Shown here: piece by piece, positions 1-64,000 of the stretch
How positions within the stretch are numbered: position 1 is the first letter of the stretch
Layout of the letters: every line of letters begins with the position of its first letter
Assembly: GCA_025558095.1 (NCBI GenBank)
Contig: JAIVFI010000030.1
Location: 496,001-560,000, forward strand
Length of the DNA stretch: 64,000 bases
Origin: Hyaloraphidium curvatum SAG 235-1
Taxonomy: Eukaryota; Fungi; Monoblepharomycota
Direction of reading: 5' to 3'
Notes under the pieces: model-generated
Database searches by the model: none
Told to the model about the DNA's origin: nothing
The model's input: the letters and a program-made list of their open reading frames with translations, nothing else
Position numbers and translations under genes: made by a program

Positions 1-769
1 TGATTCGTGGGGCGTTGGGTTGGGGGACGTAGACCTCCGTCCCGTTCTTGACCCCGAAAGTGCCCGTCGCGGGGTCTACGAGATGAATCGAGCGAATTCC
101 CCGGAGTTGGCCAACATCAACCCTTCCCCCGTTGATGGCCGCCGGCCAATCGACGAACCGCACAGTCCAGCTGGTTGTCGTTGCGTTCACGACCTCGACG
201 AGCGACGACATGGGCCAGCGGTCGAAATCCCAGTCCATCGTGAAGCGGCCGACGAACGCCCGGTCGACGTGGTCGATGGCAAACAGGGCGCGGCGATAGA
301 TGAGCGTCCGCCTCTCCGGTTCGTAGAGCGGGTCCGGCGAACAGGTCCAATCGCCCCATCCCGAGAGGATGGATGTCCAGTTGGGCCTGGTGAAGAGCAG
401 CCGCGAATCGGCGCCATCGAACACAAAGTCCGTCAGGTTGGCAACCAGGAGAGCCGAATACATCGTGCCGCCGCCGAATTTGTAGGTCGGGCCGCCGCCC
501 GTGCCGCGGTTGCGGAAGGTCACGTAGCAGGGCCGCCCTGGGTCGCACGCCCGCACGCCGTCCATGAAGGCGTCCGTGTTGTCGTCGGCTGCGGGCGACA
601 CGCCGAAGTCCTCAAGGAACACGAGCGTGGCGTTGTCCGTGCGGGGCAGGGCGACGTCGACCGAGAACCAGGGCGAGGTCGCCCCGCGGGCTACTCTCTG
701 CCCCGCCGCCGTCCCGGACGCCGCCACGAGCAGCGCCGCTGCGGCGAGCGCTACTTGGAGAGCCCGCAT
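1..769 (-). CDS. Secreted parallel beta-helix (pectin lyase-like, GH110-like) protein, runs off window edge
   Basis: Hand-translated, absent from ORF track: MRALQVALAAAALLVAASGTAAG signal peptide, then LEDFGVSPAADDNTDAF, FDGADSRLLF, FTMDWDFDRWPMSSLVEVV, typical of beta-helix glycosidase N-termini; open to position 1, no introns seen. Confidence 0.6.
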   Translation of the reverse strand, partial: MRALQVALAAAALLVAASGTAAGQRVARGATSPWFSVDVALPRTDNATLVFLEDFGVSPAADDNTDAFMDGVRACDPGRPCYVTFRNRGTGGGPTYKFGGGTMYSALLVANLTDFVFDGADSRLLFTRPNWTSILSGWGDWTCSPDPLYEPERRTLIYRRALFAIDHVDRAFVGRFTMDWDFDRWPMSSLVEVVNATTTSWTVRFVDWPAAINGGRVDVGQLRGIRSIHLVDPATGTFGVKNGTEVYVPQPNAPRI

Positions 770-1240
770 CGTGGGTGCCGGCCCCGAATGAATCCCGATG
801 CGGTCCGAAAAGAAGGGTGCCGTTGCGCGGCGGCGGGGCGCAGCAATGAGTGCGGGCCGATCCCCCTGACCCAAAACAGCGAGCCGCGTCCCATTCTCCT
901 CCATCAGGAGCGGACAAACTTGCTTGGTGACTGGATACTACTGTTGCGATAGGCTGATTTTCCGTGGGACCGTGAGGCTGGATTTTCGAAGATGGCAGCG
1001 GCGTAGGACGGACCGTCAAGCTTGCACCTCGGTACTCAGAGGACTCAGACGGGCCAAAAGATAATCGTGCCGGGTGAACTGAAGGTAGAATCAGTATTTC
1101 GCATTGTGCGTTTGGCTCCGGCCACGCGTCAGAATCGTGGGCCAAGCTTCGACGCGGCTCATCCGTCTCCCACGTCAAGCACAGACGCCCCGTCCACCAC
1201 TTCCCACCTCTCCATCGCTCACCGCGGACCGTTCGAAACC

Positions 1241-2518
1241 ATGTCTTCCGCCCCGAAGCTCCCGAAGCGCAAGTTCGGAAACTCTGGCGAAGATGTGTCT
1301 GTCATCGGTGGGACGCGTCGAATGCGTCGGCACTTCATCGGCGCCAACACGAAGCTCCTCTATGCCACCACAGGGCTTGGCTGCATGGGCATGAGCCAGG
1401 CGTTTGGTACGGCACGCGTTCCGGGCGCCCTCGTTCCCGGTTGACGCGTTTGCTTGGCCCTCCTCGCCTCACGCCTCTCAAGGAACCGAGGTCAGCGACG
1501 AGGTCGGCGCCGAGCTCATTGCCCACGCACTCGATCTGGGCTCTTCCTTTCTTGATACCGCAAACGTTTATGGTGCCGGCGCAAACGAGATCCTCGTCGG
1601 CAAGGCCATCGCCAAGCTGGGCCGGGACAAGTTCTTCCTGGCCACCAAGTTTGGCATCCAGCGCGACCCCGTGACCAAGGCCATGTCGGTGTGCGGAAAG
1701 CCCGAATACGTCAAGGAGTGCTGCGAAGCCAGCCTGAAGAGGCTCGGCGTGGACACCATCGACCTCTACTACCTGCACCGCGTGGACCCGAACACGCCGA
1801 TCGAGGAGACCGTCAAGGCCATGGCCGAGCTCGTCAAGGAGGGCAAAGTGCGGTACCTCGGGCTCAGCGAGGCCGCGGCCAGCACCATCAGGAGGGCGCA
1901 CGCCGTGCACCCGATCACGGCGGTGCAGTCCGAGTACTCCATGTTCTGCCTGGACCCCGAGAACAACGGCGTGCTGGACACCTGCAAGGAGCTCGGGGTC
2001 GCGTTCGTGCCCTTCAGCCCCGTTGGGCGGGGGTTCCTGACTGGGGAGGTCAGGAGCTTCGACCAGCTTTCGGCCAGTGGGTATTCTTCGGCATTCCACT
2101 CCGATCCGCGCAAGCGACCTTCACCCCCGCGTCTGCAGACGACTTCCGGCGCTCCCTCCCCCGCTTCAACATCCCCGAAAACTTCCGGGCCAACCTCGCC
2201 CTCGTCGACGTCGTCGTCGAGCTGGCCAAGGCCAAAGGCGTCACGGCATCGCAACTCGCTCTGGCGTGGCTGCTGACCCGCGGCGAAAACATCTTCCCAA
2301 TCCCCGGGACGACCAAGATGCACCGGCTCGACGAGAACTTTGGCGCCGCGGCGGTGAAGCTGACGCAGGAGGACCTGGACAGGATCGGGGAGAAGCTCAA
2401 GACGTTCACGCCGCAGGGGAATAGGTACAGGTTGGTTCTGCCGCTCTCGAACGGCCCGGACTGGTTCTCATCGGGTCCTGCCGGCAGCGATGAGGGCATG
2501 AAGGCCATCAACCTTTAG
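1241..2518 (+). CDS. Aldo/keto reductase (YakC/AKR13-like), spliced
   Basis: Spliced [62 protein letters not shown]; about 4 short GT-AG introns; TAG 2516-2518. Confidence 0.92.
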
Positions 2519-2685
2519 GGCTGGATGTGGATTGGGGAAGGGACATGGGGCCTTCGAGCATATGGACACGACGTCCCGCGGGGTAATTCCCAAAAATTCC
2601 TTCTCCTGGAGCACGACGACGACTACGCACTCACTCCTTGATAACATGCAAAACTAGACATGCTGCACCGATAAGCCCTTCGGAA

Positions 2686-3879
2686 TCACAAAGCCGTCGG
2701 CCCCATGTTTGACATCTCCGCCGTCTTCTTGAGCCTCCTCGTCACCTCCCAGAACCTGTCCTCGGGCATGCTGAGCTCGATCGTCCCCGCCTCGCCGCGG
2801 TGCACCGAGAACCCCTTGACGGTCAGGTCGCCCGCGAGCACCTTGCGCAGCGCCTCCTCCGGGTCCTCGGGCGGCGGGTTCCACTGCAGGTCCCGCATCC
2901 GCACAACGACGTAGTCCCCTCCCCCGGACTCGTCCGTCCGCCGCTCGGCCCCGACGGCCGTGTCGTTCTCCACCGCCTCCCACCCGAACGAGGCGAACTG
3001 CGGCGACGTGCCCAGGGTCAGCGGCTCGCTCGAGACCACCACCACGCGGGCCAGCCCGCCCTCGTGGAGCATCTGCAGGTCCCCGGTTGCGGGATTGATA
3101 CGGATGCCGGAGCCCTTGGCGATGTAGAGGCTCGGCGCCTCGGGTAGCTGCGTCGGTGTTTCGGCGGCGCCGCCGGACCAGCCCAGCCGGTCGCGGGTGG
3201 CGACGAAGGAGACGCCGTCGGTGGTGCAGAAGTTGAAGCTGCTGGCCCTGTCCTCGGGGGGGATGCCGGCGGCGGCCTGGAGGAGCATGATGCCGTCCAT
3301 GGCGTCCTGGAGGGCGCGGGCGACGACGAGGGGGGGGTTGCCGGACTTGTGCGGGTCCCCGCCGCGGAAGCGCAGGCGGCAAAGGAAGTAGGCGAAGGCG
3401 TGGGCGGTGTCGGAGGGGCGGGCGGTCAATTCGGCAAAGTCGGGCCCGACCGCTTCCGAGATGAGCTGGGCGAGCGGGCCGCCAGATTTGAATCCGCCAA
3501 GTCCTCCATTCTGTACGAACATGAAGGCGCCGAAGTGGAACGGATGGCACGAAGCCGCGAGCACGGGCAGGCCGGGCGTGGCCGCACGGACGTGCGCGAG
3601 CAGCGTGCGCGTGCGGGTGCCCCCCACCGCCGCCTCGAGGCCGGGGTCCTTCCACGAGGGCAGCGGCGACACGTACACGTGCGGCTTGCCGTCGTCGTCG
3701 AAGTAACCGAACCCGTGGCCGTCGGGATTGACGCCGTGGTTGCGCACCGAGTTGGGGCGCAGGCCGGGGGTGAAGGCGCCCTCGTCCGACGCCTGCTGCC
3801 GCAGCGAGTTGCTGGGCGCGAGGAGCACGTCCGAGACCGCGAACGGGTCGACGGAGAAGACGCAGAGCCAGCGGCACAT
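2686..3879 (-). CDS. Class II glutamine amidotransferase, Ntn-hydrolase (DUG3/EgtC-like)
   Basis: Starts MCRW (Cys2 nucleophile); NPDGHGFGY, LAHVRAAT, CHPF, FVQNG, VSSEPL motifs. Confidence 0.85.
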   Translation of the reverse strand: MCRWLCVFSVDPFAVSDVLLAPSNSLRQQASDEGAFTPGLRPNSVRNHGVNPDGHGFGYFDDDGKPHVYVSPLPSWKDPGLEAAVGGTRTRTLLAHVRAATPGLPVLAASCHPFHFGAFMFVQNGGLGGFKSGGPLAQLISEAVGPDFAELTARPSDTAHAFAYFLCRLRFRGGDPHKSGNPPLVVARALQDAMDGIMLLQAAAGIPPEDRASSFNFCTTDGVSFVATRDRLGWSGGAAETPTQLPEAPSLYIAKGSGIRINPATGDLQMLHEGGLARVVVVSSEPLTLGTSPQFASFGWEAVENDTAVGAERRTDESGGGDYVVVRMRDLQWNPPPEDPEEALRKVLAGDLTVKGFSVHRGEAGTIELSMPEDRFWEVTRRLKKTAEMSNMGPTAL

Positions 3880-4300
3880 GGCTCCTGGGGTGTGCGGGTG
3901 TTGTTGGGGGGCAGCTGACGACCGATCCTTGTCGGGGCTCAGCTTCCGCACGGTCAGCAACGACAGGCGCCCGTCTCCGAGGAGCCCTGCATTCAGCAAG
4001 GAGGATGCAGACTCTATTGTCAAATAGCATGAAATGCGTCTCCCGAATTGTGTAAAGATCGGAATCTCGCGTAAGAACTGTGGGCGAAGCAAGGGCAATG
4101 AGGAGCAAGTGCCGGAAATTGCCTGGGGATGGACCAACAACCGAGGTGCAGAAGCATCATTCCTTTCTTTCTGTGGAGTAGCCTGGATTCCGGCTCTGAT
4201 CTGGGCCAGGTGTCGATGGCATCACCAGCGTCGGCGCCCCCTGCCTGGGCGCGTTTCCGCACGGCCCGCCGACAAACCGCTCCCGTTCTCACTTCACACC

Positions 4301-7300
4301 ATGGCAGACTCGGACAGCGACGCGATGGACGTGGACGAGCCCTCCGCGGCGGGCCCGGCGCCGTTCTTCACGCTGCCGGCGGCGGAGGAGCGCGCGGACG
4401 CGGTGGCGCCGGCGGTGCCCGCGTTCCTGTCGCGGACGCCGAAGAAGGACGCCAACAAGGGGAAGGAGGCGCCGCAGAAGGCGGACAGCGTCGTGCAGCG
4501 TGCCGCGCCGGCGGCCGCGAACGGGCGGCCTGCCGACGGGGCGCCTGCTCCGGCCGCCTTTCCCACCGAGCCGCTGTGGGCGGCCGGCGACCGCGTGAAT
4601 CGCGAGCTCGCACAAAGGATCCTCGCCGAGCAGATGCTCCCGTCGCTCTTCGACCCCGCCGTCGCCGAGCCGCTCGCCGCCGACGGCTTCTTCGAGGCGC
4701 TGTGGGCGCTGTTTGCCGGCGGCGACAAGGACGCGCCGCTCGCCCTCCTCATCGCCGGCATGGCGTGCGAGAAGATGCGCATCGGCTCGACGCCGTGGCC
4801 GCTCATGGTCGGCGAGCCGGAGAAGCTGGCGGCGCTGTTCCGGCTCGTGGTCGCCGTGCTTTTGGACTCGGGGAAACCGCCGGCGGAACACCTGCCCGCC
4901 GTGCGGTTCCTCACCCTGGCCTACGACGCCCTGGAATTCAAGGACGTCAAGGACGAGGCCATGAAGCTGTGCACAGTGGGCATGTGGGACGGGCCCGAGG
5001 GCGTGTCGGAAAAGATGCGCGAGAGCAGGGGTGGCAAGGCGTGGCAGCGCGAGAAGCGTCGATGGGACAAGGCCGGTTGGTGTCGTGACCCGATCTGCCG
5101 TTCCTCTTCGTGTTTTGCTCACTTCTCGCATGTGCAGATCAAGCATTGCGCGCCGAGTTGGGCCCGCAGCGCCGCCTCCTCCCCTCCCTCCTCACACTCG
5201 CCCTCCGCACCGCCAACGCCTGCTCCCCCGACCCCTCCGTGCCCCTCCCGCGCGGCGCCGCCGAGCTCGCCGAGCGCCTCATCGAGCTCTTTATCTCGCT
5301 TGAGTCGCAGCTCCCCACGCGCCGGTGGTTCCACCCCCTCCTCTCGGACCGCCTCTTCCCCGAGCTCGCCGCGCGCTCCGCTCTGGCCCTCCGCCCGTCG
5401 CAGGACGCCGAGCTGTTCCGCGGGATGCTCGGCCTGCTCCGCACCTACTTCGCATTCCCCGTGGACGAATCGACGGGGCTGCCCTTCCCGCGGGGGGCGT
5501 GGCAGCGCCGCCGGTACAAGCGCCTCGAGGCGCTCCGCATGGTCGCGTTCGCCCTCGCGGACGGCGACGAGGAGCTGCGCGAGGTGGCGATGGTGGACAT
5601 CGGGTTCCTCGCGGACCCCAAGAACCTCGCCGAGATGCTAGGCAAGGTCGAGGAGGGGAAGCTGAGGGCGTTTGCGGGGCAGCTGGGTGTCAGGACCCGG
5701 ACGGACGGGATGGGGCTGGATGATTGGGCGCCCGAGGAACAGGGGTCCGCGGAGGAGCTGGTGGAGGGGAGGTTGCCGAAGGATCTGGTTGTCGAGGCGG
5801 TGGTGGCGCGGTGGTGCGGCTCCGAGGACCCCTTCGAGGGCCTGCCGCCAACGTACCCCGACGAGGTCGGTCGATCTCTCCGGCTTGCTTTTGCGCCGTC
5901 TGACGTCGTTCCCCGCTGCAGCAACTCCTCTTCCACTCGGACCTCCTCCCCGCTTCGCGCTTCCCCGGCACCCGCCCGCTCCCCATCCCCCGCATGGGCC
6001 TGCAGTTCCTCTCGCCCCGAGACCACCTCCTCCGCACCGCCCAACTGTTCCGCCTCGAGGCCGCGCACGCCGTGCGGGCTGATTTGGAGGACGCGGTGAG
6101 GCGGTGCGACCCGCACTACCGGGCCGACCTCGGCACCGTCTGGGGCGGGTGGGCGAGGATGGCGACGCGGTTGGAGGTGCTCACGGTCGTCGAGGTCGGC
6201 GAGCCGCGGATGGGGGAAACGTTGCCGGCGTACGTCAGGGCAGAGGCAAAGTACGACCTGGACGGGGTGAGGGAGGAGATCAGGCGCGAGTGGGACACGC
6301 TCCGCCTGCGGGACCCAGTGTTCCTGCTCGAGATCGAGTGCGGTCCGGCGTCCTCCTACGCGGGGGATGACGAGTTCGCGGAGAAGTACGGGATCCGGAT
6401 GGTGCGCGGCGGGGAGGTGGTCGACGTGCGCGGCGAAGAGGGGGACAAGGGCGTTGACTGGGGACGGCCCATGCTCAGCGGTACGGGCAGGACGCTGGGG
6501 ATCAACCTGGATCCGGCGGCGTACGTGGCCGACCGCGCCGCGGGCAGGGGGTACGAGAGGGTGAACCTGTTGGTGCGGAGGGATCCGAGGGGGAACAACT
6601 TCAGGAGCGTGATGGAGACGGCGCTGGGGCTGCTGGATGCGGAGGGGGTGCCGGAGTGGTTGGAGCAGGTGCTGCTTGGTGGGTCGTTGACCTCGCGCGG
6701 CTTTTCGGATTCGATACTGACCTGGTTGGATGGCAGGCTACGGAGATCCCACCTCGGCGTCGTACACGGCCGTCAAGAACGCGGTCCGCACCATCGACTT
6801 CAGGGACACCTTCATCGACTGGGACCACCTCACGTCGTGCTTCCCCGGCATGAAGGTCGTCGCCGACACGTCGAACCTGGACGCCAAGACCAAGGCCAAG
6901 CTTGGCGGCGGGCACCTCGCCCCGCCCTACGTGCTCACCTTCCCCGCCTCCATGTTCCCCAACGCCGAAGCCGGCGGCGCCGCCACTGCCGGCGCCAAGC
7001 GGCACATCGGCGCGCTGGAGGACGCGGAGCAGCCCGACGATACCATCGTCGTCCGCACCTACCGCGTGCCCAACAACGGACCGTACCCCTCGGACGTCCC
7101 GCGCCGCAACGCGGTGAGGTTCACCCCCGCGCAGGCGCGCGCGATCCACTCCGGCTCCTCCCCCGGGTTGACCCTCGTGGTCGGCCCGCCCGGCACGGGC
7201 AAGACGGACGTGGCGGTGCAGATCGTGGCCAACCTGTACCACAACAACCCCGGCGAGCACATCCTCCTCGTCGCCCACTCGAACCAGGCGCTCAACCAGC

Positions 7301-10300
7301 TGTTCGCCAAGATCGTCGCGCTGGACGTGGACCCCAAGCACCTGCTCCGCCTGGGGCACGGGCAGGAGGAGCTCGAGGTTGCGGGGGAGTGGGGCAAGTA
7401 CGGCCGCGTGGACGCCTTTCTGGCGCGGAGGGCGGAGCTGCTGGCCGTCGTCGGCCGGTGGGCCAAGGCGCTGGGCATCATGGGCGACCACGGCTCGACG
7501 TGCGAGACGGCGGGATACTTCTTCGTCTACCACGTGCTGGCCCGGTGGGAACCGTACGCGGCCAAGCTGCGGACCGGGCTTTCGAGGGAGGCGATCGAGG
7601 CCGAGTTCCCGTTCGCCGGGTTCTTCTGGGACGCCCCGCAGCCGCTGTTCCCGCCCGGGGCGGACCGCGACGACGCCGCCGAGATCGCGCTGGGGTGCTA
7701 CCGCCACATCAAGGGCGTGTTCGACGAGCTGAACGAGATACGCGCGTTCGAGCTGCTGAGGACGGGATGGGACAGGAGCAACTACCTGCTCGGTGGGTCG
7801 CGTGAACTTTGGAGCTCGGAAATCTATTTAACGCGGTTGCGCTTCCAGTCAAGGAAGCCCGCATCGTCGCCATGACCTGCACCCACGCGGCGCTCAAGCG
7901 GCGCGACCTCGTCCGCCTCGGCTTCAAGTACGAGAGCCTCATCATGGAGGAGGCCGCGCAGATCCTCGAGATCGAGACGCTGGTGCCCATGCTGCTCCAG
8001 GCGCCCGACGAGGGCGGCGCGGCGAGGCTCAAGCGCGTCGTGCTCATCGGCGACCACAACCAGCTGCCGCCGGTGGTGCAGAACCCGGCCCTGAGCCGCT
8101 ACGCCAACATGGATCAGTCCATGTTCGCCCGCCTAGTGCGGCTCGGGGTGCCCCGCGTGGAGCTGGACAGGCAGGGCAGGGCGCGCGCGGACATCGCGGA
8201 CCTGTACCGCTGGAGGTATCACGACCTCGGGGACCTGCCCGCCGTGCTGGCCAGGGAGGAGTTCTCGCTGGCCAACCCGGGCTTCTGCTTCGACTACCAG
8301 GTCGTCGACGTGCCGGACTTCCAGGGCAAGGGGGAGGACGCGCCGAGACCGTACTACTACCAGAACCTCGGCGAGGCCGAGTACGTGGTCGCCGTCTACC
8401 AGTACATGCGGCTGCTCGGGTACCCGGCGGACAAGATCGTGATCCTGACGACCTACAACGGACAGAGTGGGTCCAGCTGGTACAGTGATTGCCGCCCCGA
8501 AGCTGACCCACTTCGACAGAGGATTTGATCCAGGACGTCGTCAAGCAGAGGTGCGCCAACAATCCTCTGTTCGGGGAGCCGAGCAAGGTCACCACGGTCG
8601 ACAAGTACCAAGGGCAGCAGAACGACTGTTGGTTTCTTTGGCTGCCTTTGCGTAGGGCGCCGTCTCACTTCTTTGTTGCAGACGTGCTACTGTCCTTGGT
8701 CAGGACGCGATCCGTGGGCCACCTTCGCGACGTTCGCCGGCTCGTCGTCGCGCTGTCCAGGGCGCGCCTCGGCCTCTACATCTTCTGCCGGCCCAAGCTC
8801 TTTGCCCAGGCGCCCGAACTCGCCTCGGTGTTCCAAATGCTCATGAAGCGCCCGACCCAGCTCGCCCTCCTCCCCGTGGAGCAGTACGGCGCGGTCACGC
8901 GTCAGGTCGCGGACACGGGCATGGGCAAGGGTGCCGACAAGGGAGCCTTGTTCATCCGCGATACCGAGCACATGGGCCAGTACGCTTTCGAGGCGACCTT
9001 GGAGCGGAGGGAGTACTTCAGGAAGCTCCGGCTGGAGCGGGACGCTGCGGAAGCCAGAGCTCCGAGGATCACTCCGCCGGCACCGCGTCCCCAGATCACG
9101 CAGGCGGGCGAGCGGGATGTCGAGATGGCGGACGAGGAACAGGTTCAAGATCGGGAAGGCGACGTGGAAATCCCGGCCGCGCAGGCGGAGGAGTCGGAAC
9201 CGGCGCCCGCCGAACCCGCTACGGAAACCGTTCAACCTGCCGAACCGGAGGAGGAAGTCGAGCCGGTCGTGCAGCCGCCTGCCAAGGGAAAGCGCGGTCG
9301 CAAGGCGAAAGAGCCGGAAGTCGTGGAGGCTCCCGCCGAGGAGCCGACCGAGCCTGCACCCAAGCCCAAGCGTGGCCGCAAGGCTGCGGAACCGGAGCCT
9401 GTTGAGGAGCCGCAAGCCGAACCCGCCGAACCCACCCAGCCTAGTGAGCCTGCCGACGTGGAACTCCCGGCCGCGCAGGAGGAGGAACCGGAACCGGTGC
9501 CCTCCGAACGCGCCGCTGAAGTCGCTGAACCTGCCGAGGAGGAACCAGAGCCGGTCGCGTCGCCGCCGCCCAAGGGGAAGCGCGGTCGCAAGGCGAAGGA
9601 GCCCGAGGTCGTGGACGCGCCCGCAGAGGAACCGGTTGAGCCTGCACCAAAGCCCAAGCGCGGCCGCAAGGTTGCGGAGCCGGAGCCTGCCGAAGAGCCG
9701 CAAGCCGAACCTGCCGAGCCCGCTCAGCAAAGCGAACCAGCGAACGTCGAAGCGCCGGCGGAGGAACAAGCGGAGGCACCCAAGACCAAGCGCGGCCGCA
9801 AGGCCGCGGAACCGGCGCCCGTGGAGCCAAAGGAGGCCGAAGCTCCCGAGCCTGCGGCTAAGCCGAAACGCGGCCGCAAAGCTGTCTCGGAGGAACCCAT
9901 GGAAGTGTCGGTTGCTGGGTCCTCGAAACCCCAGAAAGGGCTCCGCGCCGCTCTCGACGATAACGGAGCAGCGCTCAAGATCCAGACATGGTGGAGATCC
10001 AAACTGGTCATCACGACGGAGAAAATCGTCATTGCGGGATCCAAGCTCGCCGAACAAGCGGAGCCGGAGCCGGAGGAGAAGCCCGCGCCGAAACGGAGGG
10101 GCAAGGGCAAGGCTCCAGCCGAGACGGCAGCGGAGGCCGAGGTAGAGGCTCCAGAAGAGCCCGAGGAGGAACCCGCTCCGAAACCTTCCAAGACCCCGGC
10201 CCGCCGCGCGCCAGCCAAGCCGCAGCCAGCCGAGGAATCGGAGGAGGACGAGCTGACGGCGGCGCCGGTGCAGTATGCCATGCCGACCTCGGGTAGGCGG

Positions 10301-10693
10301 GGCAGACGGGCGGCCAACGACGTTTCGTCGTCCGAGGACGAGATCACGGCCGCCCCTGTTCCTTCCCGCAAGCGCAAGGCGGCCGATTCCGAAGCGGAAG
10401 CGGATCACGACGAGGAAGTGGCGGGGAAGCGCAGCAGGAAGGGACCGAAAGGCGCCGGGAAGATGGAGGAGATTCCGGAGGAGGATGCGGAGGGCGAGCT
10501 CCCCGCTGCCGGGGCGTCGGGGGTCCAGCTCTCGAAGGAGGAGCTGAAGGAGCTTTTGGAGCTCAATGTCGGCAAGCTTAAGGTGGCCGAGCTGAGGGAG
10601 CACCTCGAGAAGCTCGGCCTGCCGACGGAGGGACTCAAAGCGGTGCTGGTCGCACGGCTAGAGGAAGAGATCGAAAAACGGAAGGCCGCTTGA
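4301..10693 (+). CDS. AQR: Spliceosomal intron-binding RNA helicase Aquarius (Cwf11) with long C-terminal extension
   Basis: [100 protein letters not shown]; about 6 introns. Confidence 0.95.
9161..9742 (+). repeat. Coding tandem duplication (~294 bp, ~98 aa, x2) of E/P/A-rich KRGRK units in Aquarius tail
   Basis: DVE(I/L)PAAQ...[14 protein letters not shown]...PKPKRGRK...QAEPAEP occurs twice. Confidence 0.85.
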
Positions 10694-10853
10694 AGGCATT
10701 CGGGGTTCGGGAATAGATGGTTTATTTGGACATAGATCGACCGCTTGATCTGCCACCCGCGTTCGAGGCCCGCCTGATTCCCGGCACGAGAGCAACGCCG
10801 TCCCCAATCAGGGAACTCTATCGGCGTCGTCTCACCCAAATGCCCTCCTCCGC

Positions 10854-12070
10854 TCAGTCCTTCTTTGCCCTCTTCCCGAGGAACTTGTCCAGGTGGTAGA
10901 GCAGGCCCGGCATCTTGTCGTACTGCGGTCGATCGCGTCAAACACCAAACGAGCCACGTGCTGGACAATGCCCACCGCCCTGCACTCCTCCATGTCCCTC
11001 CTGGCTTGATCCTCGGAAGCCACCTGCTCGTTGATGTAGAAGTGGAGGAAGGCCTCGGTTCCGGGGTCCTTGGTGTCCGCGGTCTTGGAGAGCTCAAAGA
11101 GAGCGTGGATCGACGCGGTGGTGGCCACCTCGAGCGCAAAGGCCGACGTGCTTTGAGCGGCGACAGAAAGATACAGGCGCAGGAAAGAATCCACGGGGCG
11201 CATTGTGATCAACGAGGTTTGGAGGGCAGAATGGGAAGTCGAGGCAAAACACGGGATCAACGATGATCAACAAAACAGCAACGTATCCGGATGGAGTCGA
11301 GGAACAATCAGCAAGTGCAAGGAAACGGAAAACACCCGAATCAACCCACAAGGCCTCGGTCGCGCTCGTCCACTCGTCCTTGGGCACCGGGAGCGACTCG
11401 ATGGCGACCTTGTCTCCGCGCTTGATGATAAAGTCCCACATTTTGGTGGCGTGGCTGCAAAGAAACGCAGGAAGGGTCAGTGCCCGCAATCCAGCGAGAA
11501 ACGGAGGGCAGCACGCCGCCGGGACGGCAAGAGCAGGGGCACGTCCGAAGCGGCAGAAACGGGTGCCTGAACCAAATCCGCCTGCCCGACCGAAGTGGAA
11601 ACAACAGCTGACTGTCGCTGTGTCCAACCAAATCCGTCACGGGTTTGCAGCGACCTGGTGGCGCTCCCGAAGCTCTAACCATGGCGTGTTTGCCACGAGG
11701 AGTGATCCCGCCCGCCAACCGCCAGCATCCGGCACATCGGCCTCCGTGGCGCCTTGCTCGCGGCCCGGCACGCGTGTCGACCCTTTTCAGAGAACTTCAC
11801 ACTCACCCCCGCTCCTCGTCACTCTGTGCCTTGAAGTAGGCCGCGATGCCCTCAAAGTTCATGTCGTCGAAGTAGTACGCCATGGCGAGGTAGGCCTGCG
11901 ACGCCGCCATCTCCTTGTTGGCATGCTCGTTGAGCGCCTTGAGCAGCGCGGGGGGGATGCGGTGGCCTGCGGGGGAAAAGGTGAGCGGCTGCAAAGTGGC
12001 GGCCGGCGCGTTGGCCGCCGGGCGCGGCGCGGGACCGACCGGTCGGCGGGTTGTCGACGTCAACGTCCAT
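10854..12070 (-). CDS. Ferritin (prokaryotic FtnA-type), 5 exons
   Basis: Spliced LNEHANKEMAASQAYLAMAYYF..QSDEERGHATKMWDF..ALEVATT..DPGTEAFLHFYINEQVASE..GLLYHLDKFL; ferroxidase residues present; long introns 11455-11806 and 11151-11349. Confidence 0.9.
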
Positions 12071-12329
12071 CGTGCCTCCGCGTTACTCGCTGAAGAAGAG
12101 GAACAGGCGCGGAGGTCGCCCGAATATGGTGCGGATTGTTGTCCGTCCGTGCCACGGTTCTGGGACCGCGGGAACCGCCAAAGCCAAATCCCCGGCCGGC
12201 GGTCGGCCGTCCGCATCCCGTGCGGAAGTGCAGGAAAGCGTGTCCAAGGCGAAGAAATTGCGCCGTTGGATGTTGCAGTACGCGACCTCGAGCTGAACTT
12301 GCAGAGGAAGCTGCGGGTAACGAGGGGAC

Positions 12330-12815
12330 ATGGCGGCGTTCATTGAGCCGCCCTTCGCACCGGAGACGCAGGACCGGTTGCTCGAGCTCAACAACGCACA
12401 CGCGGTGGAGTTGTCCTACAAGACGCCGGAAGGCTTTGCGGACCTCTTTTCCCGCGCCTCGCACGTGCGGGCCGAGGCGGACGGACTCGCTCTGATTGTG
12501 GCATTCGATGAGACGTGCGACTACGACAACCCCAATTTCTCCTGGCTCAGGAAGCGCTTTCCGCGGTTCTATTACATAGACCGCGTCGTGGTGGGCGAAG
12601 CCGCGCGCGGGCGTGGGCTGGCGCGGCGCATGTACGCAGAACTCGAGCAGCGCACGCGCGCCGAGGGCCGCGAGCGGCTGGTCTGCGAGATCAATGCCGT
12701 GCCGCCGAACCCGCAGTCCGACGCTTTCCATCAGGCGCTGGGTTTTTTTCCAGTGGGTGAGCAGAAGCTCGGGGGCGGTAAGATCGTGAGGTACTGGGCG
12801 AAGGAGCTCGCTTAG
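12330..12815 (+). CDS. GNAT acetyltransferase (COG3818-like), intronless
   Basis: LNNAHAVELS, YIDRVVV..ARGRGLARRMY, CEINAVPPNPQSDAFHQALGF. Confidence 0.85.
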   Translation: MAAFIEPPFAPETQDRLLELNNAHAVELSYKTPEGFADLFSRASHVRAEADGLALIVAFDETCDYDNPNFSWLRKRFPRFYYIDRVVVGEAARGRGLARRMYAELEQRTRAEGRERLVCEINAVPPNPQSDAFHQALGFFPVGEQKLGGGKIVRYWAKELA

Positions 12816-13061
12816 ATTCGAGGTGCCGCGACCGGTTCCTAGCTCCTTTGCGACCTTGCGATGGCGTCAACGCGGATGTCGTTGTCCATGATGGCAGTGC
12901 TGTGCGCCGGGACTGGCCGCTCCTCAGATCCCCATGACTCAATGGTGCGCTAGTGCTAACCAACGTGATCCGCAATCCATCCTGCCTTCGTACGACCCAT
13001 CACCAAACTAGTTGTCTTCTTGCGAGCATCCCAAGTGCTTCCGACTCCACGTCGCCTCCAG

Positions 13062-14295
13062 TCATCCCTGAGCGCGCCAGGTGGCTTCCCACCCGTCCCT
13101 TTTTCCCGCCATCCATCCGCATTCCTCCCGCCCGGGAAGGAACCCTTGCACGCGTCCGAGAGCCCCTGCAATCGCCCTCCACTCGCCTTCGAGCCGCCTT
13201 ATCACCCATCCCCTGGGCCCGAGGGCGCGGAAGATGCCGGTGCCGAGGTTCAAGTCGAGGACGAGGACGTCGCCGCGGGGAAGCCCGTATGTGTTCGAAT
13301 CCGCCGCCTTGAGCAGGAGGAAAGACACGATGGGGTCGCCGGGAAGCGCAAAGAGCCGCGAAACGGGAAGCGCGGTCGACGCGCGGTTGCTGCCGTCCGA
13401 GAAAAGGTATCCTCGGGACGGGCACGAGCGCGGACGCACCAGGTGCGGCCCGGAAGCGTCCTTCTTGATCGCTGCGATGGGAAGAGATGCGATGATGTCC
13501 GCCGTCTCGGCGTCGTCGAGATCGGGGCCCGCGGCGGTGACTTCGCGGTGCACGTGTCCGCACTCGTGCTCCTTGCACTTGATCTTGGAGCAGCGCGTTC
13601 CGTTGAGGCACAGACGTGTCGGATGTGAACTGCAGCCCCGGGAAAGCGGCCCAGACGCCCTGTTCGCCGCCTTTCGCGACCGGCCTGACAAGACCTCGGC
13701 TGATGTCCAGATCCAGCGAGCGCATCATGGTCTCCGCAGCGCCGCTTCCACTGAGTTGCGGGCAAGGCATGAACATGCGACGGCCTTCCGTGAACTTGCC
13801 CTCGAAAAAGATCTCGAGCTGGCCGGGGACCTCGCCGTTCTTGGCCCAGAGGAACAGCAAGACGGACTCGCGGTCCTTCTTCCGGCCTTCCACCTTCTGG
13901 TTGAACATCCAGAGCGCCATGGAGTCCTCCGGACCTTCATCGTCTCTGAGTTGAATCTGCGGGCACTTTCCGAGGGAACCGTTGGGCCTGGCACGGAGGG
14001 GTTGCGCAAGGGCCGCAAGAGCGAAGTCGAGAAGGAACCTCGATGCCGAGCAGAGCGACTTGTGCTCGGCCCACGCAGCGACCTGGCACGGCTTGGAACA
14101 GTACCACGCCGACTTGCACGCGCCGCAGGCGAAGAGTTTCGGCGACGGAAGGCCGCACCGGGCACACGCGGCGGGGCCGGTGGACTGCATCGAGTCCGGG
14201 CAGAACCCGAAGATGGGCTCGCTGTGCTCGTCGCCGTGTTCGTCACCGTGCGCGTTGTGGTGCTTGTCGCGGTGCTCTTCCCTGCGGGGCGGCAT
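13062..14295 (-). pseudogene. MYND zinc-finger protein, frameshifted paralogue of 16344-17537
   Basis: CARC..CGACKSAWYCSKPCQ..W..HK..C; homology with the paralogue switches frame near 13600. Confidence 0.7.
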
Positions 14296-14572
14296 GGTGG
14301 AGAGGTGTGGTTGGCGTCCAGCTGGCGGTGGAAGAGCTGTGTTTTGGAGGCGTCGATGACGCGCAAACCCAACACCACTAATAGGCACTCTTTGCGCCAC
14401 TCGAGCGCCAATGGAGGCAATATTGTAATTCAAGAGGGGCCTCGGACGAGCGGTAGAGGTCATGGCGCTCGTTGTAGACGACGGAGACCGAACTGCGCGT
14501 GATTCTCAGATCCGTTTCGCGTGATCACAGGACAAGAGGTCAAAAGGACATTATCCATCTCTGCGCTGTCTG

Positions 14573-16161
14573 CTACCTCGCTCTCCCCCGGCGGCCGTCT
14601 TGCTCCGGCTCCCGTCGGCCTTGCGTTCCTTTCCTGCCACACCATCGCCCAAACCCTTCTTCGCGCAACGCGGCCGCAGTGGCGGCGCGCCTCGTCTGCA
14701 GAAAGTCGGCCACCTCCCGCTCGACCTTTTCTGCCAGATCGATGCGACCCGCGGTCCGGTAGTATCTCGCGATCGTGGCAGAGTGGTTCGGCGAGCGCTC
14801 CATCCCCTCCCGCTCCATCCTTTCCACCAGCCGATCACCGGCTTCAAAGTCCCTGCGGTACATCGCATCACTCAGCAACCCGTCGAGCATCACCGACGTG
14901 GGTCGTATGCTAAACGGTTCGGCGGAGAAGCAGTCCAGGGCGGCGTGGGCGAGGCGGTGGTGCCGCCACGTAGTTGCCGCCTCGATCGCTGTGCCGACGA
15001 CGAAGTTGTTCAGGGCTTCCTCGCACCGGCGAGGGGCGGAGGCAAACCGCAGGATCTGCACGATCTTGCGGGCGGGCGACACGGACCCCGGCGCAAGACC
15101 GGGGCGGTAGAGCTCGGCAAACCGCGGGGGTTCCGAAGCTGCTAGTGCATCGCGCAGGGCTCCCGTGGGGTCGTCGGCACGCTCGATATCCAAAAGCGCG
15201 TTATCGTCGTCCGGTATGGCGGCCCTGCTACCCGGATCGAACCGCAGCTCGCCCCAGTGGGGCACGGCCAGGTCCGCCACCCAGCCCGCGGTTCGGGCGT
15301 ACCCCGGCAGATCCTCCGAACGCGATAGTTTGGCCTCCTGCACGGCATTCAGGAGGATGTTAATGACGTAGGCGTTGGTCCTGAACCCCGAGACGACCTG
15401 GGAACACTCGTGGAGCAGCCTCAGGGTGGCGGTGTAGTTGCCCTCCGTCGCGACACGCCGCACAAGCGCCGTGAGCGTCTTGATGCTTATGGGGACACCC
15501 CCCTTAGACAGAGACAGAAAGTTCATCACCTGCGGCACTGTGTGCTGTCGCGGATCCGCTGTTCAGCCGGGGCGACGCGTCTCAAACCACTTGCGTGCAC
15601 TCACACAAGGCGGTAATCGTTCAACTGCACGAAACGCGTCCCCGCCGTGTTCGCAACCGTCACCCGCGCGGCGATACAATCCTCGAACACCCGGAGCATC
15701 CTCGTGCACGCCTTGTCCGCGAGGGCCTTGGCCCCAGGATCGAGCAGCGCCGCGCCCAGGACCTCGCGCGACCTGGCCTGCTCCTCGACCGCGTGCGACG
15801 CAAGAAAGTAGCCAAAGGTGTCGATGTCGAACGGCGACAGGCCCCGTGCCGATCCCAGCTCGTTGTACGCCTCCCACGCCGCGTCCGCCAACTCGGATTC
15901 CTTGAGGGGGCTATGATCCAGCGCCTTCAAAGCGACCCGGAACCGCGCCACTGGGGCGTCCCGTCCAAAATGTGTCGACACCCGGCGGCATGCCTGCACC
16001 GGGCCGGCTTTGACCGGGGGAAGAGGGGCGGGAATCGCGTGGAACGGCGCGCGGTCCCGCGCGTTTGCGGCGACGCATCGCGGCGTGGAGGCCCAATGCG
16101 GCGCCGTTGGAGCATTAGGAAATAGCCGCGCCGGGTGGGTAAGGCGGCGGAGGGCCCTCAT
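14573..16161 (-). CDS. Putative mitochondrial PPR-like helical-repeat protein, spliced; 3' end uncertain
   Basis: Arg-rich presequence MRALRRLTHPARLF; degenerate PPR-like repeats (TNAYVINILLNA, PTSVMLDGLLS..MEREGM); intron near 15530-15604. Confidence 0.5.
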
Positions 16162-16343
16162 GTCGCGGGCAGGTTGGAATGGAGTGACGCGTTCCGTGGG
16201 GAACGAGCGGCGACTGCACGATGCGATCCGGGCCGCCAGGACCAGCGAACGTCCTCGCGAACGATCCATTGTAGACCCGTCCACCTTGCTGAGCGACGTT
16301 TCGAGCTGCATTCTCAGCTCGCACGGATAAACGACAGCCTTCG

Positions 16344-17537
16344 TTACCCGTGAGCACGCCACATCGCGTCCCATCCGTCCCTCGTCCCGTCCATCCAGCC
16401 GCACTCGTTCCTCTTTCCCTTCAATTCCGGCACGGTCCCGAATCCAGCGGCAAATGCTGTCCATCCCGGGTTCAGCCTTCGAAGCACCCATCCGCTGGAA
16501 ACGAGAGCGCGAAAGACGCCAGTGCCGATGTTGACGTCCAGCACGAGGATTTCGCCGCGCGGAAGCTTGAACACGTTGCCTTCCGATGCCTTGAGAAAGA
16601 GGAACGAGACGACGGGGTCGCCAGGAAGCGCAAAGAGCCGCAAGCCGGGAAGGGCGGTCGAGGCGCGGTTGCTGCCGTCGGGAAAGAGGTAACCATGGGA
16701 AGGAGACGAGCCCGGACGCACAAGGTATCTCGAACTCGAAGAGCCGTCTTCCTTTGCAGCAGGAATGGGGAGGGCGGAGATGATCACGGCCGTTAACGCG
16801 TCGTCCTGAAGGAGTGCCGCGGCCGTCATGGCACGGTGCACGTGGCCGCACTCATGCTTTGCACACTTCCTCGCCGAGCACCGCTTGCCGCGGCGCGGCT
16901 CGGAAGTGTTCGTGGTAAAGTCCAGGCCGGGGAACGCGGTCCAGCCGAGGTCACCGCTGACGATCCGCACCCCCACGAGTCCCCTGGAGGCGTCCAAGTG
17001 CAGATTACGCAGAAGCACGCTCCGGGCGTCGTTCTCCTTCAGCGATGAGCAGTCCACGAAATTGTACTTCCGTTCGTTGATGACGGTCTGGTAGCTGATC
17101 TCGAGCAGGCCGACAACATCCGGCACGGGACTCGACAGGAAAAGCACGGCGGTGTTCCGTTCCTTTTCGCTTTCCCCGAGCTTGTGGTTGTGCAGCCACA
17201 AGGAGACGGTGCCTTCGGGCCCATGGTCGTCGCGCAGCTGGATCTGGGGGCAAGCGACGTCGGTCCCGTTGGGCGTCGCGGAGAGAGGTTGCGCAACCGC
17301 CGCCCCGGCGAAGTCGAGCAGATGCCTCAGTATCGGGCAGGCGAGCTTGTGCTCGCGCCAGGCCGCGGTCTGGCACGCCTTCTGGCAGTACGTCACCGAC
17401 CGGCACGCACCGCATGTGAGGAGCTTCGCCGACGGCACGCCGCAGCGGGCGATCGCGGCGCGGCCGGCGGACTCCATGGAATCTGGGCAGAACGCAAAGA
17501 TGGGGTCGGTGCGCTCGGGATCCTGGTCGCGGGACAT
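16344..17537 (-). CDS. MYND zinc-finger protein with unknown C-terminal domain
   Basis: CGACRSVTYCQKACQTAAWREHKLAC; collinear with the 13062-14295 copy. Confidence 0.75.
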   Translation of the reverse strand: MSRDQDPERTDPIFAFCPDSMESAGRAAIARCGVPSAKLLTCGACRSVTYCQKACQTAAWREHKLACPILRHLLDFAGAAVAQPLSATPNGTDVACPQIQLRDDHGPEGTVSLWLHNHKLGESEKERNTAVLFLSSPVPDVVGLLEISYQTVINERKYNFVDCSSLKENDARSVLLRNLHLDASRGLVGVRIVSGDLGWTAFPGLDFTTNTSEPRRGKRCSARKCAKHECGHVHRAMTAAALLQDDALTAVIISALPIPAAKEDGSSSSRYLVRPGSSPSHGYLFPDGSNRASTALPGLRLFALPGDPVVSFLFLKASEGNVFKLPRGEILVLDVNIGTGVFRALVSSGWVLRRLNPGWTAFAAGFGTVPELKGKRNECGWMDGTRDGWDAMWRAHG

Positions 17538-17579
17538 GGCTTGTTTTGCAGTGGGGCGTCGCGTGACCGGGGCGGGTGC

Positions 17580-17751
17580 CTGCAGTTCAACGAAGGTTCT
17601 CCAATTCGAAGCAGGTTGCCGACTGCCCGCGCGCGAAGAAAACAACGCGCCCCAAAGCGAGCAGTGCCGCAGTGCTCGAGGTCACTGCATTACCTCCTGA
17701 GCCCGGAGAGCGGGAGGTCTGCCAACTCCCAACCGATGCCCTCGCCTTACC
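17580..17751 (-). repeat. Direct repeat copy A (~172 nt), shaped like a GTAAG...CTGCAG intron
   Basis: Near-identical over ~145 nt to 19248-19421. Confidence 0.85.
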
Positions 17752-18916
17752 GGTCTCTTGGCGAGCGGCGGCCCCGGTCGACGTCGACGTTGACGTTACT
17801 CACCTACGAATCCCCAATACAGTCCAAGATCCGCGTCCAGAGAGATCCAAGTCGGTGGGGGACAACGGATCGGGGCGGAAGGGAGGCAGGTGTGAGAAAA
17901 CGTCGACAAGGGCAAAAGACGTGTCGACTGGGGGCCGCGCGCCGCTAGGAGACCGTGCTGACGTTTGCGCGATCCAGCGGAGAGGGCGCGGGGTACCGGC
18001 AGCTGAGGTCCGGACTCACGGAATGGCACGCGGGGGCGGGCGATCGGCGATTGCGCCATGCCGAAGCCGCTCACTGCCACAAGCCTCTGCCGGTTGGCGT
18101 TGCGCTAGCAGGCGATCGCGCAACGCAGAACCTGCTGAGGCAGGGCGCCCATGGAGGCGAACAACAGGCCAGTACCGTCGACGTTGATTCCCAAGACCAG
18201 CGGCAAGGACCGGGCTTGGATGATTTCGAAAAACCCCCGGAGGCGCGCTGGTTGGCACTGCCGCAGTCGTGCAAGAACGAAACGTAGCAGGCGGCGGAGT
18301 GAGGGCCAAGGACCAGTCCGTGTGTACGGAATGAAGCCCTGGTTGGAAGAGACGGAAGGGGCCAAGTGGCGATCGGAGAGTATAGTGCGGTTGCGGCCTG
18401 GCGGGCGAGCTGTACGCGGGAGAAGCATCCCCACCCACCAGGCCGCAACCGGTGGGTGGGAGACGCTAGCCGTACTGCAGGGAGAGATACTGGCCAGATG
18501 AGTGGTCTGCGTGACTCGAAATCAATTCACCCGCGCACTCGTCTCGTACAGTTCGCGTCGTCGCAAGGACGAAATGCATGTAGGAAACAGATGTGGTAGC
18601 CAGACCAAGTGCTCGCATCCGGATAGGAGGGAATAGGGGGAGAGGAAGGAGTAGGACCGCTGGAGGCCAACCCGGCCACTACGTTGCCAGGCGGCATCGC
18701 AGACTCGGCTGTTGCTGCGGAGGAGTGAGAACCTCCGTGGTCTGACGAGGTCGACGCGGGATGAACGAGACCGCGATCGGTGTCAATCATAAAGCCGGAA
18801 CCAGGATGGAGATATCAGCGGCCGAGAGGCCGAAAGAAGGTAAAAGACGTGCCCAGGCCCCCGCGATGAGCAAGGAGCAAAAACGGTGCAGACGGTGGTG
18901 TACGCGAGGGACGAGG

Positions 18917-19183
18917 GAGGCCTGCTGCGCGGCGGCGGACGTGTGTCCGGCTCGACGACAGGGAAGAGTGCGTACGGGGCCGGGCGACCCAGAGAGAAGG
19001 CCCGAGAGCTCGCCACGGGGAGCCGGGTCCGGCGGGAGGTGTAGACGTGAGGTACGAGCGAGGCCTGCGCGGCGGCGGGCGTGTGTCGGCGTCGACGACA
19101 GGGAAGAGTGCGTACAGGGCCGGGCGACCCAGAGCGAAGGCCCGAGAGCTCGCCACGGGGAGCCGGGTCCCGCGGGAGGTGTG
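18917..19183. repeat. Two-copy tandem repeat, period ~143 bp
   Basis: cgacgacagggaagagtgcgtac...gaaggcccgagagctcgccacggggagccgggtcc appears twice. Confidence 0.85.
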
Positions 19184-19247
19184 AAGTAAAGACCTAGGCT
19201 CGCGCCGGACGTGCCAGTCCGGCGGCCACAGGCGTGGGACACCGTCC

Positions 19248-19421
19248 CTGCAGTTCTAATCTGCGTGCTCGAAGCAGGTTGCCGACTGCCCGCGCGCGAA
19301 GAAAACAACGCGCCCCAAAGCGAGCAGTGCCGCAGTGCTCGAGGTCACTGCATTACCTCCTGAGCCCGGAGGCCCAAGAGCGGGAGGTCTGCCAACTCCC
19401 AACCGATGCCCTCGCCTTACC
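19248..19421 (-). repeat. Direct repeat copy B (~173 nt)
   Basis: Matches 17580-17751 with a short insertion. Confidence 0.85.
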
Positions 19422-19655
19422 AATTCAAAACGTGATTGAAAAACATTGGTTCTTCCTCGCTGCCGCCAAGCTGTCGCAACCTGCCTGCTATATTGTCCTG
19501 AGTACTATCACCCTACTTCCCTCGCAAAGCTGCGATCGCGAACGCATGCGAAGCTCCGATTCCGTGTGCAAGATGGAAAGAGAAGGACGAGGAGCTACTG
19601 TGAAAGCGTCAGAGTCAAACTCCAGAGGCAGGATGCGATCTACCTTGGTGAATGA

Positions 19656-20528
19656 TCACCCTCCCCAGGTGCCTCCCTCGGCCACCGCTGCGGCGGCCTT
19701 GTCGTCACGGCGACGCCTCGCGCTGCTACCGCTACCGCCACCGCCACCACCGCCGCCGTGCGGGGGGGGCGGAGGGGTCGGCTCGACGTATCCGAAGCCC
19801 CAGCAGCTGCCTTGGGGAATGCAGATGTTCCTTGCCTGGCCGATCGACGAAGTGCAGCAGGTTTCCATGATGCAGACCTCGCCGTTCCTGCAGTCGATCG
19901 AGCGCTTGCAATCGACGACTCCCGTAGTGTAGCAGCTCCCGATCTGCGAGCAGAAACCGCCGCCCTCGGCGGTCAGCGTGCAGCGGCAGAGGTTGTTGGC
20001 GGGGTCGCAGTGCGCGAGGGTCGGGGTGTTCTCCCAGATGAAAGAGCCGCGAACGCAGGTGCCGACCGTTCCATTGCCGTTGTCGATCGCACAACCCGAG
20101 CTGCACCGGCCCTGGTCGCAGGTCGCACCGATGCGGCACTGGGAACGAAGCGTGTGAGGCGATCACCTGGCAAACGCACGTTTGACGAAATGGAACCTTG
20201 ACGTCACAGTTGCCGCAGTGCATAGGGTCCGTCCTAAGCAGCGCGACGAGGCTTCGTTAGAGTCGTGTCGGGTGCGAGCAGCGGACGATGCCGACAGGTA
20301 GTTCACGCAAATCAGAGTGTTGTCAGTTCCGTTGTAGCCGCAGACCTTCTGGGTTCCTGGGAAGGGGCAGTGGTCGACAGTCTGAGCCGAGAGGGCGAAG
20401 ATCGTTGTTAGGCAGACGGCGGCCGAGGAACCGCGCGGGACACCCACGACGTCGTGCATAGCGCCCGCGGACGAAACGAGAAGCGCGATGACGGCGACGA
20501 AGACGGGAAGCAGGCCTTTGGCGAGCAT
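19656..20528 (-). CDS. Secreted Cys-rich protein with STIG1-like motif, spliced
   Basis: Signal peptide MLAKGLLPVFVAVIALLVSSAGA; CVNYL/TDPMHCGNC..C..GATCDQGRC; many further Cys; Pro/Gly tail. Confidence 0.6.
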
Positions 20529-20848
20529 CTTGATTGGACTGGAAGTTGGTGTCGATCGATGGTGCGTCGTCGTCGAATCGCCCTTTTGGGTTCGCGGGGA
20601 GGGTGAATAGGCCGATGACAGGGAATCGCCGAAGTCAGCCCCCGTCCGAAAAAATCCCGAAGCAATGCACTCATTGCGAGACGGAGCGATGTTGTGTGCT
20701 TCCAGCAGCTCGCCTTTCCTAGATGCCGCGGGGACATGCATTGCCGGGGCCGGGTGCATGCAGTGATTTGTAATCGCGGCTCTGGCGACACGCCGACAAA
20801 CTGCAGCCGGCCCCTCTGAAAACCGGGCCGGCCGCAATTGGACATGCT

Positions 20849-23145
20849 TCATTCCGTGTCCCAGTTCGTAGGGCGACCGACCGCCCATCCGCACCTCTTC
20901 CCGGCCGGCCCCTTCGCAGTCGCCTCGGAATAGGCCTTCCCCGCGCCCTCCGCGATGCCCGATACGTGCCCCGGGGCGGATCCGACCGCCGCGTTGGAGA
21001 AGCCGGTCTTGAGGTAGCACTCCCCCGAGGGATTGAGCGTCCACATGACGCAGGGGCCCGAAGCAGGCGAGTGGTTGCCCAGCGTCCGGAAGGGGGTTGC
21101 GGTGCGGTTGTGGAACTCGGGGATCGGCTGCAGGGGCGTCGAGATGGTGCCCGGAAGGTCGACGATCCGAGGCAGGGCGCGGCATGCAGCCAGGCAGCGG
21201 AGCGCCAGCGCGACGCGGGCCCGGGCCGGCGATTTCGAGGACAGCACCTCGTTCGGCAGCGCCCTGACTGCGAGGAGCACCTTTGTCGTGTGGTGCGGGT
21301 ATGCCCCCCTGCCGGCGAGCAGCAGTTTCAGCTCCTTCTCCGACTCGGCGAGGAAGGCGGCCTCGGTGGTCCCCGGCGGCGCCTTGGAGAGCACCAGCGC
21401 GTCCATGTCGCCCCGGTTCGTGTCCCACTCGAAGCCGCCCTCGGCTTCCCGCAGCTTCGCATCCTCGCCCGTGTCGTAGAAGAGGCGCCACATGTCGGCG
21501 TTGGTCACGAATCCCCCGGCCGATTCCGGTTTGCTCGCGACCCTCCAGATCCGGGGGTACGCGGCCGGAGGAACGAGGTGGTATACGAGCACCGGATCGC
21601 AGGCCCGCCCGAAGGAATGCCACAACCCCTGCGGGCCGATGTGCATCCGGCCAATCACCTCCTGGCCCCACCACAGGCGGATCCCGGCATCGTAGAGGAA
21701 GATGGCCACCCGCGCATCCCCGGCCCAGCAGTCCCGCGTCTTTGCCGCCCCCGCACGGGCGTAGGGGAGCGCGCGGAGCATGGCCCCGCGGGAGAGGAAG
21801 AAGCCCGCGCCCGAGGCGAAGCGGAGGTACGTCTCGCGATCGTCCGCGCGGGGTTCCCAGTAGCAGCCCGAGAAGCGCATGGCCTTGCCGATGTAGTACG
21901 GCTCCTCATGCTTGAAAAAGGTGGAGAGGTGGAGGTACATGGCGGGGACAAAGGCGAAGGAGTCGTCGTCGACCATGACGAACCATTTCGCGTCGGGGAA
22001 GCGGTTCCAGAGCTCCACGAGGCCGGGGATGAACTTAGCCTGGTCAGATTCCCAACCCTGCCGGGTCCCTCCGTCCCCGCGTTTCCTCAATCTCCTCCTC
22101 CGGCCGCCCTCCTTCAGCCTCTTCTCCTTCCTCTCTTCCTTCCTCTTCCACTCGAACGCGGTCTCCAAGTCGTCGGCTTTACGCCGCGCTTCCTCCCACA
22201 CGCCCGGCTCCCAGCGGTCACGGTGCCGCACCTCGAGCTCAGCGACCTGAAGCGTCTTCGCGTCGGGGTCCCTGGCGTCGGGCGGGACGGAGCGAAAGAG
22301 GGCCCCCGTGACGTCAAACACGCGGTACCTCAGCTTCCCGAGGGCCACGATGAAGTCCTTGGCGCCCGTGCCGACGAGGGCCTGGCCGTTCTTGGCGTCA
22401 AAGATCCGCGTGTCGGCGTACCGAGGGTCCAGCTCCGACTCGTTGTACGAGCCGCCACCGTCCGTTATCAGCAGCACGTTGCACAGTTCGGGAACGTAGG
22501 TGCTCAGGACCGCGGGCAGCCTGCGATGCGCCACGCCCCGCCCGGTCTTGACTGCCACGGCGAGGTGCGGGAAGCGGCACTCTCGCGCCGCCAGAGATGT
22601 CCGATGCTCAGAGCGGCCCAAGGAGTTGGCCGACGGACGCCGCGCCGTGGGCCTGTCGTCGGCAGGACGCCCCCACTTTCGGCCTGCCCGAACTTGAAAC
22701 GCGGCATGTTCAAAGAATGAGGCACGTCCACGGGCGCCGGCCGCTCGCCAGGGATCCCGCCCTTCTGCCCCGCGTCCGCCTTCACCGCGGTTGCATCCTC
22801 ACTGTCCTTTGACGCTGCTTCGGGCTCGGGCGGTTTGGCTGCCTCGCCGCGTTGCCCGAGCTCCTGCTCCAAGTCGTCGACCTCCTTGAAACCCCACAAT
22901 CGTTGCTTCGACGCGCCGCGGGCCGGCAACGACGCGTCTTCCGGCGAATGAATCTCGATCGTGGGTTCCAGGACGTCCGCCGGCCGCGTCGGAGTCTCAT
23001 GGCCGGGGGGGAGTGGATTCGCGTCCTCGTCTGGTTCCGCGCCCCCGCTCCCCGCTCGCCGAGTCCATATCGCGAATGCGGGGAAGGAAATGAAAACCAG
23101 CGGCACCGCGAGCCGCAAGATGGCTCGAGGGCCTAGGCGGACCAT
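20849..23145 (-). CDS. Type II membrane glycosyltransferase family 31 (Fringe/core-1 GalT-like) with C-terminal PAN-like motif
   Basis: N-terminal TM helix; AVAVKT, AKWFVMVDDDSF (DxD), YYIGK, FASGAGFFLSRGAM, WAGDARVA; two ORFs need one intron near 22.6 kb. Confidence 0.8.
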
Positions 23146-23332
23146 CCGCGGTCGGCACCGAGCCCACTTAAGTCGCTCCTGCAGTTGCTCCGCAAAACGC
23201 CGCTCTCCTTGCTAACTCACCCATGGAACGATACAAGATCGCACTCGATTGAACAAAACAATGACAGTACATGCAGATCCACGCTATCCGTCTCGCCCAC
23301 AACACCCTTGGCTCGCCTCATCCTCATGGCGC

Positions 23333-24705
23333 CTACCACGCCTTGATCGGCCCCCCGGCCTCCTTCTCCTTCTTCGCGTGCTCGATCAGCTTCGTCCGGA
23401 CTGAGTTCTGGTCTGCAATCCGGAAAGAGGTGAGAAGGCGACCGGAGGAAGATGGAAGGCGGCCCACAGTAGATGAGCGAGTTCTCCTTCTTGGGATGCA
23501 GGCAGCCCTGGCTGTAGACGCCGGCCTGAAGGTTCCGATGCGTGAAACTAGCCAAGAAGAAATCTTCAATGTCGACCCTGCGGGACGAAAGAGATGGGCG
23601 CAAGCCAATCATCCATGCCCGCGGTCGAACCCACTCGTAGAAGAACTTGATGAACTCGTCGAACTCCTCCTTCGTCGTGTGCTTGGCGACGAAGACCTCG
23701 GCGTGGAGCACGGTCTCGTTGGCCGTGACGGGGGTCCACCGGAGGGTCGTGATCACGTTGCCGACGACGTTCAGGCCCACGTTCGGTTGGACTGGCGACA
23801 AGTGCAGGATTAGAAAGGAGGAGAGCCGAGGAAGAGCATGGGCCACCGTAGACAAAGATCCCCGGTGCGTCGGTGGCGAACTCCGCCCCCTGCTTCTCGG
23901 CCTTGCTCGGCAGCGTCTCCATGAACGCGTGCGGCACCTTGTATATCCTCTCGTACAGCTCGAGGATGTCGGCGGGGATCCGATCCGGCAGCTCGGCCTT
24001 GAACGCGGGCTGCTTGCCTGCGTTCTGGTCGCGGTACGAGACGTTGTGGATCGAGTAGCCGTTGCCGTTGGTGATGTCGTACGTGGGGATGTCGTACACG
24101 CGGGAGAAGCCCGGGTGGCCCGTGGGGCAGTGGTAGCCTGGGTGGGCGATCGGATGAGTGACGACGCAGGCGGCTACGCAGAGCACGGGCCAACATTCGG
24201 AGAAGTTGTCGGTGAAGACTTTCCAGTTGAATTTTCCGGGGATCGCAGCCTGGTAGGCCACCATGTAGTCCTTCGGCTCGAACGGAAACGACGCCATGTA
24301 CTCGGTCAAGCCGGCGTGCTCCTCGTCGAACGACTTGCCCTCGAGCGCCGGGCAGACAAACACAAAGGCCCGCGCCAGGACGTGCACCTTCGTCTCCCGT
24401 GCCGCGAATCCGGGAGTGCCGTCGGACAGCAGCACCGCCGAGAACCCGTCCCCCTTCTTGGACACCCGGAAGGTGAAGCCGGCGATGGTGTCCACGACCT
24501 CGTCCCCGTCCGCTGCGTACCGGAGCGCCGACGAGTGGTACAGCCAGCTGCGGCCGAACACGGCGCGCCGCTCCAGCTCGTACACGGGGTCCGCGGTGAA
24601 CCACGAGGCGGGCAGCGTGAAGCCGACGCTGGCCGGCTGCTTGTGGTCGTAGCCGGGCGGGAAGGTGCCCCATTTCGGGGCCGCCGGCGCGTCGACGGAC
24701 AGCAT
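23333..24705 (-). CDS. Choline monooxygenase-like ring-hydroxylating oxygenase alpha homologue lacking Rieske cluster motifs
   Basis: TLPASWF..YELERRAVF; NWKVFTDNFSEC/YHCPTGHP; IEDFFLA..NLQAGVYSQGCLHP..E; about 4 introns. Confidence 0.8.
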
Positions 24706-25043
24706 CGCGGCGACGCCGGGACGGTGCTGGCGGAGCAGAGCTCGAGAGAATGGGAACGCTCGCCGCGCAGAAAACTCGGCGGCGGAGAAGAGGCGCCCGT
24801 TCGTAGGCGCGAGATACGGGCTGTGGCAAGTGGGTCCGTCCGATCAATCGGATGCCTCCCACGGGAACATCGCAGCATTGGGCCCGATCGGGTCATCAGG
24901 GCCTCGAGAGCGTCTTCATGGAGAGCCAAGCAAACATTTCTGAACTTCCAGGACGCGGGCTAGCTTGGGGACGGATGAGTGGAGTCCACTCGCGTGATCG
25001 GTGCACACACGTGCCGCAGCGCATTCCTCGCGTCGAGTGGAAC

Positions 25044-26123
25044 ATGGCGTCCGACGAGGTCATCGTTGGCGAGTCCGCACTTCCCGAGGCTTCAACGTCT
25101 GCCGGGAGCGCGCCGACGGCGCCCGCGCAGAGCTGGCCGGGGCTGCTGTCCGACACGCCTGTTCTGGACGCGCTCCTGCCGGTGCTATCCCCGGACGCAA
25201 TCTTCCGCCTCGGGGCAACGTGCCGCGCCCTGTACAATCCCGTCAAATCGTATGCAGTCCGCACTTTCAACGGGGATGGGCTGCTCGGGCGCTTCTTCGA
25301 CGACGTCGCGGGGTTCCGAGCTGTCTTGGCGCGAACGGGCGCCATCGTTTCCGGATCGACCGCACTCCAGGTTCTTGACCGCGTTCGTTACAAGGAGTCC
25401 GATCTGGACGTCTACGTGCTGCCTCCGTACGCCCGGGAGCTCTGCGATTGGATCCTGGGGCAGGGCTACTACGTCGAAATGATGTGGGCGCGCCCAGATG
25501 CCCCACTCGAGGTCCAAGTCTCGCTCCTCTACAACCAGCTCGACGATCTGGTGGAGGACTGGCGGCGCGGGGACCGGCGGCCGGAGTTCAGCGTCGACGT
25601 GCTCCTGGACTACGAGCACGGCATCAGGGTCTTCACGTTCACGAAGGAGGGCGCACGCGTGCAGGTCATCGTCAGCAATTGCGACGTCTTTGCTTCGGTG
25701 CTGAACTTTCACAGCACGGTGGTGCTCAACATCCTCACCCACCGCGCGGTGTACTCGCTCTACCCTTTGTTCACGTTCCGCGACCGACAGTCGCTGATCC
25801 TGCACAGAGTGGGCGAGAGCCTGCGGGATCCCCGCATCCGGGACGTCATCACCAAGTACCGCGGCCGCGGGTTCGTCTTTGTCACCTCCGCCGGCCAATC
25901 CGGCCCGCTCCTCGTCGGCCCCCGCACGGTCGGTGACGCGCGGACCTGGACGGCGCCGCAGCCCATGGCCGAACTGGAGCGGCTGCTGCGCCGGGACGGC
26001 ATCGCAGAGGTACCCCCCGACGCCATCGCGGGCCGGCGGTGGGAGCTCGTCCCTTCGCGGAACCGACCGATGCTGTCGGCGCGCGTCCTGGACGGGGAGA
26101 GCTTCGAGGTCGAGCACGAGTAG
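25044..26123 (+). CDS. Hypothetical protein: F-box-like N-terminus plus nucleotidyltransferase-like GS/DxD motifs
   Basis: GAIVSGSTALQ..ESDLDVYV..VQVIV..NFHSTVVLN..YSLYP..KYRGRGF. Confidence 0.65.
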   Translation: MASDEVIVGESALPEASTSAGSAPTAPAQSWPGLLSDTPVLDALLPVLSPDAIFRLGATCRALYNPVKSYAVRTFNGDGLLGRFFDDVAGFRAVLARTGAIVSGSTALQVLDRVRYKESDLDVYVLPPYARELCDWILGQGYYVEMMWARPDAPLEVQVSLLYNQLDDLVEDWRRGDRRPEFSVDVLLDYEHGIRVFTFTKEGARVQVIVSNCDVFASVLNFHSTVVLNILTHRAVYSLYPLFTFRDRQSLILHRVGESLRDPRIRDVITKYRGRGFVFVTSAGQSGPLLVGPRTVGDARTWTAPQPMAELERLLRRDGIAEVPPDAIAGRRWELVPSRNRPMLSARVLDGESFEVEHE

Positions 26124-26163
26124 GACTGCTTGTAGTCCATTATCACGCTTCTATGTTCGACCT

Positions 26164-26508
26164 TCAGCTCCCTTTCTGCGCCTCTGCGCTCGCCCGCATG
26201 GCCACGCAGGAGCCCTTGTGATTCCTCCAGTCGGCCTTTTGGCACCGAGGGCTGCAGTAGAGCGCTTCGTGACAACCGCCGCACCTCTTGAATTCGGCCA
26301 AGTCGGCGGAAGCGCGCAAGCAGCCCAGGCAGACGTAGATGTCCTTCGGCTCCTTTGTGACGTCCGTCGGATCCCGAACGGTGACCAGCTTCTCCGCAGC
26401 GCGATAGCGGGCTTCCGAATCGCACACGAACATGTATCGAACGTAGAAGCCCTGCGCCGGATAACCAAGCACGTAGACCAGAGACACGAAGCCGGATTTC
26501 GCAGTCAT
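26164..26508 (-). CDS. Small MYND zinc-finger protein
   Basis: CLGC..CGGCHEALYCSPRCQKADWRNHKGSC. Confidence 0.7.
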   Translation of the reverse strand: MTAKSGFVSLVYVLGYPAQGFYVRYMFVCDSEARYRAAEKLVTVRDPTDVTKEPKDIYVCLGCLRASADLAEFKRCGGCHEALYCSPRCQKADWRNHKGSCVAMRASAEAQKGS

Positions 26509-26587
26509 GGGTGGGGGAGAGTCGACACGCGGGGAAAAGCAGCGACGACCCCACATTCACCACTCCAGTTTTTGCGTCGGGTTCCGA

Positions 26588-27629
26588 CTAGCAGCACTTG
26601 GCCTTGTGCGTCGGCCAGTGCGCCTTCTGGCAGTTGCCGCTGCTGCTCGCAGACGGACCGGGCGATCAGCGGTCGATCCCGTGGCTATCGACAAGTCGAA
26701 ACCCACCAGTACCACGCGTTCTTGCACCTCGAGCACTGCTTCATCAGCTTCTCCCCTCCCTTGTCCTTCTCGGCGCATCCGGGGAAGGAGCACTGGATGC
26801 CGCCGGCGTCGATCCCGCAGCACGGGCACGCTGCGGGGCCAGCCGAGGCGATCTGCCGCGCGGCGGCTCTGTTCCCGGCCTTGCGGCAAGCTGACGACGC
26901 GCAGGTGGGCACGACGAGGAAGTGCAGGTCGACGAAGCCGCCGGACGCGGGGGCGATCGGGGTGATTGTGCAGAGGAGCGCGGTGGCGGGGGAGAAGCGT
27001 CCGATGCACGGGAGGCCGAGCTTGCCGAGGATCTCGTCGTCGACGAGCGGCCGGGCCAGCCTCCGCGCGAGCGCCTCTGCCGCTGCCGGCGTTGCGCCCT
27101 GCGAGATCAGGCGGTCGTCGATGGGGAGCTCCGCGGCCAGGATGCGGGGGCCGCCGTCCGCCTTGTCCCCCGTGGAAACGCGGATCCCGAAAGGCATGGA
27201 GTAGACGTGCGGAGGAGGCATCTCTTCCAGGGAGAGCTTGGGCAGGAGCACGTTGCTGAAGGCGTTGGCGAGCTCGGCGGCGCGGGCCTCGCACGACGGC
27301 CGGACGGCCTTGGCGCAGGTCGGCCAGACGAAGCTGTACAGCTCTCCGTCGGCGGCGTCCAGCGTGGCCACGAACTCGCGGGTGCCCGCGCTGCCGTCGC
27401 CGCACGCTGCGCAGAGGCGCTGCGCCGGCGGCCACGAGCTGAGGAGGTCGCTCTGGAGCCACCCGCGCACACCGTGAATCTGGGCGAGCACCGCCAGCTC
27501 CGCGGGGCCGGTCTCCTCGGACCGCTTGGAGCGCGCGACAGCCAGCGCGGCGGGTGGCAGGTCGGCGTCGGCGGTCGCGGGGAGCTACGCGTCGCGGGTG
27601 CGGTTGGCGAGCCAGATCGTGTATATCAT
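26588..27629 (-). pseudogene. RDxW-family Cys-rich MYND protein with in-frame TAG at codon 15
   Basis: MIYTIWLANRTRDA*; TAG at 27585-27587 where paralogues have Trp; spliced MYND CSRCKNAWYC/SGNCQKAHWPTHK. Confidence 0.7.
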
Positions 27630-27771
27630 TTTGCGATATTTGGAATGGGGCGGAAGGTGCTGGGAAGGCTTCGGAGTGGGGCGACTGGAATGGTGGGCTT
27701 CTGAAAGTGTCGGAGCCTGCGCTCGACGGATCTCCAGTTCCAATGACAAAAGGGACACTACAACAGGGAGG

Positions 27772-28900
27772 CTACGGCTTCGCAGCCTTTTTGCACTCGA
27801 TCTTGTGTTCGGGCCAGTGCGATTTCTGGCAGTCTGCGCTGCTGCTCGGATCCAGGTCGGGGCAACGACAATGAGTCACTCTAAGAGGCGTCGTCGGGCG
27901 GAGGCAGATCTCACCAGTACCAAGCCGCCTTGCACCTTGCGCATCTCTTCGTCGCCTTATCTGCTCCTCCACCTTCGCCCCGTCCAGCCATTCTGCTGCG
28001 TTCGAGAACGCAGCCGGGATACGAACAGAGCATGGAGGCGGGCCGGCACAATCCCCCGCACCTATCGCAGGTCGTCTCCTACACCGATTCCGTTTTGCGC
28101 TTGACGTCCCGGAGCGCCGACTTGCTGCAGGCTGCAGCGGAGCAGACGGCCAAGAAGTGGAAGCGGAAATCGGCGAAGCGGCCGCCCGAGGGCACCAGGA
28201 GGGTTGTCGTCGCGGCAAGCTTGGTGGCAGGGGCACCGCACATCCCACATGCGGCCCCATCACTTCTGACCACCTCACTGTCGATCATCTCGCGTGCCAT
28301 CTTTTCGGCGAGGCTCCACGCCGTCGAGCGGGAGGAGCCGTGCGCGATGACGACGTCCAGCGGCAGCCGCATGACCCGCGGCGGGGGCCCGCACCGGATC
28401 GGCATGTCGTCCTCTCCCACGGGCTGCGCGTAGATGCCGAACAGGATCGAGAACACGCTCGGGGACGGCAGGGCCTGCGCCCGGACCGATTCTATCACCG
28501 ACAGGCGGAACGCGTCGGCGAGCTCCTCGACACGGGCCCGGCACGAGGCACGGTCCAGGCAGACAGGCCAGGAGAAATGGATCGGCAGGCTCCCGCCGCT
28601 GACCTCGACGTCGTGGTACGCGGTTTTGGTCGCCCACAGGACGAACCGGCCGCGCCCCCGGCCGCCCCGGAGCCCCCCGATGCGAGAGCGGCACGCGACG
28701 CACACCCGTTCCGAAGGCAGCAGCGACGCCAGGGCGAGTTCTTCCAGCTCGCTCGCGGCGTCCGCGATCCGGGCCTCGCGGGCGGCCCCCGCGACGGAGC
28801 CCGGGGGCGCCACGTCAGCTGGGGGAACGGCGACCTCGGCCGGCGGCGGCGTCACCCAGGCGTCGCGGGCGGCACTGGCAAAGTGGAGAACGAGTAGCAT
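27772..28900 (-). pseudogene. RDxW-family Cys-rich MYND protein with in-frame TAG
   Basis: TAG at 28079-28081, then in frame TCDRCG..CSYPGC..CARCKAAWYC/SADCQKSHWPEHKIEC. Confidence 0.7.
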
Positions 28901-29038
28901 TGTCCGATTGATCGACGGTTGGCGGAGCAGTCCGCGTGGGAGTTGGGCGTTTCAATAGGAAGCAGACTAAGGACAACGACCAGGAAGCCGCCCAGAACCT
29001 GACTAGTCCAAAATCGTCCCTTCCTTCGAAAGACAAGT

Positions 29039-29875
29039 CTATCGCTGCTCCCGCAAGTCTTTGATCTCCCCAGAAAGAACGCCGATCATACCCCTCAGCT
29101 CCTCGAAACGCTGCTCATGCAACTCCCTCAGTTGGTTGAACCTCTGCTCACTCGCCGCCTTCTCGTCGGTATGCGACTTCTCCAAGCGCTCGACGACCTC
29201 CCGGAGCCCACTGAACTCCTCCCGGAGCCCACTGAACTCCTCCCGGAGCCCAATGAACTCCTCCCGCAGCTCGCCGACCATCATGGCGTTCGCGTCCATG
29301 CGCCGCTCCATCCGGGTCACCTAGTTGGAAGAGCAAATGAATCCCCTTGCAATGGCGTGAGCTGCTGAAACTCACCCGCTCCCGGACGGAGTTGTCCACC
29401 ACGCCTCCAGCGGCGTTCACGTTGGTGTCAGCGCTGCTGGCGGCCGACTCCTGCGGTGACCCTCCCCCTCCGACTTGCGCGAGGGGAAGCCCGACGTCGT
29501 CGGCTGCGGGCCTGATGAGCGCAGCCCGTTCAGAAGCGCGGCAACGCCCACCGAAATGAACTGGTTGGACGTGGACGCCGCCGGGGTTCGCCGTCCCCGT
29601 GGTCGCGCCCGCTCCCTGCTGCCCCCCACCCTCGGGGACAACGTCCGGGTACTCGGGCGCGAGGGGAATCTCCTGGAGAGCCGTAATTTGTCAGTGCCTT
29701 CCCGGAGGGGGGGTGGCGCAGGCGCTTGCCTCCGACATGGGTGTCTTGATGTGCGGAAAGGGGGGATGAGCTGGCGTTCGTTGGGAGAGAGCGCGAAACC
29801 GGCGTCCCGCGTGCTCACCAACGCAAGCCACCCTGCTACGCCGACGGCTTCGTTGACCACGGATGTCGAGGACAT
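29039..29875 (-). CDS. Hypothetical coiled-coil protein, multi-exon, 5' end tentative
   Basis: LREEFSG heptads; GTGAGT...AACTAG intron before the last exon. Confidence 0.45.
29197..29268. repeat. 21-bp coding tandem repeat (~3.5 copies)
   Basis: cctcccggagcccactgaact units encoding LREEFSG on the minus strand. Confidence 0.9.
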
Positions 29876-30479
29876 GACGGCCTTGCAAGGACGTGAGGGA
29901 CTAATGGCTCGCTGCGAGGGATCGCGACGCCGCGACGCCGCAGCCGAAAAGGGACAAACGGGTAAAGGGACCCCGGGCACCGCACGAACGCGAACACTCC
30001 CCTACCAAAACGCTACAAAAAAGTACAACTTCGCCGTCCTTTTGCGCTCGGGTGCGCGCTGCTCCTCGGATTTCGGTGGAGGACGTCCATGAGTCTGGGG
30101 GACGCGACCGACACCGCCACGCGGAGGTCCCGGCCTCCCATTGCACCTCCCGCACCTTTCATCGCCGTAATCATGGGTGCCTTCCGGCGCCCAGGACCTG
30201 GGAGCAGGCTCGAGTTCTTGGCCAGCGGGAGAAGGATATGGTGGCGATGATGGCGTGCCACGCGGGGACAGCCGGGGTGAACGACCGACGTGCACAATAT
30301 GAGCTTTATTACAACCGTAGGAACAAAGGGAACAAGAAGCTCCCCTCACAATGCCAAACGCTCCAATGGTGCTTGCATCCGCGCCTGCCCATTCGAGTTG
30401 TGCGTGGCAAGCCTTCGAAAGACAATGCTTCAGTGCGGCAGAACTGCAGCCGTACCAGTGCAGTATGCAAGACGTAGAC

Positions 30480-31370
30480 TCACGCCCCCCGAGCCCGTCC
30501 CCGGTGCTGCCCCGGAGCACGCCGCACGGGCCCGGCCGACCGTGTCTCGGCGAGCGGCAGCCTCGCCCCCGCCCTCTTTTCCCCCGAGGGCAAGAACTCC
30601 AGCCTCCCCCTGACCCACCCGAGCGCGCGCTCCCGGCACTTCCCGGCCATGCAGGTGGGCGCCGCGTAGAGCTCGAAGTCGCAGAACCGCCCGCCCCACG
30701 GCCTCAACCACGACGGCGCGGCGAGGATCCTGGCCGCGGGGTGGCCGCACGTGATGCAGTTGCGCGGGCGCCGGCGGATGACCTCGTCTTCGACGGCCGT
30801 GCGGGCGGCGTCGAAGGCCATCCGGGTCGCCGCGGCGCGGTCCATCTCCCCCTCGGCGAGCTTGTCAACGGAGAGGTCCATGGTGCGGTCGGGTCCCAGG
30901 TCGCCGACGGTGCGATCGACCCACTCCTCGCCGGCGACGCGCGGGTAGACGCCGAACTGCACCGAGAACACCTTCTGCGGGGGCATGCCCTCGAACATGC
31001 ACCGCACCACGAGCCTCTCGAACACCCGTGCCAGCTCTGCGGCCCGCTTCTCGCACCCGGGCTTCCCGGAGCAGGCCGGCCACGCGTAGCTGATCTCGTT
31101 GCCGCCGCCGACCTCCTCGGGCAGCGCGACGGTGGCGCATGCCCACTCGGCGTGGCCGCCCGAGGGCAGCTGTCCGAGCGGCGCGCGGCAGGCTACGCAG
31201 ACCCGCTCGGCGGGGTCGAGCGCGAGCAGCGCGGTTTGCTGCAGCCCCCGAACGGCGCCGTCGATCTCGTTCTCGGCGGGGGTGCGGGCCCCGCGCCGCG
31301 CGGCGACCTCGGCCGACGCCGAAACCCACCCATCGCGGACCGCGCAGGCGAGTAGCACCGTGATGCGCAT
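30480..31370 (-). CDS. RDxW-family Cys-rich protein, third paralogue; no MYND seen, 3' end uncertain
   Basis: RDGWVS, ERVCVACR, YAWPAC..C, VFSVQFGVY, CITCGHPA, GGRFCDF..PTC..C align with 27772-28900. Confidence 0.7.
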   Translation of the reverse strand: MRITVLLACAVRDGWVSASAEVAARRGARTPAENEIDGAVRGLQQTALLALDPAERVCVACRAPLGQLPSGGHAEWACATVALPEEVGGGNEISYAWPACSGKPGCEKRAAELARVFERLVVRCMFEGMPPQKVFSVQFGVYPRVAGEEWVDRTVGDLGPDRTMDLSVDKLAEGEMDRAAATRMAFDAARTAVEDEVIRRRPRNCITCGHPAARILAAPSWLRPWGGRFCDFELYAAPTCMAGKCRERALGWVRGRLEFLPSGEKRAGARLPLAETRSAGPVRRAPGQHRGRARGA

Positions 31371-31432
31371 CTGGCTCGCTGGGTGCGGGCGCTGGTGGGC
31401 CGCTGGGAGGGGCGATGGCGGCGGGACCGGCG

Positions 31433-32800
31433 TCACGATTGTCGCGATGGACGCAGTTCGCTCCGGATTCCCCCACATCGGGGTCCTCCGATCCCGCGAT
31501 CCCCACCGGCCCCACGCGTCCCGGTCGTGCTTTCCGAGACGGACCGGCGCGGACCGGCGATCGGATCCAGGGTTGGACCAAGGTCGTGGCGCCAGCCGTG
31601 CCAGTTGCTTGCAAAGACATCAACCACTCCGATCAGTACACCTCCGGCGCCCGGACCTCCGGCCCCCGCCCCCGAGCTCGGCCGCGCACCACCCCGGGGG
31701 GTTTCCGCGCGCGGCGTCATGGGGGGCTCCACGGGCCTCGCGGTCCGCCGCCTTCCACCGATCCGGCTACCGCGCAGGGGACGGGCGGGAACACGCGTCC
31801 CTTGCGACGTTGCGCATGACGGGCAATACCGCGCCTTCGAGCGGGGTGGGCGCGCCGACCGGGATCTCCCTTTGCGCGCCGACGGGGTCAGCATTCCCGC
31901 TCCCGACCGCGCGGCCGGGGCGACGACCCACGGGTGCGAAAACTCGGGCGACGAGTTCCAGCCGACCACCAGCGCGCCGCCCATCGTCGCCTGCTCCCGC
32001 GAGAGGTCGCCCCCGTGGCGGGCGGAGGCGTCGGCGGCGCGGGCGTCCAGGGCGGGGTCGGAGGGCGGTGCGAGCTTGCGGAGGGTGCCGTCGCCGACGG
32101 CGCGGAAGAATGCTGCGGGGTTGTGGGAGCCGGGGTTAGTAGCGGGAGGGAAGGGGTGGGAGGGGACGGACCGAGGTCGAGGTCGAGGAAGACGTCCGCG
32201 CCCCAGGCGTCCGCGAAGCCGTCCAGCCCGTCCTCGTCGGCGACGATTGCCTGCACATCATCGGAAGGCGAGTCAGACCCGGATTTCGGCGGGAGGGAAC
32301 GGCAGGTACCCACCACCACGCGGAACCCCAGCTCCTCCATCTCGCCCCTCCGCTCGGCCTGCCAAACAGTAAGCCCCCATTTCCTCCGTCCAGAGGTCGA
32401 TTCCACCCACCCAGCGCGCCGCGTCCTCCCTGCACAAGCAGCACCTGCCGCCGCCGTCAGCCCCGCGGAGTGTCTCCCTCCGGCGCACCCACCCCGCCCG
32501 GCGCACCACCAGCGCGCCCACCGGCCCCGCCGCGCACAGCTCCCCCGCGGTCGCGGACGCCTCCCCGCGCCCCCGCAGGAGGCGCAGCCGGCCCGGCCGG
32601 TCGGGGACCAGGCCGCGCTTCAGCGGGGGCCAGCGGAGGAGGCGCGGGTCGACTCAGACCATCGGGGGAGGAGAGGGGGGAAGGGGAAGAAGGAAGTGGT
32701 TTGCGAGGGGAAAGGAGGCGGGGAGGGTTCCCTGCGCCCGGGAAGACGGTCGGTGTGGGGGGGTTGCTTACGGAGCAGCGGGCCGGCGTCGTTGCCACAT
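31433..32800 (-). CDS. Possible multi-exon hypothetical gene, boundaries uncertain
   Basis: Protein-like segments (DVQAIVADEDGLDGFADAWGADVFLDL; AFFRAVGDGTL..VGWNSSPEFSHPWVV) separated by intron-like gaps. Confidence 0.3.
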
Positions 32801-33138
32801 CCCGCCAGCTGGCCTGCCCAAGGCAATCCAACCTCCACCGCCCTCCGTATTGCCCGAATTGACTTCCGAGGCCGGCGCTTTGGCGGCGGTTGGTGGGAGG
32901 CCCAGGGACCGAGCCCGGCCGATCCAACCCCACCGCGTTGCCCGCGGCTCGACCGAAACGCCGAGCGAGGCGATCCCGCGGGTGGCAATGCGTTGAGAAT
33001 GACGAATGCTTCTCCGGCGCTGCGACTGATGTCCCGGTCCGATCGATCGGCCTGCCGGATACACGCCTCGCCCGCGGGCCATCCGTCACTCACGCGCCCC
33101 CAACCCCGTTCAGAGTCACCTCCCCCCTCCTCTCCGCC

Positions 33139-33840
33139 ATGTTCCGCCCGCTGCTCCCGCTCCTCCGCCCTCTGCGCGCCCCGCCCGCCGCCCTCCGCGC
33201 CGTCCCCTTCCGCCCGCTCTCCGCCACCGCGCGCCTCCTCGCGCGCCCGCGCGGCGCGCAGCTCGCCGCGCTGCGCACGCTGGACCTCGCCGCGGACCCC
33301 GACACGCTCATACTGGCGCTGTCGGACGCCCCGCGGGACATGGACCGCGACGCGTTCGCCGGCTTCGCGGCGGCGGTGGGGGTCAAGGACGCCGCGCGCG
33401 CCGCCGCGCTGTTCCAGGTCCCCTCTCGCTACCTCCCCCCAACCGTTGCGTTCTAACGCGTTGCATCGGCAGATATTCGACGCCGACCGCTCCGGCCGCG
33501 TGTCGCGGGCCGAGCTCGGCGCGGGGCTGTCGGCGGTGATGCACGCCGGGCCGGCGGAGCGGAGGCGGGCGGTGTTCCGCTCGTGGGACCTGGACGGGAA
33601 CGGGAAGCTGAGCTTGGAGGAATTCGAGGAGGTGCGTGGCCGGCCGGGTGCCTGCCCGGTGCCGGGGGTTCGGGTGGGACTGATCCGTCGCCCGTGGGGC
33701 AGGCGCTCGCGTTCCTGGACCCCGACGCGGACCCTGCCAAGGCGAGCCAGCAGCACGGGGAGCTCTTTGCGTCGCTGGACACGGACGGCGACGGGATGGT
33801 GGACCTGGCAGAGTTCGAGCGCGGGGTGGCGGGCAGGTGA
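33139..33840 (+). CDS. EF-hand Ca2+-binding protein (NCS/calcineurin B-like) with mitochondrial-type presequence
   Basis: Loops DADRSGRVSRAE, DLDGNGKLSLEE, DTDGDGMVDLAE; 2 introns. Confidence 0.85.
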
Positions 33841-34193
33841 TCCCGCCCTGGGGCGGGGAGCAGCCGGCCAGTCGGCGATCGCGGATACAGACTGCCGGAG
33901 AGGTGACGATGGAGACGAGCGGGGGCGGTGATCGCGCCGGAGAGGCCGCTGGGCGGCGGGCATCACCGTCGTTCCCGTGGAAGAGCTTCGGCCGGACTAA
34001 GGGGCGGGCGATCCCGCCATAGAATCCCGCATCGGACCCATGCCTGTTCCATTCTTCCTCTATGTTTTGGATTGCGCCCTTTTGCCCGGACGCCTCCTGC
34101 GGCCCAGGGCAGCTCAGGGACGCCGCACCCTTACCCCCCGCCCTTGGACCCTCGCCGTCTCCCGCACCCCCAACGCCCGCGAATCCCGCCGCA

Positions 34194-35592
34194 ATGTCCG
34201 ACGATCCGCTCGCGAAGCAGTCCGAAGACGCGTGGGACGCGCTGGGGGCGCCGAAGAAGGAGGGGGAGGCGGAGAAGGGGGAGGGGGAGGTGGCCGACGC
34301 TGCGGGGGCGGAGGGGGCCGCGGGGGAGGGGAAGGAGGGAGCCGAGCCCGCCACGGAGGAGAAGAAGGAGGAGGCGAGCGAGGTGCCGGCTGATGAGGCG
34401 AAACCCGCGGAGGAACCCGCCGCGGAGGAGCCCGCAAAGGAAGAACCCGCCGCGGCCGACGGCGCCGCCGCCGACGCCCCCAAGCCCGCCGAGGAACCCA
34501 AGCCCGCCGCGGAAGAGAAACCCGCGGCGCCCGTTGCCGCCGCCGCCGCGCCGCCGGCCAAGAAGGTGGGCCCGCCGGTCCGATCGCCCGCCGTCTTCCC
34601 GGGAGACTGACCAACCCCTCCCGCCGCCCTGCGCAGTACGCCCCGCCGCCTCCGAAGCCCGCTCCGGCCGCCGCCGCCGCTCCTGCACCTGCTGCCGCCC
34701 CTCCGGCCGCCGCCCCCGCCCCGGAGCCCAAGAAGTACGCGCCCCCTCCCGCGAGGCCTGCGCCCGCCCCCGCCGCTGCCCCTGTGGCCGCCGCCGCCGC
34801 CGCCGCCCCGGCGCCCGCGACGTTCGCCCCGCCGCCCCGCCCTCCTCCGGCTCAAGCTGCCCCGGTTCACGCCCAGGCGTACGCGGCGCCGCCGGTGCAC
34901 CAAGCCCCGCCCGCCGCCGCGCCGCCCCCGGCCCAGGCGTACGCCGCGCCGCCGGTTCAAGTTGCTGCCGCCCCGGTGCCTGCGCCTGCGCCTGCTGCGG
35001 CTGCTCCCCAGATCCAGAACCGTGGGCTCCCGACGCCTCAACCCCGCGACTTTAGCTGACCCCCCCCCCCCCCCCCCGATCACAGGCAACAAGAACCCGC
35101 CCACCTCCCTCCCCGCCGGTCGCCAGCCCCTCGTCGGTCCTCCTCCCATCCACAAGTTCTGGTGTTTAAATGGGTATCCCCCTGCCGCTTCCCATGGCGA
35201 TTGCTGACATCCCGTGCAGTCTGCGCCGCCAAGGGGACCTTCCGCGGGGGGCCCTGCCCGCAGTGCGGCGGCGGCGGCCTGGTCGACTGCTGGTCGATGA
35301 ACCTCATCCCGATCCCGGGGAGCGTCAAGTGCGAGTACTGCAAGGGCGATGGTGGGCCGCTCTGCTCCGCGTTTCGCAGGAGCGCTGAGCCCCCCTTGCC
35401 TCCCGCCAAGGCGTCCTCAACCCCGGCGACCTCGAGGACGCCGGCCTCGCGCAGTCCCTGCACCAGGGCATCCTGTCCTCGGACCCGAGGCTCAACTACT
35501 GCGACGTGTGCTACGGCCTGGGGTACGCCGCGCCCGAGGGCGCCGAGATGGACGCGCTGGCGTTCGCAAAGATGCGGGACGGGATGAAGTGA
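34194..35592 (+). CDS. Glu/Pro/Ala-rich protein with C-terminal DnaJ-type CxxCxGxG zinc finger
   Basis: CPQCGGGG, CEYCKGDG, CDVCYGLG after splicing; about 4 introns. Confidence 0.65.
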
Positions 35593-35822
35593 GCGGACGG
35601 GGAAACGCCGGGGAAGGCTCCGTCGATCGAGTGTCTTGCGTCAATGCTTTGTAGCCTTTGGCAAAGTCAGGTTCATTTCTCCCTTGCCACGTCGCTATGC
35701 TAGCGCCGCCCCTGTTCCCACCGATCGCTTGCACCGCCACGCAGTCCAGCATCGCCCAGTAAGGAGAGCAACGCACGCCACCCACGTTCTAGCTTGGGGG
35801 TAGGGTTTCGGTGTCCTTCGCT

Positions 35823-36425
35823 TTAGGACGAATCGGGGCAGGTTGCCGGGCTCTTCGCCATGAACTTCTCATCCGACCCGCCCGCGGTGAAGGTGCACGG
35901 GCTCCCGAAGAGGGAGCAGAACGACGAGGCGTACAAGTAGAAATGGCACGACGTGTCGGCGTTGCATGCGGCGGCGCAGTCCGCCTCGCTCTTGCTCCCC
36001 CCGCCCGGGATCTCGTCCTCGGTGCAGAATCCATCGGAGCACTGCGTGTAGGTCGGTTCTGCAGGTCCCGGCCCATGAACGTCCGTGTCTGCGGGACCGT
36101 TGCCACCTGCCTCACCGTAGCGCCTGTAGAGGGTCCCGAGGCCGCCGTACTCTACGCAGGCGACGGAGCCTTCGGGGCTCCCGGGGAAGCCGTACTCGCT
36201 GCACGGCGCGTCAGTCGCGGGGGCCACCCCAGTCGATTGGCACCCCACGAGCGCGGGGACGTCGCGTTCCGGGCCTGGCAAAGCAGGTTCCAGGCCCGAC
36301 GGCGCCGCCCCATCCGTGAATCCATCCGGTTCCAGAAATACCTCGGCTACGCCCCGCGTGGCACGCCACAGCAGCGGTGGGCTATAGTGGGCGGACCTGG
36401 CCCCGCCAAGCAATCGAAGCGGCAC
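35823..36425 (-). CDS. PAN/apple-like Cys-rich fragment, no clear start
   Basis: DCAAACNADTSCHFYLYASSFCSLF. Confidence 0.4.
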   Translation of the reverse strand: MPLRLLGGARSAHYSPPLLWRATRGVAEVFLEPDGFTDGAAPSGLEPALPGPERDVPALVGCQSTGVAPATDAPCSEYGFPGSPEGSVACVEYGGLGTLYRRYGEAGGNGPADTDVHGPGPAEPTYTQCSDGFCTEDEIPGGGSKSEADCAAACNADTSCHFYLYASSFCSLFGSPCTFTAGGSDEKFMAKSPATCPDSS

Positions 36426-36477
36426 TCACTCGGCGCCGCACTTCTCCGCCGCAGCCCACCTCACACTCCAGCACACC

Positions 36478-36990
36478 ATGCGCCCTAGTGTCCTCCATCT
36501 CGTGCTCGCCCTGGCCTCCACGGCCGCTCTTGCTTCGGTGCTCCCCTCAGCATCGGCCTGGTGCATCTACAACACGGGGACGGAGGCCGTCTCCGTGTGG
36601 GACACTTACCGTGTGGGCGTGGACGGCCTCATGAACGCCGACAGCTCGTGGACGCTGACGTGCACTTGCGACTCTTCGAAAGACTTCCAGGGCACGATCC
36701 AGCCCGGCGGCAAGGCGTGCTGGTTCCAGGGCTGAACGGGGCCGTACTGCGCGCAGGAGCAGTTCCTCGTCGCACCCGGGGAGTTTTCGGGATCCGGCTG
36801 CTTCGATACCACGGAGGTCTTCCAGATCAACTTGCTATCGGGGTACGGGGTGGCACTGGACTATGGCGCGCAGACCGCGGCTCTGTACCTCAATGGGGCA
36901 TGCCAAGGCGTGACGCAGGGGGGCGATGTCGTTGCTCTTGTTGCCGTCGATACCAAGTACGCACAGGGTTGCGGGTTGTCCTACAGATAG
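36478..36990 (+). pseudogene. Small secreted Cys-rich protein with one in-frame TGA (nonsense or recoded)
   Basis: Signal peptide; TGA 36733-36735 followed by 84 open codons to TAG 36988-36990. Confidence 0.65.
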
Positions 36991-37136
36991 CGCGCGGAAG
37001 GGACTCTAATGGAAGGACTTGACGTACCCTGTATTCTCGTCCCGTTCCTAATGCCTTTTCCGCGCGATCAATCCGCTCCGCAACCCAGTCCAGCCTTCTG
37101 GCTCGCGAAGGCGCACCCAAGTGCCCAGCCCAGCAG

Positions 37137-38255
37137 TCACGTATGCTCGCGCAACAGCCTCACTTCAACCCTCGGATCCGACCGCCAGGCCTCCTCGGCC
37201 GCCTTCGCCGTGCCCCACAGGGACACCCGAACCTGCATGGTGCTCGGCAGAGCGGCCAGCGCCTCCCTGATCGCGGCGTGCGCCTCCGGTCCTTCGTCGA
37301 CGGCGTTTGGTCCGGGGATACCATCGTCTTCGTCCGACAGGTCCCTGCCGACGACCATCTCCAGCTTGCGAACCGAGTGTGGCACGGCCCAGACCTTGTC
37401 CACAGCTCCGCCCGTGTCCCGCGACTCGATCCGCAGCTCGACCAGGTCCCGGATGCGGCGGAGGACCAGCAGCTCCTGCATGGTCATGTCGCAGTCGTCG
37501 ATCACCAGCGACCGCATCCGGATCTCCGCGAAAAGCGCCACGTCGTGGAGAAAGTCCGGGCGAGCCCACACGGCGCCGAGTTTTGCAGCCAGCCCCGGTC
37601 GCGCAGAGATCAGCGCCCCGTCGACGAGATCGAGGGAGAGCTCCTCGAAGCCCGGCAGCGACTCCAGCGCCTGGAGCAGCTCGCCTCCTCCGGTCGCAAA
37701 GGGGTCTCCGACGAACGGTCGGCAGAGAAACCTCAGCCTCGCCTTGCGCAGGAGCGGCAGTCCCGCGGCGATTGCCTCGGCTGGGACCGGTCCGTCCACC
37801 CTCGGAATCCACTTCAAGTCCAGCGAGCACAGGTTGCGAGCGCCGCATCGTCTAAACGTGTCCCAGAACGCCGCCCAAACCTCCGTCCAGTCGCGCTGCA
37901 GCGCCAGGGAGCGCACGGTGGGAAGGCACGCGCGGAGGAGAATCGCCTCGGCGCGGGCGCGCACAGGGTCTTCGGTCAGGCGGATGGGGGGCTTGTAGGT
38001 CAGCACGAGATCCCGGACGTGCTTGGCCCTCGCCGGGTCTCGCGCCAGTGCCTCCAAGCACGCGGGGGAAGCCCGGTCCGAGTCGATCGCGCGGAGGAGG
38101 AAGGGCTCCGTGGCAATGTAGCAGCTCTTCGACGCCCGCGCAAAGACGAAGCAGTCCGAGGGTCCCTTGGCGGACGCGTACAGATGCTCCAGGATCGGCG
38201 AGGCGAGCTCCGGAAGCAGACCGGGCATCGCTGACGTGTTAACGGTGTGGTCCAT
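37137..38255 (-). CDS. F-box-like/LRR-like hypothetical protein
   Basis: GLLPELASPILEHL F-box-like start; LxxLxL repeats; paralogue at 39455-40547. Confidence 0.65.
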   Translation of the reverse strand: MDHTVNTSAMPGLLPELASPILEHLYASAKGPSDCFVFARASKSCYIATEPFLLRAIDSDRASPACLEALARDPARAKHVRDLVLTYKPPIRLTEDPVRARAEAILLRACLPTVRSLALQRDWTEVWAAFWDTFRRCGARNLCSLDLKWIPRVDGPVPAEAIAAGLPLLRKARLRFLCRPFVGDPFATGGGELLQALESLPGFEELSLDLVDGALISARPGLAAKLGAVWARPDFLHDVALFAEIRMRSLVIDDCDMTMQELLVLRRIRDLVELRIESRDTGGAVDKVWAVPHSVRKLEMVVGRDLSDEDDGIPGPNAVDEGPEAHAAIREALAALPSTMQVRVSLWGTAKAAEEAWRSDPRVEVRLLREHT

Positions 38256-38622
38256 CGCTGCTCGCCGACAGGATGGAAACGAAGAGACAGAGCCGAGAAA
38301 AGCGTTTTCAAGACGCAACTTTGAGCCGGCACCGTCCGAGAGGTGCAAAGTTTGCGCCGAATGGAGACGACGATGTGGATCCGAGCCACCAAGACCGAGT
38401 TGTTGTTCAATCTCAAGCTGATTGCACGGACCTGGTGAGCTCTGCCAAGAGAAATTTGCTTTTGATATGTTCAAGGATGACTTGAATTCAGAAGGCAGCA
38501 CATTGGATGGCCACAAGAAGCCGCCGTGTGATCAGCGACAACTCGCGCATTCCACGTCATCTCCTCGATTGAAAAGCACCACCGCAACCGCACTGCTCCG
38601 TCCGCTGTAGAGCGCCCGGGCA

Positions 38623-39369
38623 ATGCGTCTCGGTCTCTACTTTCCCAGCGCCTCCCGCGACGCCTGGGTGACGCCTTCTCCCGCTGCGCTTCGATCCGAC
38701 AACGACCGAGCGGGAGCCTCGCCCGTCGAGCCCGCGCGCCGTGAGCAGGCGCTGCCGCAGGATCTCCACCCTCGCGTTCGACGCCGAGTCGCATCCCGAC
38801 CCGTGCGGCCTCGTCGAGGCCCTGGCGACCTTCCGCGCCCTGCGCTGCCTCGCCACCGCCTCCTTCACCACCCTGTTCGACCAGGGATCCGAGGGCGAGC
38901 TGCTGTCCTCCCTCGCGGAGCTCCAGGCCCCATCTTCCGCCGCACCCCGGGCCGCCCATCCATCGAATGCCTCATCCTCGACGAGATGCAGTGCTCCGAT
39001 CCCCACCCCGTCGCCGCGGCCGCCCTCGCCTCCCTCCCCGCGCTGCGCTTCCTCCTCCTCAATGGCCCCTTCGACGACCTCGCGCCGCCGGGGTCCCGTC
39101 CCGCCCGCGGGCAGGCGTGGCTCGCGCGCACGGGGTGGCTGCTCCCGCAGTCGGGCGAATTCCGGTGGGACGGCGGGGACATGGCGCCGGGGGACCTGCG
39201 CGGGCTGTACGGGGAGGCGGCGTGGGACGCGTACCTCGAGGCGGCGGTGTATTCGCGGTACGAGGGGGCGTTCAGGGCCGATCCACAGACAGGAGGGGGG
39301 TACTGGAAGGGGAGGAGCAGGAGCCCGGAGGGGGTGTGCGCGGCGCCGTACTTCCCCGGGAGGGGGTAG
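38623..39369 (+). pseudogene. Chimeric frameshifted remnant: RDxW-family N-terminus fused to LRR-like fragment
   Basis: MRLGLYFPSASRDAWVTPSP matches the 28900 start; protein-like text alternates between frames. Confidence 0.45.
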
Positions 39370-39454
39370 ACGGGTTGGGGATGGCCGGCCGGCCGGCCGA
39401 TCGATCCGTAGGAGCAACTAGCGCAAGATTCTTTCTCGTGACAAAAACCTTCGA

Positions 39455-40547
39455 TCACAACAGGATGACTTCAACCCTCGGATCCGACCGCCAGGCCTCC
39501 TCGGCCGCCTTCGCGGTGCCCCACAGCGACACCCGCACTCACATGCTGCTTGGCAAAGCCGCTAAGGCCTCCCCGATTGCGACGTGAGCGTCCGGTCCCT
39601 CGTCGACGGCGTTCGGGCCCGGGATGCCCTGCTCTTCCCCCAGAGCCCAGCCGACTTCCATCTCCAGCTTGCGAACCCAGTGCGGCACCGCCCGGACCTT
39701 GTCCACCGCGCCGCCGGTGTCGTACGAGTCGAGCCGCAGCTCGGCCAGGCTGGCGATGCGACGGAGAACCTGCAGCCCTCTCGCACTCGTCGATCAGCAG
39801 CGACCGCATGCGGATATCTGTGACGTGCGCAAGGTCGTCGAGAAACCCCGGACGAACCCACACCGCACCGAGCTTCGCGGCGAGCCCGGGTCGTGCGGCG
39901 ATCAGCCTGCCTTCGACGAGGTCCAACGAGTGCTCTTCCAGGTGGGGCAGGGCCGCCAGCGCATCCAGCAGTTCGTGGCCGCCCGAGGCTGAAAGATCGA
40001 CAAACATCCGGTCGAGGAAGCTCAGCCTCACCGTGCGCAGGAGGGGAAGGCCACTGGCGATCGCTTCCGCGGGGAGCGGCCCGTCCGCCTTCGGCATCCG
40101 CGTCAGGTCCATGCGGCGAAGGCGCCGCGCACCGATGCTCAGAAGGACGTCCCAGAACGCCGACCAAACTTCCGGCCAGGGGCGGTGCATCGCGAGGGCG
40201 CGCAGGGTGGGGAGGCACGCGCGGACGAGCATAGCCTCGGCGTGGACACGCTCGGGGTCGTCGGAGAGGGGGATGGCGGGCTTGTAGGTCAGCACGAGGT
40301 CCCGGACGTGCTTGGCCCTCGCGGGGGCTCGCGCCAGTGCCTCCAAGCACGACGGGGAAGGCAGGTCCGAGTCGACGGCCCGCAGAAGGAAGGGCTCCGC
40401 GTAGCAGCTCTTCGACGCCCTCCCAAAGACGAGGCACTCCGACGGTCCCTTTGCGGACGCGTAGAGATGCTCCAGGATCGGGGTGATGAGCTCGGGCAGG
40501 AGACCAGGGATCGGTGACGTGTCGATGAGTTCCACGGCCCCGTCCAT
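39455..40547 (-). pseudogene. Frameshifted paralogue of 37137-38255
   Basis: High similarity throughout; deletion and frameshift near 39775. Confidence 0.7.
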
Positions 40548-40859
40548 CGCGCTCTCTCGAAGCTCTGTAGACAGCGAGGTGGTAGTCCAAAACAAGATTC
40601 GAGCGCGAAAGTTCGAGCCGTCTGCGGTGGGGGAACGCGCGAAGGTGGTGCAGCTGAAGTCCGAAGGAGGGAGGGGCAGCCGATCGCGGCATCCGCTGCC
40701 GATCAGACCGAATCGATGCTTGACGCTCGAGCAGACTCAAGCGAACGGCACGGTTAAGTTGATTTCTGCTGCTAGAATGAATGCCTGCTCAAAGATGACT
40801 ACACTTCAGAAGACGGCTAGGTACGTGGTCCCAAGAAGGAGCGGCAGCGGCCGCGGCGA

Positions 40860-41891
40860 TCACGCCGATTCGGCCGCCCCGGCAAACTCCTTGTTGTAGA
40901 GCTTCCGCATCGTCTCGACGCCATTAAGGTCGTCGACGTACTGCGCCAGCCTGGCGACCTTGCCGGTGGCGGGGTCGAGCGTGAGCCTGTACATGCTCGG
41001 CGAGACCTTGATGGGGAAGAGTCCCTCGTTGGTCACCTCGGCGCGGACTTCGGCGGTAAAGGGCTGCGAGCGGGACAATCAGCACCTCCGGATTGGTCCC
41101 CGTATGCACTTGCGCGGTTCACCTCGAGCGTGAACGGCTCGCCGAGCATCCTGACCGACTTCAGGCCGCCGTCGAGGCTCATCTTCGTCAGGGCGATGCA
41201 GGCCTCCTTGCCCTTGATTACCTTGAACCACGGAGCGATCCAAATCTCATCGTCGGACATCATCTCGGTCAGGCCGCGGACGTCATGGGCGTTGATCAGG
41301 TCGAACATCTTGCGCATGGCGTCCTGTGCTTCTGCGGCACCGGGGATGGGCCCACCGATGACTCTGGTTATTACGTCCTTGATGATCTGCCGGCCAGAGT
41401 CGTCGGTGGGGACGCCAATGCTGCGGACGGACTCGAGGGCGTCGTTGAGGAAGTTGATGCCGCGGAAGCCGTACGAGACCTGAACAGGGACACGGCCCCG
41501 GTGGTCAGAACTAAATTCGGTTTCGCAGCCGCAACTTTATTCGCACCTGGCCGCCGGCCCCGTCGTTGCTGGTGAGCTTGAACTCGGAGACCACGCAGTG
41601 AATGCCCGGCGCGACGTCCATGACGACCTCCGGGCCAGCCGTTCGCTCGTACTTGAGGCCATAGTCCTTGATGAACTTTTCCAGAGCGGGCGTAATCTCC
41701 GCCTCGCTGGCAAAGACGCCTGCCCGCGGCTTCGAGTCAGAGCGCGTCGCACCTCGCGGCGAGGCCGACCCACCCAGCACCGAGACCATGCTGACGTCCT
41801 TGGTGTACGGGCCGAAGCTGGGAACGCCGGCATTAATGTTGTCGAAGGCGCGCTGCTCCCGTTTGATGAGCTGCTCGCGCGTGGGCGACAT
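40860..41891 (-). CDS. SnoaL/NTF2-like protein, probably two domains, 3 introns incl. one GC-AG
   Basis: MFDLINAHDVRGLTEMMSDDEIWIAPWFKVIKGKEA..TGKVARLAQYVD; GC-AG intron 41064-41113 restores frame. Confidence 0.65.
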
Positions 41892-42109
41892 GGTCTGGTG
41901 AAATGCGGCGGAGTCAGCGAGGGGGCGGATTGCGCCGGGGGCCTCAGGTGTGCGCAGGCGAAGCTCGGAACGCACAGTAGAGTCGTGCGGGAGGTATTGC
42001 TGGAGATTGTTTCGGTGGCGTTTGTTCGTGAACGTTGTTGGTGAGTCTGTGGGAGTCAGACGGACGCGAGGAGGCCCGGCCGGATGCACCTCGGTGGCTG
42101 GAGTATGAT

Positions 42110-43484
42110 TCACTTTCGACGCATCTCATCTCCCAGGCCAGGTTTGTGATCGGATGCCGCGAGAAGGTGACGGAAAGTGAGGACGCAAACATCCCGAAGC
42201 CGGTGTCGCAGGGCGCACGGTGATGTCCTTGGTAGACGGGTTGACCTCCTCCTAGCACCCTCTCCTTTGAGCTCCCGACCGGCAATTTCATCAGCCGTAC
42301 CTGCGGCTCCCGTCGCTAGTTCCTGCGATCGGGATGTGCCTAGCTTGAACCCGTGTGCCCTGGCCGAATGAGGTGAGTTGGCTGCACCGCCACACCCGCC
42401 ACCTTGCTGGCGAGTCACAACATCCACATTCAAAAATGGACAACGAACGGAGAGAATGGCGGGCTGGCTGCAAGGGTGCCCATCTTTGCGGTTGCAGGCC
42501 TCGGTGTTCAGGCCCTTCCGCTCGGCGCCCTGGCGCATCTTCATCTCGCGCGGCGCGCCTTCGCCGAGGACGCGGTTCCGGCGAAGGTGGGCGTCCTCGG
42601 AGCCGGCGGGGGAGAGGTCCAGGTAGGTCCGCGTGACCGGGTCGGCCTCGACGGCGGCCACGGCCCGCCTGACGGTGTCGGTGGCGGCCGCCTCGGCCCG
42701 CAGGTCGGCGGCGACATCCTCCGCGGTCGGCTCGGCATCGTCGGAGCCGCGGCGGTCGCGGATGCGGCCCACGCTGCGCTTGTAGGCGCGCGTGGCGGCT
42801 GCGTTCGCGGTGCGCGCCAGCCGCCTGTCCCGCTGCTTCTGCTGGATCAGGCGTTCGAAGTCGGCCGAACCCTGCTGCGCAGCCTGTCCCAGCCTCTTGA
42901 GCGCCCTTTCCGCGCAATCCAAGTTGCAGTACTGCTCCTTCTCCGTGCGGTGCTTGACGTTCTGGTTGATCCCCCGTGGCCGCACTCGGAGCAGGTCTGC
43001 GAGGGCGGGTACGACGGCTTGGCCTTCTTGGAGCGCTGTGCGACCGGAGCGTTCTCGTCGTTGCTATCGTCGGCGTCGTCGACGTCGACGCGGCTCTTGC
43101 GCTTCCGCGCCGGCGGTGACGGCGGTTCGGGGTCCGCGGCCGTGCGCCGAGCGGGTCTCCTGGGCGGGGCTAGAAAGGGGCAAATCGGATCAGGGCCGTG
43201 GCAGACGGCTTTGCAAGTGATGTAATACCATCGTCCGAGTCGGAAGGGTCGGCGATCTCGGGGTTGAAGTCGTCCTCAGGGTCCGATTCGGTGACCGCCG
43301 TCCCGCGACGATCGAGACCGGCGAGAGGGTCGGGCGAAGGCGGGAAAACGGCGCCACCGGCTGCGGCAGATCCGTTTCGGCGGGCACCGGTTGCGCGGCG
43401 GAGGATTCGGCTCCGGGGGGCGGGAGATTCGTCCTGCGCCGGCGCGACTTGCTCGCCGCGCGGGGCGCCGTCCCCACGCGCCAT
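42110..43484 (-). pseudogene. Hypothetical acidic/basic protein with C4 motif, frameshift in a G run; 3' end uncertain
   Basis: CSECGH|G5|INQNV..YCNLDC spans two frames near 42975. Confidence 0.35.
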
Positions 43485-44341
43485 CGCGCTGGGCACGTGC
43501 GGCAGACCCACGGGCGCACGGAGAATTGCCACAGCAAGCCGGGGGCGCCTCTTCGCGTCCGGGCTGCCGTTGGTGCGCGCGCAGCGCCGGGGAAGAGAAA
43601 CGACCTTCGGGGAACCGTCCGCGGCGGCAAAGACCCGCAATGCTGACGCCAGCTCGCGAACAATCGCCCGATGTACTCGCACAGTGGGCACCTCGAAAAC
43701 GAGGAGCAATTTCTTCGTAGGAGGCGCCGGAATGGAGTGCGCCCGGTGAATTCGCGATCCGTCCGTACGGGGCCGGCGATCGCCGGCTTCGAGGCGCCCT
43801 CAGGAACCCCATGCTTCGCGATGCCTCGAATAGGAAGTCGAACGTTGGTGTTTCTGATTGTTGGCACGGGCTCCTCTAGGAGCCTGAGTTGCACCCGCGG
43901 CCGGGAATAGCGGCTTGTTCGGCTTTGATCGGGTCGGACGCCTCACGCTCAAAGCTACCTAAAGCCGCCTTGCGTATTGGCCCGTTGCCGCGCCATCTCA
44001 CCAATGATGCCGGCTCCGCAAAGAAAATTCCGGGGTCGTTGAGAGTTAGGGAGGCGCGGGCGCGGTCCGGTGTAGCCCAGGGTGATCTTCGGCCCGACTG
44101 GGCAACGGTTGGCTAGGACGGGCCAGGCGGTGAACACCTAACCCGACCCTGCCCCATCTATCCCAGATCGCAACATGCAAGTGCCCAAAGCTGTCATCGT
44201 CAACTATCTGGAACCAGGGCACCCTGTCGCGGCCCGCAGCGCCACCGCGGCCATCGCCAAGCCCGCGGCCTCGTCGCAACCCCTCGCCGTAGAACGACGA
44301 TGAGGGCGCCCTGGCCTTCACGTTTAGGCGCGCGCCTCCGA

Positions 44342-44377
44342 CTCCGACGACTCCGACGACTCCGACGACTCCGACGA
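44342..44377 (+). repeat. 9-bp tandem repeat (ctccgacga)x4
   Basis: Seen directly; would encode SDD repeats in a degraded ORF. Confidence 0.9.
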
Positions 44378-45105
44378 TTTCCAAAACGCGGGCTCTACGC
44401 TTTTGGACACGCCCCCCTTGGTCCCAACACCATCCACCACCCGTCGACCACAGGATCTGTCAGAGCACGCTCCAGCTGCATCGCAAGGGGTGCCTTCTCG
44501 GGGCTCCAGGGCAACGAGATGGAGGAGCTGGCGGGGGGCGTAGCCGTGCAGAGCTCGTAGTCAGCGCAGGCCGAAGACGTTGCACTCGAACTCGCCTCAG
44601 GTTCTTCTGCGGCCCGCCAGCCAAGTCCCGAGCCACCTCCACGCGCCTACTATGCCCCAAAATAAGCTCCCGGGAGCGCGACGTCGATCCCTCCGGCCGC
44701 ATCTGGGGTCGCGGCGACGGGGGTCACCCAGGCCAGAGAATGCCCCCGGCAAGGCCCCGCGGCCCTCCACGGCCCCAGCGACCGTCCCGCCGGCCATATC
44801 TGAACCAAAATAGTCCGTTGGCGGCGCGGAAGGGGGCACCGCATCGCTCTTGCTGGATTGCTATTCTTTGTGTGTGTGTTGGGAGCCGCGGGCCACCACC
44901 GACCCGCGGGGGCCCCCGGCCGACCTGCCGGGTGACGCCCACACGCCCCAAAAGGTTTCAAGTGGGGGAATCGCAGAGATTCCGATGACGCGACCTCGTG
45001 CGCGGTGTTGGGGGTCGTTGGGGGTCGGGGGCTGCCCGCTGCCCCGTGTCCCTCTAGCCCGGCCCGCAACCAACACCTCCAAGCTACCTGGCAAAGCAAA
45101 AAGAA

Positions 45106-45188
45106 TTCCCGAGCCGGGAATCGAACCCGGGCCGCCAGAGCACTCTTGGGTTGAGAGTCTGGAATACTGACCACTGTACTACTCGGGG
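45106..45188 (-). tRNA. tRNA-Glu(CTC) with 11-nt intron
   Basis: Cloverleaf CCCCGAG-TA-GTAC..GTAT-CCAGA CT CTC A[intron]C TCTGG-CCGGG TTCGATT CCCGG-CTCGGGA-A; downstream T-run terminator. Confidence 0.92.
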
Positions 45189-47167
45189 CGGTACTTGGTA
45201 GTTCGGTTGCGACGGAGTACTGATTCATGAACTGCTCACAGCACAGGCTCACCGGACGCCATGCGACGATCTGTACCAACCTGCCCATACATGCACCAGG
45301 AGGAGCTTTGTGGTCACCCACAGAATATTCTGCCGTTCCGGTGACGATCCGGGTAAGCAGATGTGGGATTTGGAAGGCGTTCGCGGGCGACTGGTGCGAA
45401 CGGAGACCACGGTCCAGACTGCGGACCTCATGCGGCCCGCTGAGGTCGGTTCCGGGTTGCGCCGGCTACGGAAGGACGGATATCCCGCCGAACCTGATAG
45501 CTGCACGAAACGTACCCCACGATCCTACATTTCCGCCCCTGGAACGAGCCTACAGGTCGCGGAAATCCCATGGGGCACCTTGCCCCCGTGAACCGCTCGG
45601 ACAACAGCCCACCTCCTCCCACGACGCGACCTGTCCTACTTTCTCTATCCTCCATCGCACTCTGGGGCCCTGCGCATTACGCGACGCTCCGCACCGCCCG
45701 CCGCGCGGAGGCCCGGACGCGAGCCCGTCGGACGTCCCACTGGACGCCGCGTCTGGCCCGAATCAACTGCTCCGCCGGCCACCGGGGACCGGACGCCCGC
45801 GACGTTCCGCAGCGGGGCGAGGTACTGTATCAGGCGTTGTGGCGAGCCGGGGGACGACTCGATCGCCGACTAGGCACGTTCTTGACCTTCCCGCATTCCA
45901 GTCTCCACCACTGCAGCGGCTTCCGGGGGCGGGGAACACGAGTCCGACAGTGCATAATCCGTTGGAATTGCCGCAGGCGCGGTCGGACTCCCTCGGCGGG
46001 AGAGCCGTTCGGGGGAGGCAACCGAGGAACGTCGACGGTGCGGTCGCCATCGCGCCCTCCGACCCCAACGCCCGCAGTGCGTGGCGCGGCAGCGTGCCGA
46101 GCCGCCGTGGCAGTCTCGATGGCGCGGCCCGGAACAGCGGCCGCGGGCCCATCGGTGCCGGCGTCGGTCCCCCGCCCCGCCCCGCGCGCCCGCATCGTCG
46201 CCCCCGCACCGTCGTCCCGCACCGGCCGGCGGGCGTCATCCTTGCCGCTGCGGTGGCAAGCGTCCCGCCGTGCTAGTCGTGCTTTTCGATCGCTGCACAT
46301 CGGACGGCGGGGACGGAGCCGCGAACCGCTTCACCTGCCGCGGGGCGTGCGCCGGGCTCGATGACGACCTTGCCATGGAGCCCGCGCATCCCGTGCGCTC
46401 CATGGCAGAGCGCGCCACCATGCTGCTGGCCGAACCCCCCCGTACCGCCCTCCTTCGCCGTGCCTCCCGAGCACGTGCCCCCGAGCCTCTCCTGCCCCGC
46501 CCCTCTCTGCCCTCTCGTCGGCCCCATCTGCATCTCGCTCGGGCAACTCCGCCGCCGTCGGCCGCCTCACCGACCCGCGGCACGGCCTCGCTTGCCGCCG
46601 TGGAGCCCCGGCCCGTCGCGGTCATTTGGGGGCGGCCTGCCGATACGCGAGGCGGCCAGCGGAGGCTTCGACGAGGAACGGCGGCGCTGGCGAGCGCGAC
46701 GGAGCTTTCATGGAAGAGCTCTTTCCCTCTGAGCCCGGCGCGGCGAGCATGAAGTATTCGCGGCCCGACTCAGACGGGTCGTCGGACGTGGAGGGCGACG
46801 GGAAGATGGAGTGCAAGACGGCAACGGAGGATGAGAAGGGGCATGTGAGGCACCTGAGGTTCTGGACGAGGGTCCGAGTGCCTCTCTCGGCCCAGTCGAG
46901 GAGGACTCCGGACGAGTGCGATCCCGGCCGGCCGCGGCCTGGGTGCCCTCCCAGCCCCGCTCCTCCCCGCCATCCGCCATCCCCCTCCTCTCCCCTGTGA
47001 TCGCCGCCCCCGCTGGCACGCCTCAAGCGCCACCAGCTCAGCCACCATCGCGCTAGCGCGAGGCCAGATGTGCCACTGCACATGGATCTCGAGTCGAACG
47101 ACGGCGACGGGAACACCCCTGTAGTCGGAGCGTGAATTGAACCGGATCGAATCCAATCCATCTCTAT

Positions 47168-47704
47168 TCAACGGCGGTGGCACCTTTCCGGAGCCCTGTT
47201 CGGTTTCGCACATTCCGCACACTCGTCGTTCGGCTGCTGCCGCTCCGAGGCGCAACGGCAGCAGGGCTTCCCGTTGCACCTCCAGTAATAATCAGGCCCG
47301 AAGGCCCGCACACCACCTCCAACCTTCTTCTTTGTGTGCCAGAAGCGGCCACCGGGTAGCCCCTTCTGCCACCTGTGAAGCTGGCTGCTTCGAAGAGCGG
47401 CCTCCTCAGCGTCGAGCCTCGACAGGTGGCGGTAAAGGCACGCGGCTTTGTCTCCGCGGGGGCAGTTACCGCAAACAAAGCGGTCCGGATCCTGAGCAAA
47501 GAGCCTGCAGATGCAGCAAGCATCTATCCAGGACGTGCAGCCACCCGCGCAGAAGGGGTCCCGCACGAAGGGGGGTTCCGGCGCCGCAAGCTGCTGCCAC
47601 CGCGTGCAGTCCAGCGACCGGCCCTCCTCGCACGCCGCGAGACGTGCACCGCAAACCCCTTGGCGGCCCCGTCCGCACCCGCCAGCATACCCTGACCATG
47701 GATG
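47168..47704 (-). pseudogene. Cys-rich coding fragment abutting a repeat
   Basis: CCICRL..CGNC..C; YWRCNGKPCCRC..ECAEC; no start of its own. Confidence 0.25.
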
Positions 47705-48062
47705 TGACTGCGGGCAGCTTTGCCCCCAGGAGCCGCTGGGCGGGGGGGCGCAGAGGCGGGGGGAGTTGGGGGCCACGATCGGGGGGTTTCTGCGGGCGGC
47801 CATCCTGCAGCAAGGGTCCGCACGGCGGCCTGCTGCAGGCCCCGGCGATCGCATGAGATCAGGAGAAGTGGCGTGAGGTTGGTCAACGCGGGTATTGGCT
47901 GCCGATCCTTGCGGTCCAGGGCTCGTCGTCGTTCCCCCGCGGGAGGATGCCACAACCGCCCGAGGTCGTGCCAAGGCTAGGTGAGGGCGCCGCCCGCCAT
48001 CTGATGCCAGCTCTTTAATCGCTCTAGTGGGGGTCATCGAGAGACAATGCGTATCAGAGCAC
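47705..48062 (+). repeat. Dispersed ~357 bp repeat copy 1, possible LTR/TE remnant
   Basis: Aligns by eye to 50619-50973; last ~60 bp almost identical. Confidence 0.8.
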
Positions 48063-48169
48063 TGTTCCGGCGTGCGCGGACGATCGGCGCGCTCAACGGT
48101 GCACCAGCCAATCGGCGATGAGGGCTCGGAGTGCCAACCCCGCAACGACGGACGCTACACACGCCCGCC

Positions 48170-49672
48170 ATGACCCCGAAGGAGCTCCTCGCCGTGCTCC
48201 CGCGCATCTCCGTGCTCCAGTCCCCGCTGCCCGGCCTCGCCGCGGAGCCGGACGCGGAAACGCTCGCCGCCGTCGCGCTCTCCGCGGAAAACCCGCCGAC
48301 GCCCCGCGCCCTCGCCGGGGCCGCGGCCCGCACGTCTCGGCTGCTGGGCGTCCTCGCGGGATTCTCGCTGCCCCTCGCGGCACCGGGGAGGCGCTGGCTC
48401 TACCTTTCGACGTTGTGGGGCAGCGTGCCGGGCGTGATCCTTTCCGTCGCGCTGTACCCGCTGATCGCGTCTGCCGCCGGCCCCGCCGACCCCGCCGCCG
48501 CGTTCGGCTCCGTACGCATCGCCGTGGGCGCGGCGGGCATCGCGTGGTTCGTCCTGACGTCGGCCGCCACGGTGTCCCGCATCCCGTACGACGCCGGGAC
48601 CCGCCCCGAGAACCACATGCTGGCCGTGCTCGCGAGATGGCTGGACGTCGCCGGCTCCGGACCCCGGTCGGAGCAACTGGTGAAGGCCGAGGACGGAGCC
48701 GCCGGGGACAGCGGGCTTGCCGTGCACATGGACGGGGACGCGGACTGCCCCTGCGCGCGGGACACCTGCGCCGGACGCGCGGGCACGCACGCGGCTTTCT
48801 TCTTCCTGGCGGACTGTGCCCTCCGGTTGCCGCTGCTCGTGCTCTCCTACGCCGTACTCCCGATTTGGACCCCCGCCTTTTCCGGTGGCAGGGTCCTCTG
48901 GAGCACCTGGTGGGGCTGCCTCCTCGGAGCCTCGGCGATCGCCATCGCCTTCCTCATGGCCATCACGATGCTCGCCCTCGCCTTCATCTCGCCACGACCG
49001 CCGGTCACGCGACTTTCGGCGCGACTGCAGCGCCGCGCCGTCTCCGTCCGCCTCGCCGCCCTCGTGCGCCGGTACCGCGTGCTCCTCCTCGCTCCCACCG
49101 AACCGGCACACCCCGTGGGGCAGCCCGCCCCGTTCGAGCCGTACGAGCCACTCCTCCGCCACCTCGTCTCGTCGTGGTCCGGCATCCGATCTGCCAGCGC
49201 CTCGGGCGTGCAGCGCATCTCCCTCGTTGGCCTCCTCCTCCTTCCCCCGTTCGTCGCCAACCTCGCCCTCTCGTGCATCCCCGCGTGGGAAGTCGCCGTG
49301 CTCCTCTGGTGGGCCGTCTTTGTCCTGCAGTACCTGCTGGACTACGCCGCCGCCAACGCGCGCATCGGCACCTCCGAGGCGGCCGTCCGCGCCGCGCGCG
49401 GCGAGATCCTCGCCTTGCTCGCCGCCGCCCGCGAATCGGGCAGCTGCACCGACCCGGCGCGGGCGGAACGCGCCGCCGCCCTGTCTGCGCACGGGGACAG
49501 GCTTGCGGCGTTCCTGGGCGCCGCCGAGCCCGCGCGGTTCTTCGGGTTCCCGGTGGGCTACGGGACCGTCAGGACGCTCTTCGTCACGATGCTCACCCTG
49601 GTGTTTGCCGCATGGGGGTTGCTGCGGGCGCTCGGGGTACGGGTGGTGCTCGAGTCGTACTGTCCGCTGTGA
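48170..49672 (+). CDS. Seven-TM membrane protein, gustatory-receptor-like (7TMIC) candidate, intronless
   Basis: Seven hydrophobic helices; C-terminal ARFFGFPVGYGTVRTLFVTMLTLVFAAW resembles GR TM7a/7b. Confidence 0.7.
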   Translation: MTPKELLAVLPRISVLQSPLPGLAAEPDAETLAAVALSAENPPTPRALAGAAARTSRLLGVLAGFSLPLAAPGRRWLYLSTLWGSVPGVILSVALYPLIASAAGPADPAAAFGSVRIAVGAAGIAWFVLTSAATVSRIPYDAGTRPENHMLAVLARWLDVAGSGPRSEQLVKAEDGAAGDSGLAVHMDGDADCPCARDTCAGRAGTHAAFFFLADCALRLPLLVLSYAVLPIWTPAFSGGRVLWSTWWGCLLGASAIAIAFLMAITMLALAFISPRPPVTRLSARLQRRAVSVRLAALVRRYRVLLLAPTEPAHPVGQPAPFEPYEPLLRHLVSSWSGIRSASASGVQRISLVGLLLLPPFVANLALSCIPAWEVAVLLWWAVFVLQYLLDYAAANARIGTSEAAVRAARGEILALLAAARESGSCTDPARAERAAALSAHGDRLAAFLGAAEPARFFGFPVGYGTVRTLFVTMLTLVFAAWGLLRALGVRVVLESYCPL

Positions 49673-49689
49673 TGCTTGGCGGCTCCACG

Positions 49690-50618
49690 GAATGCTCTTG
49701 GATATTGATACGGTCTGATGGAAGCGATCGCGTAGCTGAAGGACGGCCCCGCGGACGTGAACTGTATCGAGTTGTCGAATCCGACGCGAGCCTCCTCACG
49801 TCCCGCATGCCCCGTGGGAGGGAAAAGGGAGCAGGTCGGCCAGAGCCTCCTTCGGGGCGTGCAGAAAACCTCCAACTTCCTACCCGCAGAGTGCCGCTGA
49901 CCGAACGTCGGGAAACTGGGCACGATGTGCGTCGTTCTGAAATCGGAGAGCATCGTGTTCGACCTACCATAAAACTCGTCCGAATCCTCGCCTCCGCACT
50001 CGCAAATGCTCACGTCGTCCCAGTCCATGATGCTGTTCCAGAATCCGAGCTCCAAGTGCTACGCGTCGTAGTGCTCGACGCCATGCAGCGCGCCGTGCAC
50101 CCCGTCAATCCTAAGGTTGGTGCCACCGCTTCGGAGTGAAGAGCCGATGTCACGTAGCTGGGTCTCATCAAGCGCGCTGAGCTTCATTTCGCGGATCTTT
50201 AGCTCCTTCAGCCCCGTGCCGACGCCCTCCGATCAAGCAGCCTGACGAAATCACCGGGAGCTCGACCGTTTCGAGGGAGTCCCTAACCCTAAGCAGCAGT
50301 TTCGGAAACGAAGGGCCGCCAGCGGCGTCTCTTGCAGCGCGCCAGTCATCCAACGGGTCGCCAGCAGCGTCCCCCTCGAACTCGTCCTCGTCCTCGTAGG
50401 AAGCGTCGCTGATATCCCGGTAAGCGAGCGTGCACAGGTTCTTTGCCATCTGTCCGATCAGGGGAATCAGCCTGCGGAGTTCGGCCAGCTCGCCCACGTC
50501 GAGCTCCTCGACGTTCACGCAGAGCTTCGGAATCTCCTCCTCGACGGCGAGCGAGCCCGACAACGACAGCTTCTGTGCGTGCGAGAACTTGTCGATGCCT
50601 TGCGAGTCCTCCAGGCGC
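49690..50618 (-). pseudogene. Degraded LRR-like gene fragment
   Basis: LxxLxL text (NVEELDV, LETVEL, LKELKI, HLELGF); frameshift near 50225 and TAG 50059-50061; 5' end replaced by repeat. Confidence 0.45.
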
Positions 50619-50973
50619 TGACTGCGTGCAGCTTTGCCGTCCGGAGCCGCCGTGCGGTGGGGTGCAGACGCGGGGCGGAGTGAGGGGCACGATCTTGGGT
50701 GTTCTGCGGGCGGCCATCCAGCGGCACGCTCCTCACGGCGCTCTCCTGGTGGCCCCTGCGATCGCATGAGATCGGGAGAAGTGGCGTGAGCTTGTTCAAC
50801 GCGGGGATTGGCTGCGGATCTTTGCGGTCCGGGGCTTATCGTTCCGCGGCCGAGAAGATGCCGTCAACCGCCCGAGGTGGTGGCAAGGCGAGGTGCGGGT
50901 GCGCCCGCCATTTGATGCCAGCTCTTTGATCGCTCTAGTGGGGGTCATCGAGAGACAATGCGTATCAGAGCAC
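50619..50973 (+). repeat. Dispersed ~355 bp repeat copy 2
   Basis: Matches 47705-48062. Confidence 0.8.
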
Positions 50974-51101
50974 GAATTGCGGGCCCATGGTAGCAAGTGC
51001 GGGCAGCGGTCCTTCCCGCGCGTTCGATCGGCGACGGAAACGCGTTCTCTCGCCGCGCGCGCTTCAACACCTCCTCGTCTCGATCCGGGCTAAAATCCAC
51101 G

Positions 51102-51758
51102 ATGCGCATCGCGGTTTTCGGCGGCACCGCCGGCGTCGGCCTCTCCTTCGCGCGGCAGGCCTCGCCCGCGCACTCCCTCGCCGTCCTCGCGCGCGACCCC
51201 GCCAAGCTCGCCGGCCTCCCCGTGCGCGCCGTGGCGGGCAACATCGCGCTGCCCGGCAGCGAGCCCGCCGTGGACGACGTGCTGCGCGGCGCGGAAGCCG
51301 TGTTCGTCTCGCTCGGCGCGCGGATGGGCGATCCCGCGCCGGGGCAGGCCGAGGTGTGCTCCGCGGGCCAGGCGAGGATCATGGAGGCGCTGGCGAGGCG
51401 GTGGGCCGCCGAGCCGTGGCAGGGGAAGCTCAGGATGGTGGTGGTGACGAGCATCGGGTGCGGCGCGACCAAGGGGGACATCCCGGAGCGGGTCTATTCC
51501 TTCCTGGAGCCGGCGCTGAGGGACAAGGACCTGCAGGAGGCGCTGCTCTTCCACCTGGGTCAGCCGCTGGCGTCGGCGATCGAGTGGTCCATCGTGCGGC
51601 CCGGTGGGCTCACGGACGATCCGCCGAGGGGGTACCGTTCGGCGCCGGGCGGGATCAGGGGGGTCACCACGAGGGCGGACGCGGCGGCGTACTGCCTGGC
51701 GGTGCTCGAGGGAAGGGAGCCGGCGGGGAACGCGGCGGTGTCGGTGATCTCCATCTAG
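51102..51758 (+). CDS. NAD(P)-binding Rossmann protein (flavin reductase/BVR-B-like atypical SDR)
   Basis: MRIAVFGGTAGVG, LARDPAKL, VVTSIG, DKDLQE, WSIVRPGGLTD, TRADAA. Confidence 0.85.
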   Translation: MRIAVFGGTAGVGLSFARQASPAHSLAVLARDPAKLAGLPVRAVAGNIALPGSEPAVDDVLRGAEAVFVSLGARMGDPAPGQAEVCSAGQARIMEALARRWAAEPWQGKLRMVVVTSIGCGATKGDIPERVYSFLEPALRDKDLQEALLFHLGQPLASAIEWSIVRPGGLTDDPPRGYRSAPGGIRGVTTRADAAAYCLAVLEGREPAGNAAVSVISI

Positions 51759-51872
51759 GGCGGTTGGTCCGAGGTCAACAGAAGGAGTTTCTAGTACTTG
51801 TAGCTTCTCCAAAGGCAAAACGACGCAGTCACGAAACGCCGGGCGACCGACGTCCCCTCAACCTCAAGGACG

Positions 51873-52911
51873 CTAGCAGCCCTCCCCCGGCCCGTTGTGC
51901 AGGATCGCCGCCTTGGGCCACATCGGGCAGTGCGGCGCGCACGAATCCCTGTGGGTGTCGTAGTACGCCAGCACGGCCCAGTCCTCGGTGCGGCCCTCGG
52001 GCCGGCCCATGTTGGGGGGCAGGTACAGCGCGGGCGGGATGAGCCACCACGACGAGGCCGTGGTCAGGGGGTTGAAGCTGCGGTGGCTCGGGGGGCGGAA
52101 GTTGCAGCCTGCCGGCGGGGACGAGTCAGAGCCGTGCCGGCGAGGGGCACGCCTCGGGAGGGGAACTTACCTGTGCCGGGAGCGTTCGCCTCGCAGTACA
52201 GGTTGTTCTGGGCGTCGGTGCGGACCAGGAGCACCTCGTAGCACCAGGACTGGGGCAGGGTGGACCACAGCGGGCCCTGGTTCACCAGCACGCCCGTCAG
52301 GCCGGCCTTGGTGGTGATGCGGCGGCGGGTCGTGGTCTTCTTGCGGCGGGTCGTGGTCTTGCGGCGCTTGGTCGTCGTCTGATGGGGGAGCGGTGAGGTC
52401 AGGCGCCGTCGCGCGCGGGCGGGCGAAACTGCCAGGTCACACCTTCCGGCGCTTGGTCGTCGTCTTGCGGCGCGAGGTCGTCGCCCAGCACGCCGCGGGG
52501 TCGACGGGCAGGCTGGCCGCCAGGCACGTCGAGCACGGGCTGCCGCCATCGCGGGAACCGGAGGTCATCAGCCCCTCATCCCGCCCCACATCGCGCGCCA
52601 ACCCACGAGCACTTGTCGCAGGTCGCGCAGAGCGACGCCTGGCAGCACGTCGAGGCGCACTCGGTGCCATTGGCACAGGCGGCGCCGACCGGGCCGGATT
52701 GCCTACCGGCGGGCGCGGCGGGGCAGGCGGGGAGGAGCGATGCGGGCAGCGGAGGGCCGTAGGAGCGGGATTAGCGCCGCTCGAGGGCTGCGCTGCCTCC
52801 CAGGGCCCACCTCGCGACGAGCCTGGAGTCGGAACCGGCGGTCGCGCCCGGCGCGGCAACGACGGCCGCGGCGACGGCGGCCACGGCCAACAGCACGAGG
52901 AACGCGCGCAT
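51873..52911 (-). CDS. Secreted Cys-rich protein with basic TTTKRRK repeat linker, about 4 introns
   Basis: Signal peptide MRAFLVLLAVAAVAAA; CANGTECASTCCQASLC; C-terminal Cys/Trp domain. Confidence 0.6.
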
Positions 52912-53305
52912 CGTTGCCTTCCGGTGGCCGGCGCTGCGGAAGGACGGGCGGAGGGTCGGGGGATCGACTGTCCGCTGCGCCTCGTCCGACTTTGTTGCGC
53001 ACCCTCCCGTTTTGGGAGCGCGTCAGCCCGCACCTTACGCACAGGGATCGGCCGGCCGCGGAGCACTCGATGAAGAAGTCGATGGGGTGACCAGGTAGCA
53101 GCATTTCGCCGACGAAATGTCTCGCGGCTGGTGGAATGGAGACGTCGGAGATTCACAAAAGGTGGGCACAAGGAGACCCTGGCCGCGGAGCGTCGTTGAA
53201 TAGTGGACCCGATCCTCGGCCGCCCTCGAGAAAGGCGGACGTGCAGCTTCGCCTGGCTCCGACTTATTGATATCCCGCACAATAGATGACCGACACCCGA
53301 CAGCT

Positions 53306-55962
53306 TCAGAGGAAGGCGATGTCGGTAAACTCGTCCACCATCACGTCCGTCACCGCATCCTCCGAAGCATCCTCGTCGACGGCGGCGTCGGTATCGGCCA
53401 TCGATTCCACCGCCGCGTCGTCCGCCACGCTGGAGACGGCGGCGTCGTCCACGTACCTGACCGCGCTGACGGTTTGCACGTCGGTGTCGATGAAGGCGTT
53501 GAACGAGCGGCGGAAGCTGGTCGTCTCGGCGGTTTCCTGCGGAAAGCGACGGTGAGGACAGATAGCGCCTCGTTCGTGCAGGGTACCCACCCCGACCATG
53601 TCCCACAGGTCGTTCTCTCCCATCTCCGCAAACACGTCGCCGAATTCGGGCTCCAGGGAGTTGATGGCCTCGATCATGTCCGCCACCGTCTCGCCCAGCA
53701 CCTCCCCCATGTCCGCCACGAGCTCGGCCAGCGACGTGAAGGCCTCCGTAATAGCATCCTCGAACTGGTCGGCGACCCCCGGCATCTGCAAAAAGTAGCC
53801 CAGGAACCCCTCGGCGGCCTGCCCCGAGGCGACCTTGCGCGCCGCCTGGCGCAGGGTCCCGACGAAGACAAGGCACGGCTCGCCCAGGACGGTGCACACC
53901 GTGGAATTGACCCTGATCCCGTCCGAGATGGGCTCGAGTTTCCGGTACGCGGGGCCCAGCACCGCCGTCGGCACCTGCCCTCGCGGCCGCGCCGCGGCGA
54001 GGTCGCTGGGGTACCCCGCCGGCGCGACGTTGCCGAGCTTGATGCAGTCGGTGCGGCTCCAGATCCGCGAGGGGGACGAGAACGGCGGGTACGGGCCCGT
54101 CGTCTTGCGCTTGGCCCCGGTGTGCATGGCGAGGAACTGCACGTTGGCGACGTTGGGGTTGTTGCCCGTCTGGCACGGGTGGCCGAGGATGACGGTGCCG
54201 TTGTTGTGCAGGCAGACGTCGCCGAGGCCACGGAAGTTCTGCTGCCACTGCGGAATCGGGAGCTGGACGTACTCGGAGGTCTGCTTCTGCTGCGTCCAGT
54301 AGGTCTTGTTGAACGCGGCGGGGACGTCCTTGTTGTACGGATTGAAGGCGTAGAACCACTGGGCGGTCGCGTTCGGTTTGCCCCAGCAGCACGTGGTGCC
54401 TGTGCCGGCGGTGAGCGTCGCCCTGCGTGCGTGCGCGTCAGCACGCCGTACGTCCGAGCGGACAAAACGTCCGCCGCCCACCACGACGAGGACGAGACGA
54501 CGGGCTTGGTCCAGGTGAGCCCGATCGAGGAGCGCTCGTTGGTGAACTGGTTCGCCACGGAGATGCTGAACGTCTGCTCGCCGTCTTGCAGGGCAAAAAG
54601 CGGTGCCCCGATGTCGGCGCACTGGTTCCACCCAAGGTCGATGCTGCGGATCACGCCCCCGGTTCCCTCGCTGCCGTACGTGAATGTGCTCGGCACGTCC
54701 TGGTTCACAAGGCGTATCACCATGCCCGTCGTCTGGAACGCGTCGTTCCGCCTTTCCAGCCCGTGGTCAGGTGATGCCGTGGTGATCGCGGCCTGCCGGC
54801 GGCGGAGCGGGGGCTCGCTGCGGCGGAGGGACCGTGCGCGGCGGGGCTGCGGCATGGCCGCGGCGGCGGCGGCCTTGGCTGACTGCGGTCCCCCGAAGGC
54901 GTGCACAAGGGGTCCCAGGGCCCTCCAGAACTTGAGGAAGAGGCGGGATTCGCCGCAGTCGCCGGCGTGGCTGGTGCCGTTGGTCGTGCGGAGCGAGTAG
55001 CGGGCCGGGCACGAGTACAGCACGGCCGAGCTTGCGCTGCCCACGGCCTGCGCGGAAAGCCGGTTCGCTGCCTCCTCGCAGGCGCCTCGGGATGCGAACG
55101 AAGTGCAGCAGGATGCGAAGCCGCCCTTGGAAGGAAACAGATCAGGAAGAGCACCCGAGGTTCTCGCCGCCCCGAAGATACCTTGACGGCGCCGTTGCAT
55201 GATGCCTTGGAGCCCTTCTTGAGGCAGGCGGGGGCATTGCTGCGCGGGTCCGTGCGCAGCGGAACGAAGCGGGCGCCGGCCAACTTGTGGCAGTTCCACG
55301 GGCCGACGGCGTTGACCTTGACGGTGGCAGTGACGGTCTTGCGGGCCGTGACGGAGACCTTGGTCGTCGTGACGCGCGTCGCCGACCTGGTCTTGAGCGT
55401 GCGGTAGCTCGTCCGCGTCGCCGTCAGCACGGACGGCACGCAGCACGATCCGGCTGCGGGGCACCTCGGGCACACGCTGCGGCCGTTGGCGTTTGCTTCC
55501 GGAGCGAGGGCGGCGCCAGCGGGGGACCAGGCCTCGCCGCGGGCGTAGAGGTCCGCGACCATGTCGGCCAACCCGGCGGGGTCATCGACGGCGCGGGCGG
55601 CCTTCCTGGGGGGCGCCACGACGGTGGCGACGAAGGTGGTGCTGGTCGCGGTCTTTGTGACCCTGACGGTGGCCCGTACGACTTTGAGGGACGTGACGGT
55701 GGTCTGCGCACGAGCCGGGGACGTGAGCAACCCGCGGGGCCCCGGCCGCCAAACGCTCATGCGCAGCGATGCCCACCGTGCCCAGGGAAGCGGTCTTGAC
55801 GACGGTCGTGGTCGCCCTGCAGCAGCAGCCGGCCACGTTTGCCTGCGCAGTGCCGCAGAGAGGGCCGACGACCGTGGCTCCGGCAAGGCCGGGCGCGAGC
55901 AGCGCCGCGAGGGCGGCGCACGCGAGGGCAAGGAGCACGAGGGACGGCGGATTGGTCCGCAT
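53306..55962 (-). CDS. Large secreted modular protein of unknown function, about 4 introns
   Basis: Signal peptide; Thr/Val/basic stalks with CC motifs; LERR site; Cys-containing core; acidic C-terminus. Confidence 0.6.
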
Positions 55963-56431
55963 CGAAGGGGGACACCTTTTGTGCGGGATGATGGCGTGGC
56001 GTGGCGATGCTGATTGGGGACGTCCCTTTTGAGGGTGGAGTTTCCGCGCCCGCCTGGGGAGTTTCTGCGCCCGTCAAAGGGGGGCAGCGGGCGCGGAAAA
56101 TGATTCCCCACCACCTTGGTCATTCAGTCACAGGATCCTATACCCTCTTTTCGAACCGGAAATTTGGGTATACCCACCTTGCAAAAGGCCCTGCGAGTTC
56201 CGAAAGCTCGGCATTTCCTGCCGCCGCTCTGCGTAATAGGCTCGGCGGGCAACCCATGGAGCTGCAGCTGACGGGCGAGGAGATCGAGGAATGCGCGTGC
56301 GACAGGTAATGGAACCAAGGATTCGAAGAGGCACTACCTCTTTCGGTTCCGCGTCGGCAACCCGACATCTAAGTTATACAACAATCATTACGTCTGCCCT
56401 TTCGCCCACTCCAACGGCTGTTCTCCGCCAC

Positions 56432-58539
56432 TCAGTCCTTCAGCAGCCTCCTCAGCACCTTGCCGCTCGCGCTCTTGGGCACCGACTCCACGAACGCGAT
56501 CCCGCCCTCGGGCTGCTTGTAGCGAGCCATCCTCTGCGCGCACCACCTGCGGAGCTCGGCGCGGATCTCCTCGGGCTCGAGGTGCGCCGTCAGCGCGGGC
56601 TCGAGGACAACGTAGGCCTTGGGGGCCTCGCCGGCGCTGCGGTGGGGAACGGAGGCGACCGCCTGCGAGCAAAGCGGGGAAGTCAGATCCTCGACCGATG
56701 CAGGACGGCGCAAGGGGGAAACGTACCGCATCGTGAACGTACGGATGCTCCAGCAACACCGTCTCCACGTCCGCAGGCGCCACCGACAGCCCGTTGACCT
56801 TGATCATCTCCTTGATCCTGTCCCGCACGGCCAGCCCCCCCTCCCCGAACGCGGCCACGTCCCCCGTCCGCAGCCACCCGTCGTCGTCCACGATCCCCGC
56901 GCCGGGCAGCCGCCAGAACGACCGGACGGCCTGCGGCGCGCGGATCCACAGCTCGCCCGCGGTGCCCGGTGCGCAGTCCTCTCCCGTGTGCGGATCCACC
57001 ACCCTCGCCTCGACGTTCGGCAACGCGCGGCCGGCCTGGCCTTCGGAGATCTCCTCCCCGGGGAGCGTCGACAGCGCGGTGGCGACGAGCTCGGTCATCC
57101 CGAAGCCGTTGCGGAGCACGGGGCGGGCGAAAGTGCGGCGCGTGGCGGCGATCACTTCCGAGAGGAGGGGGGCGGCGGCGGACATGAGCCAGCGGAGGGT
57201 GGGGTGCGGGGGGTTGGGCGGGTCCGGGGAGAGGTGCTTGTTGAAGGAGAGGAGCATCGGGGGGACCACTGGGAGGGTGGAAGAGTTCGATTGAAAGGAG
57301 AAGAGAAGCGGTCAAGGGGCTCACCGAAGCCGATGTTGATGCCGTACTCGTCGATCGCGGCCAGCGCCCGCTGGGCGTCGAACTTGGGGAACAGCACCGT
57401 CCGCAGACCCTGTGGGCACGGGGGGATCCATTGGCGGTTAACATAGGCAGCCACCGTACGCCGTCCTGTACCCACCAAGTACATCGACACAAAGATCAAG
57501 TTGAACATGCCGAAGGCGTGGAACACCGGCACCACGCCCAGCACCGTGTCCTCCCCGGGGACAACGGCCGGCGGCTGCAGGGTGGTCTCGAAGTGGGCGA
57601 TGCCGAGGACGACGGCGACGATGTTGCGGTGCGAGATGGCGATGGGCTTGGACTTGCCCGAGGTGGTGCCGGAGGAGAAGAGAACAAAGGCGGGGCGGTG
57701 AAGGGCCGCGTCGTCGCCTTCCGATTCGGGCACGGGGGGGCCGTTTCCGTTGGCGGCTCCGCCCTCGGGCTCATCGCGGCCGAACGGGCTCGGCGGCGAC
57801 CGCCCCGCCACGGGCGAGTAAAGCGCGTGCATGCCCAACTCCACCACCTCCCCCATGGAAACGAACCCGTCCGGCATCGGTGCCCCGTCGTCCCCGTGCC
57901 CGTAGTGGCCCGAGAGCACCTCTGCGTCGTCTGCCACCACGATCCGGTGCGGGTCGCGGCCCATCATCCCCACCCAGGCCTCGGCGGCGCGGCCGATTAC
58001 GGCGGGGTGGCAGACGAGCACGTCGGCGCCGCTGGCCTCCCACTGCGAGGTGCATTCGTACGGCGTGAGGGCGGCGTTTGTAGTGCTGGCGACGCAGCCG
58101 GGGATGCGGGGGAGCGCGAGGGCGAGCACGGGGTACACGAGCGAGTTGGGCGAGAAGATGGCGACGACCACGGGGTCCCGCGGGGCGTCGTCGCCGGGGA
58201 ACAGGTCCGGGTAGGTGAGCGGCAGCCCGCGGACGACGGCGCCGGCGAGCTCGAAGAGCCGCTCGTACGTCAGGCTGGCGCCCGTCGCCGCGTCCTGGGC
58301 CGCACGGGGCACACGGGAAAGGGGCAAAACAAAACGATAACAACGGTTCGACGAGGCGATGTTGGAGATTCGGCGATTTAAGGGGGGATCAGAGGAGTCC
58401 GGTCTGCCGGTTCGCCACCACCCACGACGTACGCCTGCTTCTTCCACGCCTTAGCCACGTGCGGCGACCGCTCGACAAGGTCGGCGCAGTTGACATGGTG
58501 CGGCGGCAGCGCCAGCTGCTCGACGGGCTCGCGCGCCAT
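56432..58539 (-). CDS. AMP-dependent acyl/aryl-CoA ligase (ANL superfamily, 4CL-like), spliced
   Basis: FSSGTTSGKSK, PVFHAFG, GFGMTE, GELWIR, WLRTGD, DRIKEMIK, PKSASGKVLRR. Confidence 0.9.
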
Positions 58540-58648
58540 CGTTGCCGGCGGGGAGACAGATCGATCGGCGGCGGTCGGCTGCTTCGCCACTCGCCCGCCG
58601 CCTTGCCTCCCGCCGAACGAAGCACCGACAAACTCGGCCTTTAAATCC

Positions 58649-58655
58649 TATAAAA
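58649..58655 (+). promoter_or_regulatory. TATA box in the 150-bp divergent promoter between ligase and KS
   Basis: TATAAAA in an AT-rich patch 35 bp upstream of the KS ATG. Confidence 0.5.
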
Positions 58656-58689
58656 CGGCCTCCTAGACTTCGTTCAGTGTCGGCCCGCG

Positions 58690-60504
58690 ATGACGGCCAA
58701 CGGCGACGCGCGGCGGGTGCTGCCGGCGTGGCCCGAGCCGGTCGCCATCATCGGCGCGGCGTGCCGGCTGCCCGGGGGAGCCGACACCGTCGACGCCTTC
58801 TGGGACACCGTCATCGCCGGCGCACCCATCTTCTCCGCGGCTCCAAACAAGCGCTGGGCCACCTCGGTCCCCGCCGCCCCGCCCGATGCCCCCAGCAACA
58901 ACCCCGCCGGATTGCCCCGCGGCGCCTTCCTCTCGGACGCGCAGCTGGCCGCCGACCCGGGCTTCTTCGGCCTGTCGGACAAGGAGCTGGCGTACATGGA
59001 CCCGCACCAGTACCTGGCGCTGGCCGTGTGCTCGGAGGCGCTGCGGAACGCGGGGATCAGGGAGGGCGGCGCGAACGCGTACTGGGACGAGGAAAAGAGG
59101 TGCGCGACGGAGAGGGCGGGCGATGCTGGCGTGTTTGTGGGCATGGGCGTGGGGGCCGCGGACATGGCGACGATCGCGTTGCAGGTGGGACACTGATGAT
59201 GGGGTGAACGGCAACAATGGCCGCTGACGCTCAAGAATCGTGTCGCACAGGCCGAACCGACGCCCTTCACCAACTTCGGCTACCTCCCCTTTGCCGTCGC
59301 CAACCGCGTCTCGCACACGTTCGGCTTCACCGGGCCCAGCGTCAACATCGACACGGCCTGCTCGGGGTCCTTGAGTGCGTGGCACCGGAGCCGTCGTCCG
59401 CTGGCACCGGTGACGAATTCTCCTTCGTCACCCACAGCCGCGGTGCACTACGCCTGCATGTCCCTCCTCAACTCGGAGAGCGAGATAGCCATCGCCGCCG
59501 GCATCAACGTCATCACCAACCCGGTCCGTTCCCCATCGCCTACCCTTCTCGTTAATCTCACCTCTTTCCTCCCACGGCAGTCATCCTACGCCCACATCTC
59601 CGCCCTCCGCATCCTCTCCCCCTCGTACCACTCCCCCATCCTCACCCCCCGCGTGGACGGGTACACCCGCGGCGAAGCCGCCGTCGCCCTCGTCCTCAAA
59701 CGTCTCTCGGCCGCCGAGCGGGACGGCGACACCCCCATCGCGGTGGTCCGCGGCACGGGCGCGGGGCACAACGGTCGGACGGGGCGGCACATGGCCACGC
59801 CGAGCATGGAGGGCCAGGCGCGGTGCATCCGCGACGCGCTGGCCCGCGCCGGGTTGCCGCCGGGGGAGGTGGACTACCTCGAGCTGCACGCTACGGGCAC
59901 GCAGGCCGGGGACAAGCGCGAGCTGCAGACCGCCGTGCACGTCTACGGGGAGGGCAGGGACAGGCGGCTGAGGATCGGGGGGGTGAAGAGCATGTACGGG
60001 CATTCCGAGGGGGCGAGCGGGATCACGAGCCTGCTCAAGGGGGTGATGGTGGGGAGGCACGGGGTGGCGCCGCCGGTGCTGCATTTCGACGGGGCGAGGG
60101 GAGAGTGCGTACCGCGCCGTTCGTTGCGCTGTTCCGGCCGTGCCTGACCCGCCCGCCTCCCAGCGTCGAGCTGCCGCCCACCTTCGAGATCGTCCCGCAC
60201 TCGTCGCCCGTCCCCCTCGCCCGGCGCGATGGCACCCTCCGCGTCGCCGTCAACAGCTTCGGCGCCGGCGGCACCAACGCCTGCGCGGTGATCGAGTCGC
60301 GGGGGGAAGGGGCGGCGGGGTACCCGCGGTACGAGTACGAGGCGAGGTGGGTGACCCGGGAGGGCGGCAAGGCGGGAGGACGGGCTAACTGTGGGGCGTG
60401 ACAGGGAACATTCGATGCCGCAGCAGAGGGTGGGGTACTACCGGACGGCGCAGGTGCGGGGGTGGGAGGGGGCGGGGAAGGGCGAGGAGGCGGCCGACGG
60501 GTGA
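58690..60504 (+). CDS. Stand-alone type I PKS/FAS-like beta-ketoacyl synthase (KS only), 5 introns
   Basis: EPVAIIGAACRLPG, MDPHQ, ANRVSHTF..GPS..DTACSGS, GYTRGEA, ELHATGTQAGD, KSMYGHSEGASG, VNSFGAGGTNA, then ~50 aa to stop. Confidence 0.9.
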
Positions 60505-60661
60505 TCCGGCGGGACGAGGCGGGGATCGGGGGGCGTGCAGCGCTGTATTTCCCTGCATGCCGAGTATCGACCTACCGAGGGGCTTTCTTGGAGGAGGGTC
60601 GGGAGTGCGTGGGGCGCCGCAGGCTAGCGGGGCGGAAACTGCCTCCCACGTCCCATCGACA

Positions 60662-61956
60662 ATGCAGGCGTCTCGCAGGCTCGTCAACGCGTCGACCGGC
60701 CTGGGCCGCGTCGCACTGATGTACTTTCTGCTCCGATGCCTCGCATCGCCTGTCCTGACGCCTTCTCGGACCCCTATCGTCCCCCGCATACGCGACCCGC
60801 TGTCTCACCTCCCCGCCTCCCAGCACGGGCGGCGCCTCGGGGATCGGCGCCGAAACCGCCCTCCGCTTCGCCCTCGCCGGCTGCTCCTCCGTCTTCCTCG
60901 CCGACCTCCCCTCCCAGTCCCCCCTCGCCTCCTCGGTGCTCGCGCGGATCCGCGGCGCCGCCCCCGCGTGCCGCGCGTCCTTCCTCCCCCTGGACGTCAC
61001 GAGGGAGGGCGAATGGATGGACGCGCTCGAGAGGGTGCACGAGGAGGCGGGGCCGCTGGACGTGCTGGTCAACTGCGCGGGTTACGTCAGGGGATGGCCG
61101 AAAGTGCAGGAACACCCGCTCGAGGTGTGGAAGGAGGTGATGGAGATCAACGCGACGGGGACGTTCCTGGGGTGCAAGCACGGCGTGGCGAGCATGGAGA
61201 GGAACAAGGTTGGGTGGGGCGGAGGGGCGGGAGGGGAGAGGTGCCGACTGGAACCGTCGTCGCGCCAGGTCGAGGAGTCCAAGAGCATCATCAACCTGAG
61301 CTCGATCAAGGGGCTCGTCGCGGGCCCCGACAGCCCGGCGTGTGGGGTCCCTCCGCGCTGTCACCGGGATCCGAGCTCATGCACCCTGGATTGCCGCAGA
61401 CGAGGCGAGCAAGGGCGCCGTGCGGATGCTCACCAAGAGCGTCGCCCTCTGTCGGTCTCCCCCGCCGCTCCTTCGCTTACTCTTCTGACCGCGATCTATC
61501 TCCTGCAGCCTGCGCGCAGCAGGGCCTCAACATGTGGGTCCCTCCACCGCCGTGCCGCGCCGCTTTCTGCTTTGACGCCCCTCTCCCCGCCGCCCCCCGC
61601 CAGCCGCTGTAACTCCGTGCACCCCGTACGTGCCCTCGCCCCCCACCCCTCCCTGGCTAACCTCCCTGGCTACCCGGCCGCCCCATTAGGGCTGGATCCG
61701 CACCCCCTTCGTCGACACCTTCCTCAACGAGCTCGAGGCCGCCGAGGCCGCCAAGGCCGTCAGGCACGCCGAGTCGCTGCACCCCGTGGGCAGGCTGGGC
61801 AAGCCGAGGGAGGTGGCGGACGCGGTGGTGTTTTTGGCGAGCGAGGAGAGCTCCTTCGTGGGTCGGCCTCGCGTCCGCGGCGGTGCGGCGGCTGATCCGG
61901 CAAAGCAGATGACGGGGAGCGAGCTGGTGGTCGACGGCGGGTACACGGCGCAATAG
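60662..61956 (+). CDS. Classical short-chain dehydrogenase/reductase, many introns incl. micro-exons
   Basis: Spliced ALITGGASGIG, VNCAG, INLSSIKG, YEASKG, RCNSVHPG, FLASEESSF/MTGSELVVDGG. Confidence 0.9.
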
Positions 61957-61964
61957 CCGGCCGA

Positions 61965-62585
61965 TCAGACGGCATCGGCGAGCGAATCGAACGCCCCAAG
62001 CCCCTTGTCGCCGACCCCCGGCGGGCCCTCGGCGGTGACAAACACCACCGGCGCCTCCTGCACCCTCCTGTCCAGCTCCATCTCCTTGCGGATGTCCACG
62101 TGCGTGAAGAACAGCAGGAAGACGGCCTCCCAGATGAGCACCCAGCCGACGATGTAGACCACCTCGCCGAGCAGCGTGGCGGCGAGCGGGTCGACCTGCG
62201 AGATGAACCAAGCGGGGACCATGGTGGCGGCGCCGAACACCACCAGCACGAGGGCCTTGAGGTACCCGCGCCGCTTTGTCTTGCCGAGGTAGTCTGCCGT
62301 ATGCCGCATGTGCTCCCTGAACACGCCCGCCGCCACGCGCTCCCTCTCCGCGTCGCGCTCCCCGGCGGGCAGGTGCACCGCGATCCGCAGCCCCTTGGAT
62401 TCCCGCAGTGCCAGCGCGCGCCGCTGCAGGAACGTCTGCAGGTCCGGGTGCAGCGTGCGCTGCGCGAGCGGCGCGTAGTCCCACGGCGAGAAGAGCGCGT
62501 CGAAGCGGGGCGCGCCGACGGCGATGTCGGCGGAGGGCGTGCCGGCCGCGCACGGCGGGCCGACGGCGACGATGAGGCTGCCCAT
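61965..62585 (-). CDS. Two-TM membrane protein resembling a prokaryotic hypothetical family, intronless
   Basis: LFSPWDYAPLAQRTLHPD..HLP..E; TM hairpin ending EVVYIVGWVLIWEAV. Confidence 0.7.
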   Translation of the reverse strand: MGSLIVAVGPPCAAGTPSADIAVGAPRFDALFSPWDYAPLAQRTLHPDLQTFLQRRALALRESKGLRIAVHLPAGERDAERERVAAGVFREHMRHTADYLGKTKRRGYLKALVLVVFGAATMVPAWFISQVDPLAATLLGEVVYIVGWVLIWEAVFLLFFTHVDIRKEMELDRRVQEAPVVFVTAEGPPGVGDKGLGAFDSLADAV

Positions 62586-63143
62586 TCGGGGTGTCGGGGA
62601 TCGCGGAGGAGGAAAGGCCGAGCGGCGCCGGCCGGCCGCGTCCCAAACTCCCAACTCGGCATCCCGGCCGGCCGTCCCTCAGAACCACGGCATCCAGCTC
62701 TCCCGCCGCATCAGGACGGAGCCCCGCCCCGATGAACGCGGGAAGGAGAGGATCATCCGGCCGGCCTCGGAGGCGCTGAAAGGCGACGTTGGCGCTCGTT
62801 GGCCCCCACGCCACTGTGAGATTCCCCATCCATTCAGCCATTCGCGGCAGAACGACATGAAAACGCATTATCGGCACACGCAGGGCCGTGATCACGTCAT
62901 CGCGGCGTGCTGCTGCCTGCGTTCTTAGACGCCTCCCAAGGTCCCGAGGAAGAGAGCACCTCACGGTTCCCGCGAGAAGGCACTTCATACCCGCGGTCCG
63001 CCCGCGCGATCTTCCGACTTTGATGCGTCGCCAGGAGGCCCTGGATGGATGGGACGGGCGGGGGGCAAATCCCCGTTCCGCCGTCCCGCCCCCGGGTCCC
63101 GCCCCCACGAATCCAAACCCCGCCGGCACTCCCGTCGCCCGCC

Positions 63144-64000
63144 ATGCCCGCCGGCACTCTGCCCGCCTCCGTGGCGCCGTGCCCCGCCCCGCCGGTCACG
63201 CTCTCGGACGTGCAGGCGGCGCGCGAGCTGCTTTCCGGGGTGGTCCGCCCCACGCCGCTCGAGCACTCGCGCGCGCTGTCGGACCGCCTCGGCTGCCCCG
63301 TTTATTTCAAGTGCGAGAATTTGAACCGCGCGGGGTCGTTCAAGATCCGCGGCGCGTACACGCGGATGGCGCGGCTCACCGCGGGGGAGAAGGCGCGCGG
63401 CGTCGTCGCGGCGTCGGCCGGCAACCACGCGCAGGGCGTGGCGCTGGCCGCGAAAATGCTGGGCATCGAGGCGACGGTGTTCATGCCGCTTGCGGCGCCG
63501 ATCCCGAAACTCGTGGCGACGCGGGGCTACGGCGCCAAGGTGGAGCAGACGGGGACCTCGGTGGACGAGTGCCTGGTAGCGGCCAAGGAGCACTCGGCGA
63601 AAACGGGCGCCGTTCTGATCCACCCGTTCGACCACGCCGACGTCGTCGCGGGGCAGGGCACCTGCGGCCTCGAGATTCTGGAGCAGTGTCCCGACGTGCG
63701 CACGATCGTCGTGTCGGCCGGCGGCGGCGGCCTGCTGGCCGGCATCGCGGCGGCGGTCAAGGCCACCCGCCCCGAGGTGCGCGTCGTGGGTGTGCAGGCC
63801 GAGCAGGCGGCCGCGTACCCGCCCTCCCTGGCCGCCGGCGCCCCGATCCCCCTGCAGAAGATGCAGACCATGGCGGACGGCATCGCCGTCGGCCGCCCCG
63901 GCGACGTGCCGTTCGCCCTCGTGCGCGACCTGGCCGATGGCATTGAAACCGTCAGCGAGGAGCAGATATCGCGCGCGCTGCTGTTCCTCCTGGAGCACGC
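63144..64000 (+). CDS. ilvA: Threonine ammonia-lyase (PLP), bacterial-type, runs off window edge
   Basis: Hand-translated: KCENLNRAGSFKIRGA, ASAGNHAQGVA, IHPFDH..AGQGT, GGGGLLAG, ADGIAV; no introns in window. Confidence 0.92.
   Translation, partial: MPAGTLPASVAPCPAPPVTLSDVQAARELLSGVVRPTPLEHSRALSDRLGCPVYFKCENLNRAGSFKIRGAYTRMARLTAGEKARGVVAASAGNHAQGVALAAKMLGIEATVFMPLAAPIPKLVATRGYGAKVEQTGTSVDECLVAAKEHSAKTGAVLIHPFDHADVVAGQGTCGLEILEQCPDVRTIVVSAGGGGLLAGIAAAVKATRPEVRVVGVQAEQAAAYPPSLAAGAPIPLQKMQTMADGIAVGRPGDVPFALVRDLADGIETVSEEQISRALLFLLEH

What the first reader, a model, noticed from the sequence alone, without database searches (positions are those of the whole stretch)
56432..64000. Candidate new biosynthetic system: AT-less, ACP-less type I ketosynthase paired with a CoA ligase, SDR and threonine dehydratase
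Seen: a complete intron-containing KS gene with intact Cys-His-His triad that stops shortly after the KS domain. It shares a 150-bp divergent promoter with a 4CL-like ligase lacking a C-terminal PTS1 (ends LLKD). An SDR starts ~160 bp after the KS stop, then a membrane protein and IlvA. Known: fungal type I KSs sit in multidomain megasynthases; 4CL plus type III PKS work on CoA esters; stand-alone KSs such as SalC do unusual chemistry. Inference: a dissociated pathway in which the ligase makes acyl-CoA, the KS condenses CoA esters or uses a trans ACP, the SDR ketoreduces, and IlvA may supply 2-oxobutyrate.
Basis: partly seen in the sequence, partly recalled or inferred. Interest (0 to 1): 0.85.

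Follow-up and report, generated by a model that had tools for sequence, protein, structure and literature searches.

The report
Lone ketosynthase paired with CoA ligase
A water fungus and its relatives keep a cut-down polyketide-building enzyme, free of its usual giant assembly line, next to an acid-activating enzyme; the pair probably makes an unknown small molecule without the carrier protein such enzymes normally need.

Summary
The core is real; the four-gene cluster is not supported. The genome is Hyaloraphidium curvatum (Monoblepharidomycetes). RNA-type contigs confirm the introns of a 503-aa stand-alone type I ketosynthase (KS; Cys202/His338/His376) lying head-to-head, 150 bp apart, with a 596-aa 4CL/luciferase-type ligase. 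The orthologous pair recurs in Gonapodya prolifera and two environmental contigs (once rearranged to tandem) while all other neighbours differ, and both genes are under purifying selection. The SDR and IlvA never recur there and look like bystanders. The KS belongs to a 13-member clade of AT-less, ACP-less KSs (three per genome in two species). Its tail models onto the post-AT linker site, and it carries a GD[KR][KR]E motif seen in 0 of 881 other KS domains. In this genome no AT, cytosolic ACP, PKS or fungal FAS I was found. The public 737-aa KS-SDR fusion model is probably an annotation error. Best reading (0.45, inferred): ligase makes an acyl-CoA, KS extends it directly with malonyl-CoA. 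The product is unknown, and I found no paper on the family. Earlier scan notes flagged this locus and two other stand-alone KSs in this genome.

The parts
56432..58539 (-). 4CL/luciferase-type acyl-CoA ligase (ANL superfamily), 596 aa; exons 58426-58539, 57476-58294, 57325-57409, 56727-57268, 56432-56662; no PTS1
   Evidence: Introns confirmed; PF00501; best solved relatives are luciferases and 4CL; P-loop, TGD and A10 Lys motifs intact
58540..58689 (.). 150-bp stretch between the two start codons; presumed bidirectional promoter
   Evidence: Sequence; transcript contigs begin at 58560 (-) and 58599 (+); promoter function is inferred
58690..60504 (+). Stand-alone type I ketosynthase, 503 aa; exons 58690-59184, 59251-59374, 59438-59523, 59581-60104, 60164-60346, 60405-60504
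   Evidence: model pLDDT 91; best folds are modular PKS KS domains, Z about 55
59359..59361 (+). Codon of catalytic Cys202 (His338 and His376 lie in exon 59581-60104)
60330..60480 (+). Conserved C-terminal tail that models onto the post-AT linker site (residues about 465-495)
   Evidence: Model residues to about 480 align with chain residues about 900-914 of KS-AT didomains; motif conserved before the stop across the family
60662..61956 (+). Separate SDR gene, 277 aa; probably a bystander, not part of the conserved unit
   Evidence: Own first exon spliced 60720 to 60824 in a separate contig; PRK07069-like; absent beside the KS in relatives
61965..62654 (-). Intron-free membrane protein of an unnamed, mostly bacterial family; bystander
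   Evidence: No Pfam; Atlas hits 0.95 to bacterial hypothetical proteins
63144..64000 (+). Threonine ammonia-lyase of the ilvA_1Cterm type, running past the window end; bystander
   Evidence: TIGR01127 E 9e-90; ACT domain just beyond the window; absent from related KS loci

Best explanation
A two-enzyme, carrier-free condensing unit conserved in Monoblepharidomycetes. The cytosolic ligase adenylates a carboxylic acid (aromatic or short/medium-chain; not predictable) and makes its CoA thioester. The KS takes the acyl group on Cys202 and extends it by decarboxylative Claisen condensation directly with malonyl-CoA from acetyl-CoA carboxylase. It releases a beta-ketoacyl-CoA or, after two or three rounds, a pyrone-type product. 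This is 4CL plus chalcone-synthase logic run on a type I KS scaffold. Shown: gene structures, expression, intact catalytic residues, conserved pairing, selection, loss of linker and AT domains. Inferred: CoA use by the KS, the extender, the substrate and the product.
For: Pair conserved in H. curvatum, G. prolifera (L014) and L017 head-to-head, and in L018 in tandem, with no other shared neighbour. Linked ligases are orthologues (47-50% identity versus 34-37% for unlinked paralogues) and none has a PTS1. Linked KSs form one clade, 100/100, with their own pocket changes: the near-universal Phe-Asp of the CKTFD motif is replaced by LT or FT. dN about 0.3 against dS 1.2-4.4 for both genes. Cys-His-His intact in all three paralogues of this genome. 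No AT by three probes; the only intact free ACP has a mitochondrial presequence; no type III PKS; ACC present. The same ligase-to-KS logic exists fused in hispidin synthase, AMP-ACP-KS-AT-ACP (PMC10621269).
Against: No biochemistry or metabolite data. Type I KSs normally need ACP-bound malonyl (general knowledge). The genome search is exon by exon and also missed the expected mitochondrial malonyl transferase, so absence of AT or ACP is not proven. Basic residues after the HATGT loop also occur in ACP-dependent FabF (from memory), so they do not prove CoA binding. Two paralogues in this genome have no ligase neighbour.
Confidence: 0.45

Rival explanations
1. Same two-gene unit, but the KS does non-canonical chemistry on the ligase product: head-to-head condensation of two acyl-CoAs, acyl transfer to an amine or alcohol, or cyclisation, as TAS1 and SalC/LctC do.
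For: KS domains without a following AT act as cyclases in TAS1 (PMC8788799) and SalC/LctC (PMC11730586). The ligase-linked clade has a long stem and a remodelled pocket. No malonyl-loading AT was found.
Against: TAS1 and SalC take substrates from a carrier protein of an NRPS/PKS; this genome shows no PKS and only Lys2 plus one A-T protein. Both decarboxylation histidines are kept throughout the family. Best structural matches are elongating KSs.
Confidence: 0.22
2. A dissociated type I system: the KS works in trans with an ACP and AT encoded elsewhere, like dinoflagellate single-domain KSs; the ligase loads the starter.
For: Single-domain type I KS, AT and KR transcripts are known in Karenia (PMC5725682). 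The genome has two Sfp-type PPTases. Small spliced ACP genes are easy to miss.
Against: No AT with three probes. Extra ACP-like hits are one copy frameshifted at the serine site (C24) and one half-domain (C20). No ACP or AT among the called genes near any of the family loci with DNA or gene tables.
Confidence: 0.13
3. Primary lipid role: the family serves as CoA-dependent beta-ketoacyl synthases (like plant KCS or trypanosome elongases) in a fungus without FAS I, and this ligase primes the starter acid.
For: No fungal FAS I found: the KS inventory is three stand-alone KSs, one FabF-type enzyme and thiolases; PF08354 is absent while the Corynebacterium control rings. Three deep paralogue lineages are kept in two genera. 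Three Gonapodya paralogues end in a hydrophobic tail anchor.
Against: At least five ELO loci could cover elongation. This copy and its orthologues lack the tail anchor. A dedicated linked ligase suits specialised metabolism better. FAS absence was tested in one assembly of unknown completeness.
Confidence: 0.12
4. The first reader's four-gene pathway, or the public KS-SDR fusion protein of 737 aa, in which the SDR reduces the ketone and IlvA supplies 2-oxobutyrate.
For: The SDR lies 157 bp downstream on the same strand. The public model P0141 fuses them. RNA does not cover 60446-60664. The C9 paralogue also has an SDR about 5 kb away.
Against: The fusion needs a 323-nt intron whose donor overlaps the stop codon and lacks the +5 G seen in 14 of 15 confirmed donors. 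It would drop the SDR's first Rossmann strand, whose exon is spliced in RNA. KS and SDR lie in separate contigs. SDR and IlvA are absent beside the KS in L014, L017 and L018.
Confidence: 0.05
5. Decaying remnant of a truncated PKS with no function.
For: All other PKS domains are missing from the genome.
Against: Expressed and fully spliced; dN far below dS; same architecture in 13 sequences from at least two genera; structured tail kept.
Confidence: 0.02

Closest known systems
Modular and iterative type I PKS ketosynthase domains (DEBS, Lsd14, mycocerosic acid synthase)
   Same: Fold (Z about 55, rmsd 1.6-2.3 A), 33-38% identity, Cys-His-His triad, post-AT linker position occupied
   Different: Free 503-aa protein; linker domain, AT, ACP and even the trans-AT flanking subdomain are absent; HATGT..GD[KR][KR]E replaces HGTGT..GDPIE (0 of 881 others)
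Hispidin synthase HispS (AMP-ACP-KS-AT-ACP; PMC10621269)
   Same: Adenylating enzyme feeding a type I KS in a fungus
   Different: HispS is one polypeptide with ACPs and AT; here two genes, no carrier and no AT
4CL plus type III PKS (chalcone/styrylpyrone synthase) pairs
   Same: 4CL-type ligase next to a single condensing enzyme; proposed CoA-ester logic
   Different: Condensing enzyme is a type I KS with Cys-His-His, not Cys-His-Asn; no PF02797 match in the genome
Dinoflagellate single-domain type I KSs (PMC5725682)
   Same: Monofunctional eukaryotic type I KS in several paralogues
   Different: Dinoflagellates also express free AT, KR and ACP; none found here; no ligase pairing is reported in the passages read; relatedness not tested
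SalC/LctC stand-alone KS-like cyclases and the TAS1 terminal KS (PMC11730586, PMC8788799)
   Same: KS working without a downstream AT
   Different: They off-load from a PKS-NRPS carrier protein; no such assembly line was found here; neither is among the 50 listed structural matches

Membership tests
Type I PKS/FAS megasynthase | Type I-class KS domain with Cys-His-His | tested here: met
Type I PKS/FAS megasynthase | AT and/or ACP on the same polypeptide | tested here: not met
   Ends at 503 aa; stop after the tail in all readable family members
trans-AT PKS | Multimodular KS-ACP protein plus free AT; flanking subdomain after the KS | tested here: not met
   No modules, no AT found; tail follows the KS core directly
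Type II FabF/FabB or type II PKS | FabF-class sequence and a discrete ACP partner | tested here: not met
   fabF 134 bits against a cut-off of 494, type I models score far higher; a separate FabF-type gene lies on C41
Type III PKS | Cys-His-Asn triad and chalcone synthase domains | tested here: not met
   Triad is Cys-His-His; no PF02797 match
Type III PKS | Acts directly on CoA thioesters | not testable with these tools
   Needs an in vitro assay
SalC/LctC/TAS1-type KS cyclases | Clustered with or fused to an NRPS/PKS carrier protein | tested here: not met
   No carrier gene nearby in any locus; genome ACP hits
SalC/LctC/TAS1-type KS cyclases | Phylogenetic placement with these enzymes | not tested
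   No reference sequences were available by id for the tree
Dinoflagellate single-domain KS | Membership of the protist KS clade and its N-terminal extension | not tested
   No labelled dinoflagellate sequences in the tree; the KS core starts at residue 16, so there is no long N-terminal extension
4CL/luciferase-type acyl-CoA ligases | ANL motifs and nearest solved relatives 4CL or luciferase | tested here: met
True 4-coumarate:CoA ligase | Hydroxycinnamate specificity | not testable with these tools
   Pocket segment reads FHAFGMF, nearer luciferase than 4CL (comparison partly from memory)
FabG-type ketoreductase (the SDR) | Best score to 3-oxoacyl-ACP reductase models | tested here: not met
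   PRK07069 168 bits and (R)-ADH 155 bits against FabG 98-105; all under cut-off

The most novel reading that the evidence does not exclude
Monoblepharidomycetes carry no FAS I or PKS megasynthase and instead use a family of type I-derived, AT-less and ACP-less ketosynthases that condense CoA thioesters directly. The ligase-linked copy makes a specialised product, and the unlinked, partly membrane-anchored paralogues do chain building for lipids. That would be a new route to fungal carbon-chain synthesis and a natural carrier-free type I KS.
Probability: 0.15. Interest if true: 0.95.

Novelty: new variant of a known kind. Interest (0 to 1): 0.72.

Why it matters
Whether a type I KS can work without ACP and AT matters for PKS enzymology and engineering. 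Here two soluble proteins of 500-600 aa make the question directly testable. The family also points to unexplored specialised metabolism in an early-diverging fungal class. The apparent lack of FAS I in a fungus that has acetyl-CoA carboxylase raises a separate question about how it makes fatty acids. The public annotation hides the family under 'thiolase-like protein' and, for this gene, a probably false fusion.

Tried and rejected
1) KS-SDR fusion (public model P0141): rejected on RNA joints, donor quality and the lost Rossmann strand. 2) Alternative donor at 60454: rejected because the conserved tail motif spans it. 3) Representative-library search was swamped by multimodular PKSs and gave only P0141 as useful. 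4) Ligase homologue search found two proteins only, limited by query length. 5) JGI metagenome scan returned only distant, non-family KSs. 6) PF17951 and PF22235 searches are uninformative because no control rang; PF18314 and PF18325 controls were weak; the weak PF13452 hit is a stand-alone hydratase. 7) Ten paper searches found nothing on these KSs; the library omits most subscription papers. 8) The origin of the family is unresolved: long stem, no close donor (at most 42% identity), and no labelled fungal, animal or dinoflagellate references in the tree. 9) The bacterial promoter scan does not apply to this eukaryote. Spliced models were built only inside local scripts.
Full report
Setting. 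The window is G000:C30:496001-560000 of a 31.9-Mb, 55-contig assembly. The public record of this KS names the organism as Hyaloraphidium curvatum, a member of the Monoblepharidomycetes; its closest homologues are from Gonapodya.

Observation. One public run laid over 56330-62300 gives separate spliced contigs for ligase, KS and SDR. With those joints the KS is 503 aa (58690-60504) with Cys202, His338 and His376, the ligase 596 aa (58539-56432, minus strand, ending LLKD), and the SDR 277 aa (60662-61956). The start codons of ligase and KS are 150 bp apart. Pfam finds only KS domains in the KS gene. The KS contig stops at 60445 and the SDR contig starts at 60665, so the KS stop is not covered by RNA.

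Is the KS really stand-alone? The public model P0141 (737 aa) fuses KS and SDR. It needs a 323-nt intron whose donor overlaps the stop codon and lacks the +5 G found in 14 of 15 confirmed donors. It also skips the SDR's first exon, which RNA shows spliced and which encodes the first Rossmann strand. Homologues give the stronger argument. Searches found 13 related sequences: three in H. curvatum (C30, C9, C1), three in G. prolifera, one in Gonapodya sp. and six environmental. In the twelve whose ends could be read, the same short tail is followed by a stop. They form one clade (SH-aLRT 100, stem 1.26), and several intron positions are shared, including the one just before the tail. The AlphaFold model (pLDDT 91) matches modular PKS KS domains at Z about 55, and its residues up to about 480 align with chain residues about 900-914 of KS-AT didomains, the post-AT linker site. 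So the linker and AT domains appear to have been lost internally while the peptide that packs back on the KS was kept. This rests on a predicted model. The family also has HATGT..GD[KR][KR]E where 858 of 881 other KS domains in the fetched set have GDP.E and none has two basic residues.

Which neighbours belong? The ligase-KS pair is head-to-head in G. prolifera (L014) and in environmental contig L017, and tandem in L018. A six-frame comparison shows no other gene shared between these loci and the window. The linked ligases are orthologues: 47-50% identity against 34-37% for unlinked paralogues, a shared unusual P-loop, and no PTS1. The linked KSs are one subclade, 100/100, with distinct pocket residues. 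Both genes show dN about 0.3 and dS 1.2-4.4 on filtered codon pairs; the filter favours conserved codons and dS is near saturation, so this shows purifying selection only roughly. The SDR is not FabG-like, is one of about 100 SDR matches in the genome and is missing from the related loci. The membrane protein and IlvA belong to an intron-free block of bacterial-looking genes that is also missing there. The conserved unit is two genes.

Partners in trans. KS searches of the whole genome return only the three stand-alone KSs, one FabF-type enzyme and thiolases. No AT was found with PF00698, TIGR00128 or a type I AT query. Carrier-domain hits are Lys2, one NRPS-like A-T protein and the mitochondrial ACP; two more ACP-like hits are a copy frameshifted at the serine site and a half-domain. 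There is no type III PKS match. Acetyl-CoA carboxylase is present, as are two Sfp-type PPTases and at least five elongase loci. Fungal FAS I was not found: PF08354 is blank while the Corynebacterium control rings. These are absences from an exon-by-exon search that also missed the expected mitochondrial malonyl transferase, so they are indications, not proof.

Mechanism. The ligase is of the 4CL/luciferase type with intact ANL motifs; its acid is not predictable. I judge it most likely (0.45) that it supplies an acyl-CoA which the KS extends directly with malonyl-CoA, giving a beta-ketoacyl-CoA or a pyrone. Reasons: a kept Cys-His-His set, a dedicated CoA-type ligase, no AT or cytosolic ACP found, and a malonyl-CoA source. 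That bacterial FabF enzymes can use malonyl-CoA slowly in vitro is from memory and was not checked. Rivals are non-canonical KS chemistry (0.22), a trans ACP/AT system (0.13), a primary lipid role replacing FAS I (0.12), the four-gene or fusion reading (0.05) and a relic (0.02). No step of the chemistry is shown.

Comparison with known systems. It works most like hispidin synthase taken apart (AMP-ACP-KS-AT-ACP; PMC10621269) or like 4CL plus a type III PKS, but fails membership of both. Single-domain type I KSs are known in dinoflagellates, together with free ATs and KRs (PMC5725682). AT-less KS cyclases are known in SalC/LctC (PMC11730586) and TAS1 (PMC8788799), but they depend on a carrier protein of an assembly line. 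Loss of FAS I is documented for plant-fed Glomeromycotina (PMC10629195); I found no statement on Monoblepharidomycetes. Ten literature searches found no description of this family.

Verdict. A new variant of a known kind: an undescribed fungal family of free type I KSs, one branch of which is stably paired with a CoA ligase. Interest 0.72. It would be categorically new only if carrier-free activity is shown.

No joined spliced model went to a search tool; the joined ligase search is left out. The KS was searched by window reference and by the database record P0141:1-503.

Noticed in passing
G000 whole genome: No cytosolic fungal FAS I, PKS or AT domain was detected, although acetyl-CoA carboxylase (C11:460186-462318) and at least five ELO loci are present. 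How this fungus makes fatty acids is open.
   Followed up: partly
G000:C9:17110-18911 (L019) and G000:C1:1496570-1498520 (L021), approximate: Two more stand-alone KS paralogues (P0275, P0274) with intact triads and the same tail, neither next to a ligase; the C1 copy lies next to a HpcH/citrate-lyase-like gene.
   Followed up: yes
P0003, P0005, P0273 (Gonapodya; L015, L016, L048): Three paralogues end in a hydrophobic segment that looks like a tail anchor (mean hydropathy 1.8-2.2); the Hyaloraphidium copies lack it.
   Followed up: partly
window 60501-60823: The public gene model P0141 joins KS and SDR through an unsupported intron and ends in a wrong frame; it is named thiolase-like protein.
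   Followed up: yes
window 61965-64000 and L022:1-2432: Block of intron-free, bacterial-looking genes: unnamed membrane protein, ilvA_1Cterm-type dehydratase, DUF2202 protein, hexapeptide acetyltransferase. Possible gene transfer; no tree made.
   Followed up: partly
G000:C24 about 299590-299830 (L054) and G000:C20:29490-29620 (L053): A bacterial-type ACP-like reading frame broken by a frameshift at the serine site, and an ACP-like half-domain behind a ubiquitin-like region.
   Followed up: partly
G000:C17 about 708970-714110 (L025): NRPS-like gene with adenylation and carrier domains followed by membrane segments and hexapeptide-like repeats.
   Followed up: no
L048:20493-21160: A PPTase gene lies about 8 kb downstream of the Gonapodya paralogue P0273; no such link near the Hyaloraphidium copies.
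   Followed up: no
P0005 residues about 270-295 and P0274 near the catalytic Cys: Both public models carry an in-frame read-through intron as an insertion.
   Followed up: no
G000 whole genome: The SDR family is large, about 100 matches.
   Followed up: no
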